A stretch of DNA of 64,000 nt from the NCBI GenBank assembly GCA_963702895.1, contig OY969767.1:2624001-2688000 (forward strand), read 5' to 3'. The translations under genes were made by a program, and so were the position numbers. Within the stretch, counting starts at the first letter, position 1; each line of letters begins with the position of its first letter. Below the pieces are notes generated by a model. The model did no database searches and was not told the origin of the DNA. It worked only from the letters and a program-made list of their open reading frames with translations. Below, piece after piece: positions 1-64,000 of the stretch. Origin of the DNA: an uncultured Elusimicrobia bacterium. GTDB taxonomy: Bacteria > Elusimicrobiota > Elusimicrobia > 2-01-FULL-59-12.

Positions 1-355
1 GAGGATATTTCTCGAGGAATGCTTTAAGCGTGGCGCTGGCCTGGGCCGTCTTGCCGGCGCGAGCTTCTTCAACGGCCATTCGAAACATCTTCACTTCTTC
101 AATCGACACGGGGGCTTGGGTCTCTTTCCCCTTCCAATAGAGCTGCTTCGATACGGGGCCCTGCTTGGAGCCGCGCAGGCCTGCGACGCTAGAACCTGAG
201 GAGCTGGGTTGATTGGCCCGCCGCGCGATGTGGTCGAGCTTCGTCTGCAATTCTTCCAGATAGGCGGCGCCTTGCGGGGCGGGACGAGCGTCTTCCGCGC
301 GGGCGCACGGCACGATCGCCCATAAACCAAGAACAAGAGCAGCGAAAACTTTCAT
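1..355 (-). CDS. Secreted hypothetical protein with TPR-like C-terminal segment (runs off window edge)
   Basis: Not in ORF track. Hand translation from ATG 355: MKVFAALVLGLWAIVPCPRAED...ARAGKTAQASATLKAFLEKYP; signal peptide; GGAGG RBS at 361-365. Confidence 0.7.
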   Translation of the reverse strand, partial: MKVFAALVLGLWAIVPCARAEDARPAPQGAAYLEELQTKLDHIARRANQPSSSGSSVAGLRGSKQGPVSKQLYWKGKETQAPVSIEEVKMFRMAVEEARAGKTAQASATLKAFLEKYP

Positions 356-371
356 AAAAGCCTCCGAGGGT

Positions 372-557
372 TTAGATTCTGTGGATCAGGTAACCAGCAC
401 AGCACACGACAAGGGCCGCACCGAGGATGATAAAGACGGGGACAGAGCCTTTGCTTTTGACTTTCTTCCATGTGAGCATGCCTCGGTAAACCGTCACAGC
501 GCCCCAGAGAATTCCCGCACTTGCGAACATCAGATCTCTCGTTTCACTGGGTCCCAT
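372..557 (-). CDS. Small membrane protein (2 TM)
   Basis: 61 aa, two hydrophobic helices, co-oriented with neighbours. Confidence 0.55.
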   Translation of the reverse strand: MGPSETRDLMFASAGILWGAVTVYRGMLTWKKVKSKGSVPVFIILGAALVVCCAGYLIHRI

Positions 558-637
558 GTTAGGGCGAGTTTAACCTGCGTCCCAGACGACCGCAAGGGAA
601 TTTATCGTCGATGGAGAAATTTTACGACTTGTTGAGT

Positions 638-811
638 CTACTCGGCCGGCCGGTCCCCGCACTCCACATGCTCGAGCGACAAGCACTCATAGGGTTTTTC
701 GATGGCATAACTCACGGAGCTCGAAATTTCACGAAAAATGGAGAGGACGACCGCCTTCACCCGGTCTCCATCTTGAAAGGGCTTTCCACATTTGGCGCAG
801 GACTGCTTCAT
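638..811 (-). CDS. 57-aa putative Zn-binding protein (CxxC...HxxC)
   Basis: Below track cutoff. MKQSCAKCGKPFQDGDRVKAVVLSIFREISSSVSYAIEKPYECLSLEHVECGDRPAE; starts 3 nt after the mtgA stop. Confidence 0.6.
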   Translation of the reverse strand: MKQSCAKCGKPFQDGDRVKAVVLSIFREISSSVSYAIEKPYECLSLEHVECGDRPAE

Positions 812-814
812 GAT

Positions 815-1495
815 TTATGGCGTATTATAACCCTCTTTTTCTAAACGCTCCATCACGCGGCTGCGGCGCTCAGCCAAGAAGGGCTTTTCGCTAAAGGGGC
901 TCCACTTTCTTGGGCTCGGCAGGATAGAAGCCAGCGCGGCCGCTTCCCAGGGCGCGATCTCGGAAGATGACTTCCAGCAGTAATACTGGGAAGCCGCCTC
1001 AACACCGTAAATGCCGGGCCCCCACTCCGCCAGATTCAAATAGAGCTCCAGAATGCGTCTTTTGGGCAAGAGAGCTTCCAGATAAAGCGTCAGCACCGCC
1101 TCCTTAAGCTTCCGAAGGATCGACTTTCTTGGGCGCAAGTAGAGGGTCCGGGCCAGCTGCTGCGTAATCGTACTACCACCATAAACGTATCGTCTTTTGA
1201 GCCAGTTTCTTTCAAATGCTATGCGGATTTGTTCCAGATCAAATCCATGATGTTGGTAGAACCGATCATCTTCCGCAATGACAATCGCGTGGACAAGGGC
1301 TGGCGAGATCTCACGTAAGGGCTTCCACGACAACACAGGCGTAAACTTCCGTCCTCGTTTCCTGGCCTCGGCCCTGCGTAATTCTATTAAGGAAGTCGTG
1401 CGGGGATTTTGGGTCTTGAGGTCAAAAACGCGGTAGGGCCAAAAGAGGTAGAGCAGAAACACGGCAAGAGCAAGTTTCGCGAAACGGCGGATCAC
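815..1495 (-). CDS. mtgA: Monofunctional peptidoglycan transglycosylase (GT51)
   Basis: AEDDRFYQHHGFD, GGSTITQQLAR, RKLKE and LELYLN motifs; probable GTG start at 1495. Confidence 0.9.
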   Translation of the reverse strand: MIRRFAKLALAVFLLYLFWPYRVFDLKTQNPRTTSLIELRRAEARKRGRKFTPVLSWKPLREISPALVHAIVIAEDDRFYQHHGFDLEQIRIAFERNWLKRRYVYGGSTITQQLARTLYLRPRKSILRKLKEAVLTLYLEALLPKRRILELYLNLAEWGPGIYGVEAASQYYCWKSSSEIAPWEAAALASILPSPRKWSPFSEKPFLAERRSRVMERLEKEGYNTP

Positions 1496-1499
1496 AGGT

Positions 1500-2459
1500 T
1501 CATTGTATAAGCGAAGCAGGTGTTTTCGTCCAGGCGCCCTGCAGGAGTTTGCGCGCCTTATGAAGGCGCGACATGACCGTCCCTTCCGGGATACGCATCT
1601 TCCGTGCGATATGTTCATAAGAAAGACCTTTGAGGCAATAGAGTTCGAGGACCTTTCGGTAAGGCTGTGGGATTTGTCCCAACGTTTCTAAGGCCTGTTG
1701 TCCCATCTCTTTGGCAGCCAGCATATTCTCCTCTGGCTCTTGCTGATCAAGAAGCGGAAGGATCTGTTCCGCTTTTGTTTCCAGAAGAGCTTCCAAGGAG
1801 AGGGGCAGCGGCTTTCGGTAGGCGGCCATATATTCATTCATCGCAATTCGGTAGATCCATGTAAAAAAGCCTGCTTCGCCGCGAAATTCCGGCAGACGAT
1901 CGAGGGCCGTTTCCAGTGTGTGGGAGATGACATCCTCCAGATGCGTTTCGTTGCGAATGGCGCTGCCGAGGCTTTCCACCAATCGTTTTCGGTATTTCTG
2001 GATGAGCACATCAAACGCCGAGCGATTCCCCGCGACAGCGGCTTGGATCAATTTATATTCGGCGCTCATCGGTCCATTCCAGGGGCAGGTATTCTCTTCC
2101 AGATGGTAGAGCACGCGGTCTAAGAGCTGTGCCGGGTTGAGAGGTTTGGCGATATAGTCACTGGCCCCGCAGGAAAAGCCGTGCAGCCATTCCTCCGGGC
2201 GACGCCTGACGGTGAGCATGATGATGGGGAGCTCCTCTGCCCCGTAGTCTTTTCGCGCCTGCGCGCAAAAATCATAGCCGCTCATATCGGGCAGATTAAT
2301 GTCGAGAAGAATGGCCCCGGGTTTCCGCTCGCGCAGAAGCGCGAGCCCTTGGGCCCCGGTCTCGACCGTGCTCACCAGGAGCCTGGCCCGTCCCAGGATA
2401 CGCCGGAGGAGCAATTGATAGTCTTCCTCATCTTCCACACACAAGACCGTTCGGTTCAT
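1500..2459 (-). CDS. Response-regulator receiver fused to ECF sigma-70 factor
   Basis: REC: VEDE, LLDINLPDMSG, MLT, AKP; sigma2: AGNRSAFDVLIQKY...FFTWIYRIAMN; sigma4: GLSYEHIARKMRIPEGTVMSRLHKAR. Confidence 0.88.
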   Translation of the reverse strand: MNRTVLCVEDEEDYQLLLRRILGRARLLVSTVETGAQGLALLRERKPGAILLDINLPDMSGYDFCAQARKDYGAEELPIIMLTVRRRPEEWLHGFSCGASDYIAKPLNPAQLLDRVLYHLEENTCPWNGPMSAEYKLIQAAVAGNRSAFDVLIQKYRKRLVESLGSAIRNETHLEDVISHTLETALDRLPEFRGEAGFFTWIYRIAMNEYMAAYRKPLPLSLEALLETKAEQILPLLDQQEPEENMLAAKEMGQQALETLGQIPQPYRKVLELYCLKGLSYEHIARKMRIPEGTVMSRLHKARKLLQGAWTKTPASLIQ

Positions 2460-2460
2460 G

Positions 2461-3927
2461 TCAGACTCTCCTTCGGCTGTCGTCATGAGGAGCGCTTTCA
2501 AGACTCGTGATGGCAGGAAGCGTAAACGAAAAGCAGCTGCCCTCTCCGGGACGGCTGGCCACACGGAGCGTGCCGCGATGCTCTTCGATCAAAAGCCGGC
2601 AGATGGCCAGGCCAAGGCCTGTCCCTTTCGGTCCCTTGACGGCCGCACGGGCCGATTTCACCTGCTCAAACTTGTCAAAAATCTTTTTCTGATCTTCAGG
2701 CGAGATCCCAAGGCCGCTGTCTTTGACCCAAACGCACAGTTGGCCCTCTTTCGGAAGGTGCTCGAGGCCGAGCTCGATCATGCCCCCGTCTGGAGTGAAC
2801 TTGATAGCGTTGGACAGGAGGTTGATGAGGACCTGGCGGACCTTGTTGCTGTCCGCCCAGGCTTTTGGCAGGGCCCCGCGGGGGACGCGAACGCGCGCGA
2901 GGAGAGACCTTTCGTCCAATTTCGGCGCGTAGAACGACAGAACCTCTTGAACAAGCTCATCCAACGCGAAGGCTTGGCAATCCAGGACCATTTTGCCGCG
3001 CTCAAGCGCTGCCACATCCAGCAAGTCGTTCACGAAACGCGTGAGACGCTGAGCATTCGCTTGAAGGCGACCGATATAGAGTGGCCAGGACTCTTGGTTT
3101 GTGCCCTCCCGGACTTCCTCGTCCATCAGGTTCAAGAAGGACTCCATCGCGCTCAAGGGGGAGCGCAGTTCATGCGTGACCGCCGATACAAAGTCTTCTT
3201 TCATCGCGTCGAGCTGCTGAAGATCGTTGGCCATGGACTGAAAGGATCTGGAAAGAAGCCCCAACTCGTCCGCGCGAAGCGTCGCCTGGAGGGGTTCGAT
3301 CTGATAGATCCCCTTGCCCACGTGTCCCGAGGCTTGCGCCAAAGCTTCGATCGGTCTTGTCCAGGAGCGCGCCAGTCCAAACGACACCAGCACGCCGATG
3401 GCCACCGCGCCGAGCGCGATCAACTCGAGGCGCTCTTGGAGCCCGGCCAAGCGTGCGCCCATCAGGGCCTGAAGTTTCTCTTCCGAGAAGCCTGCCGAGA
3501 CGTTGGCGACGCACTGTCCCCCGAGATGGACGGCTTGCGTGAGCACGAGGATGGCGTTGCGCCCGTCATGCTCGCTGGCCGAGGATCTCTCCGAGCTCAG
3601 ACCGCTCCTGGGAGGGAGGACGCTGCCTATTTGATGGGGTTCGGAATGGGCCAGGATTTCACCGCGGGGGCTCACCACGCTCAGACTCGTGATGGCGGGG
3701 TTCCATTTCTGTATCCATCGCGTGTACTTCACCAGCAACAGGTCATCGTTGGTCAAAAATGACTCGCGGGCAATATGCGCGACATTCTGCACCAGCGCGC
3801 GGCGCTCCTTCTCTGCTTCCGCACGAAACGTGCGGCTCTCGGCAAGGTAGAAAGTGCCGCACAGGGCCATGGTGGTGCCGGCCAGAAGGCCGGAGACCGT
3901 CAAGGAGAGTTTAGGGAAAAGCTTCAT
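2461..3927 (-). CDS. HAMP-domain sensor histidine kinase
   Basis: 2 TM, HAMP (RADELGLLSRSFQSM), H-box THELRSPL, NAIKFT, DSGLGI, GTGLGL. Confidence 0.93.
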   Translation of the reverse strand: MKLFPKLSLTVSGLLAGTTMALCGTFYLAESRTFRAEAEKERRALVQNVAHIARESFLTNDDLLLVKYTRWIQKWNPAITSLSVVSPRGEILAHSEPHQIGSVLPPRSGLSSERSSASEHDGRNAILVLTQAVHLGGQCVANVSAGFSEEKLQALMGARLAGLQERLELIALGAVAIGVLVSFGLARSWTRPIEALAQASGHVGKGIYQIEPLQATLRADELGLLSRSFQSMANDLQQLDAMKEDFVSAVTHELRSPLSAMESFLNLMDEEVREGTNQESWPLYIGRLQANAQRLTRFVNDLLDVAALERGKMVLDCQAFALDELVQEVLSFYAPKLDERSLLARVRVPRGALPKAWADSNKVRQVLINLLSNAIKFTPDGGMIELGLEHLPKEGQLCVWVKDSGLGISPEDQKKIFDKFEQVKSARAAVKGPKGTGLGLAICRLLIEEHRGTLRVASRPGEGSCFSFTLPAITSLESAPHDDSRRRV

Positions 3928-5209
3928 CGCGAGGCTCTTCCTCTCTCCGAAGCGCAATTTCCTTTTGGACTTTGCCCAGGGCGAGTTTCGCTTTTTCATG
4001 ACCGGGGTTCATGCGCGCCGTGATGCGCCACTCTCTCATCGCCTCATCAAGTTTCCCGCTCGCGTAGGCGATGAGCCCTGCTTCGTAGTGCAACTGCGCG
4101 GCTTTTGGATCATGAAGCCGACGCCTCTCGGCGGTCGCCATCGCAAGATAGGCGTGAGCCCCTGGATGTGAAGGGTCAAGACGCAAGACGTCCTCAAAGG
4201 CCTCCTGGGCTTGAGCGAAAAGCCGGTGGTCCAGGGCGCCAAGCCCCTCCTGCAGCCTGCTTTCGATCGCTCGCCTTTTCTTTTCCCCGAGCCTGGCCGC
4301 GCGGTCTTTCTCCAGCGCGGCTTCCGTTTGCACCAGGTAGTAGCCCAATTGGGGATAACCGGGTTCTTGAATGGCGATCTTCCTGAATTCTTCCAGTGCG
4401 CTCGGGAAGCGTTTCTGCTGGAAATGATGGACCCCGCTGTCGAAAAGACCCTTCAGGTCCTCCAGGCGCTTGAGCTCATCGCAATGCCGACGCGCAAGGG
4501 TTTCGTAGGCCGGGACGCGCAGCAGCTTCATATGACGTTCGGCTTCAGCAGGGGCATCGCTTTGCGTAATGAGCGTCCGCAGTTTTGTCCACGCGGACAG
4601 TGCCGCGGCATAATCCGCCTGGCCGTAGGCATAGAACCCTTCCACCGCGTAGCGCTCCATGATCGACATCCCCGCGTTGCCATCCAGAGCATGCCGCATC
4701 TGACTTTGTAGCTCGCTCAGCTCCCTTTGGGCTTCTGGAAACGAGCCTTCTTCCGAAAGCACCTTCAGGAGAATGTCGGCAGCCGAAAGGAGTCGCCCCG
4801 CTTGGCGCTCCAGTCGCGCCTCTTCGCAAGCCGAAAGCCACTTCGATTTTTGTGCCCGCTCCGCAGCGCTTGATGTCTCTTGAAAAGCTTGGGCCAAGGG
4901 TTCGAGGTTTTCGTCACGCTGCCGAGCGAAGCTCGTGGCCTCATTTAAGATCTGGAGCCGGTGCTCGCGGAGGAGGCCCTGGCGCTCCGCTTCCATTTGG
5001 CGCGTTGTCAGCGTCACGTAGGCGTGGGCTTCCGCGTTGGAGGGGTCGCTTTGAAGCACCTCGAGAAAATCCGCCATCGCCTCTGACCATCGGCGCGCTT
5101 GAAAGGAGGCAATGCCGCTCTCCAGGCTTGCCGAGCAGTACTGAGAAGAAGCCGGGATGGCCACGATCAAAACCAGGGGGACAATCGATCGAGCGCCTTG
5201 GCGGTTCAT
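3911..5209 (-). CDS. Exported tetratricopeptide-repeat protein
   Basis: Signal peptide; repeated TPR helices (VLQSDPSNAEAHAY, VLRLDPSHPGAHAY, MNPGHEKAKLAL). Confidence 0.8.
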   Translation of the reverse strand: MNRQGARSIVPLVLIVAIPASSQYCSASLESGIASFQARRWSEAMADFLEVLQSDPSNAEAHAYVTLTTRQMEAERQGLLREHRLQILNEATSFARQRDENLEPLAQAFQETSSAAERAQKSKWLSACEEARLERQAGRLLSAADILLKVLSEEGSFPEAQRELSELQSQMRHALDGNAGMSIMERYAVEGFYAYGQADYAAALSAWTKLRTLITQSDAPAEAERHMKLLRVPAYETLARRHCDELKRLEDLKGLFDSGVHHFQQKRFPSALEEFRKIAIQEPGYPQLGYYLVQTEAALEKDRAARLGEKKRRAIESRLQEGLGALDHRLFAQAQEAFEDVLRLDPSHPGAHAYLAMATAERRRLHDPKAAQLHYEAGLIAYASGKLDEAMREWRITARMNPGHEKAKLALGKVQKEIALRREEEPRDEAFP

Positions 5210-6654
5210 CGAATCACCATGAGCTTTCCCGTCTTTCTGTCTACGGAGGAGCTCACCTCCCAGAGGTAAACGCCGGAGGCAACAGGATCGCCGTGAACCG
5301 TTTTCACGTCCCAGACCTCCTGTGCCAAGGACCCTCCCAGGTCGGTGTGGTGAAGTTCACGAACGAGCTCACCCGAGAGGGTGAATATTTTGATGTGACA
5401 CTCCGAAGGAAGGTTGCTGAAGGTGATGCCTCCCGTTTCTGTGCCTGTCTGGGCGGGCCCCGGCCCTGCCTGTGGTCCATGAGGACGCCAGGGCACCGGG
5501 AACGCGTAACTCTCCGAAGCGTTGCCATCGGGGCTGCCCATGAGGGCAAAGACAGAAAAGCGGGTGATGGGGGCAGAGACACTTTGGCTGTCGCCCCGAA
5601 AACGGCTTTCGGGGATTTTGACCCAGAGCTTGTGCTCTTCATCGAGCGCCCAGAGCGAAAGCGTCTGTGGCCGTATGAGGGCGGGTAAAACGCTGGGGCT
5701 CGAGCCCAGGCCGTAGCTCATGATGAGCTCTGCCGTCTGGGAGAGGGGTCCTAAACCGTCTCCTTGCGCGTTGCAGGCTGTGATTTCCTGAATTGAGACA
5801 GGAACGCGGTAGGCCCCGCCGGATCTGGCCGCCTTTTCATTGGCTTCCTGAATCAGCCCGGGGTCGATGCGTAAGGGGTTGTTGATCGGGTCCCTCGCCA
5901 GCAAGATGACGGAAAAATCAGAGAGTGATTGACTGGGGATGTGAAGAAAGGTCACAGCAGAGGCAGGCCACGTGGTTCCGAGAGCGCCCTCGGGCACAAT
6001 GGGGTTCAGAACAACATTGTTGAGGTGGGGGTCGAGCAGCGTTGAGAAGGAAATGTGCACGTCCTGATCGAGCGGCTCGCCGTCTACGCTTCGAATCTGC
6101 GGGGAGAGATGAACATCGTAGAGCGTGTTCCCCATCCAGGCCTGCCCAGGGCTGATCGTGATGGTGCGGGTCTCCGGATCGTGAGAGACCCTGATCGGTG
6201 CCGTGGCGCTCCCGGGAAGGCCAGCATGGTCTCGGAGAAGACTTACTTGGAGTCCTGAAGCAAGAGACGCATCGTCCAGTTGATCTGAAAACACCAGAGT
6301 GACAGGGGCGTCCAGCGCAACGCCCACCTGCCACCCATCCTGGTAAAAGGATTTTTGACCTGGCAAGCCCACGCGCGCCGAAAGCACGGTAAGCGGCATG
6401 CCGCTTCCGAACCCGCCCGCCAGATACCCGGACAAGAGCGTATAAGGTGGCGCGCTTACGAGCGTTGCCGCTGCTGGCTCGCCCCAGGCAAATCTAAGGC
6501 TAAAGTCTCCGCTCGCCATCGCGGAGGAGCCGGTTGCTCCCTGGAGGTCTTTCGTGAGGACCAAGGTCCCGCCCGTCGCGGGGCCGGCATGCGCCAGCCC
6601 GCCCAAGAGCGCCAGCAGGAAAACGCTAAGGAGTTGTCGCCTTAAGCTTTTCAT
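5206..6654 (-). CDS. Secreted Ig-like (Big_5/SbsA) protein with FlgD-Ig/T9SS-type C-terminal domain
   Basis: Signal peptide; VTLVFSDQLD...TITISP...YDV Ig pattern; C-terminus YAFPVPWRP...IKIFTLSGELVREL...WDVKT...VASGVYL. Confidence 0.75.
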   Translation of the reverse strand: MKSLRRQLLSVFLLALLGGLAHAGPATGGTLVLTKDLQGATGSSAMASGDFSLRFAWGEPAAATLVSAPPYTLLSGYLAGGFGSGMPLTVLSARVGLPGQKSFYQDGWQVGVALDAPVTLVFSDQLDDASLASGLQVSLLRDHAGLPGSATAPIRVSHDPETRTITISPGQAWMGNTLYDVHLSPQIRSVDGEPLDQDVHISFSTLLDPHLNNVVLNPIVPEGALGTTWPASAVTFLHIPSQSLSDFSVILLARDPINNPLRIDPGLIQEANEKAARSGGAYRVPVSIQEITACNAQGDGLGPLSQTAELIMSYGLGSSPSVLPALIRPQTLSLWALDEEHKLWVKIPESRFRGDSQSVSAPITRFSVFALMGSPDGNASESYAFPVPWRPHGPQAGPGPAQTGTETGGITFSNLPSECHIKIFTLSGELVRELHHTDLGGSLAQEVWDVKTVHGDPVASGVYLWEVSSSVDRKTGKLMVIR

Positions 6655-7748
6655 GGGTCTCCTTCATCATGCGCAGCGCGTCAGGGTGTGTCGGGTCGAT
6701 TTCCAGGGACTTGTTGAATTCCACAAGGGCCTCCGCGTAACGCCCTCTCCGCAGTTCCCGCATGCCTTGAAGGTAGGCCGTCTGTGCCAAGACCACGGGA
6801 TCAGGAGGCGTGATACCAAAACGGAGGGTCAGTCCTGCCTTGTGGGTTTGCCCAAGGTCCCCCGCGTCGGCAAAGGCATAGTCCACTTGCAGGGTGCGAA
6901 ATTTTATGCCCGCGCCAAGGCGCAAGCCTGTCCCCACGTCCGCGCGAGAGGTGTAACCAGCCCGTAGAATCAGCAAGCGCAAAGAGGAAAGTTTCAAGGC
7001 CTGCCCCCGTGGAGGTTTTTCCTGCCTGGGGTTGTTCGCCGTCAAGGGTGAGCGTGAGTTTTTCGCCCAGCCACACCCCGGTCCAGGAAAGGCCGCCAAC
7101 CAAAGCCCGAGGGAGAGGGAACGACTCCTGGTCAAATTTCAAGGACGAACCCATGTTTTTGAGCGCAAGCCCCAGCGTGAGCCCTTCGAAAGTCTGACTA
7201 TGCCGTCGCCCGGGGCTATAAAGGAGGCCTATGTCGATGGCCAGCGCATGGGCCGAAATGGAATCCAAACGCTCCTCGATCCATTTTGCCGTTCCACCCA
7301 GCGAAAGCTCCGACCCCATCCTTCGGTTGCTGAAGAGGGTCCTCGCGTAACTTAGAGCTAGGGCCGTGTCGCTTGCGCTCACTTCTCCCGTGGCCTCTCC
7401 GACAGCGTCAAAGGCCTCAAAAGAGCCCGTACCCAAATGAGTCAGGGATCCTGCCAGGGTTCCCCACCGGGCGGAGGGGTGGGCATAAGCGACATAGTCC
7501 GATCGCATGTCCAGGGCGAGTTCCGCATGCACAAAGCCAGCTTCTCTGGATTGGAGTCTGGCCAGTCCCGCGGGGTTCCAATAGGTGGCGTAAACGTCAT
7601 CCGCAAGACCCACTTGGGCCTCCCCCATGCCGATGCCCCGGGGACTGGCACCCAGTCTGAGAAATTGGGCGGATGAGGTGCCGGGGTCTGAGGCCAGCGC
7701 CGCCCCAGGCCAAAGGGTCCATAGCAAGAGAAGGAAGCGTTTCATCAA
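6626..7748 (-). pseudogene. PorV/PorQ-family outer-membrane barrel with C-terminal TPR, split by a frameshift near 6992
   Basis: FLRLGASPRGIGMGEA...YWNPAGL in one frame; LRAGY...LRLGAGIKFRTLQVDYAF...GQTHKAGLTLRF plus TPR in another. May be a sequencing error. Confidence 0.75.
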
Positions 7749-7896
7749 GGACCCCTATCCCTTAGAGGAGTTTGGCCAGGAAATATTCATTCCTCCGTCG
7801 ACGAATTGATTTTTAGCGGTGGTCACCCCTTAACGTTACGGTATTGCCGCAAGCTGGGGCATGGGGCGTTAGGGGAAAAATGCTGCCCCTAAAGAC

Positions 7897-8475
7897 CTAT
7901 GGAAAGACTGGGCTGGCCTGGGGTTCCTGCTGGAGGTATGTATGGACGAGAAGCGAGAAGGAGGGAGCGATCTCCGCCATGATGGTGATTTTCGTATACG
8001 CGACGATGTCGGCGTGGTTGATACGAACGATGGGGCACTCGCCATCTGACGTGGTGCGGTTAAAATCAAAGCCAATGGGATCAACCTCGCCAGAGCTCGG
8101 GCGCGCAAATTGAGCGTAGCCGTTCTTGAGAAGAACTTCCGAAAGCACCCGATCATGGATCATGGCCATGCCCATTTCATGATAAAGCGTTCGGCCGGTG
8201 TTGGCGAGGAGGGTGAGGTCTCCTACATCAAAGGCAGGGAAAATATAGCGCGTGACGAGAGACCTATAAGAAGGCGGGAGCTTTCGCTGGAGCGCGTCTT
8301 CCAAGGACTCAATCCAATTGATGCGATCAAAACGCTGAATGGTCCAGTCATAGTAGAGCCCGAACTCCGCGCCACCCCCGCGCAAGGGATGAGGAACATC
8401 TTCTTCCCGAATACGACGACGCGGCGTATTATTGACTTTTCTGACGAAGGCATCGACGACATCATCCACTTCCAT
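7897..8475 (-). CDS. SMI1/KNR4 (SUKH)-like protein
   Basis: IESLEDALQRKLPPSYRSLV and DPIGFDF...ECPIVRINH patterns; GGAGG-type RBS. Confidence 0.55.
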   Translation of the reverse strand: MEVDDVVDAFVRKVNNTPRRRIREEDVPHPLRGGGAEFGLYYDWTIQRFDRINWIESLEDALQRKLPPSYRSLVTRYIFPAFDVGDLTLLANTGRTLYHEMGMAMIHDRVLSEVLLKNGYAQFARPSSGEVDPIGFDFNRTTSDGECPIVRINHADIVAYTKITIMAEIAPSFSLLVHTYLQQEPQASPVFP

Positions 8476-8610
8476 GCCTTATTTCCCCCTCCGCGCATTT
8501 GGCGACTCTGAAATTTTAGGGAAACTTGATGGAATCTTCTATAGAGCGGAAGATTCGAAATAGAAGGCCAAAAGACCCAGCCCTTCTCTAGGACTCGGCG
8601 ACCCTGCTGG

Positions 8611-9995
8611 GAGCTTTAGTCAAATGTGATGGAAATCGATCGGCGCCCCTTTGGTCGAAAGTCTCTTAGGCCGCTACCTCCAGCTTCTCTCGTTCGACGA
8701 ATAATCCCATCACCAATTCCGGCTTCTCAATCGGCTTCCAGAATTGCGCCAGGCGTTCAATGATTTTGTAGACGAACGCTACTCCCGTGCGAGATTTCTG
8801 AAACCGCCGCACAACGCGAGTTCGCAATCGGACCCCCGCGAAGACCGACTCGATCGGATTGCTCGTCTTTAAATGCACCCAGTGCTCCTTCGGAAAGTCG
8901 AAGTAGCGCAGCAAGGCGTCATGGTCCTTCCGGATACAAGCCGCCGCCTTCGGGTAGCGAATCTCCAGGTCCTCGGCTAACAAGGCCAGGTGATTCTCCG
9001 CGTCTTCTCGACGCTCCGCCTGATACGCTACGCGCAGACGGTTGAGCACCTCCTCTTGCTTGGCCTTCGGCACTTTATCCACGACGTTGCGCATCTTGTG
9101 CTTCCAGCACCGTTGATCTTTGGCGGTCGGATAGACCTCCGCCACCGCCTCCCAGAGCCCACCCATCCCATCGCCGATAACCAAGAGCGGAGCGGGCATT
9201 CCACGCTCCGCCACCCCTCGCCAGATTTCCTTCCAGGAATCCCGGCTCTCCCGGTAGCCTTCCATCAGAGCAATCAGCTCTTTCTTCCCATCGGCATTCA
9301 CGCCAACCAACACTAAAAGCGCCGTATTCTCTTTCTCCAGCCCGGCCTTCAAGTACACGCCGTCCGCCCAGACATAGGCGTAACGCGTTTCGGATAAGTC
9401 CCGGCGGCTGAAGGTGGCCAGGTCCGATTGAAACTTCGCCGATAAACGCAGGATCGTGCTGGCTGATAAGGTGGCTCCATCCCCGATCAGTGCTCGCATC
9501 GCCGGCTCAAAGTCCCGGCTCGAGAGCCCCTCCAGGTACAGCCGCCGGAATAACTCCTCGACACCCTCGGTTCGCCGCTGGTACGGACGCAAGATGCTCG
9601 ACTCAAACTCGCCCCCGTCGACTTGCGGCACCGAGAGCTTTAAACCTGCTCCCAAAACTGTCACCTTCCGCTCCCGGGTTCCGTTGCGATAGCCTTTCTC
9701 CAGGCTCTTCGCCCGCTCATAGCGCCGCCGCTCCAGATACATCGTCACTTCTTCCTCCAGGGCTTCCACCAGCATTTTGCGCGCTCCCTCTCGGGCCAGA
9801 TAATCCAGCATGCTCTCTTTGTGTTCGCAGCCTTTCACGTTTACAATGGTCTTCATAACGGCGTCTCCTTTTCGTTTATTGTCCGCTTGAACGGACAGGT
9901 TTGTTTGGTTCAACGAAAGGGTACGCCGTTATCTATTCCTAAGGCAAATCCTTCCTTGCCTCAGAACCTATTTCCAGCACTTTTGATGGTAACTC
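8611..9995. mobile_element. IS256-family insertion sequence (1385 bp)
   Basis: Imperfect terminal IRs GAGCTTTAGTCAAATGTGATGGAAAT / GAGTTACCATCAAAAGTGCTGGAAAT; 9-bp direct repeat CCCTGCTGG at 8602-8610 and 9996-10004. Confidence 0.9.
8666..9856 (-). CDS. IS256-family (mutator-type) DDE transposase
   Basis: GYRNG, LYLEGLSSRDF, YVWADGVY, IGDG, QRCWKHKMRN, TSNPIES. Confidence 0.95.
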   Translation of the reverse strand: MKTIVNVKGCEHKESMLDYLAREGARKMLVEALEEEVTMYLERRRYERAKSLEKGYRNGTRERKVTVLGAGLKLSVPQVDGGEFESSILRPYQRRTEGVEELFRRLYLEGLSSRDFEPAMRALIGDGATLSASTILRLSAKFQSDLATFSRRDLSETRYAYVWADGVYLKAGLEKENTALLVLVGVNADGKKELIALMEGYRESRDSWKEIWRGVAERGMPAPLLVIGDGMGGLWEAVAEVYPTAKDQRCWKHKMRNVVDKVPKAKQEEVLNRLRVAYQAERREDAENHLALLAEDLEIRYPKAAACIRKDHDALLRYFDFPKEHWVHLKTSNPIESVFAGVRLRTRVVRRFQKSRTGVAFVYKIIERLAQFWKPIEKPELVMGLFVEREKLEVAA

Positions 9996-10016
9996 CCCTG
10001 CTGGCGCGTCGACCCG

Positions 10017-10025
10017 TGTTATAAT
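10017..10025 (+). promoter_or_regulatory. Extended -10 promoter (TGnTATAAT) for the tRNA locus
   Basis: TGTTATAAT about 60 nt upstream of the first tRNA-like copy. Confidence 0.6.
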
Positions 10026-10089
10026 GACACCCTTCTTCGCTCACGAAGAAACCGCTGAGCTTAAAGCGGAGAATGAAGACGCAGCGCGT

Positions 10090-10142
10090 GCCCTCGTCGT
10101 CTCGCGGTTAGGACGCCGCCCTCTCAAGGCAGAGATTGGGGC
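10090..10142 (+). pseudogene. tRNA-Glu(CUC)-like copy 1, T-arm absent
   Basis: GCCCTCGTCGTCTCGCGGTTAGGACGCCGCCCTCTCAAGGCAGAGAT followed directly by TGGGGC. Confidence 0.75.
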
Positions 10143-10173
10143 TTGGAGTAGTAAGATTTTGTTGGTCATTTGT

Positions 10174-10268
10174 GCCCTCATCGTCTAGCGCCCGCCACTA
10201 CATCGGAGCGGGCGTCCGCCGAGGCTTAGTGGCGGACGGTTTAGGACGCTGCCCTCTCAAGGCAGAGA
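10174..10268 (+). pseudogene. tRNA-Glu(CUC)-like copy 2 with 48-nt D-loop insertion, T-arm absent
   Basis: GCCCTCATCGTCTAGCG + 48 nt + GTTTAGGACGCTGCCCTCTCAAGGCAGAGA. Confidence 0.75.
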
Positions 10269-10285
10269 ATGAGGATGCTGCGCGT

Positions 10286-10359
10286 GCCCTCATCGTCTAG
10301 CGGTTCAGGACGCTGCCCTCTCAAGGCAGAGATCACGGGTTCGAATCCCGTTGGGGGCA
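10286..10359 (+). tRNA. tRNA-Glu (anticodon CTC)
   Basis: Full cloverleaf: GCCCTCA/TGGGGGC acceptor, CTGCC-CTCTCAA-GGCAG anticodon arm, ACGGG-TTCGAAT-CCCGT T-arm; no encoded CCA. Confidence 0.95.
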
Positions 10360-10487
10360 CGCGCAGCACACCTCTTGAACGGGTTCGTCCGCCACACGTC
10401 CGGCGGGCGAGCGCCTGTCGTGTGGCGCTCTCCGCCACTCCATCTTCGGCGCGCCCGCCAGGGGCTTCAAGGATCAAGAGACGTGCT

Positions 10488-11177
10488 TTAGCTCATCGAC
10501 CGCTTGTCGCCAGTTCGGAAAAAGGGAAGCCGCGCCCCTCGGACCCGTCGCGGCCTGGAGGCCCCGCCAGGGTTAACGGATCCTGGTTCTGTGTTCCGAA
10601 GAATCAAGGCCCCAGCCCCTACGGTGGTTTCTGCGCCCAAGGTGAGGCCATTCCCGATAGCTGAATTGATCCCCAGAAAACAGTACGGCCCAACCTCGAC
10701 TCGTCCAGCGATGACAACATGCGAACTCACAAACGTGTGGTCCCCAATCACCGTGTGATGGCCTATATGATTTCCACTCCAAAGGGTCACATCGTTCCCG
10801 ATGCAAACGTACGGCTGGATGGTGTTATGTTCCAGGACCAGGCAATTGTCCCCCAAAGTGGCCGTATCGCTGACCACGGCGTCGGGACTCACAAAATTGG
10901 CTAAGAGGTACCCTTTCGCTTTGGCCGCGGCATACTTGGTGGCGCGGAGCATGTTTCGTTGGGTGTAGGACAACGCCACAAACATCGCATGCGAGGCTGG
11001 AGGAAATCGACTCTCCACATCCTCAAAGGCTACGACGGGGCAATCATGCCACACAGAACGGTCGAGATACGGCCGATCAACCGTAAAGGCGACAACTTTA
11101 TATGGCGAGGCGCGGCTGAAATAGTAATGGGCCAACTCCGCAATATCAGAGGCGCCAAAGATCACGAGATTCTTCAT
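10488..11177 (-). CDS. NeuD/PglD-like sugar acyltransferase (hexapeptide repeats)
   Basis: LVIFGAS N-domain; IGNDVTLWSGNHIGHHTVIGDH left-handed beta-helix. Confidence 0.85.
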   Translation of the reverse strand: MKNLVIFGASDIAELAHYYFSRASPYKVVAFTVDRPYLDRSVWHDCPVVAFEDVESRFPPASHAMFVALSYTQRNMLRATKYAAAKAKGYLLANFVSPDAVVSDTATLGDNCLVLEHNTIQPYVCIGNDVTLWSGNHIGHHTVIGDHTFVSSHVVIAGRVEVGPYCFLGINSAIGNGLTLGAETTVGAGALILRNTEPGSVNPGGASRPRRVRGARLPFFRTGDKRSMS

Positions 11178-11842
11178 GGTATGTCCTTTCGTATCAGTAG
11201 CGTCATCTCATAAAGCCCGTAATCCTGGAGGAGGGCAACGTGTCGGCTGTAGCGCGCAGCCTGGTCCAGGAGCCATGCGGGATCGGCGTAAAAGAGATCC
11301 TTCCTCCGCCGCGCTGGATCGGAACAACGAGAAAGCACGTTAAGGGCAACCCCTTTCCGCCCGATACGGTTCATCTCAGAGAGCACGTGAAGAACGTAAC
11401 GACGCCAGAAGTCGATACGGAAATCCATCTTGACGTTCAGGATGCCGCTGGCGAGGCAATACTCGCCAGGCTTGATATTTGCAAGGGATCGGATCCAGCG
11501 GAAATGCGCCTTGGCCGATTGGTTATGCAGGCGTTGGCTTACTCGAATCATCGGTTGGCACAGATCGTAGCCGGTGTATCGCTGAAGGTTGGGAAAGTGT
11601 CGTCTAAGATACGGGTACAGCGCTCCATACCCGCAACCCAGATCAACCACCTGAAAGGAACGCCCGGCTGGAAGAAGCTTGGCCAACTGCTTGAAGCGCA
11701 AGATCTGTGAGGCTTCGCCATTCCAGTCAACTCCCCGTGGTGTCGGACCGTGGGACTGGAGAGTCTTGGCATAATAGGCACCGATGCTTTTGTTGATGGC
11801 AGCATAAGGACGCATGGTCTTAGATGTTGATGGTTTCATCAA
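11174..11842 (-). CDS. Class I SAM-dependent methyltransferase
   Basis: VVDLGCGYG motif; HGPTPRGVDWN. Confidence 0.85.
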   Translation of the reverse strand: MMKPSTSKTMRPYAAINKSIGAYYAKTLQSHGPTPRGVDWNGEASQILRFKQLAKLLPAGRSFQVVDLGCGYGALYPYLRRHFPNLQRYTGYDLCQPMIRVSQRLHNQSAKAHFRWIRSLANIKPGEYCLASGILNVKMDFRIDFWRRYVLHVLSEMNRIGRKGVALNVLSRCSDPARRRKDLFYADPAWLLDQAARYSRHVALLQDYGLYEMTLLIRKDIP

Positions 11843-12758
11843 TGATGAAAAGAGGGCGGTCCTTGATCTGGTAGAAAATGCGGTTGATATAGACTCCCAG
11901 GATGCCTAGGCTAATGAGAATTAACCCCCCTAGAAGGAGCAGTGTCGCCATGAGGCTTGACCAGCCAATCGGCAAGCCTGGCCGCGAGATTTTATAGTAG
12001 ACAATGCGCCCCAAAAAGGCGAAAGAGGCCACCGCGGAAAGAATCCCGATGTGAATGGACCAGCGGAGAAGCATATCGGATTGAGCGATCAGCCCATCGA
12101 CACCTAAGCGGAACAACTTGCTGAACGAGTAAGAAGACTCCCCATGGGGACGAGGATATCGAGACACAGGGACGCGCGCTGTCCGAAAGCCCAGGCAGCG
12201 GATGAGGATCAGGTAGTGACGGTGCGCTTCTTTATATTGAAGAAATGCTTGAACCGCTTTGCGTGACAAGACTGAGAAACATCCGGTCGACAACCCATCC
12301 TCGCAACCCGTGAGGCATTGAATTAACGAGTGGTAGAACCAGGACATCAGGCGACGCCACCAGGAGGGATCTTCTTTGGTGACCGAGGCGTAGACAATGT
12401 CGTAACCCTCCTCCGCTTTCCGATAAAGCTTTTCGATCTCTTCGGGAGCATCCTGTAGATCGCAGTCCATTACCACGACCCACTGGCCAGACGCCAATCC
12501 GAGGCCCGCCGTGAGGGCGGCATGTTGCCCAAAATTGCGGCTGAGACGCACCCCTTTCACATGGACATCACGCTGCGCCAGCGCATGGACGATCTCCCAG
12601 GAACCGTCCTGGCTGCGGTCATCCACCAGAATGATTTCGTAGGACTTCTGCAGGGAATTCAAACTTCGCGTGAGGCGCTCATGGAGGGGATGAAGGCAAT
12701 CCTTCGCCTGATAAACGGGGATCACGACGGACAATTTGGGATGTTCAGCGTTCATCAT
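11820..12758 (-). CDS. GT2 polyprenol-phosphate glycosyltransferase (ArnC/GtrB-like)
   Basis: SVVIPVY, VDDRSQD, LSRNFGQHAA, MDCDLQDAPE; two C-terminal TM. Confidence 0.9.
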   Translation of the reverse strand: MMNAEHPKLSVVIPVYQAKDCLHPLHERLTRSLNSLQKSYEIILVDDRSQDGSWEIVHALAQRDVHVKGVRLSRNFGQHAALTAGLGLASGQWVVVMDCDLQDAPEEIEKLYRKAEEGYDIVYASVTKEDPSWWRRLMSWFYHSLIQCLTGCEDGLSTGCFSVLSRKAVQAFLQYKEAHRHYLILIRCLGFRTARVPVSRYPRPHGESSYSFSKLFRLGVDGLIAQSDMLLRWSIHIGILSAVASFAFLGRIVYYKISRPGLPIGWSSLMATLLLLGGLILISLGILGVYINRIFYQIKDRPLFIIDETINI

Positions 12759-13882
12759 AAAGCGTTCATGGTTCGAATCACAGCATCCTGCGCGTTGCGG
12801 GTCATGTCGTTGTATAACGGCAGCCGCAGAAGGCGTTCGTGGACACTTTCGGTGACGGGCAATGAACCGGCACGACACCCATACTGTTTTCCCATCTTGG
12901 AAAGGTGCAACGGGTAATAATGGGTGACCGCATTGATCCCACAGCGACTGCACATATCCAGTGCCCTGTTGCGAGCCCGGACGGACTCAAACAATACATA
13001 AAACGAATGATAGTTCGATACACAATCAGCAGGAATCCTTGGCAAACGCAGTCGCCCGCGGCCTTCCTGAGGTTCCAATGCCGCGGCGTACCGCTGATAG
13101 AGCCGCTTCCGCCGCGCGAGGATGTGCTCAAACCGTTCGAGTTGCGCCCACAGGTAGGCAGCTTGAAGTTCTGAAGGCACATAGGAAGATCCAATATCGA
13201 CCCAGGAATATCGCGACACTTCTCCGCGGTTGTAGGCAGAACGGTTCGTTCCCTTTTGACGGATGATTTCTGCACGCTCGATCAATCTTAAGCTGTTGAT
13301 AGCCAGGGCGCCGCCTTCGCCGCAATGCCAGTTTTTAGTTTCGTGAAAGCTAAATGCGCTTTCGAGGCCAAAACTGCCCGCGGCTTTCCCGCAGAACTGT
13401 GAACCCAACGCCTGGGCAGCGTCTTCCACGAGCGCGATCCTTGCCTGACGCGCCACTCGTTGGATGACATCCATTTGACAGGGGACGCCGGCGTAATGAA
13501 CCACCACCACGGCCTTCGTGCGTCGCGTGAGGAGGGGCTCCAACTCTCGTTCATCGATATTGAGTGTATCCGGACGGATGTCGACGAACACCGGCTTGGC
13601 CCCTCGTAGGACGACGGCGTTTGCTGTGGAGGGAAAGGTAAAGGAAGGCAACAGAACCTCATCTCCAGGACCGATGTTCAGGAGCATAAAAGCCAATTCC
13701 AGCGCATGAGTCCCGGAGGAAACCAGAAGTGTTTTTGGACAGTCGAGCCGTTGCGCCAGCCACTGAGCGCAGCGGTTCGTGTAGAACCCGTCACCGGAGA
13801 GGTGCGCCCGGCGGCCGACAGCATCGCTGATATAGCGCAGTTCACGCCCGCTCAAGTGTGGTTTATTAAACGGGACTTTCAC
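12755..13882 (-). CDS. rffA: dTDP-4-amino-4,6-dideoxygalactose transaminase
   Basis: VPFNKP, SGTHALE, VEDAAQ, FSFHETKN, EGGAL; GTG start overlaps the upstream stop. Confidence 0.88.
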   Translation of the reverse strand: MKVPFNKPHLSGRELRYISDAVGRRAHLSGDGFYTNRCAQWLAQRLDCPKTLLVSSGTHALELAFMLLNIGPGDEVLLPSFTFPSTANAVVLRGAKPVFVDIRPDTLNIDERELEPLLTRRTKAVVVVHYAGVPCQMDVIQRVARQARIALVEDAAQALGSQFCGKAAGSFGLESAFSFHETKNWHCGEGGALAINSLRLIERAEIIRQKGTNRSAYNRGEVSRYSWVDIGSSYVPSELQAAYLWAQLERFEHILARRKRLYQRYAAALEPQEGRGRLRLPRIPADCVSNYHSFYVLFESVRARNRALDMCSRCGINAVTHYYPLHLSKMGKQYGCRAGSLPVTESVHERLLRLPLYNDMTRNAQDAVIRTMNAL

Positions 13883-14781
13883 GGTTTGCCCACGGCCCAG
13901 CCAATGCCATCGCGTCCATACCCATTGCCATTGTAGAGCATGTGCCATCGACCCGCCTGCACGAACACACAGGGGTAAGCCGTCATCTGGGAATCCCATC
14001 CCTGAGGGGAAACGTCCAATTCGGTCACGGGGGAACGAGACCACCTCAGGCCATCATAAGATTCGGCATAGTGAATGCGATAGGCCGAACCCCGGCTGCA
14101 AAACCACATACGATACAGAGACCCCTCCTTGATCACACAAGGGCGGCCAAGGGCATATTCTGCCGGTGATGCAAAATCGATTGCGATGATCCCCGATCGC
14201 TTCCAGACCAAGCCGTCAGAGGACTCTGCGTACTTGATGTGATAGCGGGGAGTCTTGGGATCCACCCACCCAACGAAAGAAACATACCACATTCTCCACA
14301 AACCGTTTTCGATCAAGATGGAAGGAGAAGCTGTCCCATGGGGATCCTGGGATGTCGGATCCAAGAGAGGATCGGGCTTCCAGCGCTCGAATGTATGACC
14401 TCCGTCGCGGCTGATGGCGAGGCCGACCGAAAGCTGAAAGGCCACATGACGAGGAAGGGACCATCCCGTATAATAAAGGTACAGCGAGTCCCTCTGGGGA
14501 ACCAGGCAAGACACGCTGACGCCAGATTCATCGAACCGGCCCGGCTCTCCAAGATCCATGACCGGGCTGCTGGCCCGTCGAAGGACTTTGGCTTCCGGTG
14601 CGAAAACGACCTCCGCCCACGCCACACGGCTCCTGTTTTCGACATCCCTTGACGAGAAATAGATCCGACGGATGCGCTCCTGAGAAGAAATTGGGGCGAG
14701 CGCTGCCAGAACCGCGTGGCTGGCCGACCACGTGTTGCTGGGATCAGGCTTGATCAAGAGACCTTTTTTAATCCACCGCAT
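13879..14781 (-). CDS. Beta-propeller glycosylase-like protein (GH32/43/130-like fold)
   Basis: Repeated blades FDESGV, WRMWY, YAESSDGLVW, YAESYDGLRW, YNGNGYG. Confidence 0.65.
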   Translation of the reverse strand: MRWIKKGLLIKPDPSNTWSASHAVLAALAPISSQERIRRIYFSSRDVENRSRVAWAEVVFAPEAKVLRRASSPVMDLGEPGRFDESGVSVSCLVPQRDSLYLYYTGWSLPRHVAFQLSVGLAISRDGGHTFERWKPDPLLDPTSQDPHGTASPSILIENGLWRMWYVSFVGWVDPKTPRYHIKYAESSDGLVWKRSGIIAIDFASPAEYALGRPCVIKEGSLYRMWFCSRGSAYRIHYAESYDGLRWSRSPVTELDVSPQGWDSQMTAYPCVFVQAGRWHMLYNGNGYGRDGIGWAVGKP

Positions 14782-15502
14782 CGCGATCTCCGTGCCGGGT
14801 GGAAAGACTCTTCATGTAGCGACGCGCATTCGGTCCTTCGTGGACGAGAAGATCCAGTATGGATACGTGATGTTCAAATTTCCCGTGCAATTGCTGATAC
14901 GGTTGATACCCATCGTAGTTCATGAACGCGAGTTCAATGCCAGTCTTCTTGAAGAGCGGCTCGTCGAGATAGGCTTGGGCCGAAGGGCCGGAGAGGTAGC
15001 GTGTAGCTCCAACGGCCAGACAAAGATCCACCAATCGCTGTGTTTTCTGACTCGATATACCCTGAAAATCCATAGACCACCGGACCGGAGTCTGGATTCC
15101 CAGGTAGCCGCAAATCGCCCGGATGAAGCAGTGGTTGATCCGACTGAGCGATCGCTCCTGTAAATTCAAATACAAAGGTTTAAAGACAGCTTCGATTTCT
15201 CGAAAATGGGCCGCGCGCGCATAAGAGGCCTGAAGAGCTTTCCAATGCGACGCTGCCCATGAGAGGTCGCTGACCACAACATCACAGATCCGCTGTTGGC
15301 GACGACCTTTGGTATATACAGGAATCGTCAAGTAGTGCAGGCCCTGGTGAGTCTTGATGACATTGCGATTTCGCCAGTCCCGGACGGTATATTGAACGTC
15401 GTCCAGCAAGATAAACTCGTCGGCCAGACGAATGAGGTCGAAATATCCCTTCCAAGGGATATAGCTGGACTGTAAAATGACAGCAGTTTTCATAACCGAC
15501 AT
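14768..15502 (-). CDS. WbqC-family protein
   Basis: ILQSSYIPWKGYFDLI, DDVQY, WRNRN, YLSGPSA, YQQLHG..VSILDLL. Confidence 0.9.
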   Translation of the reverse strand: MSVMKTAVILQSSYIPWKGYFDLIRLADEFILLDDVQYTVRDWRNRNVIKTHQGLHYLTIPVYTKGRRQQRICDVVVSDLSWAASHWKALQASYARAAHFREIEAVFKPLYLNLQERSLSRINHCFIRAICGYLGIQTPVRWSMDFQGISSQKTQRLVDLCLAVGATRYLSGPSAQAYLDEPLFKKTGIELAFMNYDGYQPYQQLHGKFEHHVSILDLLVHEGPNARRYMKSLSTRHGDRDAVD

Positions 15503-15534
15503 GGCGGCGATGACTTGTTGAGAGGGGATTATAC

Positions 15535-17610
15535 TTGAAAGGTGCCACGAACGAGGCTCCGTCTAACGCGATAAGCCTTACGCCTTTTTTCTTGGTCACA
15601 CTATTCTTGTTGCTGCTGTGGCAAGTGGTGACGACCTCGCTCTACGGTCTCGTATCCCATAGCCCGCCAACGAGCTTGGCCGAGCGCGCACAGGATAAAT
15701 GGCTTCAAATGCTCCTGCTGTGCTCCTCCCTCAGTCTTCCCCTGCTCGTACGATCACTTCATGCCCGTGCAGCCAGTCTGATGAATCAGCCGTGGTGGGA
15801 ATGGGGATGTGCGCTGGCCCTTGTGATCACAGCAGCCCTGCTTTTTGGCCCATGGCTTCCCGTTTTTGGGATGGCCATCGGTGTCTTGATGGTGAGATCC
15901 GCGCCCCAGGAACGGATTCGGTCCCCGCGGAGAAATCTTGTTCAGGCCTTCCTATGGATCGTCACCGCGGTCGCGATTCTTTGGTTTGCCCAGCAAAGAA
16001 ATTTCATGCCGCGAATCGATCTCTATGAGGATGGTCCTCGTTTAGGGTTGGCTCAAGCGTTCCTTCTGCATCAACAGCCGTCCCGAGACTTCGCCCTTCA
16101 TTACGGTATCCTCCAAGAGGTTGTCAAGCCTCTTCTCGCGTTTCGGATATGGGAAACGACTTATGAAGCTTACCTGAGGATGAACTCCTGGCTTTCGGCT
16201 CTGTCCACTCTTGGGCTTTTCGCCATCGCGTCTGTGCTGATGCGATCTCGTCTGCTGTTGGTTCTCCTGGGCATGGGGATATGCTGGAGAGGCAATCTCG
16301 TGATCCCCGACCGAGTGTGGCCGGTCGTGTGGGTGATCTTCTGTGCAGCCTATGGGTGGATCCATGGTCAGCGCCGGTGGTTCGTCGCTGCCGGTGTCGG
16401 ACAGGCCTTAGCACTGCTCTACAGTTTGGAAATTGGGATGACGTTGTCGCTAGGTCTCCTCGTGTTCTTGGGGATGACCATCATGGAATCGCGACATCGC
16501 GAAACAAGGCAACAAGAGCTGTCCTGGCTCTGGCCATGGATCTGTGGATTGTTCGCGGTCATGGCCATCTTCTTCTGTTACTTGATCGTAATCGGCGGGT
16601 GGCAGGAGTGGATCGAGGACACCCTTCGAACCATGCTTCAGAGATCAGCATCATGGTCGGAAGGATTGAGTAGCCGACATTTTCGATTTCCCTGGCGGAA
16701 ACCAATCTATCAATTCGATTCGTATGTCTATATTCATCATATTCCGTTGTTAGTCGTCGCCGTACTATCCTATTGCTGGACCTTTCCAAGCGTCGGGCGC
16801 CCCTCCGGCCAGCGGATGGGCGTGGTCGCTTTATCTTGCATCCTCTTCACCAGTTACTTCACCTACATTGGGCGGTCTGACTATACTCATTGGCTCGTGG
16901 CGAGCCCGCTCGTCCTTCCTTTGGCTGCGATTATCATGGACCGGCTGCTCGAGAGGCTTCGGTGTCTCGGGCCGTACTCCCTGCGTGCGCGCACGTCTAC
17001 GGCGGCCTGGTTGGTCGGCCTTGGTTTGCCCTTAATTGTTGTGATCGGAGGCAATCAATCAGCACTTTCATTTTTGGCGAATGGAACGCCTCTTCAAGCG
17101 AGTACATTCACCCATCGACAGACCCTGCCGGTCACCATGCCTGTTCGTTGGGGCCATGTTGACGGGCCCGAAGAAGAACTTCGGGACATCGCACGGATCG
17201 TGAGCCGAATCCGCTCGCTCGTCCCTCCGGATGGCTACCTCTTTGATTTCTCGCGCAAAGGTGTTATTTATTTCTTATGCGAGCGTCGCAATCCCACCCG
17301 CTTCGTATCCGTGGATACACCGCTTATCTATCCTGAGCTGAACGCTGTCTGCCTTCGGGATCTCGAAAAGCGCCGCCCAGAAGTAATCCTGACACAGCAA
17401 CATGGACAGGGCCTGGAGTGCCTGGTCAATCTTGAGCCGTTATGCGGATTCATCCGAGAGCGCTACGTCCTTTTTGAGCAGATAGGACAATGGGGGATCT
17501 GGGTGCCGCAAACATTTCTTCCGGGGCAGCATCCATCAACTCAAAGGCCCCCGAAGCTCTCAGACGCGGGAATTGGGAAGAAAAAACAATATCACCCAGT
17601 CAGCTCTTGA
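15535..17610 (+). CDS. Polytopic membrane protein, GT-C-like
   Basis: Many TM helices, DLYEDG loop, P.RDF...YG motif, soluble C-terminal domain; start uncertain. Confidence 0.55.
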   Translation: MKGATNEAPSNAISLTPFFLVTLFLLLLWQVVTTSLYGLVSHSPPTSLAERAQDKWLQMLLLCSSLSLPLLVRSLHARAASLMNQPWWEWGCALALVITAALLFGPWLPVFGMAIGVLMVRSAPQERIRSPRRNLVQAFLWIVTAVAILWFAQQRNFMPRIDLYEDGPRLGLAQAFLLHQQPSRDFALHYGILQEVVKPLLAFRIWETTYEAYLRMNSWLSALSTLGLFAIASVLMRSRLLLVLLGMGICWRGNLVIPDRVWPVVWVIFCAAYGWIHGQRRWFVAAGVGQALALLYSLEIGMTLSLGLLVFLGMTIMESRHRETRQQELSWLWPWICGLFAVMAIFFCYLIVIGGWQEWIEDTLRTMLQRSASWSEGLSSRHFRFPWRKPIYQFDSYVYIHHIPLLVVAVLSYCWTFPSVGRPSGQRMGVVALSCILFTSYFTYIGRSDYTHWLVASPLVLPLAAIIMDRLLERLRCLGPYSLRARTSTAAWLVGLGLPLIVVIGGNQSALSFLANGTPLQASTFTHRQTLPVTMPVRWGHVDGPEEELRDIARIVSRIRSLVPPDGYLFDFSRKGVIYFLCERRNPTRFVSVDTPLIYPELNAVCLRDLEKRRPEVILTQQHGQGLECLVNLEPLCGFIRERYVLFEQIGQWGIWVPQTFLPGQHPSTQRPPKLSDAGIGKKKQYHPVSS

Positions 17611-19204
17611 CCTTCGAGGCTGCTTCGTAGACCACGCGGCCATTGGTTAGCTGGAAAGCCTTGGTCAGTCGAAAACCAGACCACATTTGGCGGAGGGAGC
17701 CCACCGGCAAGGCATATTTTGCTTCTAGGGCGAGCTGGGCGTTGGAATCAAAGAAATCATCCAATACATAGACCCTTCTGCCTCTCCTTATGTCTCGCCA
17801 CAAAGCGGTCTCGAAACGCTCAAGGGATGTTTCCCGAAATGCGAAAAGTAGTCCTTCGAGGGATCCACCGCTCAACTCAGGGAAGAAATAGGGCATGAGC
17901 ACCCCGATATCAGGCACAGCGCCAGCCTGCGCTGCAACGAACGTGTCCCCTGGCTGGAGTCGGGCTCTGAGCTCTTTGAGCGCCATGTAACCTTGATTAT
18001 GGGTAATCGTGGATGCGTGGGCGATAGGTCCTGTCAAGTTCCACAAGAAGATGGCGCTCGCCACCATGGCCTGCCCGTAGAGAAATACTTTGGATCGGCA
18101 CAAAAGCAGGAGCAATGCTACTGTCCATGGGATCAATGCATGAAGGTGAAAGCCGACCTGAGCCGGGCTCCAAAGCACGACGAAGGACTCGCACAACATA
18201 CCCCAGAGCACAAGCGCGACGATCAGACTCTCGTGTTGAATCCACGTCTGTCTGCGCTTCCAAAGCGCTTGCCCAAGAAGGGCCAGGAACATGACGGGGA
18301 TCACCATAGAAAAGAGTCCTGCTGCGGCTCCCGAGGGATGAGCGATAAAAGAGCCCTTCCATCCTGCCCAGAGGCCTTGGAGACCTCCGAGCGCAGAGGT
18401 GGACCAGAATCCCGGATAGCGGGGCATGTGGGAGGTCTCGTAGGAAGCGTAGCCGATCGCCCAGCGCAGAAAGGACTGAGTCGTTTCTGGACGGATCACC
18501 CAGATGAAGATGGTCCCGTAGCTGAGGAGGAGCCCCGCCGAGACCAACGAAAGATATAGCACGGCCGAGCCCCAGTCGTTCGGAACCCTTGAAAGAGAAG
18601 CGCGCTTTCGAAAGAGCGCCAGCCATAGGGCGATGGCGAGAATATGAAAGAACGCCATCCCGTGCATCAGGATATAGAGTAAAGAGAGGAACGATACGGT
18701 CACAACTTGGCTTCTCCGCAGGGGGTTGCCATGATCAAGACTCAAGAGATTAACGATCAAAAGAGCGGCACAAGCTGCAGAAGCCCCGACCGCACGACCA
18801 TCCACCGCAAAATGCCACATACTGTAGCAGCTGCCAAGGAAGAACACCGACACCAAGGCCGGCATGGTGCGGGCTTTACCGGAAAGTCCATAAAAGAGAA
18901 ACGCAAGGGCAGAAGCCATGAGCAGAGAATTCAGTCTTGCGAGTGAATAGATGGCCAAGCCCTCATAACCCAAGAGCCTCTCGAGCTGATAGTAGAGAAC
19001 TCCAAGGGAGGGATAAAGGGGATGGTTCGGGTGAAACCAACGAATCGGTTCTTGACGCTCACAAGCGATGGCGTTCGTGATGGCGTCAAAGGAGAAGATC
19101 TGATTGGTTGTGGTCAGGTAGACAAAGAGCGCTCCAGCAAAAACAACGATGGAAACGATTGCGCGATACCGGGGACTCATCACGCGAGCATCACAGGCGT
19201 CCAT
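17600..19204 (-). CDS. Polytopic membrane protein, GT-C/DUF2723-like
   Basis: YLTT...SFDAI...FHPNHPLY after TM1; about 10 TM. Confidence 0.55.
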   Translation of the reverse strand: MDACDARVMSPRYRAIVSIVVFAGALFVYLTTTNQIFSFDAITNAIACERQEPIRWFHPNHPLYPSLGVLYYQLERLLGYEGLAIYSLARLNSLLMASALAFLFYGLSGKARTMPALVSVFFLGSCYSMWHFAVDGRAVGASAACAALLIVNLLSLDHGNPLRRSQVVTVSFLSLLYILMHGMAFFHILAIALWLALFRKRASLSRVPNDWGSAVLYLSLVSAGLLLSYGTIFIWVIRPETTQSFLRWAIGYASYETSHMPRYPGFWSTSALGGLQGLWAGWKGSFIAHPSGAAAGLFSMVIPVMFLALLGQALWKRRQTWIQHESLIVALVLWGMLCESFVVLWSPAQVGFHLHALIPWTVALLLLLCRSKVFLYGQAMVASAIFLWNLTGPIAHASTITHNQGYMALKELRARLQPGDTFVAAQAGAVPDIGVLMPYFFPELSGGSLEGLLFAFRETSLERFETALWRDIRRGRRVYVLDDFFDSNAQLALEAKYALPVGSLRQMWSGFRLTKAFQLTNGRVVYEAASKVKS

Positions 19205-19213
19205 AGAGAGGAT

Positions 19214-20239
19214 TTATTCTTTACGAACTGTATCGAGGAGTGGGTCGTCCTTTATTTCCTGAGGGGTTTCGGTCGAGGCGATCAGCTTTTCTTCAAAGCG
19301 AGTGAGGCGCTTTTCCGCCTCGCCGAAGCGGGTCTGCGCATTGGCAATATGCATGCCGACTTTACGAAAATCATCCGTAAACCTCTCCAGCTCCTGTTTC
19401 AGCCTTCCGAGGTGACTCATGATCTCAAGCGCTCTCTCCTCAATCTTGAGCCCACGAAACCCTTGAGCCAGCGTCAAAAGATAGGCGTAAAAGGAATTCG
19501 GCGAGACCGGCATGACTTGTTTTGACGTCGCGTAGGAGTAGAGCGCCTTTTCTCCGTCTTCGTCATCTCCTTTGATGATGGTTTCGTAATAGACGTTTTC
19601 GGCCGGGATGTACATGAGCGCGAACGGGAAGGTGCCCTCGTCAGTCTGGATATAGCGGTTATGGATGTCATCAATGTGCTTCTTGATGTCCCGGGCGAAC
19701 TCTTTGCGCGCCAGCTTTCGCTGGTCATCCGATTCCGCTTCCAGCATCCGTTTGAAATTTTCCAGCGGGAACTTCGCGTCCACGGAAACCATCCCTTCTT
19801 TGAAGCGAATCACGGCGTCGACAATGGTTCCGCCCTTAAAGTGATGCTGCAGGCTGTAATGTTCCGGTGGGAGTATTTCGCGCAGAAGGTTCTCCAAGAG
19901 AACTTCCCCCATGCCGCCCCGGAGTTTGGGTGGGCGCAAGATATCCTGAAGCGAAGAAACGTCTTTTACGATGGCCTGAATTTGGAGATTAGACTCCGAG
20001 AGCTGGCCCAGCTGATTGCGCAAGTCACCGTAGAGCCGCGCAGCATTGTCCAAGCGCTGGTTGATAGTTCCTGTGTTTTGTGAGAGACTCTGGGACATCT
20101 GGTCTCTCAGCGCATTCATTTCTCTTTGAATCATATTCAGGATCAAACTGCCGGCATCCGTCCTGCGGTTTTGCTGATACAAAAACCAGACAAGCAAGCC
20201 GGATAAGATCAAGAGGAGAGAGACAAGAAATTCAATCAT
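19214..20239 (-). CDS. rmuC: DNA recombination protein RmuC
   Basis: RGGMGEVLLE, VDAVIR, VDAKFP, KYI-like RYI, FALMYIPAENVY, VSP. Confidence 0.92.
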   Translation of the reverse strand: MIEFLVSLLLILSGLLVWFLYQQNRRTDAGSLILNMIQREMNALRDQMSQSLSQNTGTINQRLDNAARLYGDLRNQLGQLSESNLQIQAIVKDVSSLQDILRPPKLRGGMGEVLLENLLREILPPEHYSLQHHFKGGTIVDAVIRFKEGMVSVDAKFPLENFKRMLEAESDDQRKLARKEFARDIKKHIDDIHNRYIQTDEGTFPFALMYIPAENVYYETIIKGDDEDGEKALYSYATSKQVMPVSPNSFYAYLLTLAQGFRGLKIEERALEIMSHLGRLKQELERFTDDFRKVGMHIANAQTRFGEAEKRLTRFEEKLIASTETPQEIKDDPLLDTVRKE

Positions 20240-20274
20240 TTCAGCTGTATTCTATTAAAATCGAGCGAACCGTG

Positions 20275-21906
20275 ATGAGCAACCGAACCATAGCCCTCGT
20301 TTTGATCAGTCTTCATGCCTGTCTTGCTCTCCATGCGTCCTGGAATGTATCTCCGGCGTGGGATGAGATCATCTACCCCGCTGCGGGGTACGATCTGTTG
20401 GTCAGCGGTCATGTTCGCACCAGTCTCGATCATCCCCCGCTGGGGAAAGCGCTCCTGGCTCTGCCGCTATTTCTTGAAAAGAATTCCATCAAAAGTCCGC
20501 CAGGTGGCAAGGATGCCGTAGAGCCCTTTCGCTTTGGGTTCGACTTTGTGCACAACAACCGACTGCCTGCACGAAGGCTTCTCTTTCTCTCCCGCCTCAC
20601 TAATGTTCTGTTCTCCTGCCTGCTCGCTTGGATGATCTTCTTGGCGGGTCGGTCTCGGTGGGGTGATCGGGCGGGTCTTCTGGCGCTGACGTTTTACGCG
20701 TTTCTTCCCGCCGCCTTAGCGCGTGCTTCCATGGGTCTTTTGGAGATGACGCTCGCTGTCTTTATGATGGCCTCTTGTATCGGTTTTGTTCGCTGGGAAG
20801 AACGAAGGCATCCTTGGGCTGTTGCTCTCTGGGGGATTTTCTGGCTGTGTGCCGTTCTGACGAAAGCGACGGCGTGGATTTTATTGCCAGGATTTCTATG
20901 GGTCAGTCGTCGGAAGGTCGCCACCTTGGGCGTGACGGCTACAGTGTTGCTCATGGCCGAACTCATCATGCGATATCTCGGACAATCTTATTTCGGTGCC
21001 GAGATGATCTCCCGTGGACTGAGCGCTCCTCAGGCATCCATGCCCATTTATTTCGCTGGCCGTGTCTGGGAACATCCGCTGCCCTTCCATTTACTGATCG
21101 CATGGCTCATCAAGACGCCTTTGTCGCTGGTGATTCTGGCAGCGGTTGGGTTTGCTGTGTCTTGTCACCGTAGACGCGCAGACCCTCTCCTTCAGATGGG
21201 GATTGCTTCAGCAGGGATGTACTTGTTTCTCACGATCGCGTTCCGCTCCCGCTATGTGACCACTTCGCATCTATTCTGGTTTCACCCTTTTGCCTGCCTG
21301 GCGATTGGAAGTTTACTGGATTCAGCGGCAGGCGTGAAATGGCGCTCATGGATGATCATCCTGGCTGTTGTGATGGCAGGTGAATGTTTCTGGGTCCATC
21401 CGCACTATCTTTCCTACTTTAATGCGTTGGTCGGAGGGTCCAGCCATGGCTATCACTGGCTGGATGATTCCGATCAGGATTGGGGTCAAGGGCTCCCCGC
21501 TTTAGCAAGTTGGATGAGGCAAGAGAATCTGACACAGGTCCTCTTGGGTTACGCGGGAGCAGGGGATCCTCGTGTGTACGGAATTCCTTATCAAGATGTC
21601 CTATCCCCGGCTTTGGTCACTGCCGTCTATCGTGGAGTCATCTTTCCAGAGTGGAGGGGGCGCGTTTGCCTTGCCTTGGGAACGAAAGTCGTACAAACAG
21701 AGCGGCCCCTACTCGAGTGGCTTCTGCTTCGTCGCAAGCCCACAAAAATTGTCGGACATACTTTTTTGATTTATGACCTCACGGGAGATCGCGAGGCTTT
21801 GGAATGGCTGATATGGTTTTATAAATTCACTCGACGACCTCATCATGCGGTTGCGCTACATGCCTTAAGAGGAACTCTCCGCTCTGAGCCGCCAAAGTCC
21901 TTTTAG
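20275..21906 (+). CDS. ArnT/PMT-like lipid-carrier-dependent glycosyltransferase (GT-C)
   Basis: SPAWDE, DHPPLGK, HYLSYFN, DSDQDWGQGL. Confidence 0.8.
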   Translation: MSNRTIALVLISLHACLALHASWNVSPAWDEIIYPAAGYDLLVSGHVRTSLDHPPLGKALLALPLFLEKNSIKSPPGGKDAVEPFRFGFDFVHNNRLPARRLLFLSRLTNVLFSCLLAWMIFLAGRSRWGDRAGLLALTFYAFLPAALARASMGLLEMTLAVFMMASCIGFVRWEERRHPWAVALWGIFWLCAVLTKATAWILLPGFLWVSRRKVATLGVTATVLLMAELIMRYLGQSYFGAEMISRGLSAPQASMPIYFAGRVWEHPLPFHLLIAWLIKTPLSLVILAAVGFAVSCHRRRADPLLQMGIASAGMYLFLTIAFRSRYVTTSHLFWFHPFACLAIGSLLDSAAGVKWRSWMIILAVVMAGECFWVHPHYLSYFNALVGGSSHGYHWLDDSDQDWGQGLPALASWMRQENLTQVLLGYAGAGDPRVYGIPYQDVLSPALVTAVYRGVIFPEWRGRVCLALGTKVVQTERPLLEWLLLRRKPTKIVGHTFLIYDLTGDREALEWLIWFYKFTRRPHHAVALHALRGTLRSEPPKSF

Positions 21907-22569
21907 AAATTGAATCATGACTTGTAAGGTAAGTTTGCTGTGGCCCTGGTGACGATCCTTGAAGATAAAGGGATGCTCGCTCACTTTCTCCGGCCGCCCC
22001 CTTTCATAGAACTCAAGCAATATCTTATATCCTTGCGGGTTTAAGCGGTGCTTGCATTGCTCATAGGCGGAGCGAGGGATGACAAAATAGCCGCTCATGG
22101 GGTCTGAGAGGGACGTCCGGAGAACAGCTCTCGTCAGAATTGTGGCAACATTGCTGAAAAGGCGTCGATGCCATGGCCATCGGTCAGCGCCCCCTCCTGG
22201 GATACGTCTGGACGCAACCGCGAGGGCTGCTCCCGATTCAACGGCTTGGACCATCTGCGGGAGTATCCGTTCATCATGCGAGAGGTCAGCGTCCATCACA
22301 GCCAGAATATCACCCTTCGAAACCCGCATGCCTTCGAGGACGGCTGCGCTCAGACCTCGTTCATGCGTGCGCACCACCAACCGAATCCTGCGGTTGGTCG
22401 CTGCCAAGGACCGCACGATCGAGGCCGTCTCATCCGGGGAGTTGTCGTCCACAACAATGATTTCAAAATCCGATCCACGGAGAGCATCCTGAGCAGACTG
22501 CAAGAAGGCCGCAATATTAAGGCATTCGTTGTATGTGGGGACGACGAGTGAGATGTGTGGCGACTTCAT
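21865..22569 (-). CDS. Polyprenol monophosphomannose synthase (DPM1-like GT2)
   Basis: VVPTYNE, VDDNSPDET, GLSAAV, MDADLSH, DPMSGYF, GHSKL. Confidence 0.88.
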   Translation of the reverse strand: MKSPHISLVVPTYNECLNIAAFLQSAQDALRGSDFEIIVVDDNSPDETASIVRSLAATNRRIRLVVRTHERGLSAAVLEGMRVSKGDILAVMDADLSHDERILPQMVQAVESGAALAVASRRIPGGGADRWPWHRRLFSNVATILTRAVLRTSLSDPMSGYFVIPRSAYEQCKHRLNPQGYKILLEFYERGRPEKVSEHPFIFKDRHQGHSKLTLQVMIQFLKGLWRLRAESSS

Positions 22570-23306
22570 GGGCGCCTTGTGTTCTTCAACAACTGCAAGT
22601 AAGCCATAATGGTCCTGACAGTTTGAATTTTGCTTTGTCCGCCGCGGTTCTCATAATGGAGCACAAAAGGAATTTCCCCCGCTTTGACCGCTTGACGACA
22701 CACTTTGATGAACAGCTCTGCACCGCCCGGGAACCCTGTTTGCTCGATGAGGCGAACGCCATATCTTTTGTAAGCCTCTTGTAGCACAGCTACACGATAA
22801 GCCCTAAACCCATTCGTATAACAACGAACCTCGCCAATGGGTCTGAGACGTCGAAAGAGCCCGTTTACAATAGAGCTCATCACGCGCCTCTTGAAAGGCA
22901 CGCCGCTCATCTGGCCGCCCGGCGCCCAATACGAAGCGGTGGCGACGTCAAAGCCATCCTGGATCATGTCCACGAGTTTGGGGATGTATTCCGGGCGGTG
23001 CGTATTGTCCGCATCCAGTGAAACAACGATGTCCGCAGGGCTCGCATTTTGGATCACCCAGAGGAATCCAGTTTTTAACGCGGCCCCGTATCCCTGATTG
23101 GCGGGATGACGCAAAAGCTGCATCGGCCAAGCCTTCGCCCAGGCTGCCGCGAGCGAGGGTGTCGCGTCCGTGGATCCATCATCCACCAGAACAATCCGGT
23201 AAGGCATCACGCTTCGCAGGGTATCCCCGAGATCTGGTAGGAGTTTTGAGAGCGCATCTGCTTCATTGAGCGCGGGTAAAAGGACGTAGAGGGTTTGGGT
23301 CTCCAT
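22566..23306 (-). CDS. GT2 glycosyltransferase (DPM-like)
   Basis: LLPALNE, VDDGSTD, NQGYGAA, LDADNTH. Confidence 0.85.
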   Translation of the reverse strand: METQTLYVLLPALNEADALSKLLPDLGDTLRSVMPYRIVLVDDGSTDATPSLAAAWAKAWPMQLLRHPANQGYGAALKTGFLWVIQNASPADIVVSLDADNTHRPEYIPKLVDMIQDGFDVATASYWAPGGQMSGVPFKRRVMSSIVNGLFRRLRPIGEVRCYTNGFRAYRVAVLQEAYKRYGVRLIEQTGFPGGAELFIKVCRQAVKAGEIPFVLHYENRGGQSKIQTVRTIMAYLQLLKNTRRP

Positions 23307-23701
23307 CAGGGGATCAATCTTAGTGCACCCCAAGCGCCCAACGTGTCGATACCGACATCCAAGGCGGAGGCCGCCCTGCCCGGGACAAAAGATTGATGGA
23401 GCTCATCGGAACAAGCGTAGAGAAAAGTCAGGGCAAGCGACCAGACGAAGATCTTCTTCTGCGGCCAAGGAGCACTTCCGGTGAGCGCACGCGCCAGCAA
23501 GAGCGCCAGAACCCCGAAAACGAACACATGGGCGAATTTCCTGAAGATGATGTCATACCAGGCTCTTGTGATCCGTAGATCGGGGATGCTCGAAAAGAAG
23601 AAGATGACGCCAGCCCAGAGAAGCACGGGGAGCCAGAGCGCAACGGCGACACGGAGACGCGGAGATGTGGAGACAAGAATCGAGGGGATTCTCCGCGTCA
23701 C
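23306..23701 (-). CDS. VanZ-family membrane protein
   Basis: RKFAH, YACSDELHQSFVPGR, DVGID; probable GTG start overlapping the upstream TGA. Confidence 0.85.
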   Translation of the reverse strand: MTRRIPSILVSTSPRLRVAVALWLPVLLWAGVIFFFSSIPDLRITRAWYDIIFRKFAHVFVFGVLALLLARALTGSAPWPQKKIFVWSLALTFLYACSDELHQSFVPGRAASALDVGIDTLGAWGALRLIP

Positions 23702-23728
23702 CGCGTCTCCCCGTCGCCGCGTCGTCGT
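23643..23728. repeat. Inverted pair of 8-bp tandem repeat tracts (GCGGAGAC-like)
   Basis: ACGGCGAC-ACGGAGAC-GCGGAGAT-GTGGAGAC ... TTCTCCGC-GTCACCGC-GTCTCCCC-GTCGCCGC-GTCGTCGT. Confidence 0.75.
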
Positions 23729-24444
23729 GTAAAGTCTTGATAGGCCGGATACCATCTCTGGGCTTTGCAAAGGATCTCCCAGACCGTGTTTCGTGGGAAC
23801 ACGACGGCCCGCCTCAGCCGGTAGAGATTGGCGGTATGGTCCCGCGGGGCGCGGTCGGTCGCAAAAGCAGCGTCAAAGCCAGCTTCCTTCGCGAGCGTCT
23901 CGATCCGCTCGTTCGCCTCCCCGTAGGGGTAGGCCAACAACGGGACACGTTCCCCGAGGACGTCTTCCAGGATTTTTTTGGAATCGAACAGGTCCTTCCT
24001 TGCTGCATTCTCCTCAAGTTTTGTGAGATGGGCGTGATGACAAGAGTGCGCGCCCACTCCCATGCCCGCCCTTCTCCATGTTCGCAGCTGCTCTTGGTTC
24101 ATGAGTCGGGCCTTGCCGTTGTCCCAGACGTTACGCGCCTCGCCGGGCACTGCAAAAACGGTCGCGGTGAAGCCAAAGTCTTGAAGAACAGGAAGCCCTA
24201 AGGTCAACACTTCCTCATAGCCATCATCGAAAGTGATCGCGATGGTTTTGCGCCCCACACGCCTCCCATGGCGCTTGAGCTCCGCGGCATAGTCTTCGAG
24301 ACGCACGGTGGAATACCCGAGCCAGCCCAGCCAAAGAAGATGCCTCCGGAACTGCTCTTGGCTGACGGCAATGCGCTTGGGGTCGGCGTCTTTTGTGGGC
24401 CGTCCCGGCAGGAGGCGGTGGTAAGTCAGGATGGGCAGATACAT
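23698..24444 (-). CDS. Polysaccharide deacetylase (CE4)
   Basis: PILTYH, ITFDDGY, GAHSCHHAHL, LAYPYG. Confidence 0.9.
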   Translation of the reverse strand: MYLPILTYHRLLPGRPTKDADPKRIAVSQEQFRRHLLWLGWLGYSTVRLEDYAAELKRHGRRVGRKTIAITFDDGYEEVLTLGLPVLQDFGFTATVFAVPGEARNVWDNGKARLMNQEQLRTWRRAGMGVGAHSCHHAHLTKLEENAARKDLFDSKKILEDVLGERVPLLAYPYGEANERIETLAKEAGFDAAFATDRAPRDHTANLYRLRRAVVFPRNTVWEILCKAQRWYPAYQDFTRRRGDGETR

Positions 24445-25511
24445 TAGCCTATGGCTTTCTCGTAGACCGCCTCGACTTGGGAGGCGATTGCCATTAAATC
24501 GTAATATTTTTCGACAAAGTCACGGGAGCTTCGTCCCAGTTCTTGTTCTCCCAGACGCAGCCCAAGAATTTCGCGCAGTCCCTGTTCAAGCTTCGTGGAA
24601 TCAAAATCTGGAGGGTCGAGATGGTCCCCCAAATTGCTTCGCAAAGCGATGGGCCATGACTCCGGTTTGCACAAACCGAGGACTCCGCCTTCCCCCATCA
24701 TCACGACGGGCCGCCCCAAAGCCATGCATTCCAGGGCGGACCTGCCGGCGGCGAGCGCACCGTCCGAATTGCGGATGAGCGTGTCCAGGTCTTGGACAAA
24801 ACCCATGCTTTCAATCGTGGAAGGGGCAATTCTGCTTTGCGCGATCGACAGCCGCGCGGAGAAGGCCGCCCGCCGCGCGAAGGGGACCATCCCCACGATT
24901 TTGTAGTGAGCCGGAGGCAGGCGATGGACCATGTTCTCAAGCGCATCAACAAAAAACTCAAAGGTTTTCCATCGCCCGCCGCTGAGCCTGCCAATGAGCA
25001 AAACATCTTTCACATTGGGGGTCTGTCGCACGGACACCACCAGGCCCCGAAGGTCGATACCATTGCGGATGAGGTGGATTTTGCTGGCGGGCTGGGGAAA
25101 ATGCATGCGCAAGTGGCCGACGATGGCTTCATCGATCGCGATGGTTTGGTCCCCAAGGCACGGGAAATGTTTTGAAAAGACATGAACAGGCAACGGTTGA
25201 TGGATCGTCGTGACATGTGGAATGCCTGTGACTTTGGCCGCCTGGGCCGCGACCCAGTGGGATCTTCGGGAGTGGGAATGGACCAGCTCAATCCCATGCT
25301 TGCGAATAAAGGAGACCACCCTCCAAGTGTTCACAACCCCCATCGGGAAGGCCTTCCTGTCGATGGGCATGGACGTGTAGGCTTGGCCGTGATGAAGTTG
25401 GTCCGAAATCCAGAAAATCTCGTGCTTCCCTTGCCAGGCTTTGGCGAGCGCGACGGAATAGGTCTCCGATCCTGAGGGCTCGAGGCATGAAAGAAGAAAG
25501 AGGACTCTCAC
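24444..25511 (-). CDS. GT4 glycosyltransferase
   Basis: VHSHSR, IRNGID, GRSALECMALGRPVV. Confidence 0.85.
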   Translation of the reverse strand: MRVLFLLSCLEPSGSETYSVALAKAWQGKHEIFWISDQLHHGQAYTSMPIDRKAFPMGVVNTWRVVSFIRKHGIELVHSHSRRSHWVAAQAAKVTGIPHVTTIHQPLPVHVFSKHFPCLGDQTIAIDEAIVGHLRMHFPQPASKIHLIRNGIDLRGLVVSVRQTPNVKDVLLIGRLSGGRWKTFEFFVDALENMVHRLPPAHYKIVGMVPFARRAAFSARLSIAQSRIAPSTIESMGFVQDLDTLIRNSDGALAAGRSALECMALGRPVVMMGEGGVLGLCKPESWPIALRSNLGDHLDPPDFDSTKLEQGLREILGLRLGEQELGRSSRDFVEKYYDLMAIASQVEAVYEKAIG

Positions 25512-27265
25512 GGTTTGATAAAGGCCTTGATCCCGTTCACAATAGCATTGGCAAAATTCTTTTGGAACGGAGGGTCAAAGAGTAGAACTTCCTGCTCCGG
25601 GACGATGAGGTAAGCCTGCTCGGTCAGCACCGCTGGCATCTGAGTCATTCGGCAGATGGCTAAATCGGCGTAAAACAGTCCCCGGTCCGGAAGAATCGCG
25701 GCGTGCTTGCGGTAGCCCGCGTGGATCGCTTCGGCCAGGGCCCTGCTTTGCGGCTGGTAGAAATAGACGCTCGAGCCATTGTTCCAGACGGGATTTTCAC
25801 TCAAACCAGAGGAATTGCAGTGGATGCTGATGAAGAGTCTTGCGTTATTCTTCCAGGCGAGGCGCGGCCGCTCGTAGATCGAAACTTCCGTATCCAGACT
25901 TCGGACCAAAAAAGGCTTCGCTCCAGAAGCTTCGAGCGTGTTCATCAGCACTTTGGCGATGGCAAGATTCGCGTCTTTTTCCAATGTCCCGTGCGGACCG
26001 ACGGCCCCGTAATCCGACCCTCCATGACCCGGGTCCACCGCGATGATCATGTCGCGCAGGTTGTCGCTCTCCCATGGTTTGCGGATTTCAATGATCAAGG
26101 TCGACCCTTCATAACGGATGTCAAAGCCCCACCATTTTTTGATGCGCGGCTCGATGATCAATTGGCAGGTGTCCGGAGAGACTTGTTTCCAGCGAACGAG
26201 TTGCACCAGGGGGTCCAAAGGGTCGTAACGGATCAAATCCGTTTTATTGGCGGCACCAAAGAGCGTGAGGGTCAATGCCATCGGATCGACGGTTTGTTCC
26301 ACGCGGTAGGGGAGGACCTCTCCGAGCGGCACCGTCACGAGCGTACTGTCTTTGATGTGCGTGATCTTGATGTTGGTGAGCATGCTTTGTGGGAGAGGGG
26401 TGCCGCGGGGGAGCTCCTGGAGTGCGGATTCTTTCACCCAGCCCGCTTGTGTCGCGGAAAATCTGACGCGCCATTGGGAGCCGATTTTGCCGCTTAAAGG
26501 AACTCTCATGCCCTTATAGAGAAAAACATCATAGCCGCCGTCGATGGCTGTTCGGGCGGCGACCGTATCCTCCGTGATGATGCCGACGCGGGGGACTCCG
26601 CCCGTTTCCACCGTCAAGCGGCCTTTTGCGGTGGCGCGCTCGACCCCTTTGCGCTTGAGGGTGATCGCGATCTCCGAACGCTTCAGAGCGATATCAGACG
26701 GAATCACATAAGACCCTTCATAGATCCCTCTTCCGGGATTGCCGACTTCCGTCATGGGGACATGCTTGGCGAGGCCCTCGATCGCAAATTCTGCAACGGC
26801 CCCCGGCGAACCTTGAAAACTCACCTGCACGATGTCGCCGGGGGCGAGGAGGAGCTCCTCCGCGGGCGCAATCGACTCCCGGAGAATTTTTAAGGGAGAT
26901 TTGGGCAACTCTGAAAATGCGGGAGCGACACTAAAACGGCGCTCCAAACGCGCGGTCACGCCATCGGGCGTGAGGGCTTCTAAACGCAAGAGCATCTCCC
27001 CCGGAGTCAGCGGGACCATGGCCAGGTAACCGCCCTGGCTGTGGACGGGGAGGCTGCTGCCGTTGAGGGTGAGCGTCGAGCCCGCCACGACAGCGCCGTA
27101 AATAAAGACTTCTTTTAAGGGAGGAAGCTTCGCGCCTTCCAAGGGATGGAGGACGGTGAGCGGAGCGGAGCTTGAAAATGGGACGGCCAACGGTCCAAGG
27201 AGGGTCAGCGACTCCGCCATCGCAGGACAAGGAACTCCCGAGAGCGCTAGGAGGCCGGCAACCAC
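25508..27265 (-). CDS. N-acetylmuramoyl-L-alanine amidase (Amidase_3) with N-terminal extensions
   Basis: VDPGHGG, EKDANL, FISIHCN, PAVLTE; start uncertain (27220-27265). Confidence 0.88.
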   Translation of the reverse strand: MVAGLLALSGVPCPAMAESLTLLGPLAVPFSSSAPLTVLHPLEGAKLPPLKEVFIYGAVVAGSTLTLNGSSLPVHSQGGYLAMVPLTPGEMLLRLEALTPDGVTARLERRFSVAPAFSELPKSPLKILRESIAPAEELLLAPGDIVQVSFQGSPGAVAEFAIEGLAKHVPMTEVGNPGRGIYEGSYVIPSDIALKRSEIAITLKRKGVERATAKGRLTVETGGVPRVGIITEDTVAARTAIDGGYDVFLYKGMRVPLSGKIGSQWRVRFSATQAGWVKESALQELPRGTPLPQSMLTNIKITHIKDSTLVTVPLGEVLPYRVEQTVDPMALTLTLFGAANKTDLIRYDPLDPLVQLVRWKQVSPDTCQLIIEPRIKKWWGFDIRYEGSTLIIEIRKPWESDNLRDMIIAVDPGHGGSDYGAVGPHGTLEKDANLAIAKVLMNTLEASGAKPFLVRSLDTEVSIYERPRLAWKNNARLFISIHCNSSGLSENPVWNNGSSVYFYQPQSRALAEAIHAGYRKHAAILPDRGLFYADLAICRMTQMPAVLTEQAYLIVPEQEVLLFDPPFQKNFANAIVNGIKAFIKP

Positions 27266-27317
27266 CGAGTACGACGCGTGCCGGGCCAGCCCGGCGCTTC
27301 TTGCTGTGTTGGGTGAT

Positions 27318-28709
27318 TTAGACGACGTATCTCCCCCCTGCGTCTTTCTTGGCCATTTCTTCGAGCTCCGCTCGCTGGGTCTCAAAACCCGCGCGCCCCA
27401 TGAGAGCATGCGTGTAGATTTTGGCCAGCTCCACGCCCGGCTGGTCGAAAGCATTGATGGACAGAAGCTCTCCCATATAAGCGGTAGCCATTTCAAAGAA
27501 GAAGAAAATCTCCCCGATGGATCTTTCAGAGACTTCATCAAGGGTGAGGGTCATGTTCGGGCGTTCCGCCTTCGTGAGAGCGGACCGCGTTCCCTGTTCC
27601 TCGGCTTTGAGGAGCTCGTTGAGCGTTCGGCCACCCAGGTAATGCTTCTTGTCGATCTTGGGGATGACCACCTTCTTCCCAAAATCGTTTAAGGTCAGGA
27701 AGCAAATCACTTTATCGTAGGGCCCCTCCATATAGAGTTGCGCCTGAGAATGTTGGTCCGTGACCCCGAGGGCCTTGATGGGCGTCGGGCCCACATGCAC
27801 CACCCGTCCGCTGCGGTCGACTCGTTTACCCAGGCTCTCCGCCCAGAGCTGGCGATACCAATCAGCCATACTGTAGAGGTTCTGCGAGTAAGGCATCAGG
27901 ACCGAGAGCCTCATGCCCTTCTGATAATACAGGTATTGGATGGCGGCATAGGCCGCGGCAGGGTTCATTTTCAGAGAAGGGTTCTGGCACTTGGATCGCA
28001 TGGCCCTGGCGCCTTCCAGCAACTTTTCGACATGGACGCCTGTGAGCGCTGAGGAGACGAGGCCAACGGGGGACAAAACAGAAAATCGCCCACCCACATT
28101 GGCGGGCACAGCAAAACGGTCCATCTGTTCTCGTGCGGCCAGCTCGCGCAGGTATCCTTTTTGGGCATCGGTCGTGATCACAAAATGTTGGGAAGCTTTT
28201 TTGAGGCCGACTTTCTCCTCCACTCTCTTTCGAAAGATGAAATAGGCGGCCAGGGATTCCGCCGTGGTGCCGGATTTGGATATGACATTAAAAAGTGTTC
28301 TTCGGGGGTCCACGACAGCGGCAAGATCCGCCGCCCAGCGCGGATCCACATTGTCAAAGACGAAAAGACGAAGCCAGCCCTTTCGTGATTTCTTGTCTCC
28401 CATGTTCCAATAAGGCGATCGGAGCGCGTTTTGAATGGCAATATTGCCCAGAGCGCTGCCGCCAATGCCCAGGACCACGAGGGTGTCAAAAGAGCCCCGC
28501 TTTTTTTTGGCCCAGGACATGATTTTGCGAGCTTCATCGCTTTGGTTGGGCAGGTCGACAAACCCCAGCTTCCCAGCATCGGCCTGATGGATGACGCTTT
28601 CGTGAGCGCTTTTGAGCTTGGCCTCCATCCCATAGAGCTCCGGCTCACTCAGGCCATGAGACAAGCCAATCGAATCCACAAGACAGTTCGTGAAATTAAG
28701 CGACAACAT
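27318..28709 (-). CDS. pgi: Glucose-6-phosphate isomerase
   Basis: GIGGSALG, SKSGTTAE, VGGRFSVLS, QLWAESLGK, DQHS, FDQPGVE. Confidence 0.95.
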   Translation of the reverse strand: MLSLNFTNCLVDSIGLSHGLSEPELYGMEAKLKSAHESVIHQADAGKLGFVDLPNQSDEARKIMSWAKKKRGSFDTLVVLGIGGSALGNIAIQNALRSPYWNMGDKKSRKGWLRLFVFDNVDPRWAADLAAVVDPRRTLFNVISKSGTTAESLAAYFIFRKRVEEKVGLKKASQHFVITTDAQKGYLRELAAREQMDRFAVPANVGGRFSVLSPVGLVSSALTGVHVEKLLEGARAMRSKCQNPSLKMNPAAAYAAIQYLYYQKGMRLSVLMPYSQNLYSMADWYRQLWAESLGKRVDRSGRVVHVGPTPIKALGVTDQHSQAQLYMEGPYDKVICFLTLNDFGKKVVIPKIDKKHYLGGRTLNELLKAEEQGTRSALTKAERPNMTLTLDEVSERSIGEIFFFFEMATAYMGELLSINAFDQPGVELAKIYTHALMGRAGFETQRAELEEMAKKDAGGRYVV

Positions 28710-28720
28710 GGGGATCTCCT

Positions 28721-29131
28721 CTATTTGCCAGGTGGCATTTGAACCGGTTTCTGGGAAGCCTTCCAAGCTTCGAAACCACCTGAAAGGATATATATATCTT
28801 TATAGCCGGATTGGTAAAGCAGATGCGCCGCTTTTCGGGAACGGTTATCCGTGCGACAATAGAGCAGCAGGGGTTGGGTTTTGTCCTTGGGGAGTTCCTG
28901 GCGGCGTCGCTCCAGCTCTGCCAAGGGGATCAGTCGCGCTCCAGGAATAAATCCTTTAGAGAACTCTTCGGGAGTCCTCACGTCCAGGAGCACAACCCCC
29001 ACATCGCGAAGTAGCTTCTCGGCGTCTGCAGGGTTGACGTTGTGGATCGCAGGTGCTCGCCTGGCTCCAACCAGGAGAAGCCCTGCCAAGAGAACTCCCA
29101 GGGCCCGGCTTATGTACTTGCTTTCTGGCAC
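28721..29131 (-). CDS. Rhodanese-like protein with N-terminal anchor
   Basis: LDVRTPEEF..GFIPGA, YCRTDNRS, GGFEAW. Confidence 0.88.
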   Translation of the reverse strand: MPESKYISRALGVLLAGLLLVGARRAPAIHNVNPADAEKLLRDVGVVLLDVRTPEEFSKGFIPGARLIPLAELERRRQELPKDKTQPLLLYCRTDNRSRKAAHLLYQSGYKDIYILSGGFEAWKASQKPVQMPPGK

Positions 29132-29152
29132 AGAGGGAGGAAGCGCGCTTCG

Positions 29153-30934
29153 TCAGCTTCCAAGGCGTTGAACAAACGCTGCCTGTTCTTCGCGAAGCTC
29201 CTGGGGCAGGCGCGATCCAATTTTGTCAAAGAATGCTTTTTGGTCTGCGATATCTTCCGTCCAATCCGAAGCGCTCACCTCAAGAAGCGCGCGAATGTGT
29301 TCAGGCGTGAGGTTTAAACCGGATAACGGAAGTCCCTCCGGCGTGGGAACGTATCCCATGGGCGTCTTGACCGCATGGTCCCTGCCTCCGCAGCGCTCCA
29401 GGGCCCAGAGAATCGGCCGCAGGTTTTCCCCAAAGCCCGGCCAGAGGAACTTGTTGGTCGTCCTGTCCCGACGGAACCAGTTGACATGGAAGATTTTGGG
29501 AGCTTGGGCGCCCAGACGCTTCCCCATGTCGAGCCAGTGCCGGAAATAATCTCCTACGTTGTAGCCGATGAAGGGGAGCATCGCCATCGGATCACGCCGC
29601 ACCACCCCTGTCTGGCCTACGGCTGCCGAGGTGGTCTCAGAGGCCATGGTCGCCCCCAGGTACACCCCGTGCTGCCAATCGAAACTCTCGCAAATCAGCG
29701 GAGCGACGCGAGCGCGTCGCGCGCCAAATAAGATCGCGGAGAGCGGCACGCCCTGAGGATCTTCCCAATGGGGCGAGATCGAAGGGCACTGAGCCGCAGG
29801 AGTGGTAAATCGCGCGTTGGGGTGGGCGGCCCTCTCTTGGGAAGCGGGCGTCCAATCTTCACCTTTCCAATTGATGCCGTGCGCGGGCGGCGGACCCATA
29901 TCCTCCCACCAGACGCCGCCGTCATCGGTTTTGAGAACATTCGTAAACAAAGTGTTCCTGTTGATCGTTTTCATCGCGTTGGGATTGGTTTGATCGTTGG
30001 TCCCCGGCGCTACGCCAAAGAGCCCGTATTCGGGGTTCTGGGCCCAGAGCCGACCATCCGGCCCGATGCGCAGCCACGCGATATCATCACCCACGGTCCA
30101 GACTTTATAGCCGGCAAGGGTCTTCGGTGGAATAAGCATGGCGAGGTTCGTCTTGCCGCACTGGCTGGGGAAAGCGGCGGCGATATACTCCACCTCACCC
30201 CGTGGATTTTCAATGCCCAAGATGAGCATATGCTCGGCCATCCACCCCTGCTGTTGACCCAGGTAGCTGCCGATGCGAAGCGCCAGACACTTCTTGCCGA
30301 GCAGGGCGTTGCCGCCATACGCGGAGCCGACGCTCCAGATGGTGTTATCTTCCGGGAAATGGCAGATGAAGCGGCGCTCCGGACTCAAGTCCGCTTTACC
30401 GTGAAGGCACTTCGTGAATTCTCCGGAGGTGCCCAGGTCTTGGAGCGCGATCGCTCCCATACGGGTCATGATGCGCATGTTGAGCGTGACATAGCGGCTG
30501 TCGGTGATTTGAATGCCGATTTTGCGAAAGGGAGAGCCCGCCGGCCCCATGATAAAAGGGATCACATACATCGTACGCCCTTTCATGGATCCTTGAAAGA
30601 TCGCTCCCAGCTTCTGATAGGCCTCTTGGGGATCCATCCAGTTGTTCGTGATGCCCGCGTCGTTTTTCGAGCGGGTGCAAATGAAAGTCAGTTGTTCCGT
30701 GCGCGCCACGTCGTTCAGGTCGGATCGACTCCAGTAACAGCCGGGCCACTTTTTCTCGTCCAGAGCTTCGAGCTCGCCTGAAGCGAGGCATTCTTTCGTC
30801 AAGCGGTTTTTTTCCTCTTCGGATCCGTCGCACCAATAAAGGGTGTCGGGCTGGCACAATCGTGCCATCTCGTCGACCCAAGCGACGGCTTCCTGATGCT
30901 GGATTTTGGGCCTGCTCATGGTTAATTCGTTCAT
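29153..30934 (-). CDS. pckG: Phosphoenolpyruvate carboxykinase (GTP)
   Basis: YGGNALLGKKC, AFPSQCGKTNLAM, VGDDIAW, HPNARF, RRDPMAMLPF. Confidence 0.95.
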   Translation of the reverse strand: MNELTMSRPKIQHQEAVAWVDEMARLCQPDTLYWCDGSEEEKNRLTKECLASGELEALDEKKWPGCYWSRSDLNDVARTEQLTFICTRSKNDAGITNNWMDPQEAYQKLGAIFQGSMKGRTMYVIPFIMGPAGSPFRKIGIQITDSRYVTLNMRIMTRMGAIALQDLGTSGEFTKCLHGKADLSPERRFICHFPEDNTIWSVGSAYGGNALLGKKCLALRIGSYLGQQQGWMAEHMLILGIENPRGEVEYIAAAFPSQCGKTNLAMLIPPKTLAGYKVWTVGDDIAWLRIGPDGRLWAQNPEYGLFGVAPGTNDQTNPNAMKTINRNTLFTNVLKTDDGGVWWEDMGPPPAHGINWKGEDWTPASQERAAHPNARFTTPAAQCPSISPHWEDPQGVPLSAILFGARRARVAPLICESFDWQHGVYLGATMASETTSAAVGQTGVVRRDPMAMLPFIGYNVGDYFRHWLDMGKRLGAQAPKIFHVNWFRRDRTTNKFLWPGFGENLRPILWALERCGGRDHAVKTPMGYVPTPEGLPLSGLNLTPEHIRALLEVSASDWTEDIADQKAFFDKIGSRLPQELREEQAAFVQRLGS

Positions 30935-31030
30935 CGCGCTGTCCCGGCCTTTCCTATCAATATGCTGCCTGAGGTTCTCAGGAAGTCCGGCCATTATATC
31001 AACTCTGGCGGCGGCCTCGACGGTCAAGAC

Positions 31031-32884
31031 TCACACGTCGGAAAGATTTTCGGGCGGGAACGATACGCGCACAGCGTTGAGGATGGCAAACAGATCGATG
31101 ACTTCCTGGGTGATCGCGCCCGCCACAGGCGGCAAGTAGCCAGCGGCGGCGACGAGCATTCCCGCCGCGCTCAGAAGCATCCCTCCGACCGCGGACTGCA
31201 GGGCGATTTCGCGCATCCGCTCGCTGATGTGCATGAACTCATCAACAAGGCGCAGAGAGTTTTCCATCACGACGACGCTGGCCGCCTCGCTGGTCACATC
31301 GCTGTTTTGCCCGATGGCGATGCCGACGGTTGCGGCCAGCATCGCGGGAGCGTCATTGATGCCATCGCCAATATAGAGGGTCTTGTTCTTGGCTGTTTCC
31401 TGACGGACAAGCGCAAGTTTTTCCTCCGGGCTTTTCCCCGCGTGCACCTCCTGGATCCCCACGGCTTCGGCCAGGTACTGCACCTCGGATTCCCGGTCTC
31501 CCGAGATGATCATTTGGCGATCAAAAGCATGGCGAGGGCCAAGATGGCGAATGAAGGAAGGGCTCTCCGATCGCGGCGCGTCTCGGAACCTGTAGCGTGC
31601 CGCAAGCTTCCTATCCACGAGGACAAAACACTCAAGCCCCCCATCCGGGGCAGCGCCCCCCGACGGGAGAAGGCCCATCGCGGCGATTTGCTTGCGGCCA
31701 AGGATTTGGACGTGTTTGCCTTGGAGCTTGCCTTCAAGGCCGAGTCCGGGCTTTTCGGAGATCTGCGTCACTTCGATGGGCGCCAGGCGCCTTTTTTTCG
31801 CAGCGCCCTGGATCGCGAACGCCAGCGGATGTTTGGAGTAAAGCTCAAGATTGGCCGCGAGCTCCAGGACCTCGTCACCAGAAAATCCCGGGCTCACAGA
31901 TTCCTCGACCAGCGATGGTTCACCATAGGTCAGGGTCCCCGTCTTGTCGTAGATGGCGGTACGACAGAGCTGAATTTGTTCCAGCGCAATCGGATTTTTC
32001 ACGATAATCCCGCGTTTGGCGGCGAGCGAAATCGCGCCGATGATCGCGACGGGAATCGCGATGATCAAGGGGCAAGGGGTCGCCACCACCAGGACCGCGA
32101 GAAAGCGGCCCGAGTCTCCGCTCATGACCCATGCCGAGACCGCGCAAAGAAGCGCAATCGGCGTGTAGATTCCGCCGATTTTGTCTGCCATGCGCCGCAA
32201 GCGGGGCCTCTTCTCTTCGGCCGCGCGCATAATCTCCATGATTTTGGCGTAGCGCGAGTCCTTCTGGACCCGGACCGCGCGTATGACGAGCGGGGACTCA
32301 CCATTGATAGCGCCTGAGAAAATGTTCGACCCTGGCGCCTTCGACATCATGAAAGGCTCCCCCGTCAGATAGGATTCGTCCATATAGCTATGCCCTTCCA
32401 TCACGACGGCATCCACGGGGGCAATTTCATGGGGCAGTACCATCAACTCGTCCCCAACACGAATGTCCTCGACCGCGATATCTTCCATGCGCGCGCCTTG
32501 TTTGCGGTGGGCAATCTTAGGCATGCGTTTAAGCAGCGCGTTGAGGACCGAAGAGGCCCTTTGGACGGCAAAGGTTTCGAGGAGCGCGCCACTGGATAAC
32601 ATGAGCACCAGGATGCCTCCGGCCAGGTATTCTTTGAGGATAAAGGAGGTCGCGACTGAAATGATCGCAAGGGCGTCAGCACCGAGCTCTCCGCGCGCGA
32701 GGTCTCGGAGGATGTCATAGAGCATGGGTGTCCCGCCAAGGAGGATCACGCCCATGAGAATTCGCTCGCGCAGGAGCTGAGAGATCGGTAGCAGCGGGGA
32801 AGGCACTAAATAGAAAAGAATGCCAAGCGCAGAAAGCGTCACAATCCACGCGCTCTTATTTTTGATCAACGCACGCCAGTTCAT
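31031..32884 (-). CDS. Heavy-metal P1B-type ATPase (P1B-5-like)
   Basis: TGEP, TPCP, DKTGT, KHP, GDGINDAP, C-terminal QEVID; no N-terminal metal-binding domain. Confidence 0.88.
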   Translation of the reverse strand: MNWRALIKNKSAWIVTLSALGILFYLVPSPLLPISQLLRERILMGVILLGGTPMLYDILRDLARGELGADALAIISVATSFILKEYLAGGILVLMLSSGALLETFAVQRASSVLNALLKRMPKIAHRKQGARMEDIAVEDIRVGDELMVLPHEIAPVDAVVMEGHSYMDESYLTGEPFMMSKAPGSNIFSGAINGESPLVIRAVRVQKDSRYAKIMEIMRAAEEKRPRLRRMADKIGGIYTPIALLCAVSAWVMSGDSGRFLAVLVVATPCPLIIAIPVAIIGAISLAAKRGIIVKNPIALEQIQLCRTAIYDKTGTLTYGEPSLVEESVSPGFSGDEVLELAANLELYSKHPLAFAIQGAAKKRRLAPIEVTQISEKPGLGLEGKLQGKHVQILGRKQIAAMGLLPSGGAAPDGGLECFVLVDRKLAARYRFRDAPRSESPSFIRHLGPRHAFDRQMIISGDRESEVQYLAEAVGIQEVHAGKSPEEKLALVRQETAKNKTLYIGDGINDAPAMLAATVGIAIGQNSDVTSEAASVVVMENSLRLVDEFMHISERMREIALQSAVGGMLLSAAGMLVAAAGYLPPVAGAITQEVIDLFAILNAVRVSFPPENLSDV

Positions 32885-32936
32885 CAGTCACAGCGTATCA
32901 ATTTTCATCGTGTTATCTCATATATAATCGCATCCT

Positions 32937-33617
32937 ATGGCAGGCGCTCAGAACCCGGTCCAATTCTTATCCTCCATTGCTCCTTTCAGGGGGCTCCCTC
33001 GCGTTGAGCTTGAGCGTCTCGCCCAGCGCCTCAGGAGACGCTCCTACGAAAAGGGCGAAACCGTCTATTCCGAAGGTGATTCCGCAGATAGCGTGTGGGT
33101 CTTAAGCCATGGGCGCATTCAGATCTTCAAATATTCTTCGCAAGGCCGACCGCTCGCCATCGAAAGCATTGTTCCTGGAGAGCTCTTTGGGACTCTGTGC
33201 CGCGTGGGGTCTGGGGGCCGGGTCTATCCTTGCACGGCGATTGCGGCTTTTGAATCGGAAGCGCTGCAAATTGGCGATCGTGAATTTCATGACCTTTATA
33301 ACCGGTACCCTGCTGTCGTGATGGGGGTTTGCAGCCTCTGCAGCCAGCGCCTCCAAACGGTCCAGAGCCTTTTTTGTTCCGGCCAGGAGCATGTCGACCG
33401 GCGCTTGGCGTCCCTTCTTCTCAAACTCCAAAAGTCTCATGGGGCCATCCTCCCCTATACGAAGCGTGAGCTCGCGGAACAGGTCGGGACAACCGTCGAA
33501 ACCACCATTCGTGTCATGCGCCGGTTCGAAAACGACGGTTGGATCCAATCTTCCCGGGGCAAGATTGAACTCACGAAAGCCCGCTCCATCCAGGAATTTG
33601 TGAACCACGTTTCTTAA
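32937..33617 (+). CDS. Crp/Fnr-family transcriptional regulator
   Basis: cNMP-binding fold (GELFG), HTH ELAEQVGTTVETTIR. Confidence 0.9.
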   Translation: MAGAQNPVQFLSSIAPFRGLPRVELERLAQRLRRRSYEKGETVYSEGDSADSVWVLSHGRIQIFKYSSQGRPLAIESIVPGELFGTLCRVGSGGRVYPCTAIAAFESEALQIGDREFHDLYNRYPAVVMGVCSLCSQRLQTVQSLFCSGQEHVDRRLASLLLKLQKSHGAILPYTKRELAEQVGTTVETTIRVMRRFENDGWIQSSRGKIELTKARSIQEFVNHVS

Positions 33618-33763
33618 TAAAAGGAAACGCTCCAGCCAAGACCTCGGAGACATCCCGCTCCAAGGGAGACCACTTCCTGCTCTCCATCACTTGATCATCC
33701 CCCCCCTTTTTTTGCGGTGCTCCTTCCCACGACGAATGCCAGGTCATGAAATATTTGCACCTC

Positions 33764-33779
33764 TATGATCCGCGTCATG
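33764..33779. promoter_or_regulatory. Putative Crp/Fnr box TATGA-N6-TCATG
   Basis: Palindrome about 41 bp upstream of the inferred start of a TACACT (-10, 33801-33806) promoter. Confidence 0.55.
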
Positions 33780-33816
33780 GTGATCTCTGCGGCCCAAGGT
33801 TACACTCAGAGCGTCT

Positions 33817-34020
33817 ATGAACCCCAAGAAGTCGCTGGCCAAAACTTTCGCCATGGAACGACCGTCAGAGCTGGAAGTGATCGCAAGCGAGCTCGCGATG
33901 GCTGTTTGGAACAAGATTTCGCAGTTGCCGCAAATGCATAAGATCCGCATGCGGGATTACCCGGGGATCTATGAGGCAGTCCACTCAAGCCTGAAGCACT
34001 ATAGCTCACCATCCAAATAA
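33817..34020 (+). CDS. Small hypothetical protein
   Basis: 67 aa, helical, preceded by box and -10. Confidence 0.5.
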   Translation: MNPKKSLAKTFAMERPSELEVIASELAMAVWNKISQLPQMHKIRMRDYPGIYEAVHSSLKHYSSPSK

Positions 34021-34098
34021 GTCCCAGGAGATAGCATGTTTTTGCTTGTGTTATGAGATCCAGCATGCCGGCGATACGCCTTGATGCACTCCATCCGC

Positions 34099-35625
34099 AT
34101 GGCTGAGCCTTCCTATCCCTTCGCGGGGTTCCGCAGCCTGTTTAAGAACACGATGAGCCTGATTGGATTAGGGATGGCCTTCCTCTGCACGATGGTGGGC
34201 TTGCCCCTCATGTTGATGGATGTTGTTTCTGGGCATACCAACCCGTATGCCGGGATCTTCACCTATGGTCTTTTGCCGGGGGCCTCTGGCTTGGGGTTGG
34301 GCGCGGCGCTTCTCGGCGCTTATCTTGAGCGCCGCCGAAGGAAGAAATCACCCGGGGCTCCTGTTCCCCCGCTTCCACGCATCGATTTAAATGACCCCCG
34401 CCATCGGTTGATCCTCGTCGGCACCTTTGGCGCCGCGATCGTGCTCATCGTCCTTCTTTCCGTGACGGGCTATCAAGCCTATCACTTTACGGAATCTGTG
34501 ACTTTTTGCGGCCAGGTTTGCCACGAGGTGATGAAGCCTGAATTTACCGCCTATCAGTATTCGCCGCACGCGCGGGTGTCCTGCGTGGCCTGCCATGTGG
34601 GGCCGGGTGCCAGCTATTTTGTGAGATCAAAAATCGCGGGTTCTTACCAGCTCTATTCGGTCGCCTTTAACAAATTCCCGCGGCCTATCGAGACCCCTGT
34701 CCATGACCTGCGGCCCGCTCAGGAGACTTGCGAACAGTGTCACTGGCCGGCCAAGTTCTTTGGCGCTCAACAGAAAACATTTACACATTACCTTGCTGAT
34801 GAAAAGAATTCTCCCTGGCTGATTCAGATGCTGATCAACATCGGCGGGGGCGATCCCAAGACAGGCGCCATGACGGGCGGCATCCATTACCACATGAACA
34901 TCGCCAACGAGATCTTCTATATCGCGACGGATCAGAAACGTGAAACCATTCCGTATGTCAAGGCGGTCCATAAGGATGGGGCCCAAGAAGAATATATGTC
35001 GACGGAAAGTCCCCTGACCCCTGCCGAGATGGCCAAGAGCGCGCCGCGTCGCATGGACTGCGTCGATTGCCATAACCGTCCCTCGCATATCTATCATCCG
35101 CCCGACCGGGCTGTCGATCAGCTCTTTCAAACGGCGGAACTTGACCCGTCTCTGCCTTATCTCAAGCGGGAGAGCATGCGGCTTCTGTCTGGAGACTACA
35201 CAACGGAAGCGGAGGCACGAGCGGCCATCTTCAAGGGGTTGCCCGAGTTTTACGAGAAGAATTACCCGGGCCTTTTCAAAGCGAAGTCTGCCTCGATACG
35301 CCAAGCGACCGAAGCGCTCCAGGCCACCTTCTCCGCCACCCAATTCCCCGAGATGAAGACCGATTGGCGGGTCCATCCGAACCATATCAGCCATCTCACC
35401 TCCGAGGGTTGTTTCCGGTGCCATGACGGACTGCATAAGAGCGCAAGTGGCAAAGTGATTACCCATGACTGCAACGCCTGTCACACCTTCCTCGCTCAGG
35501 GCAGCCCCAAGGAAGTGGCCAAGATGCGCCTGCAAGCCCAGAGCTTCCGTCACCCCGTCGACGTTGGTGCGGATGTGACGCAGATGAAATGCAGTGCCTG
35601 TCATAACGGAACCATAGGACTTTAG
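34099..35625 (+). CDS. NapC/NirT-family multiheme membrane cytochrome c (7 heme motifs)
   Basis: 3 TM, TESVTFCGQVCH, then CVACH, CEQCH, CVDCH, CFRCH, CNACH, CSACH. Confidence 0.88.
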   Translation: MAEPSYPFAGFRSLFKNTMSLIGLGMAFLCTMVGLPLMLMDVVSGHTNPYAGIFTYGLLPGASGLGLGAALLGAYLERRRRKKSPGAPVPPLPRIDLNDPRHRLILVGTFGAAIVLIVLLSVTGYQAYHFTESVTFCGQVCHEVMKPEFTAYQYSPHARVSCVACHVGPGASYFVRSKIAGSYQLYSVAFNKFPRPIETPVHDLRPAQETCEQCHWPAKFFGAQQKTFTHYLADEKNSPWLIQMLINIGGGDPKTGAMTGGIHYHMNIANEIFYIATDQKRETIPYVKAVHKDGAQEEYMSTESPLTPAEMAKSAPRRMDCVDCHNRPSHIYHPPDRAVDQLFQTAELDPSLPYLKRESMRLLSGDYTTEAEARAAIFKGLPEFYEKNYPGLFKAKSASIRQATEALQATFSATQFPEMKTDWRVHPNHISHLTSEGCFRCHDGLHKSASGKVITHDCNACHTFLAQGSPKEVAKMRLQAQSFRHPVDVGADVTQMKCSACHNGTIGL

Positions 35626-35702
35626 GCAGAAACCCCCATGTCTATGCGGGAAGGGCTCGTTGCTCATCTCGTCGGCATTTGCGCCGGCGCTCACACCGAG
35701 TC

Positions 35703-36839
35703 TTAGGATTGCTTTTTGAGAAAGCGCAACAGGTGAATCAGAAACTGGATGGCCAAACCAAGAATAACCAACGTGCAGGAAATGTAGGGCGCCCAGGCGG
35801 CTGGATTTTCCACGACTTGAAAGACGGAGAGTCGGTCCCCCTTCCCGTAGCTGGCCTGGTAAAAGGTTTTGCCTTGGTAACGGAGAGGGTGGTTCATGTA
35901 GATCAGTGCGTCGCGAACTTCTCCGGTCGCCGCATGGGTGAGCTGGACCAAGCTTGAAAAATTCTTCGGGATGTCCGTTCCAGGGTAAACATCATGGCGA
36001 AATTCCTTCAGGGTCAAGCTGAAGGGGTAATAGTGGCGGCGCTGTCGAATGGAAAGTTGATAGGTCTTGCCCTGCGACCGAAAGGATTGCGGCGCGGCGA
36101 GGCCTGAGGAAAGGAGCCACACCCCTCGACTCTTCCCGCCCTCCAGCACTTCCACAAAGGCGGAGACGGCATTCGTCTCTTCGTCGGACTGGACGGGGCG
36201 GATTTCTTCCACCCCCACGCGCGTGCCTATCCCCTGATTGGCCAGGGTGGGTCCTGAGGCCTCACCCATCTGCAGGTGGGCATTCGAGAAAAACTTCTGG
36301 ACCACCAGCGAGAAGGGCAGGTTTTTGAGGTGGAGAGGGCCAGGGCGGCTAAACACAGCATAGGGGATGCTCGTGACTTCATCGAATTTCGGGTCCGACG
36401 TCATGACAATGGCCAGCTCCGTATCGCGGAAGCTCTCCGAATAGTGGCTCGTCTGCCCGATTTCGATCGGCATATGGCTCTCGCGAGCGAGCATCTGCGT
36501 CACAAACTGACCGAGCATGAGGAGTACCACGCCGACATGGGAGATGAGAATGCCGGCATCGCGGCGCCTGAAAGTGAAGCGAACGGCGAAAGCCGCCAGG
36601 AGATTGATGACCCATAGGAAGCCAATCGTGAGACCACCCGGAAAGACGGGCAGTTTTATCCCGCCCCATGTCGCGTAAACCCACCATCCATTAAAGAAGG
36701 CTTTCTGTGCGGCGAAAGCGCCCATATTCACCTGCGCGAGCGTCCCGAAGATCACGAGCAGCATCGCCAATCCCAGACACACGAGCGTGACCTGGACCGA
36801 GGCGAGCCTTTCGAGCCAGCGCAGATCTTTAGTTTTCAT
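35703..36839 (-). CDS. resB: Cytochrome c biogenesis protein ResB/Ccs1-like (system II)
   Basis: GTLAQ, GILISHVG, YPGTDIPKNFSS, IYMNHPLRY.GKTFYQAS. Confidence 0.82.
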   Translation of the reverse strand: MKTKDLRWLERLASVQVTLVCLGLAMLLVIFGTLAQVNMGAFAAQKAFFNGWWVYATWGGIKLPVFPGGLTIGFLWVINLLAAFAVRFTFRRRDAGILISHVGVVLLMLGQFVTQMLARESHMPIEIGQTSHYSESFRDTELAIVMTSDPKFDEVTSIPYAVFSRPGPLHLKNLPFSLVVQKFFSNAHLQMGEASGPTLANQGIGTRVGVEEIRPVQSDEETNAVSAFVEVLEGGKSRGVWLLSSGLAAPQSFRSQGKTYQLSIRQRRHYYPFSLTLKEFRHDVYPGTDIPKNFSSLVQLTHAATGEVRDALIYMNHPLRYQGKTFYQASYGKGDRLSVFQVVENPAAWAPYISCTLVILGLAIQFLIHLLRFLKKQS

Positions 36840-37419
36840 GGAACGTTAAGCTCTCGAGGAACTGCAGGAAAGCGGGTTTGGCCGACCCCACCGCGGCCTC
36901 ATCGCCTGTCATCTTGAAAAACCAGCTGCGGTTTTCCTGGTGATAGATCGCTGCCACAAGGCGCTTGTTCTCATTTGCAAAGTCGGTCAGCAGCATCTTG
37001 CGCCCGGCCGGAGCGATGGATTCGCTTTCTTTCCCCAGATCGCTCTCCGGGATGGGCCCCAGGCCGATCTGTCCTCGCCAACGATTGATATTGGCAAGGT
37101 CTCCACCGGCGTCGCCTGAGAGCGGGACCACCGAGACGTCTGCCTGCTGGCCGTTGGGCCCCTTGATCAGGAAACTCCCGACGCGCATGGAGGACGGCGT
37201 TTGTTCCTCCCAGCCAGACGGTACTTTCCATGCGATGTTTTTCTCACCCCTCGGTGAAGCGTGAGGGGAGGCTTGTCCCATCGCCATCGAGGGCAGGGTG
37301 TCCGCCAGCGTTGCTTTAGGAATCCGATAGGTCTCGATTTTTTGTCGCTGGCAGGCGCCGCTCACGAGGGACACCATCGCTAAAAGGCAAAGTGCAGATC
37401 GCTTCATAGGAGCTTGCAT
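36829..37419 (-). CDS. Conserved lipoprotein-like protein upstream of resB
   Basis: Lipobox-like VSGAC; WKVPSGW, LANINRWRGQIGL, WFFKMTG. Confidence 0.65.
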   Translation of the reverse strand: MQAPMKRSALCLLAMVSLVSGACQRQKIETYRIPKATLADTLPSMAMGQASPHASPRGEKNIAWKVPSGWEEQTPSSMRVGSFLIKGPNGQQADVSVVPLSGDAGGDLANINRWRGQIGLGPIPESDLGKESESIAPAGRKMLLTDFANENKRLVAAIYHQENRSWFFKMTGDEAAVGSAKPAFLQFLESLTFHEN

Positions 37420-37481
37420 TGAAACAAGTTTGGACCACCCCTCGCAAATTCGGAAATCAATTCTTGCTCAAGAATTTTGGA

Positions 37482-37500
37482 CTATGACAACCGTCATACA
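37482..37500. promoter_or_regulatory. Putative Crp/Fnr box CTATGAC-AACC-GTCATACA
   Basis: Perfect TATGAC/GTCATA palindrome between the divergent resB operon and mtrA. Confidence 0.65.
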
Positions 37501-37554
37501 GAAGGAGTTCAATGAGTTGAAAAATAGAAAAAATCACTTTATGGGGGAGCGCGC

Positions 37555-38592
37555 ATGAAGACCATTCCATTGCGAAAAAGCAGAGTCCGAACAGTATCAA
37601 TTTTCTTGCCTGCGATCTTAGGGGCAGCCATCGCCATTTCCGGCAGACTCTATGCTGAAGATCCGGCCGCGCCGCCAGCCGTGCCAGAGGCACCAGCAGC
37701 TCCTGCAGAGCCAACAGCCGCGCCAGCCGCGACTCCCCCCGCCGCGAGCGCTTCTGCCGACAAAGTGGACTATGTTGGCGCAGAGACTTGCCTCAGTTGC
37801 CATTCGGGCCAAGGGGACTTTAAGGATTCTGTCCACGGACGTTCGCTCGTGCAAGGCAAGGGCATTGCCTATGAGAAGACATGCGAAACCTGCCATGGCC
37901 CCGGTTCCCTCCATGCCGCGGCGGCAGGCGACAAAGCGAATCCTGGCTACGGGACCGTCAGAACTTTCAAGAATATATCGGCGCGGGCGCTCAACGATAC
38001 CTGCCTGGAATGCCATCAGGATCAGAAGCGAAATAATTGGGTAGGGAGTCCGCATGAAAAAAGAGATGTCTCTTGCTTGACCTGTCATAGTATCCATGAG
38101 CCCAAGAGTAAGAAGCTCCTTCTGGTGAAACCAAATATTGAACAAGTGTGTGCCGAGTGCCACCGGTCCCAAGTTTCGAAAGTTCGACGCTCCCAGCACA
38201 TGCCTGTGATCGAAGGCAAGATGTCCTGCTCGAGCTGCCATAACCCCCATGGCACCGCCACTCCCAAGATGCTGACCTCTCGTACAGGCAACGAGAACTG
38301 TTACGCCTGCCATGCGGATAAGCGCGGGCCTTTCTTATGGGAACACCTGCCTGTACGCGAGAATTGCTTGAACTGCCATGACGCTCATGGATCGCATCAC
38401 CCCAACATGCTCCAGGCCAAGCAGCCGTTCCTCTGTCAACGGTGTCATGTCCAGGCACAGCACCGGTCGACGGCATACGACCAATCCAGCATCAAAAATC
38501 TTGACAATAAGGTCATGCTCCATTCCTGTGCGAATTGTCACACGAATATCCATGGGTCGAACCATCCATCCGGCAAGTTCTTCACCCGTTAA
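37555..38592 (+). CDS. mtrA: DmsE/MtrA/MtoA-family decaheme cytochrome c
   Basis: 10 CxxCH motifs; KRGPFLWEH; C-terminal IHGSNHPSG; signal peptide and Pro/Ala linker. Confidence 0.92.
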   Translation: MKTIPLRKSRVRTVSIFLPAILGAAIAISGRLYAEDPAAPPAVPEAPAAPAEPTAAPAATPPAASASADKVDYVGAETCLSCHSGQGDFKDSVHGRSLVQGKGIAYEKTCETCHGPGSLHAAAAGDKANPGYGTVRTFKNISARALNDTCLECHQDQKRNNWVGSPHEKRDVSCLTCHSIHEPKSKKLLLVKPNIEQVCAECHRSQVSKVRRSQHMPVIEGKMSCSSCHNPHGTATPKMLTSRTGNENCYACHADKRGPFLWEHLPVRENCLNCHDAHGSHHPNMLQAKQPFLCQRCHVQAQHRSTAYDQSSIKNLDNKVMLHSCANCHTNIHGSNHPSGKFFTR

Positions 38593-38665
38593 GCGAGGAG
38601 ATCCGGAGAGGCGCTGTATCAAACTGACGATCTAGAGAAGAAAGAGAACTGAGGAGGAGGCACCT

Positions 38666-40885
38666 ATGAGCAGGGCAATGGTGATAAGGACTATTCTCTC
38701 GGCGGCCATGGCTTTTCTTGTGTCTGCCTGGAGCGTAGCAGAGACCAAGGTCTCGCAAGAACTCGATTTTGGCTATCAAAAGGTTTATCAGAGTACGAAC
38801 GAGTCGTACTTTGAGAAATACGGGGAAGTTCCCGATGGCGCCGTCCTAAACGCCATGCGGTTTGACGTGACCACGGACAGCACCACCGTCAGCTTTGAAG
38901 GCCAAAACGTTCTTCAAAACAACCAGTCCTATGATTTGAACTACAACTACAATTACAAATACAAGGTGGACGCTTCCTGGGATGAGATGCCCCATGTGTA
39001 TTCCAACACAGGCAGAACGCTTTATACTGAGACCAGCCCGGGCGTCTACGAATTGCCAGACTCCATTCAGACCGCATTAACAGGCTTGGGCACCGGCACA
39101 TCGGTTGCCAACGCCACAACTTTCAATAACGCATTGAGGGGCTATTATTCAGCGGCCCATCCGGTCGACCTTTCCGTTCAGCACCGAGAAGGGGCCGTCA
39201 ATACGCAATACGCCCTTTCGGAACGGATGAAAGTGGATCTCGATTTTTCTGAAAAGCGAGCAGAAGGTTACAAGCCCCTTGGAACGCCCTTCGGTCGGAA
39301 TTATGCGGTCGAATTGCCTCAGCCCGTGGATTACAAGACCTATAACATGCGGGCCGGCACACAGTATAACAACAAGGATGTTCAGGTCGGCTTAAGCTAT
39401 GCTCTCTCCAGCTTTGAGAACGAAGTGGATGCGCTGACCTGGGACAGCGCCAAACGTTTGACCGATGCTGTAGGAACAGACAGCGCTGGAGCCGGCGCCA
39501 GCCGCGGCCGGATGAGCTTGGCTCCGGACAACATGTCGCATCAATTCGCGCTCACGTCGGGCTTTAATCTCCCCGCCCGCACCCGATTCACCGCCGAAGG
39601 CTCTATGAATTACATGCGGCAAAATCAGGATCTACTCCCCTTTACCATTAATTCCGCGCTTACGACCGCTGCTCTAGAAGAGTCAAAAGCCAACACGGAG
39701 ATGGTGACCTACACGCAGGACTACAACCTGAGCAATGCGATCTGGAAGCCCTTGACTTTAGCGTTACGCTATCACTCGGAACAGTTGGTCAACCATCAAA
39801 GCGAGGTCGAGTTCGATGGTGCTTCTTGGACCGACAATCTGTGGGATGCTACTCCGGAAGATACGACCCGTTTCCAATATAACAAGCAATCCTTGGAGGG
39901 AAGCGCCGACTGGACTGTGGCCAAGGCCCTGTCCGTTGGTTTGAAATATGGGACGGAATGGGACCATCGCACGCATCGCGAGGTTCGGGACACCTCCGAA
40001 AACAAACTCACGGCGTCCATGGACCTACGGCCGTCGAACTGGATGCTCTTAAGAGGCATGTATATCCATGCGCTGCGCCATATGGATGATTTCGATTACA
40101 ACAACCTCATACCGTTCGAACCGCCGGGCTTGCGCCGTTACGATGTCTCGGACCGGAACAGGAACCAGGGCAATGTCCTCTTCCAAGTGACGCCCGGTCC
40201 GATCAGCTTGGCATTGAATGGTGCCTTGACCCACGATCAATATCAACCAGGGAAGGGCGACTTGGCAGGCGGAGACACAACCAACAATCAAACCCAGTGG
40301 TACGGATTGGTGGAGGACAGGGTGGCCAGCGCCGGAGCGGACCTGGACTGGGATATCTCCTCCTGGTTGGGGGCCTCGCTTTATTATCAATACCATCAGG
40401 ACCAGGGAGTCCAGCGGTCCAACCGGAGCACGAGCCCCATCAATCAGGACGCGCCCAATGACTGGGAAATACGCCTGCTGGACCGGTACAATGTGGTCGG
40501 TGTGACAACAGACCTGCAGGTCATCCCCAACCGCCTGGATGTTCGCCTGGGGTATGAGCTTCTGGATGAGCATGGGACCTACAACTACGTTTATCTCGGG
40601 TCAGCGAACTCGACCAAAGTTTCTCCCACCGAAAGCAAAACCCAAAAGCAAGATGCTACGATACGCATGAACCTAAAGCTCACGAAGAGCACCACCTTGG
40701 CCTTAGGGTATCTCTACGAGCAGTATCAGACATCGGATTGGCAGTATCAGAATATTCCGCTTGTGAGCGGGGAGGAAGCTGGACAGACCAACATCTTCCT
40801 GGGGACCAATCGGCAGAACTATTACGCACATGTGGGGAGCATCCTCATAAAATACAAGTGGGGCGGCGCGCCTGGAGCATCTTAA
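38666..40885 (+). CDS. mtrB: MtrB/PioB-family outer-membrane porin
   Basis: Follows the decaheme gene; ELPQPVDY, MSLAPDN, QNQDLLP, LRRYDVSDRNR; beta-strand pattern. Confidence 0.9.
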   Translation: MSRAMVIRTILSAAMAFLVSAWSVAETKVSQELDFGYQKVYQSTNESYFEKYGEVPDGAVLNAMRFDVTTDSTTVSFEGQNVLQNNQSYDLNYNYNYKYKVDASWDEMPHVYSNTGRTLYTETSPGVYELPDSIQTALTGLGTGTSVANATTFNNALRGYYSAAHPVDLSVQHREGAVNTQYALSERMKVDLDFSEKRAEGYKPLGTPFGRNYAVELPQPVDYKTYNMRAGTQYNNKDVQVGLSYALSSFENEVDALTWDSAKRLTDAVGTDSAGAGASRGRMSLAPDNMSHQFALTSGFNLPARTRFTAEGSMNYMRQNQDLLPFTINSALTTAALEESKANTEMVTYTQDYNLSNAIWKPLTLALRYHSEQLVNHQSEVEFDGASWTDNLWDATPEDTTRFQYNKQSLEGSADWTVAKALSVGLKYGTEWDHRTHREVRDTSENKLTASMDLRPSNWMLLRGMYIHALRHMDDFDYNNLIPFEPPGLRRYDVSDRNRNQGNVLFQVTPGPISLALNGALTHDQYQPGKGDLAGGDTTNNQTQWYGLVEDRVASAGADLDWDISSWLGASLYYQYHQDQGVQRSNRSTSPINQDAPNDWEIRLLDRYNVVGVTTDLQVIPNRLDVRLGYELLDEHGTYNYVYLGSANSTKVSPTESKTQKQDATIRMNLKLTKSTTLALGYLYEQYQTSDWQYQNIPLVSGEEAGQTNIFLGTNRQNYYAHVGSILIKYKWGGAPGAS

Positions 40886-40911
40886 GGCCCGTTTCACAGA
40901 AGGAACAAACG

Positions 40912-41256
40912 ATGAAAGCTCTTAAGAAATCAGTGATTCTGGCAGGTGTGGCACTGGGTGTGGCGAATTTTGGGCTCGCGGCGGAAGCGGATGTCGCCAA
41001 AACCTACGCGGCCAAATGCGCTTCTTGTCATGGCAAGGACCTCAAGGGCAATCCCGCGATGGCCAAAGCGTTCAAATTGGAGCCCGCGCGCCTCAGCTTG
41101 GTGAGCAAACAGACCCTGAACAAGACAGACGAAGAACTGAACGCTATTACCGCGAAAGGCGAAGGGAAGATGCCGGCCTACGCAGGAAAGCTTAAGGCCG
41201 AGGACATCGCGGCTTTGACGGCCTACATCCGCAAGGTCGGCGCCGAGAAGAAGTAG
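40912..41256 (+). CDS. Periplasmic monoheme cytochrome c (MtoD-like position)
   Basis: Signal peptide, CASCH, distal Met in KMPAY. Confidence 0.88.
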   Translation: MKALKKSVILAGVALGVANFGLAAEADVAKTYAAKCASCHGKDLKGNPAMAKAFKLEPARLSLVSKQTLNKTDEELNAITAKGEGKMPAYAGKLKAEDIAALTAYIRKVGAEKK

Positions 41257-41297
41257 TTTTCTCTGAAAGATGTTGTTCGCCGCATGATCAGCGGCTT

Positions 41298-41338
41298 CTG
41301 CCCCTAACGTATTCTTATCGTTTGGGGCAGGTTTTTTT
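41298..41338 (+). terminator. Rho-independent terminator
   Basis: CTGCCCC-T-AACG / CGTT-T-GGGGCAG hairpin followed by T7. Confidence 0.65.
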
Positions 41339-41383
41339 GGGGACGCTTGAGGACTATTCTGAGCAGGAGAAGCTCTTATTCTG

Positions 41384-43282
41384 ATGAGGTTGCTATCCCA
41401 TTCCCAGCGTTCTCCGGTTCTCCCCACGATGATAAGACCGCTCCCGTTTCTCATATGGATCGGCCTTGCAGCGAGTGCGGCCTTTCCGGCCTGGGCTCTC
41501 GACAACAGCGATTGTTTCGCCTGTCATGGCCAGCAGGGGGCCACGCCGCATGACGTGGATGAAGCGGCCTTTAAGAAATCTATTCATGGGAAGAACCTCT
41601 GCGTTTCCTGCCACGCCGATGTCACGGAACTGCCGCATGCGGAGAAGTTGGCCTCCGTGGCCTGCAACCGCTGCCACCGGGTGGAAACGCAGATTTATGT
41701 AAATTCAGACCACGGGCGCGCTGTGGCGCGGGGCAGGAGCGAAGCGGCCACCTGCAAAGATTGCCACGGCCACAGCCATACGCTCCTGAACTCCCGGGAC
41801 CCGAGCTCTCCCGTGAACCGCCGCAACATCCCGCAAACCTGCGCGCACTGCCATGACAACAAAGAGATTATGGGCAAGGCCAAGCTGACCGAGCGGGACC
41901 CCTTCCAATCCTACAGCCATACTGTCCACGGGGAGGCCTTCGCCAAAGGCCAATTGAATGCCGCCGTATGCAGCGATTGTCATGGGACCCATGATCTGCA
42001 TGGGGGTTTCAACCCGGCGAGCCGCATCTCCAAGCAAAACATCCCGGAGACCTGCGGGAAGTGTCATCAGAACGTGGCTGCGGTCTACCGCGTGAGCATT
42101 CACGGGCAAGCCAACAAGGCTGGCATTAAGGAAGCCCCGGTCTGCACCGATTGCCATGGAGAACACACCATCCAATCGCCTCGCGACCCCGCTTCAACCG
42201 TTTGGGCGGGGGCCGTCACCAAGACCTGTACCGGGTGCCACGCTTCGGAGCGGATCGCGATGAAGTTTGGGATGCCCGTTGACCGAATAAAAACCTATAT
42301 GGACACCTACCATGGGCTAGCGTCTCAGCGGGGCGATGTTCGCGTCGCCAATTGCGCCTCCTGTCATGGCTACCATGATGTCCTTCCTTCCAATGATGTC
42401 AGGTCGTCCATTTACCCCACAAACCTCGCCAACACCTGCGGACGCTGCCACCCTGGCGCCGCCGAAGTCCTGTCCCGGGGCTATATCCATAGTCCTCCGA
42501 GCGCGCGGCATTGGGTCATTGCCCTGGCTCGCCGGTTTTATTTGATCCTCATACCGCTCGTTCTGGGATTCATGCTATTGCATAATCTCCTCGATTTCTT
42601 GCGCAAATTGATCACACCCGCCCCTCCCTTGGAGATCAGGGAAGATGAACCCATACGGCTAACCGTCAATGAGCGCTGGCAGCACGTGGTCTTAATACTG
42701 ACGTTCACGGTGTTGGCTTATTCGGGGTTTGCGCTCAAATTCCATGACGCGACGTGGGCCCAGGTCCTGGCGCCGTTCGGCGAGAACATCCGGCGGGCGC
42801 TGCACCGCTGGACAGCGCTCATTTTCTGCCTACTGGGTGTGTACCACATGATCTATATGGTGGGGACACGGCGGGGACGGATGCTGCTCCGGGCATTCTT
42901 GCCGAGCCTTGCGGACCTTCGGGCGATGCGCGAGCAAGGAGCGTACAGTCTTGGTCTCCGGAAGGACCCTCCCCCTGCTCATGGCTTCTACCACTATGGC
43001 GAGAAGATGGAATATTGGTCGCTCCTCTGGGGGTCTCTTGTGATGGTCGTGACGGGGTGTCTGCTCGTCTTCAACAATTTTGCCCTGAAACATTTCCCCC
43101 TGTGGATCTCGGAACTCGCGACGCTCGTCCACTATCTTGAAGCGATCCTGGCGTGTCTGGCGATCCTCATCTGGCACGGCTACGCGGTGGTCTTTGATCC
43201 GCGCGTCTACCCGATGAATTGGGCATGGCTCACGGGCTTTATTCGTCGGAAGAAGTCGGATCACACGACTGGAAAGAAATAA
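41384..43282 (+). CDS. CbcL-like multiheme cytochrome c fused to cytochrome b (FdnI-type) domain
   Basis: 11 CxxCH, then ERWQH, LHRW..VYH, EKMEYW, VHYLEA...IWHGY membrane b-heme ligands; start may be slightly downstream. Confidence 0.88.
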   Translation: MRLLSHSQRSPVLPTMIRPLPFLIWIGLAASAAFPAWALDNSDCFACHGQQGATPHDVDEAAFKKSIHGKNLCVSCHADVTELPHAEKLASVACNRCHRVETQIYVNSDHGRAVARGRSEAATCKDCHGHSHTLLNSRDPSSPVNRRNIPQTCAHCHDNKEIMGKAKLTERDPFQSYSHTVHGEAFAKGQLNAAVCSDCHGTHDLHGGFNPASRISKQNIPETCGKCHQNVAAVYRVSIHGQANKAGIKEAPVCTDCHGEHTIQSPRDPASTVWAGAVTKTCTGCHASERIAMKFGMPVDRIKTYMDTYHGLASQRGDVRVANCASCHGYHDVLPSNDVRSSIYPTNLANTCGRCHPGAAEVLSRGYIHSPPSARHWVIALARRFYLILIPLVLGFMLLHNLLDFLRKLITPAPPLEIREDEPIRLTVNERWQHVVLILTFTVLAYSGFALKFHDATWAQVLAPFGENIRRALHRWTALIFCLLGVYHMIYMVGTRRGRMLLRAFLPSLADLRAMREQGAYSLGLRKDPPPAHGFYHYGEKMEYWSLLWGSLVMVVTGCLLVFNNFALKHFPLWISELATLVHYLEAILACLAILIWHGYAVVFDPRVYPMNWAWLTGFIRRKKSDHTTGKK

Positions 43283-43424
43283 GAAACCCTCAACGTATCC
43301 CGCAATGCCTGATTTCATCTCATACGAAACAGCTTTGAAAATCAAAATTCCTCCGCTTTTTGTAAAAATAACCATGGACGTAAGCACTAAAATGAGGCAA
43401 TCTAAAAGGTAAGGAGGTAGTCCA

Positions 43425-43838
43425 ATGGCGATCGATCCTAATGAAATCAACAGTATTGAAGATTCAATGGTGCATGATATTGATGAGGAACCGCATCCTG
43501 AAGGCTGGGGTATTTATGTGACACTGCGCTTTCTCTCCAAAGTGATTCTGGCGGTCTATGGATTGATGCTGCTGGGGATGCTTTCCCTGCATATCATTTT
43601 GCGGTATACCGCCATTTCACTGATTCCAACCGTCATGAGGCCGGAGTCGACGCTCATCGTCTTGCCCATCGCGCTGGTCGCTGCCTATCTTTACCTGACC
43701 TCCGTGCCTGAGCCGGAGATCTCCAAAAAGCGGACGCCCCTGGGGAAATGCGTGACCTTTATCATTGTTTTTCTGGGGATGCAGGCGGCCTCGATCCTCA
43801 CCTGGATCGGCCTTGCCAAGGCTTTCAGTCTGCGCTAG
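43425..43838 (+). CDS. Hypothetical membrane protein (3 TM)
   Basis: Strong AAGGAGG RBS; acidic N-terminus. Confidence 0.7.
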   Translation: MAIDPNEINSIEDSMVHDIDEEPHPEGWGIYVTLRFLSKVILAVYGLMLLGMLSLHIILRYTAISLIPTVMRPESTLIVLPIALVAAYLYLTSVPEPEISKKRTPLGKCVTFIIVFLGMQAASILTWIGLAKAFSLR

Positions 43839-44280
43839 GCGTGCTTATGCCGTTGGGCTTTTCGCCACCGGTGTTTGGGTAGGACATCCGACAAAATACA
43901 GTAGATACAACTCCCACAGGCAAAATGGCAGGGTCCTGCGAAAGGATCTCTCAAAAATTCGCGGAGTGGCCGTAAAACATGCAAAGGGATAAAGGGAGAA
44001 CCTGTTGCCCTCGCATTCACACGAGAAGGTGTTGCGTCGGTTGACTTCGAGATCACGTTGTTGCCAGCCATCATCATTTTCGTTCCTGCCATGATCTTAC
44101 CAAAGCACAACCCCCGCTGTCATATTTTGAGCGAAGTCCTTCGCGCTCAGGCAGAGGCCACTCTGGTCCCTCTTAGCTTCGCCATTGCCAGTACATGGTT
44201 CGCCATCTCTTCTAACGACAGGCGACTTGTATTCCAGACGGCATGGTAGAGGAGTGGATCGCGACGGGATGCCGGTGCAT

Positions 44281-44736
44281 TTAAACGTCAAGAACGACCG
44301 TAGCGCACCATAGAGGTTGCCGGCTGGCGCGCCGCCCGGAGGGGGGGCGCGCCACGCGAAAAAGGTGCCAGGTCACCGCTTTGATGTCAGCGCGCTGCTC
44401 ATGTCGGGAGGGATCCAGCGGTTCACCTGCGAGCATGGTCCGAAGTTGGATGGCCCCCGTTTTCGCTTTAATCTCAAGGGTTTTCGGCAAGAGCAGGAGT
44501 TGTTGGGCGTCCTTCCAATAGACCAGTTCCTGAAGGAACCTGTGCAGGAGGGTTTCGATGTCCTTTTCTTCCAGCTCCAAGAGGATCTTTTGGCGTGGGC
44601 GGACCTTCTCCATGTTCTCGATTTGAACGGCCATGAGCGCCCTTGCGGCCTCACGAAAAAGCTTCGGGAGGGTGGTTCCTTTCGCCTCAAAGGCGATATC
44701 GGCAATCGCGACATCAGGGAGAAATCGGTAGGTCAT
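44281..44736 (-). CDS. Archease
   Basis: YRFL..AIADIAFEA.G, DIKAVTWH, VVLDV. Confidence 0.9.
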   Translation of the reverse strand: MTYRFLPDVAIADIAFEAKGTTLPKLFREAARALMAVQIENMEKVRPRQKILLELEEKDIETLLHRFLQELVYWKDAQQLLLLPKTLEIKAKTGAIQLRTMLAGEPLDPSRHEQRADIKAVTWHLFRVARPPSGRRASRQPLWCATVVLDV

Positions 44737-44804
44737 GCTTTCGACTCCAGTCGCCTCTGGCGAGCTCCGCTCACCATGACCCTGAGCATCGTTGAACGGG
44801 TCAT
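44737..44804. repeat. REP-like palindromic element between rtcB and archease
   Basis: GGTCAT at 44731 and 44799, inverted copy ATGACC at 44776; nested TCGCC-TCT-GGCGA hairpin. Confidence 0.55.
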
Positions 44805-46255
44805 CCTTTGATGTTCCCTATCGGAACAAGCCTGGCGACGCGGCGTGAGAGGCCGGCTTGTTCGGCCGAGAGCGCGACCTCGTCCACATTTTTATAGGCT
44901 TCCCCTGCCTCCTCCGCCAGGCCGGCGAAGGACGCGCTCCGTACATAAATGCCGCGCTCGCGCATCTTGTCTTGAAGTTGCCGGCCTTGGAACATTTTCT
45001 TCGCTTGCGTCCGGCTCATCGTACGGCCAGCCCCATGAGCGGTGCTGTAGAAAGCTTCTGAGGCGCTGGCCGACCCCACCAGAAGATACGAGCCTGTTTC
45101 CATACTGCCGCCGATGATCACCGGTTGTCCCAAAGGCTGATAGTACGGAGGAAGCTCCGCAAAGCCGGGTCCGTACGACCGTGTCGCTCCCTTGCGGTGC
45201 ACCAAGAGCTTCTTCCGTTTGCCGCCCACCACCTGCTCCTCAAATTTGGCCGTGTTGTGAGCGATGTCATAAACCTGATGGATGCCCAGCTCTTCTGCCG
45301 TTTTGCCGAAGACGGAGCGAAAGACCTCCCTGATGCGGTGCAGGATGAGCTGCCGGTTGGCAAAGGACATGTTGATCGCGCAACGCATCGCCGCATAATA
45401 AGCCCGGCCTTCGGGACTTGCGATCGGAGCGCAGGCGAGCTCCCGGTCCGGTGTCGTGATACCGTAGCGCGGCCCCATGACCTTCAGGAACTGGTCGAGA
45501 GAGTCGCTGGCCACCTGATGGCCGAATCCACGACTGCCGCAGTGGAACATGATGACCACCTGGTCGGGGAATAGGCCAAAAGCTTTCGCCAAGGCCCTGT
45601 CGTATATATTCTGTTCGCGCACCACCTGGATTTCCAGATAGTGGTTCCCGGAGCCTAAAGTCCCCACCTGATGGATCCCGCGCTCGATGGCACGCTGGGA
45701 GACGGCAGAAGGATCAGCGCCATCGGCGCACCCCCCCTCTTCCGTGCGTTCCAGATCTTCCTGCCACCCGTACCCCTTTCGAACGCACCAGCGCGAGCCT
45801 TCGACTAAAATTTGTCGGAATTCCTTCTCATCGAGCCGCAGAAACCCCCGGGCGCCCACGCCGGTCGGTACGCGATGAAAAAGCGCGTTGGTCAGATCCT
45901 CGATGTACGGCTGGACCTGAGGATAGCTCATCTGGGTTCTCACCAGGCGCATGCCGCAGTTGATATCGAAGCCAATCCCGCCGGGTGAGATCACGCCATC
46001 CTCAACCCGCATGGCGGCCACTCCACCGATGGGGAAGCCATAGCCCCAATGCCCGTCGGGCATGCAACAAGCGTAGCCTTCGATACCCGGAAGACAAGCG
46101 ACGTTCGTGACCTGCTCAAAAACGCCCTGGTCCATCTCTTCCAGGATTTTGCGGGAAGCGAAGATCCGCGCGGGCACAAGCATTCCCGGTTTGTGGGTGA
46201 CCGGGATCTCCCAGATGCCATCCTTGACCGGCACGATCGATGAAAGTTGAGCCAT
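44801..46255 (-). CDS. rtcB: RNA-splicing/repair ligase RtcB (archease-dependent type)
   Basis: MPDGHWGYGFPIGGV, GFDINCG, GSGNHYLE, HCGSRG, HN, HRKGAT, HGAGR, EEAGEAYK, terminal KG. Confidence 0.95.
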   Translation of the reverse strand: MAQLSSIVPVKDGIWEIPVTHKPGMLVPARIFASRKILEEMDQGVFEQVTNVACLPGIEGYACCMPDGHWGYGFPIGGVAAMRVEDGVISPGGIGFDINCGMRLVRTQMSYPQVQPYIEDLTNALFHRVPTGVGARGFLRLDEKEFRQILVEGSRWCVRKGYGWQEDLERTEEGGCADGADPSAVSQRAIERGIHQVGTLGSGNHYLEIQVVREQNIYDRALAKAFGLFPDQVVIMFHCGSRGFGHQVASDSLDQFLKVMGPRYGITTPDRELACAPIASPEGRAYYAAMRCAINMSFANRQLILHRIREVFRSVFGKTAEELGIHQVYDIAHNTAKFEEQVVGGKRKKLLVHRKGATRSYGPGFAELPPYYQPLGQPVIIGGSMETGSYLLVGSASASEAFYSTAHGAGRTMSRTQAKKMFQGRQLQDKMRERGIYVRSASFAGLAEEAGEAYKNVDEVALSAEQAGLSRRVARLVPIGNIKG

Positions 46256-46294
46256 GGGTTAGAAAGTAACTTAAACGGCTAGAGAAAGGGTGGG

Positions 46295-46735
46295 CTACCG
46301 GCCGGCCTGCGACTTCTCCAGATCAAGAGAGGGAGCGATTTCAAGGGTGCTGACCCAATGCACGTGTCCCCGAAAAGCTTTTTTGACACCCGCGGCCACG
46401 CGACCTGGCGCTTCGGGCTCCCCGCCACGGCCCATGACGATCGCGCTGCAGCGATAGAGCTTGGCGACCTCGACTATTTTTTGAACGGGTTCGCCTTCCA
46501 TGACTAAGATCATAACCCGCGCTTCAGGCACTCGTTTGATGGCCTTGGCACAATCTTCCAGGGAATCCGGAAGGGCTTCCGGAGGGCGCTGGTGTTGGGG
46601 ATCGCGGTCCCCGAACACGTGAAGGAGAAGGAGAGAACTTCCCGTAAGGGAAGCCTGCTCATCGGCAAACGCGAGAATTTCAGCATTTTCTGACAATAAA
46701 TCGATTGGCACTAAAACCAGACTATGGCCTACCAT
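46295..46735 (-). CDS. Universal stress protein
   Basis: VLVPID, LLLHV, GEPVQKIVEVA, IVMGR. Confidence 0.8.
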   Translation of the reverse strand: MVGHSLVLVPIDLLSENAEILAFADEQASLTGSSLLLLHVFGDRDPQHQRPPEALPDSLEDCAKAIKRVPEARVMILVMEGEPVQKIVEVAKLYRCSAIVMGRGGEPEAPGRVAAGVKKAFRGHVHWVSTLEIAPSLDLEKSQAGR

Positions 46736-46786
46736 CGGAAACCCCCCTTCCATTGATTTTACCTTATCTTGCCCTGATGGAGAGGT

Positions 46787-46805
46787 TGTATGACACGAGT
46801 CATAG
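46787..46805. promoter_or_regulatory. Putative Crp/Fnr box (minus strand CTATGAC-TCGT-GTCATACA)
   Basis: Arms and flanks identical to the 37482-37500 site. Confidence 0.65.
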
Positions 46806-46919
46806 ATTGGCAAGCGACAAGGAATTAGGATGAGACTCGCGGGAGGCAAGTGATATGGGTCGTCTGAAACGCAGCCTTGGTCAATCCCTCACCCCACAGG
46901 AACAGGTGATTCTGTCCAC

Positions 46920-47696
46920 TTAGAATGGGTAGCTGACGCGCAGCGTCGGGATGATAAATTCCAGGCGGATGTCGGGGTTATAGATTCTCTGGTAGCGGCC
47001 CTCCAGGCTCACCTTGGCTTTCTGCGCCGTCCACGTCAGGCCGCCTCCTAAAGTGATCCCGCAATAAACCTGTTCGTTCGAGTAGAACGAAAGATGGTGC
47101 CCGTCCATCTCAATATCGGCTGTCTGATTCACGTAGAAGCCCCCGAGGCCGAGAAGCGCATAAGGCCTTAAGCCGCTGGTGCTGGTGAGCAGACCAGGCC
47201 CCAGGCGCAGGAGGGGCGTGAACTCTAAGATCTTGAAAGAAGAGGACACCCCGTATTCAAATGTTTCGTTTAGGGTAAAGCCATAGAGAAAGTTGGCGTT
47301 CTCCTCCAGCTCCTCCCGGCCCACTTCCAGGCCGTGGTGAAACGCGTAGCTGACTTGCAGGCCCAACGTCGACCAGGAATTGATTTTCCTCGAAACCGAC
47401 GTGCTCAGGAGAAAAGAAGGATCCATTTTAGCGGTAAACGAATCTGTTCCGATCAGGAGGATGGAACTCTCGGTTAGAAAAATGTGGTAGAGTGGCGGAA
47501 AATAGGCTTCCACCCCCAGGGGCAAGGAAGCGCCGGCTGCAATATCGGCGCTCCAGCGGTTGTTGGGCCCAAAGGAGGCTTCCCAGTACAAGCTCTCCTG
47601 GTCCCCCCAGCTGCTCAACAGATCATCGTTGACCGACGCATCGCCTTTCGGGGGAAGGCCCAAGCACAGCGCAGCAAAAAGCAGCGCAATCCGCAT
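46920..47696 (-). CDS. Outer-membrane beta-barrel protein (OmpW/OmpA-TM-like)
   Basis: Signal peptide, RPYALLGLGG, LEGRY, terminal YPF. Confidence 0.7.
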   Translation of the reverse strand: MRIALLFAALCLGLPPKGDASVNDDLLSSWGDQESLYWEASFGPNNRWSADIAAGASLPLGVEAYFPPLYHIFLTESSILLIGTDSFTAKMDPSFLLSTSVSRKINSWSTLGLQVSYAFHHGLEVGREELEENANFLYGFTLNETFEYGVSSSFKILEFTPLLRLGPGLLTSTSGLRPYALLGLGGFYVNQTADIEMDGHHLSFYSNEQVYCGITLGGGLTWTAQKAKVSLEGRYQRIYNPDIRLEFIIPTLRVSYPF

Positions 47697-47812
47697 CCGT
47701 TCCGTCACCGACACTATATAACGGGAGACGTTTGATAATGCAAGCGCCAAGAAAAGCCCCGATGGGAATGCCGAGGATCTGGCCCGAAGCATTTTTTTAT
47801 AATCAAACGCTC

Positions 47813-49177
47813 ATGAAAAAATCGGCGCTCCTCATCCTCTGGCTTTTCGCAGGAGCCTCCTGGTGCCAAGCGGAGAACGCATCCCCCTCCGCGGCGTTGG
47901 CGGGCTATGTCGAAACGGTGTTGCGGCATCACGCGGGGCTTCGTGCGGCAGAATCGAGAGTTCAAGCGGCAGAAGCGGGGCTTAAGGAGACTCAATATCA
48001 GCGGCTTCCGAACCTCTCGGCCCGCAGCACCCTAACGCGCGGGGATAATCCTGTGTTTGTCTTCGGGTCGCTCCTCGAGCAGGGACGCTTTGGTCCTGAG
48101 AATTTCGCGATCGACTCTCTCAACAACCCCTCCGCCCTCACCAATATTAAAAGCGCGCTCGATTTGGGTGTTCCCCTCTTTACGGGCCTTGACCTCACAA
48201 GCGCCTCCCGCCAAAGAGAGCTCGCGGCCCGGCAAGCGACCGACGAACGCAACGCCCTGGCACAAGGAGTGCGCCTGAAGGCTGCATCGGCTTATCTGGA
48301 AGCACTTCTCAACCGCGAACTCTTACTCGAGCTTGACCAACGCCTGGCGGCCTCTCGCGAAGAGGTTGGTAACGCGAAGCGCCTGAAAGACCGAGGCGTC
48401 GTTCTGGGTTCGGACTATTATGCCGCCCTGGCCTTGTTTCATGGTCTCAGCGCCTGGCGCGTGGAGCTCTCCAACCAACAGCAGCAGATCCGGTCCCAGC
48501 TGACGATTTTGGCGGGCGCGCCAAGCCCGGCGCTTACGGGACGCTTGAACGAGAAAAGCCCCGCCCTTCCTGAAGAACAAGAGCTGGTCGCCCAAGCGCT
48601 CAAGCAAAGGCCGGATCTGGCCGCATCGGCCCGAATGGTCGAGCAGGCCGAAGTCGGCGCTCAGCAGGCCGGGCGGACGATCTGGCCTCGGATCGACGGT
48701 TTTGCCTCCCTTGAAACGAATACCAACGATTTCGAATCGAACCCGACCAACCATCTTTTTGGGGTCGCCGCCAGGCTCCCGTTCGGCGATCCTTCTTTCT
48801 TCGCGCGGCGCTCCCGGGCCGCTTCCAGTCAGAGCGCCGCCCTGGAAGCCCGCAAAGCCAACGAAGAAGCCGCGTTGCTTGAGCTCTCGGGAGCCTATCA
48901 TGCCTACCGGACCGCGACCGAAAGCCTTCCCATCATGAAAGAAATGGCAGCCAGTGCCGAAGAATCCCTCCGGCTCTTCCGTCCTCTCTACCGGTCCGGC
49001 CGCCAGAGCATTCTGGATGTTCTGCGGGCGGAGGAGGCCCTGGCCAAAGCGCGTGCGGCCTATTGGCAATCCTTGTTTCGGCTTCACGTTGGACACCTTC
49101 AGCTCATGGCGGCTTCTGGCGCGTTAAATAGCGACATCGTCCAGAATTTAAGTCAGCGCCTGGAGGCAAAACCTTGA
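47813..49177 (+). CDS. TolC-family outer-membrane factor
   Basis: Signal peptide, VPLFTG, YRSGRQSILDVLRAE. Confidence 0.88.
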   Translation: MKKSALLILWLFAGASWCQAENASPSAALAGYVETVLRHHAGLRAAESRVQAAEAGLKETQYQRLPNLSARSTLTRGDNPVFVFGSLLEQGRFGPENFAIDSLNNPSALTNIKSALDLGVPLFTGLDLTSASRQRELAARQATDERNALAQGVRLKAASAYLEALLNRELLLELDQRLAASREEVGNAKRLKDRGVVLGSDYYAALALFHGLSAWRVELSNQQQQIRSQLTILAGAPSPALTGRLNEKSPALPEEQELVAQALKQRPDLAASARMVEQAEVGAQQAGRTIWPRIDGFASLETNTNDFESNPTNHLFGVAARLPFGDPSFFARRSRAASSQSAALEARKANEEAALLELSGAYHAYRTATESLPIMKEMAASAEESLRLFRPLYRSGRQSILDVLRAEEALAKARAAYWQSLFRLHVGHLQLMAASGALNSDIVQNLSQRLEAKP

Positions 49178-52100
49178 CCCAACACCTCGGCCTTGCCGGT
49201 AAACTCGCCCAGACCTTTATCCAATCGAAGCTCACGCTCCTGTTGGTGCTGGCCGCACTTGGCGCCGGGGCGCTCGCGACCCTCGTCCTTCCACGCGAAG
49301 AAGAGCCCCAGATTAAAGTCCCCATGTTCGATGTGTTCGTTTCCTATCCGGGCGCAAGCGCCCAAGAGGTGGAAGAGCGTATCGTCAACGTCGGCGAGCG
49401 AAAGCTTTGGGAAATCCCCGGAGTGGAATACATCTACACCACCGCGCAGGCGCACGGGGCACTTTTTATCATCCGGTTTAAGGTGGGGACAAGCCCTGAA
49501 GAGGCGATGACCCTTGTGTATACCAAGACTTTCGCCAACGTGGACCTCTTGCCGCCCGGGTCCGGACAGCCGCTCATTAAACCACGCACCATCGATGATG
49601 TTCCGATCCTGGCGCTTACGCTTTCCGGAAAAACCGCCAACGCCTTGGCGCTTCGGCAGGCGGCCGCACTCTTGCGCCAGGAAGTAAGCGCTGTCCCCAA
49701 CGTGTCTGAAACGAGCATCATCGGTGGACGTCGCAGGCAATTCCTGGTCCATTTTGACCCTCGCAAGCTCGCCGAGATTCGCATGACGCCTTTGGAGGTG
49801 GCGGGGCTCATTCAGGCGTCCAATAAGCGGCTTCCTGCGGGGTATTTGACCCAGGAGAAAGACATTACGCTTGTCGAGACGGACGCCTTTATCCGGACGG
49901 CAGAGGATTTAAGCCAAGTCGTGGTGGGACTCTCCGGCGGACGACCTGTCCACCTGGCGGATGTCGCCGTGGTCCGTGATGGTCCTGACGAAGACGAGAA
50001 AGAGGTTTACACCCAAACCGAAGGAGCGCCCGAACCCGCCGTCACACTGTCCGTTTCCAAGCGCAAAGGCGCCAACGCCATCGTGGTGGCGCGTGAGGTC
50101 GTCCAGCGCGTCGAGGAGCTCAAGACCCTCCTCCCCGCGGATCTTTCCATCAGCGTGACCCGTAATTACGGGAAGACCGCCAAAGAAAAATCGGATGAGC
50201 TTCTCTTCCATGTGTTTCTCGCCACCTTATCCGTGACGATCCTGATCGCGCTCACCCTTGGTATTCGCGAGGCGCTCGTGGTGCTCGTGGCAATTCCCGT
50301 GACGCTGGCGTTGACGCTCGTGATCTACACGCTCTTCGGCTATACGCTCAACCGCATCACGCTTTTTGCCCTGATCTTCTCCATCGGGATCCTGGTGGAC
50401 GACGCGATTGTGGTGGTGGAGAACATTCACCGGCACTATACGATGCATGATGGGCGCTCCTTATGGGAACTCTCGGTGGATGCGGTCGCCGAAGTCGGCA
50501 ACCCCACGGTGCTCGCCACTTGGACCGTGATTGCCGCCATTCTCCCGATGGCCTTTGTGGGCGGGCTCATGGGTCCCTACATGCGGCCCATTCCGGTGGG
50601 GGCGTCCTTTGCCATGCTCTTTTCTCTGGCTATTGCCTTTATGGTTTCCCCATGGGCCTTCGCACATATTCTCGACTGGTGGAAGCCCAAAACCCAGCAC
50701 AAGGCCTCCGAGGGCCGCTTGGACCAGCTCTATCGGAAAATGATGGGCGGCCTCTTGGACAACGCGCGCGTGCGCGGGATCTATTTGGGCAGCATGGTCC
50801 TGCTGCTCCTTGGCGCTGTCTCGCTTGTTTTCTTCAAGCTTGTCACAGTGAAAATGCTGCCGTTTGATAACAAGGATGAGTTTGAGGTGGTCTTGAATAT
50901 GTCGGAGTCCTCCTCCTTGGCGCTCACGCGCGAGGCGGCCCTTGAGATGGCAGGTTCGCTTAAAACCATCCCGGAAGTTCGCCAGGTGACCACCTACCTG
51001 GGGACAAGCGCCCCGTATAACTTTAATGGCTTGGTTCGGCATTACTTCCTGCGCGAGAGTCCTTCCCAGGCGGATATCATGGTGAACCTGGCGCCGCGCC
51101 ATGAGCGCAAGCGCCAGAGCCATGCCATCGCAAGCGCGGCGCGCCCGGCCCTTCATGCGATCGCCAAAAAGTACAACGCAAGGATCCAAGTTGCGGAAGT
51201 TCCCCCCGGACCGCCGGTTCTGTCCACGCTCGTTTTTGAAGTCTATGGCCCGAACGCTGAAGAGAGGCTGACGTTCGCGCGCCGGCTCAAAGCGCTCCTG
51301 GAAGAGTCGGAGGGGATCGTGGATGTCGACACCTACGTTCCGGATCCCCAACCTTTGGCGCGCCTGCTCGTGGACCGGGAAGCGGCGACCTTAAACGCCA
51401 TTGCCCCCGTCCAAGTGGCGCAAACCGTGAGTCTTGCCGTGGCCGGGCAAACCGTGGATCTGGCGCATACCACCTCCGACAAAGAGCCGGTCGAGATCCG
51501 CATGCGCCTGCCCGAAAAAGCGCGCCGCGATGTGGAGGCCGCGCGTTCGATCCGTCTTCTTTCGCGCAACGGCACCCCCATCCCGATCCGGGACCTCACG
51601 CATGTGGAGTCCGCCCAGGCGGACCAGCCCATCTACCACAAAAACCTCTTGCCTGTGTCGTACGTGATTGCCGATGTGGCAGGCAAGCAGGAGAGCCCCG
51701 TCTACGCGATCCTGGCCGTGCGGTCCAAAATTGAGGACCTCGCCAAATCCCTGAAACTCGATATGAAATCCTATTTTTCGAAAATGCCGGAGAGCTCCCA
51801 GGAGACGGCGCTCAAGTGGGACGGCGAGTGGCAGATCACCTATGAAGTGTTCCGGGACTTAGGCGTGGCCTTTGCGATCGTGCTGCTTTTGATTTATGTG
51901 CTCGTCGTGGCGTGGTTCCAGTCCTTTTCGGTGCCGCTCGTCATCATGGCGCCCATTCCGCTCACCCTCGTGGGCATCCTGCCTGGCCATTGGCTCATGG
52001 GCGCCTTCTTTACAGCGACTTCCATGATCGGTTTTATCGCCGGCGCGGGGATTGTCGTCCGTAACTCGATCATCCTGGTCGACTTTATCCAGCTGAGACA

Positions 52101-52329
52101 GAAAGAAGGCATACCGCTCAAGGAAGCGGTGATTGACGCGGGAGCCGTGCGCTTCCGTCCGATGCTCCTCACGGCGGCCGCGGTCGTGGCCGGCGCGGGC
52201 GTGATCCTCTTTGACCCCATCTTTCAGGGCCTGGCCGTCGCGCTCATGGCGGGCGAAGTCGCTTCCACACTCTTGTCGCGTGTCGCCGTTCCTGTTCTCT
52301 ACTACATGCTCGCCCGAAGGTGGGAATAA
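49174..52329 (+). CDS. RND efflux permease (AcrB/CusA superfamily)
   Basis: PREEEPQI, GILVDDAIVVVENI, VRNSIILVDF, RFRPMLLT. Confidence 0.93.
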   Translation: MTQHLGLAGKLAQTFIQSKLTLLLVLAALGAGALATLVLPREEEPQIKVPMFDVFVSYPGASAQEVEERIVNVGERKLWEIPGVEYIYTTAQAHGALFIIRFKVGTSPEEAMTLVYTKTFANVDLLPPGSGQPLIKPRTIDDVPILALTLSGKTANALALRQAAALLRQEVSAVPNVSETSIIGGRRRQFLVHFDPRKLAEIRMTPLEVAGLIQASNKRLPAGYLTQEKDITLVETDAFIRTAEDLSQVVVGLSGGRPVHLADVAVVRDGPDEDEKEVYTQTEGAPEPAVTLSVSKRKGANAIVVAREVVQRVEELKTLLPADLSISVTRNYGKTAKEKSDELLFHVFLATLSVTILIALTLGIREALVVLVAIPVTLALTLVIYTLFGYTLNRITLFALIFSIGILVDDAIVVVENIHRHYTMHDGRSLWELSVDAVAEVGNPTVLATWTVIAAILPMAFVGGLMGPYMRPIPVGASFAMLFSLAIAFMVSPWAFAHILDWWKPKTQHKASEGRLDQLYRKMMGGLLDNARVRGIYLGSMVLLLLGAVSLVFFKLVTVKMLPFDNKDEFEVVLNMSESSSLALTREAALEMAGSLKTIPEVRQVTTYLGTSAPYNFNGLVRHYFLRESPSQADIMVNLAPRHERKRQSHAIASAARPALHAIAKKYNARIQVAEVPPGPPVLSTLVFEVYGPNAEERLTFARRLKALLEESEGIVDVDTYVPDPQPLARLLVDREAATLNAIAPVQVAQTVSLAVAGQTVDLAHTTSDKEPVEIRMRLPEKARRDVEAARSIRLLSRNGTPIPIRDLTHVESAQADQPIYHKNLLPVSYVIADVAGKQESPVYAILAVRSKIEDLAKSLKLDMKSYFSKMPESSQETALKWDGEWQITYEVFRDLGVAFAIVLLLIYVLVVAWFQSFSVPLVIMAPIPLTLVGILPGHWLMGAFFTATSMIGFIAGAGIVVRNSIILVDFIQLRQKEGIPLKEAVIDAGAVRFRPMLLTAAAVVAGAGVILFDPIFQGLAVALMAGEVASTLLSRVAVPVLYYMLARRWE

Positions 52330-52331
52330 GA

Positions 52332-52418
52332 CCCGGGGACGTTCCTCACGATCTCACGGTGTGACTCCGCTCGTCTTGATGCTTACCACACCGTGAGATC
52401 GTGAGGAACGTCCCCGGG
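52332..52418. repeat. Perfect 32-bp inverted repeat with 23-nt loop
   Basis: CCCGGGGACGTTCCTCACGATCTCACGGTGTG (52332-52363) and its exact reverse complement (52387-52418). Confidence 0.92.
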
Positions 52419-52438
52419 ATGTTGAAAGGAGACACACC

Positions 52439-52660
52439 ATGACACTCGAACGAAGAATCCGTTTGATCGCCGGGTCGTTGATTCTCTTAAGTCTTGCCCT
52501 GGCTCACTGGGTGAGCCCCCTGTGGCTCTGGTTTACGGCTTTTGTGGGCGCCAACCTCATCCAATCCTCGATCACCCGCTGGTGCCTGATGGAAGATATC
52601 CTGCGCAAGCTCAACCTCGCCGGCCCGGGCTGCTGCGGCGACTCCATGAAAAAGCTATAA
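52439..52660 (+). CDS. DUF2892 (YgaP-like) membrane protein
   Basis: ERRIRLIAG, FVGANLIQS..TRWC; AGGAGA RBS. Confidence 0.88.
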   Translation: MTLERRIRLIAGSLILLSLALAHWVSPLWLWFTAFVGANLIQSSITRWCLMEDILRKLNLAGPGCCGDSMKKL

Positions 52661-52877
52661 AAGGGCTTTCGCCCGAGCCTATTCGCCGACTCTCCGTTCA
52701 AAAAGTTCCTATCCCTGTGTTTAATTGCCGGTATCTTCCTCCTTCGTTTTTGGTCCAAGAATACCCTCGAAGTGAATCCCCCGCTGTGCATTCTCCTTTC
52801 ATTCGTGAATATTCTCTGCTCTTTTGCATCTAAGGGATAGGGACGCAGGACGTTTTGTCCTGGGAAGAGAGGCTCCT

Positions 52878-53351
52878 ATGAAGCGAACGAGGCATCTGAG
52901 GCTGTATTTAGACACAACCATACCAAGCTACGTCTTTGCTGTGGATTCTCCCGAACGCATGAAGATCACGAAAGAATTTCTCAGGCTGACCCATTCCCCT
53001 GATTACGAAATGTTCATTTCTGACGTGGTGATTCGAGAAATACAGAAAGCCTCGGAACCCAAGCAGTCGTTATTGCTGCAAGTCGTTCATTCCATGCCAT
53101 TGCTTCTGTCTTCACCTGAATCTGATTCACTGGCCGAGGCCTATCTTCAGTCAGGCGCTCTTCCGTGGAGTTCTTTCGAAGATGCATGCCATGTCGCCAT
53201 CGCAACGCTGTATAATATGGACGCTTTAATTAGCTGGAACTTCGGGCATCTCGTGAATATTCGACGGGCAAAAGCCATCGGCGCGGTTAACAAGCAAAGA
53301 GGCCTCCCCCATATCGAGATTCTGAGCCCAGAAGAGGTTATCCCATCATGA
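52878..53351 (+). CDS. PIN-domain toxin
   Basis: YLDTTIPS, ISDVVIRE, DACHVAIA, SWNFGHLVN, I.SPEE. Confidence 0.85.
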   Translation: MKRTRHLRLYLDTTIPSYVFAVDSPERMKITKEFLRLTHSPDYEMFISDVVIREIQKASEPKQSLLLQVVHSMPLLLSSPESDSLAEAYLQSGALPWSSFEDACHVAIATLYNMDALISWNFGHLVNIRRAKAIGAVNKQRGLPHIEILSPEEVIPS

Positions 53352-53494
53352 GGAAAATCGATAAAACATTAAAAGAAGTACGGTCTTGGAAGCGCAAAGT
53401 TGCCGCAAAAGTGAAGAAAATGAGCCGGTCGGAACGCGTGGCGTACTTTAATGCGGCCAAAAACCTTCTTTCCCCTAAACAGCGCGCTGCCTAA
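53348..53494 (+). CDS. Probable antitoxin (48 aa)
   Basis: Not in track. MRKIDKTLKEVRSWKRKVAAKVKKMSRSERVAYFNAAKNLLSPKQRAA; ATGA overlap with the PIN stop. Confidence 0.65.
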   Translation: MRKIDKTLKEVRSWKRKVAAKVKKMSRSERVAYFNAAKNLLSPKQRAA

Positions 53495-53507
53495 GAATAA
53501 GCACCTC

Positions 53508-53750
53508 TCAAGAGCAGCGAACGAGAACGATCTTCGCGGGCGAATGGGCCCCTTTGATGATCCAAAGCTTACCGGCAGGAACGGCCAGATGACGCGAAAG
53601 AATCTCTAAAACTGCCCGATTCGCACGCGCACCCTCCGCCGGTTCTTTCACCCAAATTTCAAACCGGTCAGGCCCCATCGGCTTGAGCCGATTTTCTTGG
53701 GCAGCTGCATGAACTTTCAATTTTAAATGAGTTCTTTGAGGATCTCCCAT
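53508..53750 (-). CDS. DUF167 (YggU-like) protein
   Basis: VKEPAEGARANRAV, IIKGAHSPAK. Confidence 0.85.
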   Translation of the reverse strand: MGDPQRTHLKLKVHAAAQENRLKPMGPDRFEIWVKEPAEGARANRAVLEILSRHLAVPAGKLWIIKGAHSPAKIVLVRCS

Positions 53751-53821
53751 AGCCTCATCTTATCATCCACCAGAAGGTCCTATCTCAGAATATGGGTCCT
53801 TTAGACCGCAAGATCACCCGC

Positions 53822-54268
53822 TTAAGGCGTTCCTGGACAGCGGAGGCTGGCGGGATCGAGCTCTCCCTTAGGATCTCTCTGAAATTGCACGCCGTAACGC
53901 CAGGGAGAGTCGGTCCCGCCGCCTGTGGAAAACCAGACTTCGCAGGCTTGGCGGCCGCCCTTCAGGGCCTTGCACGACGATGTCACTTGGTTCTGGCCAT
54001 TCTCCGGAATCAAGGCGGAGGTCAAGTGAGCCAAATAATCGCCGAGCGTATGGATCTTGCCCTCGGGTGTCCGGATGTCGCAGCCCTTTTCAACGCTCGC
54101 CGTATCCAAAGCGAGAGCTTGCTTGCCCGTGAGCAGGCGCAGCAGCGCTTCGGTCGAGGGGGCGGCGGAGCCCTTTGCCGAAACAGCGGATGCCGCGAAA
54201 AGACAAAACGCCAGGACACACATCACCGTGCGAGAAATCACTGTCCAGAAAAGTTCTTCCCGATTCAT
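53822..54268 (-). CDS. Secreted hypothetical protein (4 Cys in mature part)
   Basis: Signal peptide; ATGA overlap with upstream gene. Confidence 0.6.
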   Translation of the reverse strand: MNREELFWTVISRTVMCVLAFCLFAASAVSAKGSAAPSTEALLRLLTGKQALALDTASVEKGCDIRTPEGKIHTLGDYLAHLTSALIPENGQNQVTSSCKALKGGRQACEVWFSTGGGTDSPWRYGVQFQRDPKGELDPASLRCPGTP

Positions 54269-54759
54269 TTGGAAACACCTTTCATCCCATGTTGTCGTCG
54301 GTATTCATCCAGAATAGCCTTCGGTGAGGTCAGCTGTGCCGCACCGTCCGAGGGGGCAAGCGATAGGGAGTCATCGACTCCCGGGACGAAAAGCTCGTAG
54401 CGAAGGTTCCCTTGCGCATCCTTGCGCTGGGTCAAGCTTGTCCACACGGCGCCGTTGTGGATCGTCACGTATTCCGTTGAGCCGTAGGCCCCCGGCCGAA
54501 CGTCGTGGTTGATCACTTTTCCGTCCCAAGGGCTTTCAATCCCCTTGAACCACACGAGAGCGCCGCTTGTGCCGGCCCCCTTATACGGAGCGACGTCGAC
54601 TGTGACGTTGCCTTGACCGACGAACGATTTGGCATACGTCGCCAAGGTGATCTTCTTCATGTCCAGCGGCTTTCCTTCAGTTGATTTCGAAGCCGCGTGG
54701 CCGTCCCCGGCCATCAGCCCGATGAGTCCAACCATCAAAACGGCGCAGTTGTATTTCAT
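54265..54759 (-). CDS. Secreted hypothetical protein
   Basis: Signal peptide MKYNCAVLMVGLIGLMAGDGHA; AAGGA RBS. Confidence 0.6.
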   Translation of the reverse strand: MKYNCAVLMVGLIGLMAGDGHAASKSTEGKPLDMKKITLATYAKSFVGQGNVTVDVAPYKGAGTSGALVWFKGIESPWDGKVINHDVRPGAYGSTEYVTIHNGAVWTSLTQRKDAQGNLRYELFVPGVDDSLSLAPSDGAAQLTSPKAILDEYRRQHGMKGVSK

Positions 54760-54778
54760 GTTGATCCTTTCACGGTTC

Positions 54779-56281
54779 TCATTTCTTCTTCTTTGTGGTT
54801 CCCGCCTCGACCGTAAACTCGCCGAGGAAGTTCTTTTCATTGTACTCTGGGTTGTCCTGACCCATCATCGTCGGCGCCGCGATGACCTCGTCTAAGTCGG
54901 ATACGGCCTTATGAATCATCGGCAGCCCGCGGATTCCGCGGGCCGACGGCTCGTGCGGAACGCCTGCGAGTTCGAGTTCCCGCTCAAGCTGCGCTTCGTC
55001 GTCACCCGCCGCCTCCGCGAGCGGCACCCACGCATCCCATCCCCAGGCCCTGCTCTGCGCCTGTTGTTGCAGGTAGCGCACCAGGGGTCTGCCCAGGGGA
55101 CGACCGTTGATCACGATGCTGTGCAAAGCAGGGAGGCGGCCCAGGGGTTTCACATCGGCGGGTGTTAAGCGCCGGTCCGATGAAAAGGATAGAACCTGAA
55201 GTGCGGCAAAACCGCGTATTCCCTTAAAAGCCTCCGGTGTGATGCTCGTGCCGCTGATTTCCAGATAACGCAGACGCGGCAGGCCGCTGAGCGCCTTCAA
55301 GCCTTTTTCGCCCACCTTCGTGTTAGTCAGAGCAATTTCGCGGAGTTGATCCAGGTGAGCAAGAGTTTGGGCGCCGGCATCTGAGATTTGTGCCCCCGTA
55401 AGGTCAAGACGCTGGAGGTTTTTGAAAGCGGATAGCGCCGGAAGGTCATCCTCTCGGATTGAAGCACCCAAAAAGAGCGTGTGGATCCGGGGCAGGCCCC
55501 CTAAGGCGGCCAGTCCCGCTCGGCTGACGCGTGCCTGGTGAAGATCCAATTGCTCAAGCGATGCGAGCGACTGGAGATTCTTTAAGCCTTCATCTGTCAC
55601 CGATGGCCCCAGGTCCAGCTGCCGCAGCGGCAGATGAAGAAGTCTTTTCAAGCCCTGATCGCTGACGCGGCTTCCGAGGAGGCTCAGCCGTTCTAATTGG
55701 GTGAGGCGGGCGATCGTTTTCAAAGCTTGGTCCGTAATGAGGGAGCCAGGGACGCTTAAAACGCGGAGTTGTCGCAGGGTGCCCAGAAAGGCAATACCTT
55801 GATCGGTAACGCCCTCGCTCAATGTCAGGACAAGCAGGTCATAGAGCCGCGCGATGGTCGGCAGCGCGCGGTCGTCGGTTCGCGTCCCTTCCAATTTCAA
55901 GAGGCGGAATTTGTAGGTGGGATCAGCTCTTCCAGATGCCCAGAGGCCCGACTGGAACAGTGTTTCGAGATCTCCGTTGGTCAAGGTCTTATGATGGGTG
56001 AAATCCAGTCCTGGAACACTTTGCCGCAGAACGAATTTCGCGAGCGCCTCCATTCCCTGCAGTGCCCGGACAGATTCGTCCATGCGCACATACCAAAGAT
56101 AGGATTGGATGGCCGCTCGATCCGCGGGAAGGCCGGGTCCGAGAGAGCGATCGGCAAAGACCTCCGGACGATAGAGAAAAACGCGTAAATTGCGCGAGAG
56201 ATCAGTCGCCTGAAGAGTCCGGCCCGCCACAGCGAGTAAGAATAAAAAGAGAGAAGCCGCGATCCATTTTCGCCCGGTCAT
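54779..56281 (-). CDS. Exported leucine-rich-repeat protein
   Basis: About 10 repeats of LxxLxLxxxxI/V-TDxGLxxL; signal peptide. Confidence 0.8.
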   Translation of the reverse strand: MTGRKWIAASLFLFLLAVAGRTLQATDLSRNLRVFLYRPEVFADRSLGPGLPADRAAIQSYLWYVRMDESVRALQGMEALAKFVLRQSVPGLDFTHHKTLTNGDLETLFQSGLWASGRADPTYKFRLLKLEGTRTDDRALPTIARLYDLLVLTLSEGVTDQGIAFLGTLRQLRVLSVPGSLITDQALKTIARLTQLERLSLLGSRVSDQGLKRLLHLPLRQLDLGPSVTDEGLKNLQSLASLEQLDLHQARVSRAGLAALGGLPRIHTLFLGASIREDDLPALSAFKNLQRLDLTGAQISDAGAQTLAHLDQLREIALTNTKVGEKGLKALSGLPRLRYLEISGTSITPEAFKGIRGFAALQVLSFSSDRRLTPADVKPLGRLPALHSIVINGRPLGRPLVRYLQQQAQSRAWGWDAWVPLAEAAGDDEAQLERELELAGVPHEPSARGIRGLPMIHKAVSDLDEVIAAPTMMGQDNPEYNEKNFLGEFTVEAGTTKKKK

Positions 56282-56388
56282 GGATGAATAGGAAAAATAA
56301 AGCATATGTCTTCGATAGACGCTAGGCCTATTTCCCTATTTTCGATTCGCTCTTTGGTGTCTGCTCTTTTCTATGCGGAAACGGAGCC

Positions 56389-56452
56389 CTTGGCCCAGCG
56401 TCGCTTGAGCCAGACGGTGGCGTCGTCAAAGAGCGAGTAGGCGACCGGCGTG
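56389..56452 (-). repeat. 64-bp direct repeat of the RND gene 3' end (other copy 60442-60505)
   Basis: 63/64 identical; encodes TPVAYSLFDDATVWLKRRWAK, then GSVSA-stop. Confidence 0.92.
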
Positions 56453-56457
56453 TCGTG

Positions 56458-57444
56458 TTACCATCGGAACCCCAGCGAAAACGAAGGCCCCCCCAGCCAG
56501 CGCCAACCCATCGAGGGAACCGATACAGGAGTCCCAAACACATCCCCGGAGTATCCGGGCTGCGTGAAGCCTAAGACGTTATACCCTACGGAAAGGGTAA
56601 ATCCACGCGGCCAACCCAGCGTCAGCCCGGCTTCCCCCGTTAGACCCGGTTCCCATTTTGTCTCGGAACCAGGATCCCCCTCATAATGAAACCGGTAAGC
56701 GGCGGGGCCCACTTTCGCATAGGGGGTGATACCGTACCGGAAACGTTTTTCCAACCGAACCATGGGGGCGATATAGCCGAGGCTTCGGGTTAGGGTGTAG
56801 AAGGTCCAGTAAGAATATGAATCTTCTGCAACAAGATAGCCGGATGGTTCGACATCCACATCGTCACGGAAAAGCCGGCGTCCTTCCACCCCAACGGCCA
56901 CATTCTGTGTCAGGTAGTAGACGAGAGAATGCGGCAACGTTATGCCCCCTCCTTCCACATAAGGGAAAAAGGATTCCTTGTTGTCCAGCGTTCGGTAAAG
57001 GGAAAGATTAAGCCACTCAAAAGCCCAGCGTGTCGGGGGCACCTGGTAAACAACACGCGGAGTGGACGTCTGCACTGCCGCCGTTTTGGCGCTTTCCGCC
57101 TCTAAGGTCTGCAGGTTTCCTTTGGCTTCGAGGTAGGCCGAACGCTGATCCGCGAAATCCTGCACCACACGCGTCCAGGCTGTTTTGGCTTGCTCGGTTT
57201 TCCCTAGCACTTCATAACAGATCCCAAGCCGGAGGTAGGTATTGCTCTGCACGCTTCGACTGGCGTCCGGCTGCTCCAACACTTGTTGGTAGAGCGCGAT
57301 CGCCTTATCCAGATCGCGGGCGGTGGTTTCTTGCATAACGGCTTCCTTGTAAAGCGTCTCAGCGCCGGGCGGCGTCTCGGCGGCGGCCGTCACGCCCGCT
57401 AGCGACAGAGCTAACAACATCGAAATGATGCCATGCCTGGTCAT
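56458..57444 (-). CDS. TPR plus outer-membrane beta-barrel protein
   Basis: Signal peptide, TPR pair (AIALYQQVL, YLRLGICYEVLG), barrel strands PYAKVG, SLGFRW; AGGAGG RBS. Confidence 0.7.
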   Translation of the reverse strand: MTRHGIISMLLALSLAGVTAAAETPPGAETLYKEAVMQETTARDLDKAIALYQQVLEQPDASRSVQSNTYLRLGICYEVLGKTEQAKTAWTRVVQDFADQRSAYLEAKGNLQTLEAESAKTAAVQTSTPRVVYQVPPTRWAFEWLNLSLYRTLDNKESFFPYVEGGGITLPHSLVYYLTQNVAVGVEGRRLFRDDVDVEPSGYLVAEDSYSYWTFYTLTRSLGYIAPMVRLEKRFRYGITPYAKVGPAAYRFHYEGDPGSETKWEPGLTGEAGLTLGWPRGFTLSVGYNVLGFTQPGYSGDVFGTPVSVPSMGWRWLGGPSFSLGFRW

Positions 57445-57563
57445 AAAGGGCCTCCTGGAACGAAGTGACGGCTGTCAGACACCAGGAGTTTAGCGGGATC
57501 CGCATGCGAGTGTGTCATCGGGATGAAAAAAGATGACATCGACTTGTCAAAATTTGTGAACGA

Positions 57564-58244
57564 TTATTCCACGTACCGGTAGCCCCCGTTGTGAACCGTC
57601 ATGATTTTCGGCCCTCGCCCGTCATCGGACCAACCCAACTTGCGGCGCAAGGACCCGATTTGAGTGTCGACGGTTCGTGTGGTCGGAAGTTCCTCCACCT
57701 TCCAAACTTCCTTCAAAAAGCGCTCCCGGCTCACCACCTCGCCCTTATGTTCGATCAGGAACTGCAGGATTTGGAATTCCTTGGAGGTCAGATCGATCCG
57801 CGCTTTGCCGCGAAAGGCTTCTTGGCGATTGAAATCGATCACCCACGGCGCGATCTCGTAACGGGACAACGTCTCGGAGTGACCTGTTCGCCTGAGCAGC
57901 GCTTTGATTCGCGCGAGTAATTCGAGGATGCTAAAGGGTTTGGTGAGGTAATCATCCGCGCCGACGTTCAGTCCCACCACTTTATCGGTATCCTGGGACT
58001 TGGCCGTGAGCATGAGGATCGGCGCCTTGTTCCCCTGAGCACGTAGCTCCCGGCACAGCTCATAACCATTCATTTTTGGAAGCATCACATCCAAGATCAA
58101 AAGGTCATAGAGACCTTGGGAGGCTTTCTCAAGGCCCACCTCGCCATCGTGAGCAACGTCGATGTCATAACCCTCCAATTTCAGATTATTGACCAAGAGT
58201 GTGCACATCTTCAGGTCATCTTCGACCACCAGCAGGCGTTTCAT
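57564..58244 (-). CDS. OmpR/PhoB-family response regulator
   Basis: VEDD, LDVMLP, GADDYLTKPF, TRTVDTQI..LRRKL. Confidence 0.94.
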   Translation of the reverse strand: MKRLLVVEDDLKMCTLLVNNLKLEGYDIDVAHDGEVGLEKASQGLYDLLILDVMLPKMNGYELCRELRAQGNKAPILMLTAKSQDTDKVVGLNVGADDYLTKPFSILELLARIKALLRRTGHSETLSRYEIAPWVIDFNRQEAFRGKARIDLTSKEFQILQFLIEHKGEVVSRERFLKEVWKVEELPTTRTVDTQIGSLRRKLGWSDDGRGPKIMTVHNGGYRYVE

Positions 58245-60346
58245 GGTATCTCCTTAAGTGGGAGCAGGACCGTAAAGACGCTCCCTTGAGCTTCGTGACG
58301 TCTGACCGACACCGTCCCCCCATGGGCTTCGACAATGTGGCGAACCATCGACAATCCCAAACCAACGCCTTGGGTATACTGATGGTCTGTCGCCGACTGG
58401 CCCCGAAAAAACCGCTCAAAAACAAGGCCCTTTTCCTCCTCGGGAATCCCGTATCCTTGGTCGGAAACCTCGAGCACACAGGCATCCTCGGTACGACGAA
58501 GGGAGATGTTGACGCGGGTGCGCTCGGGCGGCGAATACTTGATGGCATTGTCGACCAAATTCAGCACCACGCGCTCGAGCGCTTCGGGATCCACCCAGGC
58601 AGGAAAAGGCGCCTGGGCGCTTGAGAAGGTTGCTTCGACCTTGCGTGGGGCACTGCTGCGGATACAGCGGTCCAACGCCGTGCGAACTACCGCGTCTAGA
58701 TCGGTCGGCTTGGGATGGTAGGGTTTTCGGTTGTCCATGAGCCGCGAGAAATCCAGCACCTCGTCAATCAACCCTTTGAGCCGGGTCGTCTCCTCCGAGA
58801 GCATGCCATAGTAATTGTCCGCTTCCTCTGAGGATTGATAGCGCTTGAGCTGCAAGGTTTGGCCCACGAGCGAAATAATCGAGAGCGGTGTTTTGAGCTC
58901 ATGCGAGATGTTGGCCACAAAACCCGCCTTCAATTGGGCGACTTCCATTTCACGCCTCACGGCATACCAGACGGTGTAGAGCGCCACGACGATCACACTG
59001 GCTGCCAGCGCGACCATGGCCATGTAGATGCGCTGGCGTTGCGCTGCCGCGCGTTCCACCGGAAAATCGCGGACCTCCGAAAATTGAAGCATCAACCTCG
59101 GCAAGACGCCGTCCAGCGGTCGTTCCCAGACCCAACGCCCGGGAGCCTTTGGCGATGATTGGATCAGCGAGCGGCCCTTTTCGTTTTGAACTCGAAAATT
59201 GAGTTGTGAGGCGGACGCCAGCGGCTGCAGCGCGCGTTGCCACAAGGCCAGGAGTGAGTCCTGGGGGGCCAGCGCCACTAAGCTGAATCGCCTTTGCGCC
59301 GTCCCGGTGTCGATCAGCGGACTGTAAATCAAAAGCCGGTTGTTTTCGGTGGGGCAAAGAAGTGTCGGTTGATTGAGCCGATGCATCGATGCCAGCTGAG
59401 ACCGCCAGCCGGTCCACAGCTGTCGCGTAAAATCCCGGACTTTCTCAACCTCCGTTCGGCGCCGGCGCCAATCCTCGAGCACTTGTTCAGCCAGGCGCTT
59501 TGGATGGCCAGAGAGCACAGCCGCTCGGGTTTCGAGCCGTGCGGCAAGACGGTCTCCATAGAATTGCTCGGTTTGCCAGGGCAACACCCATCGTGGGGTG
59601 AGTAACGCTTGGAGGGTCTGTTGCTCAAGAGCCGCAGCCGCGGCCTCTCGGCGGGCGTTTTGGAGTGATTCGCTCAGCTGCCAGGCGATCGCCAGCCCGA
59701 AAGGATCGCCATTTTCGTTAAGTTCCTGGCCATAGTCAGCGATGATCTGACGGTAGATCGTCTGGGCGTGGTCTTCTTGATGCGCTTTGGATAAACAGCC
59801 TGCGATACGGGTGAGAAGCGTCGCTTTCCAGCGTGGGTCTTTGATCGATGCCGCCAGTGCTTGGTAACCCGCAAGCGCCTCTGGATAAGCCTTTCGTTGA
59901 AATTCCTCCGTCTGGGCCGCGCGCAGCTGCGCCAGGATGGGATCGGCGAGGTCCGGGAGCGCCGCATCCCTGACGGGCGGAAGATCGGTCATGGGGTAGC
60001 GAACCCGTTCCTGAGAATCAAGAAGGATGAGACGTTCGGCGTTTTGTTGGCGCTGCAAATCTCTCAAGAGAGAAAAATCGCTGGGCCCGAGCTCGCCGAC
60101 GAACCGGGAGCGCTGTTGCATAAAATCGGCGTAAGGTTTTAAAACAGCCCGAATGGCCTCCTCCATATGCGATTGCATGGCACCAGATGCTTCCTGCATT
60201 CGTTCTTCCGCCTGCTTTCGCAGAAGAATGGTTTCCGCTCGAACGGAATGAATTCCCAAGTAGACGAGAAAGCCGGTCGGCACAATGATGCCGACCAGAA
60301 ACAGAAGGACGACCTTGGCTAAAGGGGTTCGCCAAATTTTCATCAC
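58241..60346 (-). CDS. Sensor histidine kinase with large TPR-like periplasmic domain
   Basis: 2 TM, TPR-like helices, SHELKTPL, NAIKYS, DQGYGI, GVGLGL. Confidence 0.9.
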   Translation of the reverse strand: MMKIWRTPLAKVVLLFLVGIIVPTGFLVYLGIHSVRAETILLRKQAEERMQEASGAMQSHMEEAIRAVLKPYADFMQQRSRFVGELGPSDFSLLRDLQRQQNAERLILLDSQERVRYPMTDLPPVRDAALPDLADPILAQLRAAQTEEFQRKAYPEALAGYQALAASIKDPRWKATLLTRIAGCLSKAHQEDHAQTIYRQIIADYGQELNENGDPFGLAIAWQLSESLQNARREAAAAALEQQTLQALLTPRWVLPWQTEQFYGDRLAARLETRAAVLSGHPKRLAEQVLEDWRRRRTEVEKVRDFTRQLWTGWRSQLASMHRLNQPTLLCPTENNRLLIYSPLIDTGTAQRRFSLVALAPQDSLLALWQRALQPLASASQLNFRVQNEKGRSLIQSSPKAPGRWVWERPLDGVLPRLMLQFSEVRDFPVERAAAQRQRIYMAMVALAASVIVVALYTVWYAVRREMEVAQLKAGFVANISHELKTPLSIISLVGQTLQLKRYQSSEEADNYYGMLSEETTRLKGLIDEVLDFSRLMDNRKPYHPKPTDLDAVVRTALDRCIRSSAPRKVEATFSSAQAPFPAWVDPEALERVVLNLVDNAIKYSPPERTRVNISLRRTEDACVLEVSDQGYGIPEEEKGLVFERFFRGQSATDHQYTQGVGLGLSMVRHIVEAHGGTVSVRRHEAQGSVFTVLLPLKEIP

Positions 60347-60438
60347 GAGCGTTTCTTCACTTTCCTGGACTTCCTGGAAACATTCTTAACAAACCGACAA
60401 CGTTATCTCACACTGAATCCGAGCAAGCCAAAAAGGCG

Positions 60439-63400
60439 CTACTTGGCCCAGCGTCGCTTGAGCCAGACGGTGGCGTCGTCAAAGAGCGAGTAGGCCACCG
60501 GCGTGATGAGGAGCGTGATCAAGAGACAGAGCGTCTGCCCGCCGACGATCACGACCGCCATCGTCGCGCGGCTGGAGGCCCCGGGACCTTTGCCGAAGGC
60601 GACCGGGAGCATCGCGGCGACGAGGACCAAGGTCGTCATCAGGATCGGGCGAAGCCGTGTTTCGTTCGCTTCAACAATCGCGGCATCCCGCGCCATGCCC
60701 TTGGCGCGCAGGGTGTTCGTGTAATCCACCTGCAGGATGGCGTTTTTCTTCACGATCCCGAAGAGCATGAAGAGCCCCATGATCGAATAGATCGTCAGGA
60801 ACTGCCCCAGCACGAGGAGCGACAAGAGCGCAAACGGGATCGACAGCGGCAAGGACAAAAGAATCGTGATGGGATGCAGCAAGCTCTCAAACTGCGAGGC
60901 CAGAATCATATACATAAAGATGAGCGACAGCACAAAAGCGATCAAAAATCCCGTAATCATCCGGCCGAATTCCTTTCCTTTGCCCACCAGGCTCGTTTGA
61001 TAGTCCACCGGCATGCGCAAAGACTTGGCCGCCGCGTCGGCTTTGTCGATCGCGTCGCCCAGGCCAACGCCCTCCAGGCTCCCGGTGATCGTCACCTGCC
61101 GCTGGCGGTTCAAGCGATTGATCTGGGAGGGCCCTTTCGTTTCCACGAGGGTCGCCACATTGTCGAGGCGCACAAGCCCCGCCTTGGAAGAGGGCAGGTA
61201 GAGCGCGGCGATCGTCTCTGGCCGGTTGCGGTAGTTCGCGTCCACACGCAGGCGGACCTGGTAGAGATCGTCTCCTTCCTTATATTTGGTGATGTCCTCC
61301 TCGCCGCCCACCATGGTGCGAAGGGCCGTGCCGATATCCTCCACTTTCACGCCCAGATCCTGGGCCCGGTCGCGGTTGATATGGACCTGCAGCTCCGGTT
61401 TGGCGTAGGTGAGCGTCGTGTCCAAATCCACGATGCCGGGGGTTTTCTTCAGAGTTCCAATGATCGCGCTCGTATATTTCTGAAGCTGCTCAAGATCGGG
61501 ACCTGACACCACGTAGACAAAATCGGACGCGCCGACAGCCGATCCGCCGCCGATGTCATTGACCTCGGTGACGCTTGTTCGCAGGCCGGAGTATTTGCCC
61601 AGGGCTTGGCGCGCCATGGCCATCACGTCAAACTGGTTCTCGGATCTCTCTTTCTGCGGAGTGAGCCGGACATAGATTTTGCCGTCATTAACATTCATGC
61701 CGTCGCCTTCACCGATCGTGGTCAAAAGACTTCGCACGTGTGGCAAGCGCCGGAGTTCCCGTTCGAGCTGTTTCATGATCTCATCGGTCGCCTGAAGAGA
61801 GGTGCCTTCGGGGGCCTTGATGTTCACATCGAACTCGCCCTGATCATCCGGCGGGAGAAAGTCCTTCCCAACGACCATGATCAAGGGGATGGTGGAGACC
61901 ACGATGACGGCAGCGACGGCGACGACTGTTTTACGATGGGCGAGAGCCCAGACGACGAGCCGGCCGTAGCGCGTTCGCAGGAAGTCATTGAGCCGGTCCA
62001 CCCAGACCGCCAGCTTCCCTTTCGGTCCGTGCGAGATGCGCAAGAAACGCGAACAGAGCATCGGCGTAAGCGAGAAGGCGATAAAGAGACTGACCATGAT
62101 GGCAAAGGCCACGGTCAGGCCATAGCTCTTCATAAATCGGCCGACGATGCCGCCCATGTAGGCGAGCGGCAGGAAAATAATGACCAGCGACAAGGTCGTC
62201 GCCATGACCGCCAGCCCAATTTCCTGGGTCCCGGAGGAGGCCGCTTGCATGGCCGGGACCTTGTCTTCTTCCATGTGCCGGAAAATGTTTTCCAAAACAA
62301 CAATGGCGTCATCAATGACGACGCCGACCGCCAGGGCGAGCGCAAGAAGCGTCATGATGTTGAGCGTAAAGTGGGCGATGTCCATCAGGATAAAGGTGGC
62401 GATGATGGACGTCGGGATCGAAATGGAGGCAATGAGCGTGCTCCGCAGATCCCCCATAAACATGAGGACGGCGAGGCTTGCGAGTATGGCTCCCAGAATC
62501 AGGTGCTCCTGGACCGTGCTCACCGAGGAGACGATAAAGTCGGACTGGTCGCGCACGACCTCGGCCTTGACGCCCGGCGGGAGCTGTGTTTGGAGTCCCA
62601 CGAGTGCTTCTTTTACGGTGCGGATGACTTCGACCGTGTTCGTGCCGGACTGCTTCTGGACCGTCAAGCTCACGGTGGCATTGCCGTCCAGGCGCGCGAG
62701 CGTCCGGGGCTCCTGGAAGGTGTCTTCGACCCGCCCGACATCCCGCACGCGCACCGGGACCCCGCTCACATTGGTGATGATGACGCTCTCAAATTCTTTG
62801 GGATCCGTGAGCCGGCCGAGAGTGCGCAGCACGAGCTCCCGCCGCGCTTGGTCGACACGACCGCCCGGGATCTCGACGTTCTGCTGCTCGAGCGCCTCTT
62901 TGACCTGGTTGATCGTCAGGCGGTAGGCGGCCAGCTTCAGGGGATTGATGATGACGTGGATCTCACGTTCCCGGCCCCCGACAAGGCGGACCCTGCCGAC
63001 CCCTTTGAGCGTTTCGAGCGGTTCCTTCACCTTCTTTTTGGCGATCTCGGTGATTTCGCGCAAGGGGAGCGTCCCGCGCACGGCGACGGAAACCACCGGG
63101 ATCGATCCGGGGTCCAGCTTCTGGATGACCGGGGGATCGGTCCCCTGCGGGAGCTCGCGCAGGATCCGGCTGACATTGTCGCGGACTTCCTGGGCCGCCA
63201 CGTCCGGATCCTTGTCGATATCAAAGCTGATCACCACCTGGCTTAAGCCCTCGAAGCTCGTGGAGTTCAAGTCCTCAATACCCGCGATCGTGTTGACGGC
63301 CTCTTCGATGGGTTTGGTGATCGAGGTCTCGATTTCCTCGACCCCGGCCCCTTTCAAGGTCGTGTTGATGACGACAAAGGGGAAGTCGACATTCGGGAAA

Positions 63401-63507
63401 AGGTCAACGCCCAAGCGGTGATAGGAAAAGAGGCCAAGAACCACGAGCGCCATCACCATCATGAGGGCAAAGACCGGCCGCTTGATTGAGACGTCGGCGA
63501 GCTTCAT
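60439..63507 (-). CDS. RND efflux permease (HAE1-like)
   Basis: SIKRPV, GVVIDDAIVVLENI, KKNAILQVDY, RLRPILMTT. Confidence 0.94.
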   Translation of the reverse strand: MKLADVSIKRPVFALMMVMALVVLGLFSYHRLGVDLFPNVDFPFVVINTTLKGAGVEEIETSITKPIEEAVNTIAGIEDLNSTSFEGLSQVVISFDIDKDPDVAAQEVRDNVSRILRELPQGTDPPVIQKLDPGSIPVVSVAVRGTLPLREITEIAKKKVKEPLETLKGVGRVRLVGGREREIHVIINPLKLAAYRLTINQVKEALEQQNVEIPGGRVDQARRELVLRTLGRLTDPKEFESVIITNVSGVPVRVRDVGRVEDTFQEPRTLARLDGNATVSLTVQKQSGTNTVEVIRTVKEALVGLQTQLPPGVKAEVVRDQSDFIVSSVSTVQEHLILGAILASLAVLMFMGDLRSTLIASISIPTSIIATFILMDIAHFTLNIMTLLALALAVGVVIDDAIVVLENIFRHMEEDKVPAMQAASSGTQEIGLAVMATTLSLVIIFLPLAYMGGIVGRFMKSYGLTVAFAIMVSLFIAFSLTPMLCSRFLRISHGPKGKLAVWVDRLNDFLRTRYGRLVVWALAHRKTVVAVAAVIVVSTIPLIMVVGKDFLPPDDQGEFDVNIKAPEGTSLQATDEIMKQLERELRRLPHVRSLLTTIGEGDGMNVNDGKIYVRLTPQKERSENQFDVMAMARQALGKYSGLRTSVTEVNDIGGGSAVGASDFVYVVSGPDLEQLQKYTSAIIGTLKKTPGIVDLDTTLTYAKPELQVHINRDRAQDLGVKVEDIGTALRTMVGGEEDITKYKEGDDLYQVRLRVDANYRNRPETIAALYLPSSKAGLVRLDNVATLVETKGPSQINRLNRQRQVTITGSLEGVGLGDAIDKADAAAKSLRMPVDYQTSLVGKGKEFGRMITGFLIAFVLSLIFMYMILASQFESLLHPITILLSLPLSIPFALLSLLVLGQFLTIYSIMGLFMLFGIVKKNAILQVDYTNTLRAKGMARDAAIVEANETRLRPILMTTLVLVAAMLPVAFGKGPGASSRATMAVVIVGGQTLCLLITLLITPVAYSLFDDATVWLKRRWAK

Positions 63508-64000
63508 GGGGTGACTTCCACGGGGCTTTCGTCCTGGATCCCGAAGAGGGTGGAGGTGATCACGGAAGCGCCTGCCGAGAGGCCGGAGGTGATTTCAGCC
63601 CACGATTCAGTCCGGAGCCCGACCGTGACGGCTTTCTTGAGGGCCTTATTGTTTTCGACGACAAAGACCGATGGCGGCGTCTCCTCGGTGAAGGCCGAAA
63701 CCGGCACGATGAGAACTTGGCTTTTGCGGTCTTGGACAAGGATGAGTTTCGCAAACATCCCGGAACGCAGCTTCCCCGCATGTTCCGCGAGGCGCACTTC
63801 GATGGGCGCCGTGCGCGTCATGGGATCGACCGCCGGGCTCACCCGGGAGACTTTCCCGCGGAAACTTTCGTCAGGATAGGCGTCCACCTGAACCCGCACG
63901 TCCTGTCCGAGCGTGACGCGCCCGGCGTAGCGCTCCGGAACATCCGCCTTGGCGATGAGCTCCCGGTCATCCATGACGAGCGCGATTGGGGTGTCCAAGG
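63504..64000 (-). CDS. RND periplasmic adaptor (MFP), 5'-partial
   Basis: VPE, GKVSRVSPAVDP.TRT, LRSGMF, VTVGLR...EITSGL. Confidence 0.9.
   Translation of the reverse strand, partial: LDTPIALVMDDRELIAKADVPERYAGRVTLGQDVRVQVDAYPDESFRGKVSRVSPAVDPMTRTAPIEVRLAEHAGKLRSGMFAKLILVQDRKSQVLIVPVSAFTEETPPSVFVVENNKALKKAVTVGLRTESWAEITSGLSAGASVITSTLFGIQDESPVEVTP

Follow-up and report, generated by a model that had tools for sequence, protein, structure and literature searches.

A Putative Receiver-ECF Sigma Fusion with a Predicted Competence-Type Regulon in an Uncultured Elusimicrobia Bacterium

Introduction

In cell-surface signaling of the FecARI type, an outer-membrane protein and a periplasmic link lead to an ECF sigma factor as the output. 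In the T9SS, the barrel PorV shuttles cargo bearing a CTD, while in streptococci a competence regulon belongs to the sigma factor ComX. As for PhyR, its sigma-like domain comes first and its receiver last, its DNA-binding residues are lost, and NepR and EcfG are encoded as neighbors.

The sigma-like part of PhyR is described as a decoy that binds the anti-sigma factor NepR in two papers (PMC8999054, PMC7826278), and another reports that ComD-ComE control streptococcal competence (PMC4005675). For P. gingivalis, PMC4800418 presents a PorY-PorX-SigP pathway in which PorX binds and stabilizes SigP, with T9SS components among the targets. In groups ECF32, ECF39, ECF234, and ECF246, a regulator with its own DNA-binding domain controls transcription of the ECF gene, and no fused-receiver group appears among the ECFs with regulatory extensions or two-component links in the available portion of the same source (PMC7826278). 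In the literature searched, censuses of response regulators apart, neither a functional ECF with a fused receiver nor the operon considered here is described.

This operon lies in a window of 64,000 nucleotides, the whole stretch of DNA analyzed (contig OY969767.1, positions 2,624,001 to 2,688,000, assembly GCA_963702895.1). It encodes a receiver joined to an ECF-type sigma factor, hereafter REC-sigma.

Organization of the Locus

Six co-oriented genes on the minus strand of the window meet at junctions with overlaps of 29, 4, and 17 nt and gaps of 1 and 4 nt. The five pairs of junction coordinates given in a preliminary description of this DNA (6654/6626, 5209/5206, 3927/3911, 2461/2459, and 1500/1495) all match, and profile matches uphold its domain assignments for the six genes. 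The synteny check it had proposed was borne out: the core order, i.e., barrel-TPR, Ig/CTD, an optional fiber gene, TPR, kinase, and REC-sigma, is kept among relatives across an order of 12 genomes, the loci L323, L324, L326, and L327 being excluded from the counts as weak, unrelated TPR matches. The sixth gene, mtgA (815..1495, minus strand), with its monofunctional transglycosylase domain, had been taken as a member of the operon and does not belong to the core. Immediate succession to REC-sigma is seen only in the three remaining genomes of the genus; in G004 a single gene intervenes, and at the other loci with downstream sequence mtgA is missing; it is a co-oriented passenger, with an adjacency largely limited to the genus. 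No candidate anti-sigma gene was seen in the core-locus gaps and flanks examined, and for these regions the earlier remark that none is recognizable holds. Scans for sigma70 promoters and terminators stayed close to chance level.

The barrel belongs to PorV_fam by model NF033709 (137.8 bits, cut-off 90) and scores below the cut-offs of the PorV and PorQ equivalog models. Its gene is divided in this assembly. The 5' part (6995..7745, within frame 6801-7748, minus strand) holds the signal peptide and PorV_fam positions 1-218, and the 3' part (6626..6991, within frame 6626-7135, minus strand) holds the last strands (PorV_fam 269-326) and the C-terminal TPR. Comparison with all relatives, where barrel-TPR is a single protein of 372-375 aa, places between them a frameshift of one extra base in a run (6992..6994, minus strand). 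The "PorV/PorQ-like barrel with TPR" described earlier is thus correct in its two domains but not as one reading frame here. The split is either an assembly error or a genuine frameshift; when 90 gene regions of this genome were checked, 2 had a comparable split.

The next gene (5206..6654, minus strand) encodes a secreted protein of 482 aa, composed of a signal peptide, a low-confidence N-terminus, a Big_5 Ig domain, a beta domain, and a T9SS-like CTD that ends in KTGKLMVIR. This CTD gives weak matches to the PorZ C-terminus and to T9SS cargo C-termini, and a fold search with the protein returned generic matches only, with PorZ second at a low TM-score. The same tail occurs on about 25 ORFs of this genome, and at 8 of its 13 PorV-like loci a CTD gene is no more than about 1.1 kb away: the pairing of barrel and CTD cargo is a genome-wide pattern here. 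With regard to the SprA/Sov pore, partial collinear matches to TIGR04189 exist in 11 of the 12 order genomes, none above the cut-off, and the SprA-like gene of this genome is divergent. The TPR protein (3911..5209, minus strand; 432 aa) has a signal peptide and is predicted to be periplasmic; an Atlas search with it gave only generic matches, and its gene is always directly upstream of the kinase gene where the sequence continues.

Relay or Surface Display?

What do the envelope genes contribute? Perhaps the SprA-like pore exports the CTD cargo, which then stays on a barrel of its own and passes a signal inward via the barrel TPR; of the proposals made here this is the least certain, and it is less likely than not. 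It is gene linkage that suggests such a barrel-to-kinase relay. In three genomes of two other families (G020, G028, and G040), the genes for the Ig protein, barrel-TPR, TPR protein, and kinase stay together, with an OmpR-type regulator replacing REC-sigma; the TPR protein of these loci is orthologous (hhalign probability 97.5 over 372 columns) and the kinase is a full-length homologue. That envelope genes and kinase are kept with another type of regulator fits a shared signaling module.

Or, are the barrel, Ig, and fiber genes outputs of the regulon, devoted to surface display such as adhesion to a DNA-rich surface or to a partner cell, while the kinase senses another signal via the TPR protein? 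We give this possibility nearly even chances. It would replace only the trans-envelope relay and is compatible with the role proposed below for the sigma factor. The linkage just described argues against it, as do the barrels of G020, G028, and G040, which end in a TPR that would face the periplasm. However, among the metagenomic loci, L306 carries the promoter directly upstream of the TPR gene and has neither barrel nor Ig gene within 3.5 kb, L278, L279, and L286 have the TPR gene without an upstream barrel or Ig gene, and L274 has the barrel and no Ig gene. Because four loci are without both and one without Ig, these two genes are not always needed beside the kinase. Surface display also agrees with the frequent barrel-cargo pairs of this genome, with the stand-alone fiber genes preceded by the same promoter, and with the case of P. 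gingivalis, where the T9SS itself is under a kinase-regulator-ECF cascade, according to PMC4800418. A structure prediction of two copies of the kinase sensor with the TPR protein (score 0.23, mark 0.32) says nothing either way.

The Kinase and the Receiver-Sigma Fusion

The kinase gene (2461..3927, minus strand) encodes a membrane histidine kinase built of a TM segment, a small Cache-like sensor (a weak sCache match), a second TM segment, HAMP, HisKA with His252, and HATPase. His252 is invariant (14/14), and the ATP-binding boxes are present. REC-sigma (1500..2459, minus strand; 319 aa) consists of a receiver at residues 5-116, a linker, sigma2, and sigma4 with the motif GTVMSRL. Profiles recognize Response_reg, Sigma70_r2 (152-216), and Sigma70_r4_2 (255-306), with no sigma3; TIGR02937 scores above its cut-off, and the sigma part of the predicted model matches AlgU/RpoE folds. 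This domain content, sigma2 and sigma4 with sigma3 absent, points to an ECF (group 4) sigma factor.

Among the matches listed, Asp53 is found in 120/120 homologues, and Thr83 and Lys105 in 119/120 each. Judged by residues and adjacency, kinase and receiver look like a functional two-component pair. Among the homologues listed, sigma2.3/2.4 and sigma4.2 show strong conservation of their DNA-contact motifs. In region 2.2, where the usual consensus is DxxQE, Ser or Ala replaces the Gln. Two other features stand out: the receiver bears a TVRRRPxEW patch that is near-invariant, and a helix, E134..GN, starts the sigma part.

A frameshift artefact was suspected because the alternative frame stops in ATGA at the linker. 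This was rejected: the fusion is one intact frame in 12/12 order genomes, is in the same frame in 28/28 metagenomic loci holding both domains (several of them near-duplicates), and is intact in all 120 homologues listed out of 181. A search of the phylum (251 genomes, 8 candidates scored per genome) recovered REC-sigma in the two family genomes only. In representative proteins, the matches listed (at least 215 bits, a range that leaves aside unrelated fusions with lower scores) begin with 6 full-length clusters, below which come fragments and multi-receiver proteins; a scan of genome contigs was dominated by ordinary receivers.

Promoter Motif and Predicted Regulon

The promoter and the regulon, absent from the preliminary description, indicate what the system switches on. 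Upstream of the operon lies an ECF-type promoter, GAATAT-N16-TCTAA (7762..7788, minus strand), a predicted autoregulatory site of REC-sigma, and the same motif, GAATAW-N16-TCTAA, precedes the barrel gene of relatives. In this genome the two halves occur at 37 sites with a spacing of 16, whereas no other spacing between 5 and 30 has more than 0-3. Eleven family genomes have 8-37 sites each, versus 0-4 for the reversed pattern, and G011 has 4 versus 1, while in 29 genomes from outside the order the motif does not exceed background; its enrichment is confined to genomes possessing REC-sigma. The sites are 4-90 nt upstream of start codons. At a dinucleotide that is CA in most sites of this genome, the promoter of the operon itself reads CC, and a second copy in the window (52807..52833, plus strand) precedes a 157-aa gene without a Pfam match. 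Another upstream motif, TRGGYC (7894..7899, minus strand), stands about 110 nt before the -35 element; it occurs within 190 nt upstream in 13/15 operon loci, 8 of which have it between -105 and -124, and a search for a fixed-spacing partner gave no clear peak.

Which genes follow the motif? The exact motif is upstream of recA in 8/9 order loci, versus 0/21 outside the order, and of comEC in 7/11 order loci; it precedes comM or yraN-comM in 10/11 order loci with upstream sequence, and also lies upstream of yraN-comM-dprA. It is directly upstream of comF in 4 genomes, comF being the second gene after it here, and upstream of a Flp-like pilin in 3 genomes. In this genome the pilin, a weak assignment (Flp_Fap E 0.007), is likewise the second gene, followed by secretin and RcpC, and an IS110 is inserted in the Tad operon. 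In G005, recA and comEC are without the motif. Conservation of targets from genus to genus is seen in the uptake set, namely comEC, comF, comM, dprA, the Flp pilus, and recA. Their grouping under one predicted signal would be that of a competence regulon.

Does REC-sigma own this promoter and yet serve a DNA-stress or mobile-DNA response instead of competence? We regard this as unlikely, although 24 of the 36 intergenic sites here, two thirds by our own sorting, precede toxin-antitoxin, four-helix-bundle, DUF1016, or ORF6N genes, and recQ, radC, a Cas4-like nuclease, and REP transposases are further targets. In the same direction, comEA was not found above the TIGR00426 cut-off in any of the 12 order genomes, a GspK-like match being the only one here. 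However, it is the uptake set that is conserved across genera, and accessory genes often lie, as passengers would, between the promoter and a core gene; comF is preceded in this way by a four-helix gene, and the pilin by ORF6N. This genome also has a separate lexA, with no motif upstream.

Which Sigma Factor Reads the Motif?

The genome, a single contig that is 98% complete, encodes eight sigma70-family proteins. At the position of RpoE Arg171, the four ECFs other than REC-sigma carry Lys or Arg, and each has a small anti-sigma-like gene adjoining. REC-sigma is the only ECF of this genome with Met there, as have 106 of 120 homologues among the matches listed. In Dataset S3 of PMC7776599, Met goes with T at -31 (0.63), and Arg and Lys with C (0.88 and 0.98). 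Because Met favors T at -31, matching GAAT, we infer that REC-sigma reads GAATAW-N16-TCTAA. In 11 related genomes, which are kin and not independent, the bases that each genome prefers at -13/-12 agree with the residue at the Asn84 position more closely than after shuffling (p = 0.018), G006 being excluded for its three copies; the fit is good for G000, G003, G005, and G010 and poor for G004, G007, and G009. An advance prediction, that Arg at RpoE-176 brings G at -35, failed in 3 of 5 new genomes. Sites with C at that base being omitted, G001 has 17 T, 1 A, and 0 G at 18 sites, G009 has 11 T and 1 G of 12, and G008, with Lys at this position, has A at 19/23. Post hoc, the -35 base may instead go with the residue that precedes the sigma4 proline.

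The failed prediction and the departure from DxxQE would suit a sigma part that is a PhyR-like mimic, an anti-anti-sigma, with another sigma factor reading the promoter; PhyR is itself the known protein of receiver and sigma-like parts (PMC8999054, PMC7826278). Such a role is improbable. No other ECF here has the GAAT-favoring Met, the motif and REC-sigma are co-distributed, and the core locus is without an anti-sigma or partner ECF. The features that define the PhyR family are not those of REC-sigma, which has the receiver first, the opposite of PhyR, conserves the sigma2.3/2.4 and sigma4.2 DNA-contact motifs, and has no NepR or EcfG neighbors. Very improbable indeed is a motif that is a repeat or insertion signature spread by mobile cassettes: its sites are clustered, both in variable islands and in tandem duplications, and within one genome the similarity of spacer and 3' flank among sites exceeds the needs of a promoter, but the motif has the ECF -35/-10 form close to start codons, stands before core genes of single copy in many genera where the spacers are unrelated, and has no IS256 copies at a fixed distance. 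Targeting of the motif by IS256 was rejected, the distances being 0.7 to 170 kb.

Proposed Mechanism and Significance

Collectively, these data make REC-sigma probably a kinase-activated, self-amplifying sigma factor of the competence type. The membrane kinase would phosphorylate Asp53. The unphosphorylated receiver would restrain the sigma part in cis, with the TVRRRPxEW patch and the E134..GN helix as candidate contact surfaces, and phosphorylation would free the sigma part for RNA polymerase. Transcription would then start at GAATAW-N16-TCTAA, upstream of its own operon and of DNA-uptake and recombination genes, and the output would be natural competence, amplified by positive feedback. The periplasmic TPR protein would be the partner of the kinase, and the trigger is probably a surface cue.

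The preliminary description had a surface Ig protein signal through a barrel and TPRs to a kinase that switches on a sigma factor directly. The conserved order, the lack of an anti-sigma at the locus, the functional-looking kinase and receiver, and the intact DNA-binding motifs agree with it; the place it gave to mtgA does not stand. Extended to its full length, the chain would lead from a T9SS-like surface protein on its barrel, via TPRs, kinase, and REC-sigma, to order-wide competence with no anti-sigma or separate transcription factor, its sensing module being portable and driving an OmpR regulator elsewhere. We hold this complete version to be doubtful.

If the role proposed for REC-sigma is true, aspartate phosphorylation of a fused receiver would be a new mode of sigma control, missing from the available parts of the two ECF surveys searched, and a master regulator, a promoter, and a regulon for DNA uptake would be named in a lineage where searches found none. 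With a known promoter, and with E. coli assays for ECFs at hand, a test does not require the organism in culture. A one-protein switch from kinase to polymerase would be a useful part for synthetic biology, and the envelope half would link T9SS-like barrels and cargo outside Bacteroidota to signaling.

Comparison with Known Systems

As for the T9SS, this operon shares a PorV-family barrel adjoining CTD-tagged cargo, but here the barrel is under the PorV/PorQ equivalog cut-offs and carries a TPR, and the SprA-like gene is divergent. Like FecARI, it holds an outer-membrane protein, a periplasmic link, and an ECF output in one operon, whereas its inner-membrane link is a histidine kinase and not an anti-sigma. 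ECF32, ECF39, ECF234, and ECF246 resemble REC-sigma as ECFs without an anti-sigma that are encoded beside a kinase. With PorY-PorX-SigP, the common point is a kinase, a response regulator, and an ECF sigma in line; there they are three separate, unlinked proteins with a secretion regulon, while here a fusion and a DNA-uptake regulon are predicted.

In PhyR-NepR-EcfG (ECF15), an ECF regulon is likewise under the control of a kinase that acts by phosphorylating a receiver linked to a sigma-type domain, a control that here is proposed from the genes; in REC-sigma the sigma part retains its DNA-binding motifs and comes after the receiver, with no anti-sigma or second ECF adjoining. Finally, streptococcal ComD-ComE/ComX likewise unites a membrane kinase, a receiver, an alternative sigma factor, and positive feedback, the latter predicted here, and shares the targets recA, comEC, comF, dprA, radC, and the pilus. 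It differs in that here comEA is not found, the locus has no pheromone peptide or exporter, a single protein, with a sigma factor of the ECF type, takes the place of separate receiver and sigma, and the setting is a diderm envelope with a barrel, CTD cargo, and TPR protein.

Operon organization and conservation

The six minus-strand reading frames and their junctions lie in the window where the preliminary description placed them. Family scans identify, in operon order, a PorV/PorQ-family barrel, a Big_5 protein with a T9SS-like C-terminal tail (the Ig protein and its CTD), a TPR protein, a HAMP histidine kinase, a protein with receiver, sigma2 and sigma4 domains (REC-sigma) and MtgA. The barrel family and its terminal TPR, both proposed earlier, stand, but the single barrel gene does not: it is broken over two frames by one surplus base at 6992-6994, and in relatives it is a single protein of 372-375 aa with the TPR at its end. 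Of 90 regions of this genome compared with relatives' genes, 2 show comparable splits, so that the cause could be either an assembly error or a true frameshift. Upstream of the operon are an IS256 transposase (window 8666-9913) that has 9 related copies in the genome, and a 192-aa ORF (window 7897-8475) that matches nothing in Pfam or NCBIfam.

Gene order is conserved: the five core genes from barrel to REC-sigma are collinear on one contig at 8 loci of 6 relatives, and the other five relatives hold matching fragments broken by contig ends. mtgA, formerly counted as an operon member, loses that place, for it follows only within the genus and at a few similar loci. Among 55 metagenomic loci (4 of them unrelated weak matches, and some duplicating one another or genomes), the kinase lies directly behind the TPR gene in 46, and 5 end earlier. 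The Ig and TPR genes are often separated by a gene for a secreted protein whose end is tail-collar-like (22 of the 55). Barrel and Ig genes are both missing upstream of the TPR gene at four loci (0.4 to 3.5 kb visible), and one metagenomic locus has the barrel and no Ig gene; the invariant core is thus TPR-kinase-REC-sigma. In three genomes outside the order (G020, G028 and G040), an OmpR-type regulator accompanies the Ig, barrel-TPR and TPR genes and a homologous kinase; at second loci of G028 and G035, the three envelope genes adjoin an AcrB-type gene.

The REC-sigma fusion

An alternative frame ends in ATGA at the linker, and the fusion could have been a frameshift artefact; stop-free, full-length relatives rule this out. 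Such proteins occur in each of the 10 remaining family genomes and in the one order member from outside the family. All 12 order genomes carry REC-sigma (three copies in G006, two in G008), and 0/29 other genomes of the class gave a full-length match. A protein search returned 181 homologues; the 120 listed all have receiver and sigma domains, and Elusimicrobiota is named as the source of two. Among these 120, Asp53 is invariant, and Thr83 and Lys105 are each kept in 119; His252 of the kinase is kept in 14/14. In the predicted model (pLDDT 83.7) a loose linker joins a normal receiver to sigma2/sigma4, and its PDB matches are receivers on one hand and AlgU and RpoE on the other, separately. Judged by sequence, the fusion is a real single protein.

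Divergent additional operon copies (loci L034, L038, L288, L296, L300 and L313) lie near an integrase, radC or a stand-alone ECF with GTVLSRIF. In the extra copies sigma4 residues are altered, with Leu, Trp or Lys replacing Met. They are possibly mobile elements with their own version of the switch.

The promoter motif and its probable sigma factor

Upstream of the barrel gene, GAATAW-N16-TCTAA is exact in 8 of 12 loci, has 17-nt spacing in one and is a variant in one. This genome has 37 sites at spacing 16 (one intragenic, probably by chance) versus 0-3 at every other spacing from 5 to 30. The 11 family genomes have 8-37 sites (reversed pattern 0-4) and G011, the remaining order member, 4 versus 1; the 29 genomes outside the order are at background level. 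Many target genes begin 4-8 nt past TCTAA, a hint that their transcripts are leaderless. Also conserved is a second motif, TRGGYC, which lies at window 7894-7899 and at equivalent places in relatives, some 105-125 nt farther upstream than the promoter. This motif may serve as another promoter or as a regulator site priming the operon. Similar words stand beside several IS256 copies, as judged by eye.

Which sigma factor reads the motif? The genome encodes eight sigma70-family proteins. Each of the four other ECFs carries Lys or Arg in GTVxSR and lies beside a small anti-sigma-like gene, and two of these ECFs have their own GGAAC..CGT-type sites (by eye). REC-sigma has Met at x, as do 106 of the 120 listed homologues; residue numbers were placed on GTVxSR through the RpoE sequence, a correspondence that we assume. 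The bases at -13/-12 vary by genome and track the residue at the Asn84 position better than shuffled assignments (p = 0.018), the fit being good in four genomes and bad in three, and a prediction of the -35 base was wrong in three of five new genomes. According to PMC7776599, Met at the position of RpoE-Arg171 prefers T at -31 (0.63), and Arg and Lys prefer C (0.88 and 0.98). Given the failed -35 prediction and the partial -13/-12 fit, the proposal that REC-sigma reads GAATAW-N16-TCTAA is based on the motif's self-position, on the distribution that the two share, on elimination and on a single specificity residue rather than on a full code match.

The putative regulon

Targets were compared in five genomes, G000 (the source of the window), G004, G005, G007 and G010, with 30/31 sites of G004 and 30/33 of G007 taken. 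Shared across these genomes are recA, comEC, comF, comM, a Flp-like pilin, the operon itself and fibre proteins. Four-helix-bundle, ORF6N, REP-transposase and toxin-antitoxin genes are shared as well, and single occurrences were seen of radC, recQ and a NucT-like nuclease. In G000 the motif heads yraN-comM-dprA, recA, comEC, a four-helix gene followed by comF, and ORF6N followed by pilin, secretin and RcpC. It precedes recA at 8/9 order loci versus 0/21 outside (30 of 43 recA matches taken) and, gene by gene, comEC in 7/11 and comM in 10/11. Accessory genes, which we read as passengers, follow 24 of 36 sites in G000. The gene content points to natural competence as the probable output; comEA was looked for and not found.

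Several observations accompany these targets. Small uncharacterized proteins stand behind the promoter (L244:324-500, L267:4371-4529 and L243:354-686): one of 59 aa in 4 genomes, one of 53 aa, and a 111-aa secreted protein with a weak Metal_resist match in 3 genomes; all are candidates for missing competence parts. Secreted proteins that start with PxxITYQGxLK and end in a tail-collar-like CQKQ domain occur within the operon and also alone behind the motif (L033:9707-10441, L263:4990-5742). A SprA-like gene (1,811 aa, G000:C1:1185972-1191407) immediately precedes the comF promoter (L259 flank; L269, L270), and in G001, G004, G005, G007 and G010 a motif site likewise stands in this position after the SprA-like gene. 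An IS110 transposase sits within the Flp/Tad operon (L242:3480-4529; G000:C1 about 152479-153531); together with the barrel frameshift, this insertion may point to decay of the system in this lineage.

Proposed mechanism

Most likely, the kinase would phosphorylate Asp53 of REC-sigma, the receiver would then release or activate the fused sigma, and the holoenzyme would transcribe the genes for uptake and recombination and, as feedback, its own operon. Because no anti-sigma is present at the locus and surface patches are conserved, the receiver probably inhibits the sigma part in cis.

What, then, is the role of the barrel/Ig pair? About 25 proteins in the genome have the same tail as the Ig protein, a CTD gene lies within about 1.1 kb of 8 of the 13 PorV-like loci, and 11 of 12 order genomes have a divergent SprA-like gene, so that the Ig protein could plausibly be exported to its own barrel. 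Separately, a run of 13 large genes, all with this CTD, has no PorV-like gene nearby (G000:C1:2185276-2232109). The pair could be an output of the regulon, and the loci that lack it indicate that it can be dropped or moved; or it could be the sensor of the kinase pathway; its linkage in three families favours a shared role. Overall, this is a real order-wide system. It is probably a variant form of two-component and ECF signalling in which a defined promoter serves a competence-type regulon. The full surface-to-sigma relay of the preliminary description is doubtful; if true, it would be a novel type of system.

Comparison with known systems

The accessible parts of two ECF surveys (PMC7826278, PMC8999054) describe control by anti-sigmas, PhyR partner switching, extensions, Ser/Thr phosphorylation and two-component transcriptional control; in those parts, with the supplement of the former, there is no receiver fused to a working ECF. 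Published work on this operon was not found in a search of mainly open-access literature, and the architecture may have been mentioned in passing in print. One of the two closest functional parallels is the ComDE-ComX competence cascade of streptococci, whose components are separate proteins, unlike REC-sigma. The other is PorY-PorX-SigP, which, according to PMC4800418, likewise consists of separate proteins, unlike the fused REC-sigma.
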